Position numbers and translations under genes: made by a program. The notes under the pieces are model-generated. The model was given only the letters and a program-made list of their open reading frames with translations, was not told the origin of the DNA and ran no database searches. DNA of 26,008 nt from Candidatus Methylomirabilis sp. (lineage in GTDB: Bacteria; Methylomirabilota; Methylomirabilia; Methylomirabilales; Methylomirabilaceae), in the NCBI GenBank assembly GCA_041498975.1, contig JBGQJI010000023.1, forward strand, positions 1-26,008, given 5' to 3'. Each line of letters starts with the position of its first letter. Position 1 is the first letter of the stretch. Shown in pieces: positions 1 through 26,008 of the stretch.

Positions 1-291
1 GCCGCCCAGCTCCAGGCCCAGGACCTTGTCGGCCTCGTCCGCCTTGGCAGTCAGCATCAGGATTGGAAGCCTGGCACTCTCGGGTTCTTTGCGGAGCCGT
101 CGGCAGACATCGAGTCCGCTCAGGTGAGGGAGCATCAGATCCAGGATGAGCAGATCGGGCCGCTCACGCCTGACCAGTTCCAGAGCTTGAAGGCCATCAT
201 GACCCTGCAAGACACGAAATCCCTCCCGCTCCAAATGGTAGGCGACCAAGGCGGTGATGTCCTTCTCATCGTCCACGACAAGGACTTTCAT
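1..291 (-). CDS. Response regulator, OmpR/PhoB-like receiver domain (runs off the window edge)
   Basis: Manual translation from the ATG at 291: MKVLVVDDEKDITALVAYHLEREGFRV...PDLLILDLMLPHLSGLDVCRRLRKE...LPILMLTAKADEADKVLGLELGG. Has the receiver DD pair, the phospho-Asp (LDLMLP) and LTAK. Not in the ORF track. Confidence 0.93.
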   Translation of the reverse strand, partial: MKVLVVDDEKDITALVAYHLEREGFRVLQGHDGLQALELVRRERPDLLILDLMLPHLSGLDVCRRLRKEPESARLPILMLTAKADEADKVLGLELGG

Positions 292-441
292 GTCTCTGCC
301 TCTTTCTGATCGCGGCGAAAAATCCGGATCGACCGTCCCGACTCGGTCTGATCATAGCGACCTTCTCGGGAAGCTCCAAGGTTTTTCCCTCAACCAGGAC
401 CGGGTCGGAGGGTAACATCCCAATTTGATTTGCCTTCCCAT

Positions 442-774
442 TCAGCACGTTCTCTGAAGAAAGGTCTTCATCTCCTCAAGCCCCGAGAAGATCAGGAATG
501 CTCTATCACCGACCCTTCCCGCTAAGACCAGCGCGGGCGCGCCAGACTTTGGGCCGTTCGGTCCAGAATCGGTTTTGAAGGAGAGGTCGAACTCCCGGAA
601 CTGGCGAACCAACCCATCCTTCAGCTTCACCTCATACCTCCCTTCGCAGTACCCCACCGCTTCAACCTGATGGTCGGCGGGCGCGGCTTTCAGGTCTACG
701 GCCTTCCCTTGCTGCGCGCAAGACACGCCGATCCCCACCCACACCACGATCGCACCAATCAACATTCTTCTCAT
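442..774 (-). CDS. Small exported hypothetical protein with a YC...terminal C pair
   Basis: 110 aa with a hydrophobic N-terminal signal-like segment. GAGGAGG RBS upstream on the minus strand (780-786). FKTDS-GP and AGRVGDRA segments. No CxxCH. Confidence 0.8.
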   Translation of the reverse strand: MRRMLIGAIVVWVGIGVSCAQQGKAVDLKAAPADHQVEAVGYCEGRYEVKLKDGLVRQFREFDLSFKTDSGPNGPKSGAPALVLAGRVGDRAFLIFSGLEEMKTFLQRTC

Positions 775-1050
775 TGATGCCTCCTCAAAACCTGGGCGCT
801 GGAGGCTCTTCTGGCCCCCAAGCTCGATCGGTACCTCTCGCGGGTGCCGCCGTGGTTACCAGCAAGCTTCGGTGAATCCTGAGGCTATGATCATAAGCAG
901 AGAGGTCCATGAAACAGTAGGGAAAAGTTCAACAGTAGGGTCGCTGACTCTCTGCCTGGCAGCAGATTCTGTACGAGAGAGAGTTTAGATCATGACATCT
1001 TTCCCGTTGACGATTCCGCTTGACTCGATGAGTCGGCCATAGTAAAAACA

Positions 1051-1074
1051 CGATATGTTCAATGAAACATAACG
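1051..1074 (+). promoter_or_regulatory. ModE-type operator
   Basis: CGATATGTT-caatga-AACATAACG: arms 8/9 complementary with a 6-nt spacer, matching the ModE-box architecture CGnTATATA-N6-TATATAnCG. Lies 10 nt upstream of the modE-like ATG. Confidence 0.8.
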
Positions 1075-1084
1075 AGGCTGACCG

Positions 1085-1423
1085 ATGCGGTTAGAGGTGA
1101 AATCGAAGACGTGGTTGGAGGCCAACGGCAAGTTCATTATTGGCGAAGGCGGGATCGCGCTTCTGGAGGCGATCGACGAGCACGGGTCGATCCAGGAGGC
1201 TGCGAGACGGCTCGGCTGGTCATATCGGCACACCTGGGGGTATCTCAAGAACATGAAGCGCAATGCCGGCATGCGATTCGTGCTTGCCCGCCATGGAGGG
1301 ACGTCCCGTGGCGGGACGAACCTCACGCCGCAGGGACGCAAGCTTCTGCGTGAGTACAAGCGATTGCAGAAGACCTTGCAGACGACCGTCAAGAAGACGT
1401 CGCGGCTGTTCTTTTCCTACTAG
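1085..1423 (+). CDS. modE: ModE-family winged-HTH regulator (DNA-binding domain only)
   Basis: IGEGGIALLEAIDEHGSIQEAARRLGWSYRHTWGYL...HGGTSRGGTNLTPQG matches the ModE N-terminal domain. No TOBE domains. Confidence 0.85.
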   Translation: MRLEVKSKTWLEANGKFIIGEGGIALLEAIDEHGSIQEAARRLGWSYRHTWGYLKNMKRNAGMRFVLARHGGTSRGGTNLTPQGRKLLREYKRLQKTLQTTVKKTSRLFFSY

Positions 1424-1488
1424 GCTACCGATCGCCAGAGTGACGCTAGGCAACGAGACCTTGTGACATCGAAGTGGAGGTGAGGAGG

Positions 1489-1695
1489 ATGCAGGTGAGC
1501 ACGCGGAACGTGTTGCCCGGGGTAATCACGAAGGTGAAAGTGGGAAACGTGATGACCGAGGTGATCATGCAGGTCGGTGATCGAGAGCTGGTTGCTGCCA
1601 TCACAAGCGGATCGGCCAAGCGGATGAAGCTTAAAGTTGGCAACAAGGTGTTCGCCATGATCAAGGCCACCGAGGTGATGATCGCTAAAGAGTAG
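1489..1695 (+). CDS. Mop/TOBE molybdate/tungstate-binding protein (molbindin)
   Basis: MQVSTRNVLPG...AAITSGSAKRMKLKVG...AMIKATEV (SARN-like and IKA motifs). GAGGAGG directly precedes the ATG at 1489; a GTG start at 1474 is the alternative. Confidence 0.9.
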   Translation: MQVSTRNVLPGVITKVKVGNVMTEVIMQVGDRELVAAITSGSAKRMKLKVGNKVFAMIKATEVMIAKE

Positions 1696-1805
1696 CGTGA
1701 GGGGAACTATGAGAGCGATCAAGACCCAAAAGGTGCTTTCTGAGACAACGAGGTGGTAATGGAAGTTCTGCTGGCCGACTGAAGCGACGACGAGAGAGGA
1801 GAGCA

Positions 1806-2675
1806 ATGGAGAGGGCATGGTCGAGAATTGTCTTTGACCGCTTTGCCGTGGGTCTGATGGCGCTCGGCATCGTCCAGACTGGTCTGATCGGCGACGGGCG
1901 GGCCGCGAGCAACACGGTGATCCTGGCCACGACCACCAGCACGCAGGATTCCGGCCTGCTCGATGTCTTGGTCCCGATGTTTGAGAAACAGACCGGCTAT
2001 GTCGTGAAGACGATCTCCGTCGGGACCGGCCAGGCCCTGGCGCTGGGTGGCCGAGGGGAGGCCGACGTGGTGCTGGTCCATGCGCCGGAAGCAGAAAGAA
2101 AGTACGTGTCAGAAGGGACCCTGGTCAATCGCCGGCTGGTAATGCACAACGACTTCATCATCGTGGGCCCGGAGGCCGATCCCGCGCAGGTCCGCGGCCT
2201 CAGGAGGGCGATCGATGCCTTCCGCCGGATCGCCGAGGCACGGGCGGCATTCGTCTCGCGCGGCGACAACTCCGGGACAAACATTCTGGAAAAGAGATTG
2301 TGGAAGCAGGCGGGGATCGAGCCGTCAGGGGATTGGTACCTGCAAGCGGGGCAGGGGATGGGACAGACCCTTGGGATCGCGTCGGAGAAGCGCGCGTACA
2401 CCTTGACGGACCGGGGGACGTTGCTCGCCCTTGTGAAGCGCGTCCAGCTCCCGATCCTCGTGGAGAAGGATCCGCCGCTCCTGAATATCTACTCTGTCAT
2501 GGAGGTCAATCCGTCTCGTTTTCCGAAGGTGAATGCTGCTGGCGGCAAGGCGTTTGCGGATTTCATGGTCTCGCCCGGAGCCCAGGCTGTTATTAAATCG
2601 TTCGGGGTCGAGAGGTTCGGCGAGCCTCTCTTCTTCCCTGACGCCGGTAGGCGAGAGGAGGAGATCGGCCTCTAG
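1806..2675 (+). CDS. tupA: Tungstate ABC transporter substrate-binding protein
   Basis: Signal peptide, ATTTSTQDSGLLD (TupA TTTS signature), VGTGQAL, SRGDNSGT, YTLTDRGT. Confidence 0.92.
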   Translation: MERAWSRIVFDRFAVGLMALGIVQTGLIGDGRAASNTVILATTTSTQDSGLLDVLVPMFEKQTGYVVKTISVGTGQALALGGRGEADVVLVHAPEAERKYVSEGTLVNRRLVMHNDFIIVGPEADPAQVRGLRRAIDAFRRIAEARAAFVSRGDNSGTNILEKRLWKQAGIEPSGDWYLQAGQGMGQTLGIASEKRAYTLTDRGTLLALVKRVQLPILVEKDPPLLNIYSVMEVNPSRFPKVNAAGGKAFADFMVSPGAQAVIKSFGVERFGEPLFFPDAGRREEEIGL

Positions 2676-2899
2676 ATTGAAAGCACGGCAAGAAGGTCCT
2701 TACGACCCGACAAAAAGGGGCGCTCAGTTCCGCCGGCTAGGTCGATCCTGAACGCCCCGGGATACGAAGCGGTCGCCCGCCTCGACGCCCGTTCTATTTC
2801 CGCACTGCTCGAAGAGAAAGTCAAGGGGAAAGGCGGGCGCGAGGATGAGCTCTTGTCCACCGGGATGGCATTGAGGCTTATCAACTGGAGGGGGAAACG

Positions 2900-4351
2900 A
2901 TGCGAAGCGCTCTCGTCACAGCAAGCCTGCTCCTCATTGTGGCATTGAACTCGTCGCTCGCGACTGCTGCCGACAAGCTGGAGGATCTCGAGCGAGCCCT
3001 GGAAGCTCAGAAAAACGCGATTGGGCTGCTCCAGCAGGAAATCAACGTGCTCAAACAGGAACGCGCCCGCCAACAAGCGTTGGAGCAGGAGGTGCAGGGC
3101 CTCAAGGAGGCGCAACAACAGAACCAACAGTTGAAACGCGAGGTGGAACAACTCAAGGTCACCGCGCAGCCGAAGTTCGAGGCAGGTTTCGATCAATGGC
3201 AGCCATACATCCGATCGACCGATGGCAATTTCAAGCTGAGCCCGGTCGGCCGCATCCAGGTTGATTTTCGCGCCTACGAAGCGGGCGCCCGTAACCTGCC
3301 AGCCGCGGGCTCGGCTATTGGCACAGACCTGATGAATAACTTCCTGGTCAGACGAGGGCGGATCGGCCTGCAGGGGACCTTTTACAAGTACTTTGACTTC
3401 TTCGTGGAGGCTGACTTCGGCCAGGGGGCGGCCGTCCTCACAGACGGGTACCTCGATATCCACTACTGGCCGGAACTCAGGCTGCGGGCGGGCCAGTTCA
3501 AGGTCCCGTTCAGCTACGAGGAGCTGTTCTCGGACAACAACATCGACTTCGTGGAGCGATCGGTCACGGACAACCTGGTCCCGTCGCGAGACTTGGGCGC
3601 CATGCTCCACGGCTCGCTGTTCGGCGGCATCGTCAGTTACGCCGGGGGGATCTTCAATGGTTCCGGTCAGAATACAGCCGAGACCAATGATTCGAAGGAC
3701 CTAGCCGCCCGCCTGGTGGTGGCCCCGTTCAAGCAGACCGGCCTTGCCTGGCTGAAGAATCTGCAACTTGGGGGCGACGTGACATGGGGAGACGAGGACA
3801 GTGGTCAGAGCCTGCGGGGGCGAACTGACGGCCAGTTTGTCTTCTTCAATCGAATCAACACGAGAGGTGACCGGGTGCGCTACAGTGGCGAGGCGGCGTA
3901 CTACGAAGGGCCGTTCACGTTCTATGGAGAGTATATCCAGACCGAAGAGGATCGGAAGGGGCTCGGAGCCGGAGGTCGCGATCTGCCCGACCTCATCGGG
4001 CGGGGTTGGTACGTGACGACCACCTACCTGCTGACCGGCGAGACCAAGGTTCCGGGACAGCCAGTTATTCCTAACAGGTGGGCCTCACCGGTGGGCCCGC
4101 AGCGCGGATGGGGCGCATGGGAGTTGGCAGCACGATTCGCACAACTCGATTTCCGGGCAAAGGATATCACGGGCAACCGGGTCGATGCCCTGACCCTTGG
4201 GGTGAACTGGTACTTGACGCCTAACGTGAAATGGCTTTTCAACTTTGTCCAGAACTGGTTCTCGGATGAGAAACGAACCCCGTTCAGTGGAGAAAATCCA
4301 CGCGGCACAGAGGCGTGGGAGTTCCTCACGCGCCTGCAACTTTGGTTCTGA
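2900..4351 (+). CDS. Outer-membrane porin, OprO/OprP (anion-selective) family, with N-terminal coiled coil
   Basis: Signal peptide, Q/E-rich coiled coil, RRGRIGLQG, RAGQFKVPFSYEEL, DFVERS, GAWELAARF, LGVNWYL, C-terminal Phe (RLQLWF). Confidence 0.85.
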   Translation: MRSALVTASLLLIVALNSSLATAADKLEDLERALEAQKNAIGLLQQEINVLKQERARQQALEQEVQGLKEAQQQNQQLKREVEQLKVTAQPKFEAGFDQWQPYIRSTDGNFKLSPVGRIQVDFRAYEAGARNLPAAGSAIGTDLMNNFLVRRGRIGLQGTFYKYFDFFVEADFGQGAAVLTDGYLDIHYWPELRLRAGQFKVPFSYEELFSDNNIDFVERSVTDNLVPSRDLGAMLHGSLFGGIVSYAGGIFNGSGQNTAETNDSKDLAARLVVAPFKQTGLAWLKNLQLGGDVTWGDEDSGQSLRGRTDGQFVFFNRINTRGDRVRYSGEAAYYEGPFTFYGEYIQTEEDRKGLGAGGRDLPDLIGRGWYVTTTYLLTGETKVPGQPVIPNRWASPVGPQRGWGAWELAARFAQLDFRAKDITGNRVDALTLGVNWYLTPNVKWLFNFVQNWFSDEKRTPFSGENPRGTEAWEFLTRLQLWF

Positions 4352-4550
4352 TCTGGTAGACGGTCCAGCGACAGGAGGGAGGGACAGGCCAGGAGACAGG
4401 GGTCCGTTCGGCGCACGCTTTGCCTTTTGACGGGCAATCGGGATATACTCGAAATCGATTCCGACAAGAGAGCCTGGAACGGTCGGGTCGCTCGACGACG
4501 GCCAGAGGCTACCATCGGGATCTCCAATGGGCCCATCGCGCGGAGCCGAG

Positions 4551-5711
4551 ATGACCCCTTCTGCCCAGAGCCGTCATGGATCTATCCGATTCGACCGCAA
4601 TGAACTGTCTGGCGCATTTGGGGATATCGGAACGGACCTACCTCTGATTGTCGGGATGATCCTCGCCTCTGGCCTCGATACCGCAAGCGTCTTGATCATG
4701 TTTGGCGCAATGCAACTCTTCACAGCCCTCAGCTACGGACTTCCCATGCCTGTGCAGCCGCTGAAGGCTGTTGGGGTCATCGTGATTACCCAGAAGCTCG
4801 GTGGAAACATCCTGTATGGCGGGGGCCTCGCTATCGGGATCTTGATGGCTCTGTTCACGGTAACTGGTCTGGTGGATTGGCTCGCTCAGGTGATTCCCAA
4901 GAGCGTGATTCGTGGGATCCAGTTTGGCCTGGGACTTCAGCTTGCGTCGCTCGCCCTGAAGGAGTATATGCGGGCAGATGGTGTCGCCGGGTATGGGTTG
5001 GCCGCCATCGGTTTCATCCTCACCATCTTTCTACTTGGGAATCGGAGATATCCTCCTGCCTTGTTCGTCCTGTCAGTGGGCGTGATTTACGCGTTCCTCT
5101 TCAAGCCAGATGCAATCGCCGCGATGCACGAAGTGGGGTTCAGTCTGCCTCGAATTCACAGGCCTTCGTGGCAGGACATGCTGACAGGTTTTGTTGTGCT
5201 GGCGCTGCCGCAGATACCGCTGTCGCTGGGCAACTCGATCCTGGCAACCCGCCAGATCGCACAAGACTTCTTTCCCGACCACCCGATTGGCGTACGCAAA
5301 ATCAGCCTCACCTATGCGCTGATGAATCTCATCAACCCCTTTTTCAGCGGGATTCCGACCTGTCATGGGTCGGGCGGACTGGCGGGACACTATGCCTTTG
5401 GCGCACGGACAGGCGGGTCAGTGGTGATCTACGGCTCGATGTATCTGGTCTTGGGGCTGTTTTTCAGCAGCGGCTTTGGAAAAATCGTTCAGGTATTTCC
5501 GTTATCGATTTTGGGCGTAGTTCTCCTATTCGAAGGTCTGACCTTGATGATGTTGATGAGGGACCTGTCTGATTCCGCTGGAGACTTCTCCACGAGTGTC
5601 CTTGTAGGCTTGATGGCCAGCGGCCTGCCGTATGGGTATCTCCTCGGGCTCGTCGTCGGAACACTGTTGGACCACGTTTCGCGCAGGCGCCTGACTGGAT
5701 TGGTCAAGTGA
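4551..5711 (+). CDS. MOT1-family molybdate transporter
   Basis: ELSGAFGDIGT, PMPVQPLKAV, PQIPLSLGNSILA, PTCHGSGGLAGHYAFGARTG are MOT1-type motifs; many TM segments. Start may be 4527. Confidence 0.85.
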   Translation: MTPSAQSRHGSIRFDRNELSGAFGDIGTDLPLIVGMILASGLDTASVLIMFGAMQLFTALSYGLPMPVQPLKAVGVIVITQKLGGNILYGGGLAIGILMALFTVTGLVDWLAQVIPKSVIRGIQFGLGLQLASLALKEYMRADGVAGYGLAAIGFILTIFLLGNRRYPPALFVLSVGVIYAFLFKPDAIAAMHEVGFSLPRIHRPSWQDMLTGFVVLALPQIPLSLGNSILATRQIAQDFFPDHPIGVRKISLTYALMNLINPFFSGIPTCHGSGGLAGHYAFGARTGGSVVIYGSMYLVLGLFFSSGFGKIVQVFPLSILGVVLLFEGLTLMMLMRDLSDSAGDFSTSVLVGLMASGLPYGYLLGLVVGTLLDHVSRRRLTGLVK

Positions 5712-5721
5712 AGGAGATGAA

Positions 5722-6420
5722 ATGGAGCTAGTCTGGCAAGGCACCAAGCAAGCGGTCTACCTTCTCATTCACGGCGACCCGGAGGTCCTGCGGATTACGC
5801 TGCTCTCGCTGCAAGTCTCAGGGACCGCCACGCTCCTCAGTCTCCTGGCCGGGATTCCACTCGGCACCATCCTCGCCCTGACCCGCTTTCCGGGGCGGAG
5901 CATCGCCATTAGCCTCGTCAACACCGGGATGGGGCTGCCGCCGGTGGTGGTCGGCCTCTTTGTAAGCATCTTCTTGTGGCGGAGCGGCCCGCTCGGGTTC
6001 CTGGGGCTCCTTTATACGCCGACGGCCATCGTCATCGCCCAGCTCGTCATCGCCGCTCCGATCGTCACCGGCCTCACCGTGGCCGCAGTCCAACAGTTGA
6101 ACCCGAGACTCCGCGTGCAGCTTGTCGGGCTCGGAGCGTCGCGGTTCCAGGTCGTCTGGCTGCTCCTGAAAGAGGCGCGGCTGCCGCTTCTGGCCGCGGT
6201 GATGGCCGGCTTCGGCGGCGTCATTTCAGAAATCGGCGCCTCCATGATGGTGGGCGGCAATATCTACCGGCAGACCCGTGTCCTCACAACCGCTACTGTC
6301 CTCGAAACCAGCAGGGGGAACTTCGACATGGCGATCGCGCTCAGCCTCCTTCTATTGCTCCTTACCTTTGCGGTCAACTGGACCCTCACCTGGGTCCAAC
6401 AACGAGGGCGGACACCGTGA
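5722..6420 (+). CDS. tupB: Tungstate ABC transporter permease
   Basis: NTGMGLPPVVVGL, GFGGVISEIGASMMVGGNI, TRVLTTA; GGAG RBS. Confidence 0.92.
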   Translation: MELVWQGTKQAVYLLIHGDPEVLRITLLSLQVSGTATLLSLLAGIPLGTILALTRFPGRSIAISLVNTGMGLPPVVVGLFVSIFLWRSGPLGFLGLLYTPTAIVIAQLVIAAPIVTGLTVAAVQQLNPRLRVQLVGLGASRFQVVWLLLKEARLPLLAAVMAGFGGVISEIGASMMVGGNIYRQTRVLTTATVLETSRGNFDMAIALSLLLLLLTFAVNWTLTWVQQRGRTP

Positions 6421-7508
6421 GCGGGCCGATACTGGGTCTCGAGAAAGTCAGGGTCACATACGATGGGATCCGGGTTCTGGAGGTTCCGTCGCTTGACATC
6501 CAGGAGGGCGTAACCCTGGCCGTCATCGGGCCGAATGGGGCCGGCAAATCAACGCTGCTCCGACTCCTCGGGCTCTTGGAGCGTCCGACCGAAGGGCGCG
6601 TCCTCTTCCGCGGCCAGCCAGTTCCACCCTGGGGCAAGCTCCTCCCGCTGCGCCGACGCATGGCGACCGTCTTTCAGGAGCCGCTGCTCTTGGACGGGAC
6701 CGTGGAGGAAAATGTCGCTCTTGGGCTTCGGTTCCGCCACGCCGATCCAGCCGTGGTACGCAGGCGCGTCCAGGAAGGCATGGGCATCCTTGGCATCGGG
6801 CACCTGGCCAGGCGCCGCACCCGGACCCTTTCGGGAGGCGAGGCTCAAAGAGTCAGCCTGGCAAGGGCCCTGGTCCTCGATCCGGAGGTGTTTCTCCTCG
6901 ATGAGCCGTTCGCCGCCCTCGACTCACCGACCCGCGAGGGGCTTCTCGCGGACCTCAAGACGATCCTCAGCAAGACCAGGATCACCACGATCTTCGTGAC
7001 GCACGATAGGGACGAGGCGCTGGCGCTCGGCGATCAGGTCGCCGTCATGATCGGGGGGCGGATCCTTCAGGTTGATGTGCCGGAACGGGTGTTCGCAAGC
7101 CCTGTCAGCGAACAGGTGGCCCGCTTTGTCGGCGTTGAAACGATTCTCCCGGGTAATGTCCAATCCGTACGCGAAGGACTAGCCACGGTTGAGGTCGCGG
7201 GCTGGACTCTCGACGTGGCAGCGCCCTTGACTGCTGGGGAGCGGGTCCTGATCTGCCTTCGTCCGGAGGAACTCACCCTCTTCCCGAGTGGAGTCTTGCC
7301 TGCCCCATCCAGCGCGAGGAACCAGCTTCGCGGGAAGGTGGTCCACCACCTGCCGACCGGCCCGATCTATCGGGTCACGATCGACTGCGGCCTCCTGGTC
7401 ATGGCCGCCGTGACACGGCAGTCGTGGGAGCAGCTCGGCCTCGCCGACGGGGCGGAGGTCGTGGTATCGTTCAAGGCTAGCGCACCCCACGTGATCCGCC
7501 GCGCTTGA
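6417..7508 (+). CDS. tupC: Tungstate ABC transporter ATP-binding protein with C-terminal TOBE domains
   Basis: GTG start overlaps the tupB stop (GTGA). Walker A GPNGAGKS, LSGGE, LLDEP, SSARNQLRG. The ORF-track start at 5976 is an over-extension. Confidence 0.9.
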   Translation: MSGPILGLEKVRVTYDGIRVLEVPSLDIQEGVTLAVIGPNGAGKSTLLRLLGLLERPTEGRVLFRGQPVPPWGKLLPLRRRMATVFQEPLLLDGTVEENVALGLRFRHADPAVVRRRVQEGMGILGIGHLARRRTRTLSGGEAQRVSLARALVLDPEVFLLDEPFAALDSPTREGLLADLKTILSKTRITTIFVTHDRDEALALGDQVAVMIGGRILQVDVPERVFASPVSEQVARFVGVETILPGNVQSVREGLATVEVAGWTLDVAAPLTAGERVLICLRPEELTLFPSGVLPAPSSARNQLRGKVVHHLPTGPIYRVTIDCGLLVMAAVTRQSWEQLGLADGAEVVVSFKASAPHVIRRA

Positions 7509-7520
7509 TCCTTTTTCCTC

Positions 7521-7549
7521 TTGACTTTCGAGGCTCGCTTGATTAGGCT
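7521..7549 (+). promoter_or_regulatory. Putative sigma70 promoter for DUF465-moaC-acuC
   Basis: TTGACT-17 nt-TAGGCT. Confidence 0.55.
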
Positions 7550-7719
7550 GAGAGGGAATTGGGATACCTCCTCACCATATATGCCTGCCTTCATGCAAGA
7601 GTTGCCCATCCTGTTTGTGTTCAGAGGCGATCGTCACTGCGAGCGTTCTACCGTTGAATCTCATTCAGCGACGAGGTTTTCGCCATTGTCGTCCAAATCC
7701 ACGGGAAAGGAGGTAAAAG

Positions 7720-7968
7720 ATGGAGGAGACGGAAGCACAACTCTTTGCTCGTCTCAGGGATGAGGACGCGGATTTCCGGCGGCTGGCTGAGAAGCACCGG
7801 GAATTCGATGTGAAGATCAGCGAGTTCGACCGGATCTACTACCTGACGAGCGAGCAAGAGCGCAAACGGAAGGAGCTACAGAAACTCAAGCTGAGAATCA
7901 AGGACGAGATGTACGTCATCATGCGGCAGTACCGTCACAGACACGCCACCGCCACCAACGAGAAATGA
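7720..7968 (+). CDS. DUF465/YdcH-family coiled-coil protein
   Basis: FRRLAEKHREFDVKI...KELQKLKLRIKDEMY; strong AAAGGAGGT RBS. Confidence 0.8.
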   Translation: MEETEAQLFARLRDEDADFRRLAEKHREFDVKISEFDRIYYLTSEQERKRKELQKLKLRIKDEMYVIMRQYRHRHATATNEK

Positions 7969-8462
7969 AGCGGCTCAGTCACGTCGATCGGCGGGGCCGG
8001 GCCTGCATGGTCGATATCAGCGGCAAGGATGAGACCGTGCGGGAGGCTGTTGCCAGAGGCGTGATCACCATGCAGCCCGGGACCCTCCGCATGATCCAGG
8101 AGGGGTCGGTTCCCAAAGGCGATGTCCTGGCTGTTGCCAGGCTCGCCGGGGTCATGGCGGCAAAGCGGGTGCCCGACCTCATTCCACTCTGTCATCCTCT
8201 CCTGCTCACCAGCGCCGAAGTCGAGTTCACCCCCATCGAGAAATCAGGCCGCCTCGACATCGAATCACGGATTCGGATTACCGGCCGGACCGGTGCGGAA
8301 ATGGAAGCCCTCGCTGCCGTGGCCATGGCAGCGCTGACCGTCTACGACATGTGCAAGGCGGTGGACAAGGAGATGGTGATCGGTTCGATTCGGTTGGTCG
8401 CCAAAAAGGGGGGGAAGAGCGGGACGTATCGTCGGCCCGGCGAGAACGGAGCCGGGCCCTGA
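7965..8462 (+). CDS. moaC: Cyclic pyranopterin monophosphate synthase
   Basis: LSHVD...MVDISGK, KGDVL, LIPLCHPL, TGAEMEAL, YDMCKAVD, KKGGKSG. Confidence 0.97.
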   Translation: MKRLSHVDRRGRACMVDISGKDETVREAVARGVITMQPGTLRMIQEGSVPKGDVLAVARLAGVMAAKRVPDLIPLCHPLLLTSAEVEFTPIEKSGRLDIESRIRITGRTGAEMEALAAVAMAALTVYDMCKAVDKEMVIGSIRLVAKKGGKSGTYRRPGENGAGP

Positions 8463-8513
8463 CAGGCTCTGCCAAAGGATTGGGAGCCCCGACCTCTTGC
8501 CTGGTGTCTCAGG

Positions 8514-9653
8514 ATGTCTTCGGAACCGAAGACCGCATTTATTTATTCCCCACGGTACCTGGAGTTCGACTATGGACCGGGGCATCCCCTTCGCAACCAG
8601 CGGCTTGGGTTGACCTATGATCTGATCGATGCGTGCGAGCTGTTGAACCTGCCATCCGCCTGCTGTCTCGAACCCGAACCTGCCACTGACGACGAACTCC
8701 TTCTGTTCCTCCAGCCTGACTACTTGAAGGTCCTGAAGCTGGTCGATGCGGGGCAGGCCCCTGCAGCGGCCATGCGGTGCGGTCTTGGCACCCCCGACAA
8801 TCCAATCCTGCCTGGAATTTACCGCTGGTCCGCGCTGGTGGCGGGTGCCTCCCTCCTGGCGATGCGTCTCGTGGAGTCTGGTGAGGTCGATAGGGCGTTT
8901 AATATCTCCGGTGGTCTCCACCACGCCGGGGCGGCAAGCGCCTCCGGTTTTTGTTACATCAATGATGCCGCCCTGATCATCGCTCATCTCTGCCGGCTTG
9001 GGCGTCGAGTCGCCTATGTGGACATCGACGTGCATCACGGCGACGGCGTCCAGTGGGCATTCTACGACACCGATCAAGTCCTCACCCTGTCGATCCATGA
9101 GAGCGGGAGCACCCTCTTTCCCGGGACCGGGTTCGTGGACGAACTTGGCAAAGGGAAGGGAGAGGGCTACTCCGTGAACGTTCCGCTGCCGGCCGCCGCC
9201 GACGACGAGATCTTCCTCTGGGCTTTCAACGAAGTTATCCCGCCTCTCGTGCAGGCCTTTCGGCCCGATATCCTGGTCACGCAGCTCGGGATCGACTCTC
9301 ACCGGACCGATCCCCTGTCCCACGTCGGGATCAGCCTCGGGGCATTCGTTCAGATGGTCCGCCGGCTGAGAGACTTGTGCGGGCGCTGGGTTGCCCTGGG
9401 CGGCGGGGGATACGACTTGAGGAACGTCCCTCGGGCCTGGACTGCAGCGTGGGCCATCATGAACGATCGTGAGCTGCCGACCATGCTCCCGGAATCATTT
9501 CTGGCCCGGCACAAGGAGGTCGGGTTCAGCGGCCCGGCATTCCTCGATGACCCGGCGATTATCGATGGGTCGGCCAAGGCGTGGGCCTGGGAGGCTGTGC
9601 GGGAGGAGGTGGAGCGCCTGAAGCGGCTGGTGTTTCCGCGGCACGGCATGTGA
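8514..9653 (+). CDS. acuC: AcuC/class I histone-deacetylase-family protein
   Basis: GHPL, GGLHHA, SGFCYIND, DIDVHHGDG, SIHE, FPGTG, DPLS, LGGGGY. Confidence 0.9.
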   Translation: MSSEPKTAFIYSPRYLEFDYGPGHPLRNQRLGLTYDLIDACELLNLPSACCLEPEPATDDELLLFLQPDYLKVLKLVDAGQAPAAAMRCGLGTPDNPILPGIYRWSALVAGASLLAMRLVESGEVDRAFNISGGLHHAGAASASGFCYINDAALIIAHLCRLGRRVAYVDIDVHHGDGVQWAFYDTDQVLTLSIHESGSTLFPGTGFVDELGKGKGEGYSVNVPLPAAADDEIFLWAFNEVIPPLVQAFRPDILVTQLGIDSHRTDPLSHVGISLGAFVQMVRRLRDLCGRWVALGGGGYDLRNVPRAWTAAWAIMNDRELPTMLPESFLARHKEVGFSGPAFLDDPAIIDGSAKAWAWEAVREEVERLKRLVFPRHGM

Positions 9654-9775
9654 CCTTTGACCATCATCTGTGGGGGGCCTATGAGGGGACGGCTAATGTC
9701 GGACTGACGACGCGCCGCTGGGGAAGCGCTGGGGGGCAGGGCAGAAACGGTTTTCTGTGTGGCAGGAGGCGACCA

Positions 9776-10081
9776 ATGGCATTCCAGGATAGGACGTTAA
9801 CGTGCGTTGATTGCGGGCAGCAGTTTGTGTTTACCGCGGGGGAGCAGGAGTTTTATACGCAGAAAGGATTCATGAACGAGCCGAAACGGTGCAAGAGCTG
9901 CAAAGCGGCGCGGAAAGGAATGGGGGGTCCCGGAGGCCCCCGCGAGGAGCACGAGGTCGTCTGCTCAGCCTGCGGCCAGAAGACCACCGTTCCCTTCAAG
10001 CCTATACTGGACAAACCGGTGTTCTGTAAGCCCTGCTTCGTGGCCAAGCGGTCGGCGACACCGAGGGATGTGCGGATCTAA
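9776..10081 (+). CDS. Zinc-ribbon protein with CxxC-x17-CxxC domain
   Basis: MAFQDRTLTCVDCG...EQEFYTQKGF.NEPKRCKSC, then CSACG...VPFKP...PVFCKPC. AGGAGG RBS before the ATG at 9776. Confidence 0.9.
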   Translation: MAFQDRTLTCVDCGQQFVFTAGEQEFYTQKGFMNEPKRCKSCKAARKGMGGPGGPREEHEVVCSACGQKTTVPFKPILDKPVFCKPCFVAKRSATPRDVRI

Positions 10082-10232
10082 GTCCACTACGATCCCCGTT
10101 CCTGCTCCGTGCAGCACCTCCCCTTGACAGGGAGGGCGCTCGTCTCTTGCCCCCTCCCCCTCGATGGGCGTCAAGGGGGGGATGTCTTGATAGAACGTCT
10201 GACGCAGGACACGAGGATGGCGCAGGTTTTCA

Positions 10233-10260
10233 TTGACAGGGGGGGGAGCGATTATAGCCT
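10233..10260 (+). promoter_or_regulatory. Putative sigma70 promoter with a G8 tract in the spacer
   Basis: TTGACA (10233-10238), 16-nt spacer beginning with 8 G, TAGCCT (10255-10260). Confidence 0.55.
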
Positions 10261-10339
10261 CGGGTCCCCAGGTACTGCACGGGCTCAGCGCGTCCACAGG
10301 CAATTGGAAGCAGAAGACCAAACGCACAGGAGGAGTGCC

Positions 10340-10900
10340 ATGAACAAGACGAGGATCATGAAAGCGCTCTACGCGAGTCTGATCGGGATCGTGGCGGTGC
10401 TCATCGTCGTGCCGCTGGCGGCTGCGGGAGACAGAGCCTTCCCGAGCTGGGACAAGCAGATCAACAACACAAAGCGGTTTAAGGTGCTGAGGGACTTCGC
10501 CGGCGCCGCCGTCCTGGACAGGGAGACGGGCCTCGTCTGGGAGCAGTCGCCCGAGACGGCGCCCAACCCTACGACCACCCAAGCCTGGCTCGCCGCGCAA
10601 TCGAGTTGCAACACAAGGACGGTGGGCGGGCGCTTCGGGTGGCGGCTCCCCACGATCCAGGAACTGGCGAGCCTCATCGACCCGAACAACCCTGGTGGAA
10701 ATCCGGATTTACCCCCCGGCTATCCCTTCAGCAATGTGGCGTCGTCCTCCTACTGGTCGGCGACTGCCAACGCCGACCCCGCCCATACCAACCTCGCGTG
10801 GGTCGTGGGCCTAGACAATGGCAGCGTGAGCAACGAGGATAAGGGGGACCCGCTCCACGTCTGGTGTGTGCGCGGTGGACAGGGGGTCGATCCTCAGTGA
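10340..10900 (+). CDS. Exported DUF1566 (Lcl C-terminal/C-type-lectin-like) protein; possible DGR target
   Basis: AGGAGG RBS, signal peptide, VLDRETGLVWEQ, GWRLPTIQELASL, YWSAT, AWVV, VWCVRGG. Confidence 0.9.
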   Translation: MNKTRIMKALYASLIGIVAVLIVVPLAAAGDRAFPSWDKQINNTKRFKVLRDFAGAAVLDRETGLVWEQSPETAPNPTTTQAWLAAQSSCNTRTVGGRFGWRLPTIQELASLIDPNNPGGNPDLPPGYPFSNVASSSYWSATANADPAHTNLAWVVGLDNGSVSNEDKGDPLHVWCVRGGQGVDPQ

Positions 10901-10922
10901 TTTGGTGATTTGAGTGATTTGT

Positions 10923-11057
10923 CCCTCGATACGCCACTCCCGTAGTGGCTACTCGGGATGATCGGAGGACGCCGGCAGAGCTGCTACTTTCCTTCCGTTC
11001 GCCCTGAGTAGGCGGCGCGAAGCGCTGCCGTATCGAAGGGCTACTCAGGATGATCGG
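10923..11057. repeat. REP-like cluster left of the GIY-YIG gene (inverted pair plus half unit)
   Basis: Unit CCYTCGATAC-[hairpin]-TACTCRGGRYGRWCGGA at 10923-10966, inverted unit at 10994-11040, half unit at 11041-11057. Confidence 0.85.
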
Positions 11058-11065
11058 GGGAAAGG

Positions 11066-11380
11066 GTGGCGCGGCCGTTTTTTACGTACATTCTGCGATG
11101 CTCGGACAGATCATACTACGTCGGGCATACGGATGAACTCGAGTGTCGGCTGGCAGAGCACGAAACGGGGGCGACCTGCGGCTACACGGCCGCTCGCCGA
11201 CCAGTGCAACTTGTTTGGTTTCAGGAGTTCCTGACCCGGGAGGAGGCAAAGGCGGCGGAGGCGCAGATCAAGAAGTGGAGCCGCAGGAAGAAGGAGGCAC
11301 TGATCGAAGGCAGGATGGAGGAGTTGAGAGCGGCAGCGCGCAAGGACTGGGTTTCCTACCGACAGCGCAGGGCCAGGTGA
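11066..11380 (+). CDS. GIY-YIG nuclease (UPF0213/YhbQ-like)
   Basis: FTYILRCSDRSYYVGHT, RLAEH, YTAARRPVQL, EAQIKKWSRRKKEALI. Confidence 0.92.
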   Translation: MARPFFTYILRCSDRSYYVGHTDELECRLAEHETGATCGYTAARRPVQLVWFQEFLTREEAKAAEAQIKKWSRRKKEALIEGRMEELRAAARKDWVSYRQRRAR

Positions 11381-11387
11381 CACAGAT

Positions 11388-11509
11388 CCTTCGATACATC
11401 CCTTCGGGCTTACTCCCCTCGATACGGCTTGTGAGCCTACTCAGGATGGTCGGAGTTATGGAATCCGCTCGCCCTGAGTAGGCGGCGCGAAGCGCTGCCG
11501 TATCGAAGG
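11388..11509. repeat. REP-like cluster right of the GIY-YIG gene
   Basis: Truncated unit 11388-11415, full unit 11416-11454, inverted unit 11464-11509. 11469-11509 is identical to 10999-11039 (41 bp). Confidence 0.85.
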
Positions 11510-11612
11510 ATGGCGACGTGAACAACGACGATAAGACGAACACGAACCACGTCTGGTGTGTGCGCGGTGGGCAAGGGGTGGACCCTCAGTGATTCGGTGA
11601 TTTGCGTGATTT
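11510..11612 (+). pseudogene. Orphan second copy of the DUF1566 3' end (variant C-terminus plus GTGATTT tail)
   Basis: Aligns without gaps to 10818-10920 (16 mismatches in 103 nt by hand count). Encodes GDVNNDDKTNTNHVWCVRGGQGVDPQ*. Confidence 0.85.
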
Positions 11613-11643
11613 GATGATTTCGGCTCTATTCTGTTGGCTAAGG

Positions 11644-11683
11644 GGGCCGGGCTGCCATCTGGCAGCCCGGCCCTTTCTCTTCT
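11644..11683 (+). terminator. GC-rich hairpin with pyrimidine tail (intrinsic terminator or DGR-type hairpin)
   Basis: GGGCCGGGCTGCCA-TC-TGGCAGCCCGGCCC followed by TTTCTCTTCT. Confidence 0.75.
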
Positions 11684-11690
11684 TGTGCTA

Positions 11691-12038
11691 GCCTGCCACT
11701 TCGGCAGGCTCAGTGCGCCGCCTGAGCGGAGCCTGTCCTGAGTCTTACCGAAGGATCGGTGGTGGGTCATTTTAATCGCCAGTCTAGAATTGTCATCCTG
11801 AGCGCAGCGAAGGATCTCGGACCTCATAGCCTTTACAGCGAGATTCTTCGGCTACGCCTCGGAATGACCCGTTGGTAGTTTCAAACTGAGCCACTACCGA
11901 AGGATCGAAAGGGTTGAATCGACCGGGGAAGTGTGGTACCGTCACGATCACATGCGGGTAACCGAGTGCGGGCTCTTGCAAGCCAATGGTGCCTGTCACT
12001 TCGGCAGGCTCGGTGCGCGGCCTGAGCGCTGTCGAAGG
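11691..12038. repeat. Further REP-like elements upstream of selA
   Basis: GCCTGYCACTTCGGCAGGCTCRGTGCGCSGCCTGAGCG at 11691-11728 and 11991-12028. Inverted pair GTCATCCTGAG..GAAGGATCTC (11792-11818) / GAGATTCTTCG..CTCGGAATGAC (11840-11868). Confidence 0.8.
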
Positions 12039-12048
12039 AATGAATGGA

Positions 12049-13476
12049 ATGTCCTCTGTGGATAGTCGAACCCGCTTTCTCCTGAGGCAGCTCCCCTCGG
12101 TGGACGAGCTGTTGCAGGAGCCGTCGATCCGAGAGCTGCTCCAGACGACCGTCCCTCGCTGGGCCGCCGTCGAAGGGATCCGGGAGGTCCTGGAGCGCTG
12201 GCGGCGAATCGTGGCCGACGGGGAGTCCGGTTCGGTGCAGGCCAATCCGCCATCCAGGGCTGCTCTGGTCGCTGAAGCAAGGGAGGCTGCGCAACGCCTG
12301 AATCGCCCAGCCCTGCGGCGCCTCATCAATGCTACCGGTGTGGTCGTCCACACCAACCTGGGTCGGGCCCCGCTGGCCCAGGCTGCCATCGAGCACGTCA
12401 TCGAAGTGGCGCAGGGCTATTCCAATCTTGAGTACGACCTCGAGCGAGGTGAGCGGGGTTCCAGGCAGGCCCATGTGGAGTGGCTCCTGTGCCGCCTTAC
12501 CGGCGCCGAGGCGGCGCTCGCGGTGAACAACAACGCGGCGGCAGTGCTGCTGGCCATCAACACGCTGGCCGAAGGGAAGGAAATCATCGTCTCGCGGGGG
12601 GAATTGGTTGAGATCGGCGACTCGTTCCGGATCCCCGACATCATGCGCCGGGCGGGCGGGATCCTGAAGGAGGTTGGGACCACCAACCGGACCTACCTGA
12701 AGGACTACGAGGCGGCCATCGGTGGCGAGACCGCCATGCTCTTGAAGGTCCACACCAGCAACTTCCGGATCCTGGGGTTCGCCGCTGACGTCTCGGTGGC
12801 CGAGCTCGCTGGATTGGGCGAGCAGCGGGGCTTGCCCGTGGTGGAGGATGTGGGGAGCGGCGCCCTCCTGGATCTATCGCGGGTCGGGCTCTCCAGGGAG
12901 CCGCTGCCTTCCGAGAGCATTCGCGCGGGAGCGGACTTGGTGACCTTCAGCGGAGACAAGCTGCTTGGTGGACCTCAGGCGGGGCTGGTCGTAGGGAAGC
13001 GGCCGCTGGTCGAGAAGCTCCGCCGGAATCCGCTTGCCCGCGCGGTCCGCATCGACAAGCTGAGCCTGGCGGCGCTGGAGGCGACCCTTCGCCTCTGCCT
13101 GGATGAGGGGCGTGCCTTCTCCGGCATTCCCGTGCTCCGGGCGCTCGCAATGCCGCTACAGGAGATCGATGTGCGGGCGAAACGTCTCCACGACCAGATC
13201 GCCAGGCTGGCCTCCGGGAGTCTGGAGCTTTCGGTCATTGATGGGACCTCCGAGGTCGGGGGCGGCGCGCTACCCCTCGAGGTGATCCCGACGCGTCTCG
13301 TGGCAGTGAAGGCCCCCCGCCTGACCGCACAGGCCCTGGAGGGGCGCCTTCGCCGGACCAGCCCACCGGTGATGGTTAGGATCAAGGACGACCAGGTCCT
13401 CCTGGACCCGCGCACGGTCACGGAGGAGGAGCTGGAGGAGCTGGCCAAGCTGGTCGCCTCGGTTGTGACGCCGTAA
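12049..13476 (+). CDS. selA: L-seryl-tRNA(Sec) selenium transferase
   Basis: LRQLPSVDELL, INATGVVVHTNLGRAPL, VNNNAAAVLL, SRGELVEIG, EVGTTNRT, FSGDKLLGGPQAG (PLP Lys). Start is 12040 or 12049; 11986 runs into a REP. Confidence 0.96.
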   Translation: MSSVDSRTRFLLRQLPSVDELLQEPSIRELLQTTVPRWAAVEGIREVLERWRRIVADGESGSVQANPPSRAALVAEAREAAQRLNRPALRRLINATGVVVHTNLGRAPLAQAAIEHVIEVAQGYSNLEYDLERGERGSRQAHVEWLLCRLTGAEAALAVNNNAAAVLLAINTLAEGKEIIVSRGELVEIGDSFRIPDIMRRAGGILKEVGTTNRTYLKDYEAAIGGETAMLLKVHTSNFRILGFAADVSVAELAGLGEQRGLPVVEDVGSGALLDLSRVGLSREPLPSESIRAGADLVTFSGDKLLGGPQAGLVVGKRPLVEKLRRNPLARAVRIDKLSLAALEATLRLCLDEGRAFSGIPVLRALAMPLQEIDVRAKRLHDQIARLASGSLELSVIDGTSEVGGGALPLEVIPTRLVAVKAPRLTAQALEGRLRRTSPPVMVRIKDDQVLLDPRTVTEEELEELAKLVASVVTP

Positions 13477-13520
13477 GTGGTGCGGAGTGCGGAGTGCGAG
13501 GTGCGGTGCTGGGGTGGCCA

Positions 13521-14177
13521 ATGAGCGGCGTGTTTGTGACCTTCGAGGGTTGCGAGGGGTCGGGGAAGACCACCCAGCTCACGCTGCTGGCCAATCATCT
13601 GCGCGCCCTCGCCAAAGAGGTCGTCGAGACCCGGGATCCAGGTGGGACCACCATCGGAAAAGAGATCCGGACTCTCCTGCTCAGCCCGGGATCGGCCCCC
13701 ATGTCGGAAGCCGCGGAGCTGCTGCTCTACGAGGCAAGTCGGGCTCAGCTTGTGCGGGAGGTGGTCGCCCCTGCCCTGGCGCGCGGGGCGATTGTGCTCT
13801 GCGACCGCTTCACCGATTCAACGCTGGCCTACCAGGGATACGGAAGGGGACTCGACCTCGGCCTGATACGCCGGTTGAACCAGTTCGCCACAGACGGGCT
13901 TGCGCCGGATCTTACCGTCCTGCTGGATCTAGACCCCGGGATGGGGCTGCTGCGGTGCACGAAAGGTTCTGGCGCAGTGCCGTCCTCCCGTGACAGGATC
14001 GAAGCGGAGCCGCTCGAGTTTCATCAGCGGATCAGAGAGGGGTATCTGGCGTCGGCGCGCGAAGACCCGGATCGGATCCGGGTGATCGATGCCACGCTGA
14101 GCGTGGCGGAGGTCGAAATGGCCGCGTGGAAGGAGGTCAGTCACTTGATGCGTTCACAGCTCACGGTTCACGGTTAA
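13521..14177 (+). CDS. tmk: Thymidylate kinase
   Basis: FVTFEGCEGSGKTTQ, TRDPGGT, LCDRFTDSTLAYQGYGRG, PDLTVLLD. Confidence 0.96.
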   Translation: MSGVFVTFEGCEGSGKTTQLTLLANHLRALAKEVVETRDPGGTTIGKEIRTLLLSPGSAPMSEAAELLLYEASRAQLVREVVAPALARGAIVLCDRFTDSTLAYQGYGRGLDLGLIRRLNQFATDGLAPDLTVLLDLDPGMGLLRCTKGSGAVPSSRDRIEAEPLEFHQRIREGYLASAREDPDRIRVIDATLSVAEVEMAAWKEVSHLMRSQLTVHG

Positions 14178-14194
14178 CTGACCGCAGAGAATCA

Positions 14195-15325
14195 ATGAGG
14201 TCCCCCGTCGACCGTCGGGCGTCGACCGTCGACCGTGCAGCGTCAACCGTCAACGGCTTCCGTGACCTGATCGGGCAGGAACGTGCCGTTCGCCTGCTTC
14301 AGCGGGGGCTGGCGACTGGGCGAACCCCCCACGCCTATCTCTTCACCGGGCCTGAGGGGATCGGCAAGCGAACGGCAGCCCTCGCTCTTGCCCAGGCGCT
14401 CAACTGCGAAATGAGTGCGAAGTGCGAAGTGCTAGGTGCGGGGTTCCAAGCTGCAGGGGCAAAGGCCCAACAGCGGGAGGGCGCCATCGATGATGGTTGC
14501 GGCTCCTGCCTATCTTGCCGTAAGATCGCCAGGGGACTGCATCCCGACGTGCAGGTAATCGAGCCGGCGGGCGCCACGCTGAAGATCGAGCAGGTGCGGA
14601 CACTCCAGGCCGATGCTGCCCTCGGTCCGTACGAGGCCAAGCGGAAGGTCTACATTCTTGATAGCGCGGAGAAAATGACGGAGCAGGCCGCCAATGCCCT
14701 CCTGAAGACTCTCGAAGAGCCGGCCGGCGGCACGGTGCTCATTCTCCTCACTACCACCCAGTCCGCCCTTCCGGCCACGATCGTCTCCAGGTGCCAGACG
14801 GTCACATTCTCTGCCATTCCGCCGGAGACATTGCAGGCTTTTTTGATTGACAAGGGCGTCGAACGGACACGTGCCCGCCTGATTGTCCCCTTCAGCCGGG
14901 GAAGCATCGGGCGCGCCCTGAGCCAGGAGGTCGTGTCCCTGGACTCCACGAGGGATCTTCTCCTCGAAGAGCTCGGGTGCGCTCTTCGGGACGGGCCCGC
15001 CGCACTCATCGAACTGGCCGATAAGCTGGCGAAAGATCGGGAAGGGCTCCAGCAGAACCTGGAGATCCTTTCGGCCTGGCTCCGGGACCTGATGGTCGCG
15101 AAGGCGTCTCGGAGCCAGGAGTGGCTCTTTAACCAAGATCGGGCTGATGAGGTCGCCCGCCAAGCGGAGGGCATGGCCCTGGAGGCCATCCTGGAGGGGC
15201 TTCGCGCGGTGCATGCGGCCATGGATGGCCTGACCCGCAACGCGAATCCCCGCCTGTCGCTCGAGGATCTCTTCCTCCGACTGCGCGAGGCGGTCCCTTC
15301 TGGTCCCTTGAGGGTATCAACATGA
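14195..15325 (+). CDS. holB: DNA polymerase III subunit delta'
   Basis: HAYLFTGPEGIGK, CGSCLSC, HPDV, AANALLKTLEEP, TIVSRCQ; tmk-holB synteny. Start uncertain. Confidence 0.93.
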   Translation: MRSPVDRRASTVDRAASTVNGFRDLIGQERAVRLLQRGLATGRTPHAYLFTGPEGIGKRTAALALAQALNCEMSAKCEVLGAGFQAAGAKAQQREGAIDDGCGSCLSCRKIARGLHPDVQVIEPAGATLKIEQVRTLQADAALGPYEAKRKVYILDSAEKMTEQAANALLKTLEEPAGGTVLILLTTTQSALPATIVSRCQTVTFSAIPPETLQAFLIDKGVERTRARLIVPFSRGSIGRALSQEVVSLDSTRDLLLEELGCALRDGPAALIELADKLAKDREGLQQNLEILSAWLRDLMVAKASRSQEWLFNQDRADEVARQAEGMALEAILEGLRAVHAAMDGLTRNANPRLSLEDLFLRLREAVPSGPLRVST

Positions 15326-16224
15326 AGACGGTGCGAATCAACTTAGGGGAGACCGAACACCAGGAGCAACACTACAACTCGCGCGGGATGGAGCTGACGC
15401 CGGGCGAGCAGGTCGTTGTGGAGACCAAGTGGGGACTGGGCCTGGCTCGGGTGCTTGCCACCTTCGCGGCATTTCCCGATCAGAAGGGGAGCGGACCGCT
15501 GAAGAACGTCCTCAGGAGGGCGACACCGGAGGATCTCGCGAACGGGGGGCGGATCAGGCTGCTCGAGCTGGAGGCGAAGGCGTTCAGTTCGCGGAAGATC
15601 AAAGAGCGGGAACTGCCGATGAGGCTGATTGACGTCAAGGCGAGCTTCGACCGCAGCAAGGTCACGCTCTACTTCTACTCGGAGGGGCGGGTCGATTTCC
15701 GGGATCTCGTGAGGGAGTTGGCCCAGCAGTTCCATACCAGGATCGAGATGCGACAGATCGGGGCCAGGGACGTGGCCAGCAAGCTGGGGGCCGTCGGCCC
15801 GTGCGGTAGACAGCTCTGCTGTAAGACCTTCCTCAAGGAGTACGAGCCGGTCTCGGTGCGGATGGCGAAGGACCAGAACCTCTCCCTCAATCCAAGCAAA
15901 CTGGCCGGAATGTGCGGCCGGCTGAAGTGTTGCCTCCGCTATGAGCACTCGATGTACGAGGAGCTGAAGCGAACTCTGCCCAAGGTCGGGTCCTTGGTCG
16001 AGGCGCAGGAGGGATTGGGAGTTGTCAAGGCCCGGGACGTCCTGGCCGGGTCGCTGGTGGTCCAACTGGAAGACAGCCGCCAGATCAAGGTGAAGGCGGC
16101 CGACCTGATCCATATCGGCCCCTCCCTTGACGATGACTCGCCTCGGAAAGGTTGCGGCGGAGGGGGAGGCTGCAGCAGTGGGGGCTGCGGGGTCTCCAGC
16201 GCGACATCCCACGACGACTCATGA
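15322..16224 (+). CDS. PSP1/YaaT (RicT) family protein
   Basis: RVDFRDLV, RIEMRQIGARD, GPCGRQLCC, MAKDQNLSLNPSKLAGMCGRLKCCLRYE; C-terminal Cys/Gly-rich tail. Confidence 0.93.
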   Translation: MKTVRINLGETEHQEQHYNSRGMELTPGEQVVVETKWGLGLARVLATFAAFPDQKGSGPLKNVLRRATPEDLANGGRIRLLELEAKAFSSRKIKERELPMRLIDVKASFDRSKVTLYFYSEGRVDFRDLVRELAQQFHTRIEMRQIGARDVASKLGAVGPCGRQLCCKTFLKEYEPVSVRMAKDQNLSLNPSKLAGMCGRLKCCLRYEHSMYEELKRTLPKVGSLVEAQEGLGVVKARDVLAGSLVVQLEDSRQIKVKAADLIHIGPSLDDDSPRKGCGGGGGCSSGGCGVSSATSHDDS

Positions 16225-18134
16225 GCGACGAGACCTTCTACCTCACCACCCCGATCTACTACGTCAACGCTACTCCGCATCTGGGCCACGCCTACACCAC
16301 CATCCTGGCCGACACGATGGCCCGCTTTCAGAAGCTTCGGCTCGGGCCTGATCGGGTCTATTTCCTCACCGGCACAGACGAACACGGGGACAAGATCGCC
16401 CAGGCGGCCGCAAGGGCCGGCGAAAGCCCGCAGGTCTATGCCGACCGGATCAGCGGCATCTTTCAGGAGACCTGGAAGCGCCTGGGGCTGACGCCCAACC
16501 AGTTCATCCGCACCACAAGTACCCCCCACAAGCAGGCCGTCCAGCGGTTCCTGCAGCAGATCTACGACTCCGGCGATATCTACTTCGGGGAGTACGGCGG
16601 CCACTACTGCTTCGGCTGCGAGCGTTTCTACACCGAGAAAGAGCTTGAGGACGGGCGGTGCCCCGATCACCAGAAGGAGCCGACCTTCATCAAGGAGGAG
16701 AACTACTTCTTCCGGATGGGGAAGTATCAGCAGTGGCTGATCGACTACATTCACGGAAATCCCGACTTCATCCGCCCCGAGCGATATAAGAACGAGGTCC
16801 TGGCCTTCCTGAAGGATCCGCTGGAAGACCTCTGTATCTCACGGCCTCGGGCGCGTCTGACGTGGGGGATCTCGCTCCCGTTCGACGAGCAGTTTGTCAC
16901 GTATGTCTGGTTCGATGCCCTCATCAACTATATTTCGGCTCTGGGCTGGCCTGACGGTGAAGATTTCCGGTGTTTCTGGCCGGCCGCCCAACATCTGATC
17001 GCCAAAGACATCCTCAAACCCCACGCCATCTACTGGCCCACCATGCTGAAGGCGGCGGGGATTCAGCCGTTCCGGCACTTGAACGTCCACGGCTATTGGA
17101 AGATCGAAGAGTCCAAGATGTCCAAGAGTCTGGGCAAAGTCGTTCTGCCCCTTGACCTGGCCGACAGGTACGGGGTCGATGCCTTTCGCTACTTCCTGCT
17201 GCGGGAGATGACGTTCGGCCTGGATGCGAGCTTCAGCGAGGATGCGCTCGTGGCCAGGCTGAACGCGGATCTGGCCAATGACCTTGGGAACCTCTACAGC
17301 CGTGTCCTGAAGCTGATTCAGCAATACTACGCCGGGAAAATCTCCGAGTGGCCCGACGAAGGGGAACTTTCTGAGGCAAGCCGCGTCACCGCCGGGGAGG
17401 TGACGGCAGCGATGGAGCGGTTCGCGTTCAGCGACGCGCTGGGGGCCATCTGGACTCTGGTCTCGGCGACGAACAAGTACCTGGTGACCCACGAGCCATG
17501 GAAGCGGGAGCCGACGGACGCCCGGACGCAGACTGTCCTCTTTACCGCAGCCGAGACGGTGCATAAGATCGCCGTTCTCCTTCTTCCGTTCCTCCCTCAG
17601 ACGGCAGATCGCATGCTCCGAGGTCTTGACATCGACGCGCCCCTCCCGTCGGTCCGCCTGGAGGACGCGCTCCGGCCTGGATCACGCGGCCCCGCGCGCG
17701 AAACGCAAGTAAAGGAGGTGCCGGCCCTATTTCCCCGTATCCAGGTGGCCGCCCGGAAACCTCCCAAGGAGGCGAAGAGAACGGCTGCCATGCCGGAGAC
17801 CCTGCCGGAACAGATCACGATCGAAGAGTTTCGGCACATCGACCTTCGGGTTGCCGATGTCATCGAAGCCTCTGCGGTCCCGGGCTCCAAGAAGCTGGTC
17901 CGGCTGCGGGTCAAGCTCAAAGACGAAGAGCGAACGGTCGTGGCCGGACTTCGGGAACAGTACCCGCTGGAAAGCTGGTCTGGTAAACGGGTCATCCTTG
18001 TCGCCAACCTGAAGCCGACAACCCTGATGGGCATCCCTTCCCAGGGGATGGTCCTCGCCGCCGAGGACGATGAGGGAAGGATCGTTCTCCTGACGCCCGA
18101 ACAGCCGATCGCTCCCGGTTCCAAGGTCCGCTAG
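16221..18134 (+). CDS. metG: Methionine--tRNA ligase with C-terminal tRNA-binding domain
   Basis: FYLTTPIYYVN, HLGH, GTDEHG, YVWFDAL, KMSKS. The ATG overlaps the upstream stop (ATGA). Confidence 0.97.
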   Translation: MSDETFYLTTPIYYVNATPHLGHAYTTILADTMARFQKLRLGPDRVYFLTGTDEHGDKIAQAAARAGESPQVYADRISGIFQETWKRLGLTPNQFIRTTSTPHKQAVQRFLQQIYDSGDIYFGEYGGHYCFGCERFYTEKELEDGRCPDHQKEPTFIKEENYFFRMGKYQQWLIDYIHGNPDFIRPERYKNEVLAFLKDPLEDLCISRPRARLTWGISLPFDEQFVTYVWFDALINYISALGWPDGEDFRCFWPAAQHLIAKDILKPHAIYWPTMLKAAGIQPFRHLNVHGYWKIEESKMSKSLGKVVLPLDLADRYGVDAFRYFLLREMTFGLDASFSEDALVARLNADLANDLGNLYSRVLKLIQQYYAGKISEWPDEGELSEASRVTAGEVTAAMERFAFSDALGAIWTLVSATNKYLVTHEPWKREPTDARTQTVLFTAAETVHKIAVLLLPFLPQTADRMLRGLDIDAPLPSVRLEDALRPGSRGPARETQVKEVPALFPRIQVAARKPPKEAKRTAAMPETLPEQITIEEFRHIDLRVADVIEASAVPGSKKLVRLRVKLKDEERTVVAGLREQYPLESWSGKRVILVANLKPTTLMGIPSQGMVLAAEDDEGRIVLLTPEQPIAPGSKVR

Positions 18135-18137
18135 TGG

Positions 18138-18275
18138 CGGTCCAATAAACCTCGCCTAGCAGCGTTGCTGGCACCCGGGGCACTCCCTGCGACGTACCTG
18201 GGAACGTACGCCGGGTACCCGCGAAGTGGGTGCGGCCCCGGGTGCCGCGCCTTGCTATGCTCGTTTCTTGGACCG
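18138..18275. repeat. Long imperfect palindromic intergenic element
   Basis: CGGTCCAA (18138) pairs with TTGGACCG (18268-18275); GGCACCCGGGGC (18170-18181) pairs with GCCCCGGGTGCC (18235-18246). Confidence 0.7.
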
Positions 18276-18317
18276 GCAAAGATGTAAATCAACCCTAGGG
18301 CCGAGATAACTGTTGGA

Positions 18318-19094
18318 ATGGAATTGATGTTCATCGATACTCACGCCCATATCCAGATGCCGGAATTTGATGGCGATCGAGACGAGGTCCTGGCGCGTGC
18401 GAAGGATGCCGGGATCGGATTGATGCTTACGGTCGGCTATCATCTCGATGCCAGCCGAGCAGCGGTGGAGGCGGCGCAACTCTACCCTCAGGCCTATGCC
18501 AGCGTCGGCGTGCATCCCCATGACGCCAAGCACTACGACGACAGAACCGATGAGACCCTTCGGGAGCTGTCGAAGAGCCAGAAGGTCGTGGCGATCGGCG
18601 AGGCCGGCCTCGATTTCTATCGCGACCGCTCCCCGCGCCCAGCACAGACGGAGGCCTTTCGCCGCCAGATCCGCCTCGCCAAGGAGCGGGACCTGCCACT
18701 CATCGTCCACGATCGTGACGCGCATCGAGAGACGATGCAGGTCTTGCAGGAAGAACAGGCCGATGCGGTGGTCCTGCACTGCTTCTCCGGCGACCTGGTC
18801 CTGGCGGAGGAGGCATGGGCCAGGGGCTACTACACCTCGATCGCCGGACCCGTGACCTATCCGAAGAACGAGGGTCTTCGGGAGGTCGTGCGTAAGGCCA
18901 GAGTGGATCGTCTTGTCCTGGAGACCGACTGTCCCTACCTACCTCCGCAAGCTGTCCGGGGTCAGCGGAACGAACCAGGGCATCTCCTCCATACCGCCCT
19001 TGAGGTGGCCCGCATCCTGGGAATGCCCCTGGACGAGGTGGGTCGCCTCACCACCGAGAATGCCCGCCGGCTGTTTCGACTTCCACCGTTCTGA
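18318..19094 (+). CDS. tatD: TatD-family hydrolase
   Basis: IDTHAH, GVHPH, AIGEAGLD, VHDRDA, VLHCFSG, LETDCPYL, RNEP. Start may be 18327. Confidence 0.95.
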   Translation: MELMFIDTHAHIQMPEFDGDRDEVLARAKDAGIGLMLTVGYHLDASRAAVEAAQLYPQAYASVGVHPHDAKHYDDRTDETLRELSKSQKVVAIGEAGLDFYRDRSPRPAQTEAFRRQIRLAKERDLPLIVHDRDAHRETMQVLQEEQADAVVLHCFSGDLVLAEEAWARGYYTSIAGPVTYPKNEGLREVVRKARVDRLVLETDCPYLPPQAVRGQRNEPGHLLHTALEVARILGMPLDEVGRLTTENARRLFRLPPF

Positions 19095-19179
19095 TAACAA
19101 CCAGCCGCTCTCCTGGCAGCTTGCGGGGCAGGGTCCAAGCGGCTGTCCCGATTCCTGGCGTCAGGAATGAAAATTTTCC

Positions 19180-19207
19180 TTGACAATTATTTCACAATCC
19201 TTAGAAT
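19180..19207 (+). promoter_or_regulatory. Near-consensus sigma70 promoter
   Basis: TTGACA-16 nt-TAGAAT in an AT-rich context. Confidence 0.7.
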
Positions 19208-19422
19208 AACGCGTCGGATCACCACGGCCCACCGAAGCTGTTAGCCCACCAGGCTCTTCCTTCGGTATTGCCGAACAAGCCCAATTCAGATCCCTAATGC
19301 CAGGTTGAGGGTATATTTTCGCCTGCAGGGCGACGGGAATATTTGTGTGTGCTGGCGGCTGAAAGCGTGGTCCGGAGAAGACGAAGAATCACAAATACCT
19401 GTGAAAGGAGGGAGAAACCGAT

Positions 19423-19599
19423 ATGGCGGAGGAGACGAAGGGAGCTAAGCTCGCCAGCCGCAACAAGGTGCAGACGACCAAGAAGGCCGGTCAGTGCACC
19501 TGCGGCGGCGACATGTTCTGGAGCATGGTCTTCAACCCACGCGGCCGCATGATGCGAGTCTGCGAGAAGTGCGGCACGGCCGTACCGAAGGTGGGCTAG
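19423..19599 (+). CDS. 58-aa zinc-ribbon-like small protein (below the ORF-track cutoff)
   Basis: MAEETKGAKLASRNKVQTTKKAGQCTCGGDMFWSMVFNPRGRMMRVCEKCGTAVPKVG. AAAGGAGG RBS, own promoter and terminator. Confidence 0.8.
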   Translation: MAEETKGAKLASRNKVQTTKKAGQCTCGGDMFWSMVFNPRGRMMRVCEKCGTAVPKVG

Positions 19600-19631
19600 G
19601 CACCCCACCGGGGAGCTACTCGAGAAGATAG

Positions 19632-19670
19632 GGCCCCTCGGCAGTGCGCCGAGGGGCCTTGCTCATTTTT
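19632..19670 (+). terminator. Intrinsic terminator
   Basis: GGCCCCTCGGC-AGTGC-GCCGAGGGGCC then TTGCTCATTTTT. Confidence 0.75.
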
Positions 19671-19783
19671 GGTTGAGCTGTTCCGCTTCTGAGGTGGTGC
19701 GGGGGGCAAGTGAGCGTTCAGATTCCAAGGATCTCTCTCGGACCGTTGGTCGTCCGCGAATGTGAACGCTCACGGCCCCGCCA

Positions 19784-20182
19784 TTATGCGGCGACGATCG
19801 GGATCCCTGATGAGAGGGTTCGGTGGACCGGGCATCGCTCGATGATACTCTCCAATCGGCTGCGCTGTTCGGCGGTGAGATCTCCGATCAGCTCGACGGC
19901 CTGAACAAACCGTTGCCCCTCGCTACCGTCCAATCCTGAGGGGCCAGGCTCGTAGCGAACCGTCACCTTCACGTCCTTCAGCGGCCATCCTTTCCGCTGC
20001 GCATACATGCGCAGTGTGATTGCGGTTCAGGCCCCCAGCCCCGCCGCCAGCAGGTTGAAAGGGTTGGGCCCGGCATCCTCCCCTCCCAGCTCCGGCCCCT
20101 CGTCGGCCATCAAGCGATGGGGGCCAATCACGATCTCTTGCTTTAACCCGCCGCCCGACTGTATCATCGCTTCGCGTCTCAT
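19784..20182 (-). CDS. OsmC-family protein, probable selenoprotein (Sec52)
   Basis: GGAGG RBS and ATG at 20182. MRREAMIQ...HRLMADEG...[38 protein letters not shown]...[11 protein letters not shown]. The in-frame TGA at 20027-20029 occupies the conserved Cys position. Confidence 0.9.
19994..20025 (-). promoter_or_regulatory. Bacterial SECIS-like hairpin
   Basis: mRNA after the UGA: a-CCG-caaucaca-CUGCGCA-UGUA-UGCGCAG-CGG. There are 19 nt between the UGA and the apical loop, which has G in its second position. Confidence 0.75.
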
Positions 20183-20561
20183 CGTTTCCTCCGGGCACAC
20201 TTCAGCCCGAGGTGTGCCCCTCAGGCCGCTGGTTAGTGACGATCACGTCGTGCTATTCGCTGCAGCGCTGGTGAGGAGTGAACCGATCGTCATCTCCGTC
20301 AGGATAGCCACTTTTCGTTTCGCTTGCCACCATTTTCCGAGCCTATTGCGCCTCCGGGAATTGAGATGAGCGTCGCGATCGGATACAGGCCGCATTGCAG
20401 GTGCCATGTGCAAGGAGAAATTGCTTGGCAGGCAGCGGTGTGGAAAGTATCATAAGTAAGAAATCGGATCATGACAGAAGGATGGCCGTGGGGTAAGGTA
20501 TTGCTTGAGTTGAGCCGCATGGCTGCCCAGATTTCTCCTCTCCTTTGTAAGGGGAGGTTGG

Positions 20562-21491
20562 GTGGGGTTGAGCAGAGCGCTAATGACTACCGGCGCAGCG
20601 TTGACTGAGCGCCTGTCTCGAGAGGTCCTCATCATGGACGGTGGAATGGGGACGCTTCTGCAGACCAGGGGGCTGCCCCGAGGCTACCCGCCTGACCTCT
20701 GGTCATTCGAGCGGCCTGACGAGGTGCGGGAGCTTCATGAGGCATACATCGAGGCGGGCGCCGATATCGTCCTCACGAATACCTTTGGCGCGACCCGGCT
20801 GCGCCTTGATCCGTTCGGGTGGGGCGTGAAGGTGTTCGATCTGAACCGGGCTTCGGTCGACCTGGCGAAAGCGGCCGCCGAAGGCAAAGCTCTCGTGGCT
20901 GGGGATATCGGACCGTTGGCGCCCGATGGCGTGAAATCTCCCCGGCTTTCGCGGCAGGAGGCCATATCGGTCTTCACCGAGCAGGTTGAGGCTCTGATCT
21001 CCGGAGGCGTCGATCTTCTCGCTATCGAGACGATCTCCGACCTGGAGGAGATGGAGGCGGTTGTTGGCGCAGCAAAGTCGGTGGCTCCAGATGTGCCGAT
21101 CCTTGCGTTGCTGACGTTCACCACGGATGGGACGCTGCGAAGCGGGGAGGGGCCGGCGGCAGCCGCCCGCGCCCTGGAGGCGATGGGTGTCCAGGTTGTA
21201 GGCGCCAACTGCTCCTCCGGCTTCCAATCGCTCCTGCCGATCTGCGAAGAGATGGCTGCAGCGACCGCCCTGCCGGTCGCGATGAAGCCGAGCGCTGGAG
21301 TCCCGCCTACATCGCCGCCTTCGGCGGACGAGGTGGCGGAGTATGCACGACGGTTTGTCGAAGCAGGTGCGAACTTGGTGGGTGGCTGTTGCGGGGTTGG
21401 GCCGGCCATGCTTCGGGCCATCGCTCAGGCGGTCAAGGGGATGCCGCCGCTTAGGCATTCATCAGTGGCGTCTCCGTTTATAAACGGCTGA
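20562..21491 (+). CDS. Stand-alone homocysteine S-methyltransferase domain (MetH N-terminal-like)
   Basis: IMDGGMGT, AGADIVLTNTFG, VAGDIGP, GVDLLAIET, GANCS, VGGCCG. True start probably 20583 or 20601. Confidence 0.88.
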   Translation: MGLSRALMTTGAALTERLSREVLIMDGGMGTLLQTRGLPRGYPPDLWSFERPDEVRELHEAYIEAGADIVLTNTFGATRLRLDPFGWGVKVFDLNRASVDLAKAAAEGKALVAGDIGPLAPDGVKSPRLSRQEAISVFTEQVEALISGGVDLLAIETISDLEEMEAVVGAAKSVAPDVPILALLTFTTDGTLRSGEGPAAAARALEAMGVQVVGANCSSGFQSLLPICEEMAAATALPVAMKPSAGVPPTSPPSADEVAEYARRFVEAGANLVGGCCGVGPAMLRAIAQAVKGMPPLRHSSVASPFING

Positions 21492-21521
21492 TCATCCTAC
21501 TAACTTCTCTCGGAGGGAGAC

Positions 21522-22508
21522 ATGGAGTTGTTGCTCGCGAATCATAGCAGCTACCCACGGATAGGGGATGCGGCGGGCCAGCAGCGGCTCCGCCGCGCCT
21601 ATGCGCAACACGAGCGAGGGGAGATTACGGCGCAGGAGTTTGAGAAAATCCAGACGTCGATGATTCAGGAGATCGTTCAGGAGCAGGCCTCGGCCGGATT
21701 CGATCTGGTGACCGATGGGCAGATCCGCTGGTACGATCCGATCTCTCATTTCGCCGGACGGCTCGATGGAGTGAAGATCAACGGCCTCCTCCGCTTCTTC
21801 GACACGAACTTCTACATCCGCCAGCCGGTGGTGGTCGATCGAATCTCCTGGAAGGGGCCGATCCTTGTCGAAGAGTACCGTTCCGCCCAGGCGGTCTCGC
21901 CCAAGCCGGTCAAGGTGACCCTGACGGGGCCGTACACGCTGGGCCGGTTTTCGATCCTAGAGAGCTCACGCTACCGCGATCTTCCGGAGCTGGTGGCCGA
22001 CTACACCGAAGCCCTGATGAAGGAGGTGGAAGCCCTGGTGGGCGCCGGCGCAGCCCTGATCCAGGTAGATGAGCCGTCGATGCTTCACCATCCGGGGGAT
22101 GCGGGACTCGTCAAAGTGGCGCTGACCAGGATCGAAAGCCGCAAAGGTTCGGCCCGGCTGCTCCTCGCCACGTACTTCGGCGATGCGGCGCCGCTTTATG
22201 AGGTCCTCCAGGGATTTCCAGTCGATGCATTGGGATTCGATTTTACGTACAGCCATGGGCTCAGCGATCTGATCGCGCGGCTTGGCTCCGACAAGGCGAT
22301 CGCCTTCGGGCTGATCGACGGCCGCAACACGCGGATGGAGCGGACGGAGGAGGTCCTGCCCACGCTTCGCAAAGTGGCGCCGAAAGTCAAGGGCTCACCC
22401 TCCTACCTGACCTCCTCCTGCGGTTTGGAGTATCTACCGAGGGATAAAGCCCACCTCAAGCTGAAGCAGATGGCGGCCGTCAGGGCAGCATTCGCGGGGA
22501 GGGGATAG
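21522..22508 (+). CDS. Cobalamin-independent methionine synthase, N-terminal half (split MetE)
   Basis: SYPRIG, LRFFDTNFY, LTGPYT, QVDEP, TYFG, IDGRN. Lacks the HxC zinc ligands. Confidence 0.82.
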   Translation: MELLLANHSSYPRIGDAAGQQRLRRAYAQHERGEITAQEFEKIQTSMIQEIVQEQASAGFDLVTDGQIRWYDPISHFAGRLDGVKINGLLRFFDTNFYIRQPVVVDRISWKGPILVEEYRSAQAVSPKPVKVTLTGPYTLGRFSILESSRYRDLPELVADYTEALMKEVEALVGAGAALIQVDEPSMLHHPGDAGLVKVALTRIESRKGSARLLLATYFGDAAPLYEVLQGFPVDALGFDFTYSHGLSDLIARLGSDKAIAFGLIDGRNTRMERTEEVLPTLRKVAPKVKGSPSYLTSSCGLEYLPRDKAHLKLKQMAAVRAAFAGRG

Positions 22509-22509
22509 G

Positions 22510-23517
22510 ATGAGCCGAACGAAGCTGAAGAGCCTGGGGATCGAGCTGCCGATCTTTCCGACCAGCACCGTCGGGAGTTTCCCGAAACCTGACTACCTGG
22601 TCGAGGCGCGGGCGAAGTTCGCCAAGAAGAAGATCGAACGGAAGGAACTGGAGGACCTTGAGCGACAGGCCACGGCCTTCTGGATCAGGACCCAGGAGGA
22701 TATCGGGTTGGACGTGCTGGTGGACGGCGAGATGTACCGTGGCGATATGGTGGCCTATTTCTCGGAGCTGATGCCGGGCTTTGAGCAAAGCGGCCTCGTT
22801 CGCTCCTATGGCAATCGCTACTACCACAAACCGATCATTGTGGGCGAAGTAAAATGGCCGGGCTCGATGACCGTCGGCTGGTGGCGCTATGCCCAGGGTC
22901 TCACGAAGCGACCGGTGAAGGGGATGCTGACCGGTCCCTACACAGTCATGGACTGGTCGTTTAACGAGCACTATCCGGACCGGCGCTCGGCCTGTCTCGC
23001 CCTGGCGCGTGAGATCCGGCGTGAGGTCGAAGCGCTGGTGGAGGCGGGAGCGAAGATCGTCCAGATCGACGAACCCGCCCTCTCCGTGCGTCCGGAAGAG
23101 CTTCCATTTGCCATCGAGGCGATGCACATGGTCACCGATGGCCTGCCCGCCTACTTCATCATTCATGCCTGCTACGGCGCTTTTGACAAGATCTACTCCC
23201 AGATGCTGAAACTGCCGGTGGATAACCTCGACTTGGCGATCTCCCATAGCACGCTGAATCTGATGGAGATGTTCCGGCGGGACCCGTTCACCAAAGATCT
23301 GTCTGTTGGGGTCCTGGATGTCCACTCGCATGAGGTGGAGACGCCAGAGACGGTCAGGGCCAGGGTCGAGAAGGCGTTGCAGCTCCTGCCGAAGGAGTCG
23401 CTCTGGATCGACCCCGACTGCGGCCTGAAGACCAGGACGATCGACGAAGCGAAGGGCAAGCTGATTAATATGATGGCAGCGGTGAAGCGCTTGCGGGCAG
23501 AGGCCGGCGCCAACTAA
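22510..23517 (+). CDS. metE: Cobalamin-independent methionine synthase, catalytic C-terminal half
   Basis: PTSTVGSFP, DVLVDGEMYRGDMVAYF, VRSYG, PVKGMLTGP, QIDEPAL, IHACY, DPDCGLKTR. Confidence 0.9.
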   Translation: MSRTKLKSLGIELPIFPTSTVGSFPKPDYLVEARAKFAKKKIERKELEDLERQATAFWIRTQEDIGLDVLVDGEMYRGDMVAYFSELMPGFEQSGLVRSYGNRYYHKPIIVGEVKWPGSMTVGWWRYAQGLTKRPVKGMLTGPYTVMDWSFNEHYPDRRSACLALAREIRREVEALVEAGAKIVQIDEPALSVRPEELPFAIEAMHMVTDGLPAYFIIHACYGAFDKIYSQMLKLPVDNLDLAISHSTLNLMEMFRRDPFTKDLSVGVLDVHSHEVETPETVRARVEKALQLLPKESLWIDPDCGLKTRTIDEAKGKLINMMAAVKRLRAEAGAN

Positions 23518-23732
23518 CCCCGATCCGAAAATATCTAGTGGGATGAGTAGCGCAGCCGGCGGGTCCTGTCGCGGTGATCAGCCCCCGTCGTCCTCGCTCC
23601 ACCCATCCCCCAGTGGGGCCCTTACGCTGCGGGCCGGGTACCCGCGCCGGAGGCGTGGGTGGGCACCCGCTCACCGCGCCACCCGCTGTGTAGCCAGACA
23701 TTCGCAGTCCCGTTAATTTCGGATTGGGGCTA
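23515..23732. mobile_element. MITE-like element with terminal inverted repeats
   Basis: TAACCCCGATCCGAAAATA (23515-23533) matches the reverse complement of 23714-23732 at 16/19 positions. TA at both outer ends; internal IRs; no transposase. Confidence 0.65.
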
Positions 23733-23742
23733 AGAGGAAGAA

Positions 23743-24477
23743 ATGGAGCTTCGCGGCCGTGCAGCGTTGGTGACAGGTGCGGCGAGGCGTGTGGGCCAGG
23801 CGATCGCCCTCGCGATGGCCGATCGCGGCATGGATATCGCCGTCCACTACAACAGGAGCGCATCCGAGGCCCGAGCGACAGTCGAGGCGATAGAGCGTCT
23901 CGGTCGGCGGGCTGTGGCCGTCCAGGCCGATCTCGCACAGGAGGAGGAGGTCGAGGCGCTCGCCGACCGTGCGGTCCAGGCGTTCGGGAAGATCGACATC
24001 CTGGTGAATAGCGCCGCCCTCTTCTATAGGACGCCGCTAGAGAAGCTCACGGCTCAGGACTGGGAGCAGTTCCTTCGGGTGAACCTCACGGGGCCGTTCC
24101 TGTTGGCCAGGCGGTTTGGACTTCAGATGCGTCGCCGTGGGGAAGGGAAGATCGTCAACGTGGCCGATGTCGCCGGGATCGCGCCGTGGGCCGACTTCCT
24201 CCCGTATTCTGTCTCCAAGGGGGCGCTGATCACGCTGACCCATGGGCTGGCCAAGGCGCTGGCGCCCGAAGTGCAAGTCAATGCTGTGGCGCCTGGGACG
24301 GTGTTGCTGCCGGAGGAATACGGGGACAAGGAGCGCGAAGCGATCGTCAGGGCCACGCCCCTGAAGCGGATCGGCGACCCGACTGATGTCGCCAAGACAG
24401 TCCTCTTCCTTCTGGAAGGCTCGGACTTCATCACCGGTCAAGTGGTGGTGGTGGATGGGGGTCGGTCGCTTAAGTAA
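23743..24477 (+). CDS. SDR oxidoreductase, pteridine reductase/FolM-like
   Basis: TGAARRVG (PTR1/FolM-type cofactor motif), IAVHYNRS, LVNSA, YSVSK, VNAVAPG, VDGGR. Confidence 0.85.
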   Translation: MELRGRAALVTGAARRVGQAIALAMADRGMDIAVHYNRSASEARATVEAIERLGRRAVAVQADLAQEEEVEALADRAVQAFGKIDILVNSAALFYRTPLEKLTAQDWEQFLRVNLTGPFLLARRFGLQMRRRGEGKIVNVADVAGIAPWADFLPYSVSKGALITLTHGLAKALAPEVQVNAVAPGTVLLPEEYGDKEREAIVRATPLKRIGDPTDVAKTVLFLLEGSDFITGQVVVVDGGRSLK

Positions 24478-24550
24478 CCCCAGTTACCTCCATCCACTCC
24501 TCACGCTGGGGTGTATAGACCGGAGTCAAGGGTGAGGGGAGCAAGACGAT

Positions 24551-25366
24551 ATGAATCGAGGTATCCCGAACCGAATTGTGTCGCTGACCTGCAGCAACAC
24601 CGAGATCCTGTTTGCGCTCGGGATCGGCGATCGGGTGGTTGGGGTGGATGATTGGTCTGACTTCCCCCCGCAGGTTGAGAGCCTGTCAAAGGTTGGCCCC
24701 GACCTGAAGATCGACATGGCGAGGGTGGCCGCCCTGGATCCGGACCTGATTCTGGCTTCCCTCAGCGTGCCAGGGATGGAGCGGAACATTCCGGCCGTCG
24801 AGCGTCTGGGCGTGCCGTTTCTGGTCTTGAATCCGAAAAGCCTGGAAGAGGTTCTCACGGATATCGAGACGGTCGGCGAAGCGACCGGAGTGCCAGAGAA
24901 TGCGCGCCGCCTGATCGCCGGCCTTCAGAGTCGGATCGCGGTGGCCCGGACGCGGGCGCAGGGGGCGGCTCACCGGCCAACGGTGTACTGGGAGTGGTGG
25001 CCGAAGCCGCTCATCAGCCCCGGCCGGCAGAGCTGGATCGTCCAGATGAGCGAGTTGGCCGCAGCCGACCTGCTCTTCAAAGATGTCGAGGCGAGCAGCG
25101 TTGTCGTCAACGAATCGGAGGTCTTGGAGCGAGACCCGGACCATGTGATCCTTTGTTGGTGTGGGACGCTACAAAGGAAGATGGATGTGTCGAAGGTCGC
25201 GGCGCGGCCCGGTTGGGAGCGACTGCGAGCGGTGAAGGCCGGACAGGTTCACTGTTTTCCGGAGGAGCTCTTCGGCCGCCCCGGACCGCGGCTTGTTGAG
25301 GGTCTGGAACGGCTGGCACGGATCGTCCATCCGGAGGTGTTCGTCGAGACGGCTATGGTCCGTTAG
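24551..25366 (+). CDS. BtuF-like cobalamin/iron-chelate-binding protein
   Basis: RIVSLTCSNTEILFALG, VVGVDDWSDFP, LDPDLIL, RPGPRLVEGLE. Confidence 0.85.
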   Translation: MNRGIPNRIVSLTCSNTEILFALGIGDRVVGVDDWSDFPPQVESLSKVGPDLKIDMARVAALDPDLILASLSVPGMERNIPAVERLGVPFLVLNPKSLEEVLTDIETVGEATGVPENARRLIAGLQSRIAVARTRAQGAAHRPTVYWEWWPKPLISPGRQSWIVQMSELAAADLLFKDVEASSVVVNESEVLERDPDHVILCWCGTLQRKMDVSKVAARPGWERLRAVKAGQVHCFPEELFGRPGPRLVEGLERLARIVHPEVFVETAMVR

Positions 25367-25438
25367 CGGAGGTGGGGAGATGTACAAAGACCGCTTACGC
25401 CTAGTCGTAACAAGCGCAATAAGTGCTGTCACGTTGAT

Positions 25439-25524
25439 GTCATTGCGAGCGACCGACGGGAGCGCGGCAATCTCACCGTCCTTTCACTGCGAGATTGCTT
25501 CATCGCTCCGCTCCTCGCAATGAC
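25439..25524. repeat. REP-like inverted pair
   Basis: GTCATTGCGAG..GCAATCTC (25439-25474) / GAGATTGC..CTCGCAATGAC (25491-25524). Confidence 0.8.
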
Positions 25525-25633
25525 GCACGTGAGGGGGACTTTCGAAGCAATGACACGGGCGAAGGGGATTCTCTAAGCAACGATGCTTCCCTTCATGCGT
25601 CTATATTAGGAAGGTCCTCTCGGAGGCGTGCAA

Positions 25634-26008
25634 GTGACACAATCGAGCCTGTACCTGAAACAGGTTGAATTGGGCCAGATGGCCAACTATGTCTACCTCA
25701 TCGGCTCGACCAAGACGAAAGAGGTTGCCGTGGTCGATCCTGCCTGGGAGATCGACCGGATCGTGGACCTCGCCCAGGCTGATGAGATGCGGATCACCCA
25801 CATCCTTGTCACCCACACCCATCCGGATCATGTGGGCGGCAAGCTGTTCGGGCTGGAGATCCAGGGGGTTGCGGAACTCCTCGAACGGGTGGACGCCAAG
25901 GTCGTGATCAACAAGGCCGAGGCCGGGTATCTCACGCCACTGTCTGGGGCGAACATCGTGCGCGCGGACAATGGGCACACCCTGCACCTGGGCGACGTCA
26001 CGATCACC
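25634..26008 (+). CDS. MBL-fold metallo-hydrolase, glyoxalase II-like (partial)
   Basis: Manual translation: MTQSSLYLKQVELGQMANYVYLIG...AVVDPAW...ILVTHTHPDHVGG (HxHxDH). GGAGG RBS; open to the window end. Confidence 0.9.
   Translation, partial: MTQSSLYLKQVELGQMANYVYLIGSTKTKEVAVVDPAWEIDRIVDLAQADEMRITHILVTHTHPDHVGGKLFGLEIQGVAELLERVDAKVVINKAEAGYLTPLSGANIVRADNGHTLHLGDVTIT

Follow-up and report, generated by a model that had tools for sequence, protein, structure and literature searches.

Features of the locus analysed here are known from several described DGR systems. In Treponema denticola, chromosomal lectin-fold targets with adenine-specific variable regions (VRs) also occur in isolates without a reverse transcriptase (RT) and a template, some targets are truncated, and the core has been gained and lost repeatedly; all of this, taken from the accessible parts of that account (PMC4891356), recurs at our locus. 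The same applies to the category 'd' or CLec2 targets (DUF1566; Legionella LdtA type), which are short DUF1566-only proteins with a C-terminal VR and an AAC-rich template according to the available portion of Wu et al. (PMC5758913). Non-adjacent targets are described there as well. In that portion, non-A changes and in-frame indels next to AAC runs are common in DGRs, as they are also present at our locus, and a downstream hairpin or cruciform is reported for a minority (34%) of DGRs. Machinery-less loci, diversification in trans and MITE-like hairpin repeats degrading DGR parts, all with counterparts here, are described for Thiohalocapsa PB-PSB1 in the available part of PMC10907252. In BPP-1, as far as the accessible text of PMC3240598 goes, the sequence upstream of the VR is dispensable, and a 5'-truncated VR still homed at cryptic 5' sites. 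According to the accessible portion of PMC12875486, transcribing the target affects homing only mildly, which is consistent with a silent tip serving as a target. Remote targets escape the survey approach of PMC8144416, as is stated there.

The window (the whole stretch of 26,008 nt that was analysed) is contig C23 of a host genome (G000) of 2.68 Mb in 241 contigs, estimated to be 84.9% complete. It contains an intact lectin gene and, behind a nuclease gene, a second copy of the end of such a gene that lacks a start codon and a gene body (Table 1). The variable ends of the former and the latter are, respectively, referred to as VR1 and tip 2 hereafter. The N-terminus of the intact protein is hydrophobic and, by eye, signal-peptide-like. 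Its AlphaFold model (pLDDT 85.9) has a C-type-lectin fold with the VR at the C-terminus, as is characteristic of DGR targets, and the top Foldseek match was the C-terminal domain of Legionella Lcl (8q4e, E=1e-5); Treponema TvpA (2y3c) was matched at E=0.05. In the sequence search against the PDB, nothing significant was found for the 186-aa protein singly, and the profile gave E=0.046. The product is predicted to be exported and to bind a ligand, through a surface that was first randomised and later became fixed.

Table 1. Coordinates of the features at the locus, named according to the interpretation favoured in the text
Feature	Position	Strand	Remarks
Putative DGR target gene, 186 aa, Lcl_C/DUF1566	10340..10900	+	Pfam PF07603, E=1e-24
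VR1	10748..10878	+	6 inserted nt, lacking in the sister VR and in the Nitrospiraceae templates
GC-rich 24-nt core, IMH-like	10855..10878	+	3' boundary of variation; same in both copies
Post-stop TGATT repeats, copy 1	10898..10921	+	Also behind family targets, including the complete DGR L129
Left REP-like hairpin repeat cluster	10922..11061	.	Includes 46-nt repeat 10994-11039
Single-domain GIY-YIG nuclease gene, 104 aa	11066..11380	+	Pfam PF01541, E=4e-17; hairpin repeats on both sides
Right hairpin repeat cluster	11381..11509	.	46-nt repeat 11464-11509 at the deletion junction, identical in L018
Headless VR tip (tip 2)	11510..11592	+	42 nt template-like, core, target-type tail with stop; no start codon, no gene body
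Post-stop TGATT repeats, copy 2	11590..11625	+	
Host terminator-like hairpin	11641..11676	+	Right end of the island; flanks the island on both sides in L018

A small island, 10082-11640, lies between a zinc-finger gene and selA, at a terminator-like hairpin of the host. The lectin and GIY-YIG genes were found in none of the 18 genus relatives having the upstream zinc-finger gene (1.5 kb per locus examined), while selA lies downstream within the locus in 12 of these 18, and contig joints that skip the island in two runs (X4 and X5) agree with this reading. At 11644-11673, the hairpin stem is perfectly paired over 13 bp (z=-4.65; 0 of 200 shuffles as good). The same GC hairpin stands 3' of the zinc-finger gene in the island-less genus relatives (13 of the 18 loci by regular expression, the remainder by eye), and in the sister lineage L018, described below, it stands on both sides of the insert; the two facts together identify the island. 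The presence of the hairpin in relatives without the island also means that it is host sequence. We therefore rejected it as evidence of a DGR: the perfect GC stem claimed in the earlier note is real, but its value as an independent sign of a DGR is lost. With respect to a homing hairpin, tip 2 is followed by this host terminator-like element, and copy 1 by REP-like hairpins alone. Some other observations concern the surroundings. In a more distant relative (L055:5590-6354; ~79% identical), this chromosomal site also carries a lectin gene, which is cut by the contig end, and a 75-nt stretch upstream of it is 98.7% identical to 10094-10168 of the window. REP-like palindromic repeats of other types occur at 11691-11880 and 11991-12040, between the island and selA, and very high contig depth was seen at 11775-11845 in all four runs of one contig comparison.

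The GIY-YIG gene and the hairpin repeats between the two copies are missing from the earlier note. The start of copy 2 coincides with the last base of the 46-nt repeat 11464-11509, and a second GIY-YIG homolog is encoded on another contig (C16) of the same genome. The arrangement of a small single-domain GIY-YIG gene (104 aa here) with hairpin repeats on both flanks is shared with the Ssn nucleases. As presented in the accessible part of PMC11893778, these are site-specific ssDNA nucleases of the cd10448 clade, flanked by their own repeats; here the likeness is one of gene arrangement alone. It is our guess that the unit took part in the deletion that produced tip 2. Post-stop TGATT repeats are directly followed by hairpin repeats, sometimes with a GIY-YIG gene, in the window (10922-11509), in L026/L031, in L021 and at the loose end at 11602 in run X7. 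The hairpin repeats behind targets in several lineages possibly reflect an insertion preference or the use of homing hairpins.

The two copies form a repeat pair whose description in the earlier note was borne out by our alignment: in 104 gap-free columns, 10818-10921 and 11510-11613 are mismatched at 16 positions, ten of which fall in the first 37 nt. Seven of these ten VR1/tip 2 differences are at positions that are A in copy 2, and the other three (G/A, C/G and C/G) are not. The 24-nt core (10855-10878 and 11547-11570) is identical between the copies, and past it only four coding mismatches, all synonymous, and two after the stop are found, which also agrees with the earlier description, as does the presence of TGATT-type repeats behind both stops. 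This post-stop motif was found in 11 of the 46 loci carrying the core. In the Nitrospiraceae templates L129-L131, the core is the same save for 1-2 nt and divergence sets in straight after it, as is expected of a GC-rich IMH boundary. The 6-nt insertion of VR1 sits in a zone of the kind found beside AAC runs. The hypergeometric p value of the adenine bias is 0.052 for the first 37 nt, a stretch picked after the fact, and 0.01 over the 104 nt. Since 16 of the 37 bases are A, the bias is weak, and the window pair alone suggests a DGR origin without showing one.

Comparison with a sister lineage was more informative. L018 and L019 represent one metagenome locus in two assemblies, so that two independent alleles of tip 2 are available in total. 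Both show the whole layout and the deletion junction as in the window. The host genes of the sister differ by ~8% (94/1140 and 98/1246 nt), and the body of the lectin gene at 50 of 423 nt. In tip 2, a clear concentration of change is seen: 10 of 42 nt differ between the window and L018, whereas the DNA separating the copies has 15 differences in 651 nt and the tail 7 in 89 (Fisher p=2e-6 for the tip against these two together). Nine of the ten differences are at adenines of the window (p=2e-4), and they fall on codon positions 1, 2 and 3 four, six and zero times, respectively. The VR1s of the two lineages differ at 19 of 69 nt (10790-10858), and the sister VR1 differs from the window tip 2 at eight sites, all at A (p=1e-4). 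Differences at template adenines and at codon positions 1-2, as are typical of DGR targets, were thus found in all three comparisons (8/8, 9/10 and 7/10 at A), in which tip 2 serves as a proxy for the template, and this proxy rests on the homolog P0013. Because non-coding DNA offers no selective reason for such a pattern, the pattern in tip 2 is, judging from the sequences, a footprint of adenine-specific retrohoming. The two lineages share the junction in addition to showing the A-specific differences, which would date the rewriting after the loss of the gene; the headless copy was thus likely rewritten after that loss. The dating is blurred to some extent: the segment 10859-11509 is 97.7% identical (2.3% different) to L018, whereas the host genes are ~92% identical, and this greater likeness points to a recent exchange or homogenisation of the repeat/GIY-YIG interior between the lineages. 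Each copy retains its own tail variant in both lineages.

What kind of sequence tip 2 holds was suggested by its translation. Positions 11512-11571 translate into the end of P0013 at 20 of 20 residues. This protein record, found among the 120 listed homologs, ends in an asparagine-rich, template-like stretch. Tip 2 agrees with P0013 at 13 of 13 scored columns, while the other 59 standard-spaced homologs keep at most 9; the product of the column frequencies for the unmutated state is 6e-7, the columns being assumed independent. On account of these matches, an unmutated copy of the template in target position is the best reading of tip 2, the cognate template being known as the protein record P0013 alone. 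The proposal of the earlier note that tip 2 is a decayed template thus holds in one respect, since its 42 nt equal template sequence (judged by translation against P0013), and fails in another, since its tail is of the target type and the sister carries mutations in it. Between tip 2 and the Nitrospiraceae templates, 7-9 of the 42 nt differ, 5-6 of these not at A; those templates are relatives rather than the cognate one. The template copy may have entered tip 2 through low-error homing or gene conversion into a second target, or through a template-target fusion. Comparable remnants were also observed elsewhere. At L137:5620-6260 (G342, minus strand), a target gene has been disabled by a stop and frameshifts; its VR resembles a template and is followed by a target tail, and no DGR RT was found in its genome. 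L076 (G242:C8, ~3227240, minus strand) is a headless VR of the same family with the tail type of tip 2, beside duplicated genes, and in L077 (G240) the core and tail alone are retained; no DGR RT was found in these two genomes, either.

The family was also examined outside the genus. A degenerate pattern matched four of the 301 genomes of the Nitrospiraceae sample, and three of the four carry avd and/or a template and RT, in the order target-avd-template-RT; the fourth is the genome with the dead target L137. In the complete DGR L129/L138, all 16 template/VR differences are at A, and in L130, 21 of 32 are. The Nitrospiraceae templates pass into the RT start right after the core, which would fit the short end of P0013. 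L026 and L031 represent the same tandem locus, composed of a target, repeats, a GIY-YIG gene and a second intact target; their VR1s differ by 22 changes (20 of them at codon positions 1-2) and a 3-nt indel, and the following 1675 nt by one change. Among 10 distinct VRs, chosen with lysine and tryptophan anchors as selection criteria, 10 of 19 third codon positions are invariant, compared with 2 and 4 of 19 at the first and second positions, respectively. Avd-like sequence lies beside four of 51 homolog loci and an RT beside two (one locus), all of them broken or cut by a contig end. In a genus relative that is 99% complete (G012), the opening codons of avd come after a broken target, and a DGR RT was not found. 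On these sequences, the family consists of DGR targets, and its avd-template-RT machinery often decays. The reading of the earlier note that the two copies are remote DGR VRs, one of them decapitated, is therefore supported by both the sister lineage and the complete DGRs of the same subfamily. Three further arrangements were noticed. At L027:3130-4150, a target and a truncated avd are enclosed by two ~40-nt direct repeats beginning at the 3' end of a guaA-like gene upstream, which suggests that an island integrated here and that its template and RT have been lost. L082/L124 (G224:C131), in the same class, has a DUF1566 target, an avd-like gene, a template and an RT of another template family. 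P0002 and P0026 each carry two tandem lectin domains with a VR-like end on each.

The machinery itself was not found in the host genome. For a DGR RT, searches with PF00078, P0121 and the RT of L131 gave 0 matches, which at 84.9% completeness means not found rather than shown to be absent; for avd, PF05635 and the Avd fragment of L027 gave 0 as well; and blastn, tblastn, motif and AAC-run scans for a template returned the two VR copies alone. The locus behaves like a remote or orphan DGR target pair and is not a complete DGR cassette, for which an RT, a full template with its own 3' end (IMH*) and avd would be needed. Twenty genomes of the genus, eight with a completeness of 90% or more, yielded no DGR RT. 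Ten of the 20 had RVT_1 matches; these did not resemble DGR RTs when inspected, and the DGR-RT queries confirmed none of them. One genus relative (L071, G007:C34) has a 299-aa RT beside an HTH gene, which by our reading is retron- or defence-like and not a DGR RT. Among 251 genomes of the class, DGR RTs occur in six, with templates of another kind wherever seen; an all-AAC template pattern, 3 nt off the proxy used later, had no match there, and the DNA of tip 2 matched five of the genomes, in all cases VR-type tails and no template. Two exact motifs of the window had no match in viral contigs, and scanning these with P0013 and the Avd fragment gave distant DGRs alone. When RTs fused to this template were sought, a single distant RT, P0121, was obtained.

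Variation within populations was assessed in 8 of the 24 listed runs, those with a word share <0.5 being left out; all were compared as contigs, which drop rare variants. Tip 2 shows no difference in X1, X2, X3, X6 and X7 and one in a contig of X4, and VR1 shows none in X3, X4 and X5. In X1, X2, X3 and X6, tip 2 lies inside one unbroken contig of 270-279 nt; X1 and X2 may be the runs from which the window stems. The tips are thus fixed in seven of the eight runs where covered, and the exception is a VR1 variant in X8: a contig over 10514-10883 has four differences in 370 nt, at least three of them in VR1, and one of the three visible ones is at C. A 174-nt contig of X7 matches 11508-11570 with five differences and ends just past the core. 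The protein pairs P0122/P0001 and P0003/P0123 are each one residue apart, in both cases in the VR.

On this basis, we regard it as probable that both copies are VR ends of a DGR target family, written in trans by an RT and a template that are now gone, and that the headless copy was rewritten after it had lost its gene; the locus is probably orphaned and frozen. The course of events may be pictured as follows. It would start from the island as it is seen, with its lectin gene between the zinc-finger gene and selA at the host terminator hairpin. The island may once have had a second target, like the tandem locus L026/L031, of which a deletion from the hairpin-repeat end of the GIY-YIG unit would have spared the last 27 codons. 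Template-derived sequence would later have been deposited in this non-coding tip, mutated in the sister and unmutated here, as the shared junction and the A-specific differences suggest. The machinery would have been an avd-template-RT module, such as is seen beside the Nitrospiraceae targets, often in decay. Finally, this trans-acting core would have been lost or have left; the tips are nearly fixed now, and so, it seems, is the binding surface of the lectin.

Other explanations deserve weighing against this one. It is unlikely, to our mind, that a DGR core in an unassembled or unbinned part of the genome continues to act in trans and slowly diversifies the two tips, which would then be ordinary remote targets. 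An incomplete genome in 241 contigs would leave room for it, and the X8 variant, the single-residue VR differences in the cluster pairs and the X7 contig with five differences would be its products; yet a near-identical template should then have surfaced in X1, where the two VR contigs alone matched tip 2. Moreover, the tips are near-invariant across runs, the 20 genus genomes yielded no DGR RT, and one X8 change is at C. As regards origin, tip 2 might be the 3' half of a template fused through the shared core to the tail of a downstream target, with loss of the RT. The repeat/GIY-YIG unit would in that case have removed avd and the 5' half of the template, and the sister would have been mutagenised later from another template copy. 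The native order of the family (target, then template), the unmutated state of tip 2 (6e-7) and P0013, which looks like the converse fusion of a gene body with a template end, speak for this possibility. It requires, however, a second target downstream of the RT, and none is present in the three cassettes examined; the dead target L137 joins a template-like VR to a target tail without such a fusion; and there are tandem targets with a GIY-YIG unit between them. We consider this origin rather unlikely.

That tip 2 is a silent cassette with which the expressed gene swaps its binding tip, whether through gene conversion or through recombination, was proposed in the earlier note and now appears very improbable. 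The direct repeats, 692 nt apart with the identical 24-nt core and a nuclease gene between them, would suit such an exchange, and P0125, which joins another N-terminus to the C-terminal half of the sister protein, indicates that paralogs may recombine, unless it is a chimeric assembly. However, none of the 13 joints listed for four runs skips the 692 nt, each copy has kept its tail, and no protein with this gene body and the end of tip 2 is present among the hits examined. Silent-cassette antigenic variation is recognised by recombinants between cassette and expressed gene and by several donors; here there is one donor, and it spans the last third of the VR alone. The remaining explanation is a plain remnant of a tandem paralogue, shaped by ordinary drift with no DGR involved. 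It was to follow, according to the earlier note, from a lack of RT, template and read-level variation. That lack is largely what we found, and the adenine bias of the window pair is weak; nevertheless, the sister comparison contradicts the conclusion. Drift in non-coding DNA would not focus ten changes in 42 nt at A and at codon positions 1-2, and the complete cassettes mark the family as DGR targets, so that this explanation is scarcely credible and is refuted by L018 unless L018/L019 is misassembled.

A wider picture may be considered, which we put forward as doubtful rather than likely: DGR core modules of this family may travel on short-lived islands and rewrite any resident tip that they come across, the non-coding tips recording raw, unselected output. 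Targets and headless tips would then accumulate on chromosomes and be diversified only during visits of an avd-template-RT module, and the raw output would include unmutated template copies (tip 2 and L137) as well as heavily mutated ones (tip 2 of L018). Headless tips are free of protein selection; a collection of their alleles would make the raw spectrum of mutations of an uncultured DGR measurable, and the tips would preserve template sequence after the machinery is lost. The locus also brings to light DGR targets of a DUF1566 family, from sediment bacteria, which surveys anchored on RTs would overlook.

In comparison with the described systems, several differences are seen. The T. denticola targets are of the FGE-sulfatase type with truncated genes of 58-136 aa, whereas the window has a DUF1566 target and a non-coding tip of 27 codons; it also adds two alleles that date rewriting after truncation, which the accessible parts of that account (PMC4891356) do not contain. 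Unlike the CLec2 systems, as far as the available portion of PMC5758913 describes them, the locus has a hairpin derived from the host, and the template and RT were not found in its genome. Thiohalocapsa has a complete locus per class in the genome and read-level activity according to the available part of PMC10907252, and neither was found here. The BPP-1 experiment, in the accessible text of PMC3240598, concerned a laboratory deletion of 20 bp and a hairpin adjacent to the IMH, whereas here about two-thirds (~2/3) of the VR were lost in nature and the hairpin starts ~50 nt past the stop; by analogy with the 5'-truncated VRs described there, the headless tip would have stayed a homing substrate. 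A search of part of the literature listed no paper that deals with DGRs of this lineage or with a non-coding tip rewritten in nature; the supplements of PMC5758913 and PMC4891356 may contain such cases. Orphan and truncated DGR targets are already known, and as a system the locus is not new. Beyond these it contributes an indication, from two natural alleles, that a non-coding tip was rewritten, together with a preserved template copy, suggesting that a DGR goes on rewriting a short non-coding tip after the gene has been lost, a natural case of what is otherwise met as an engineered result.
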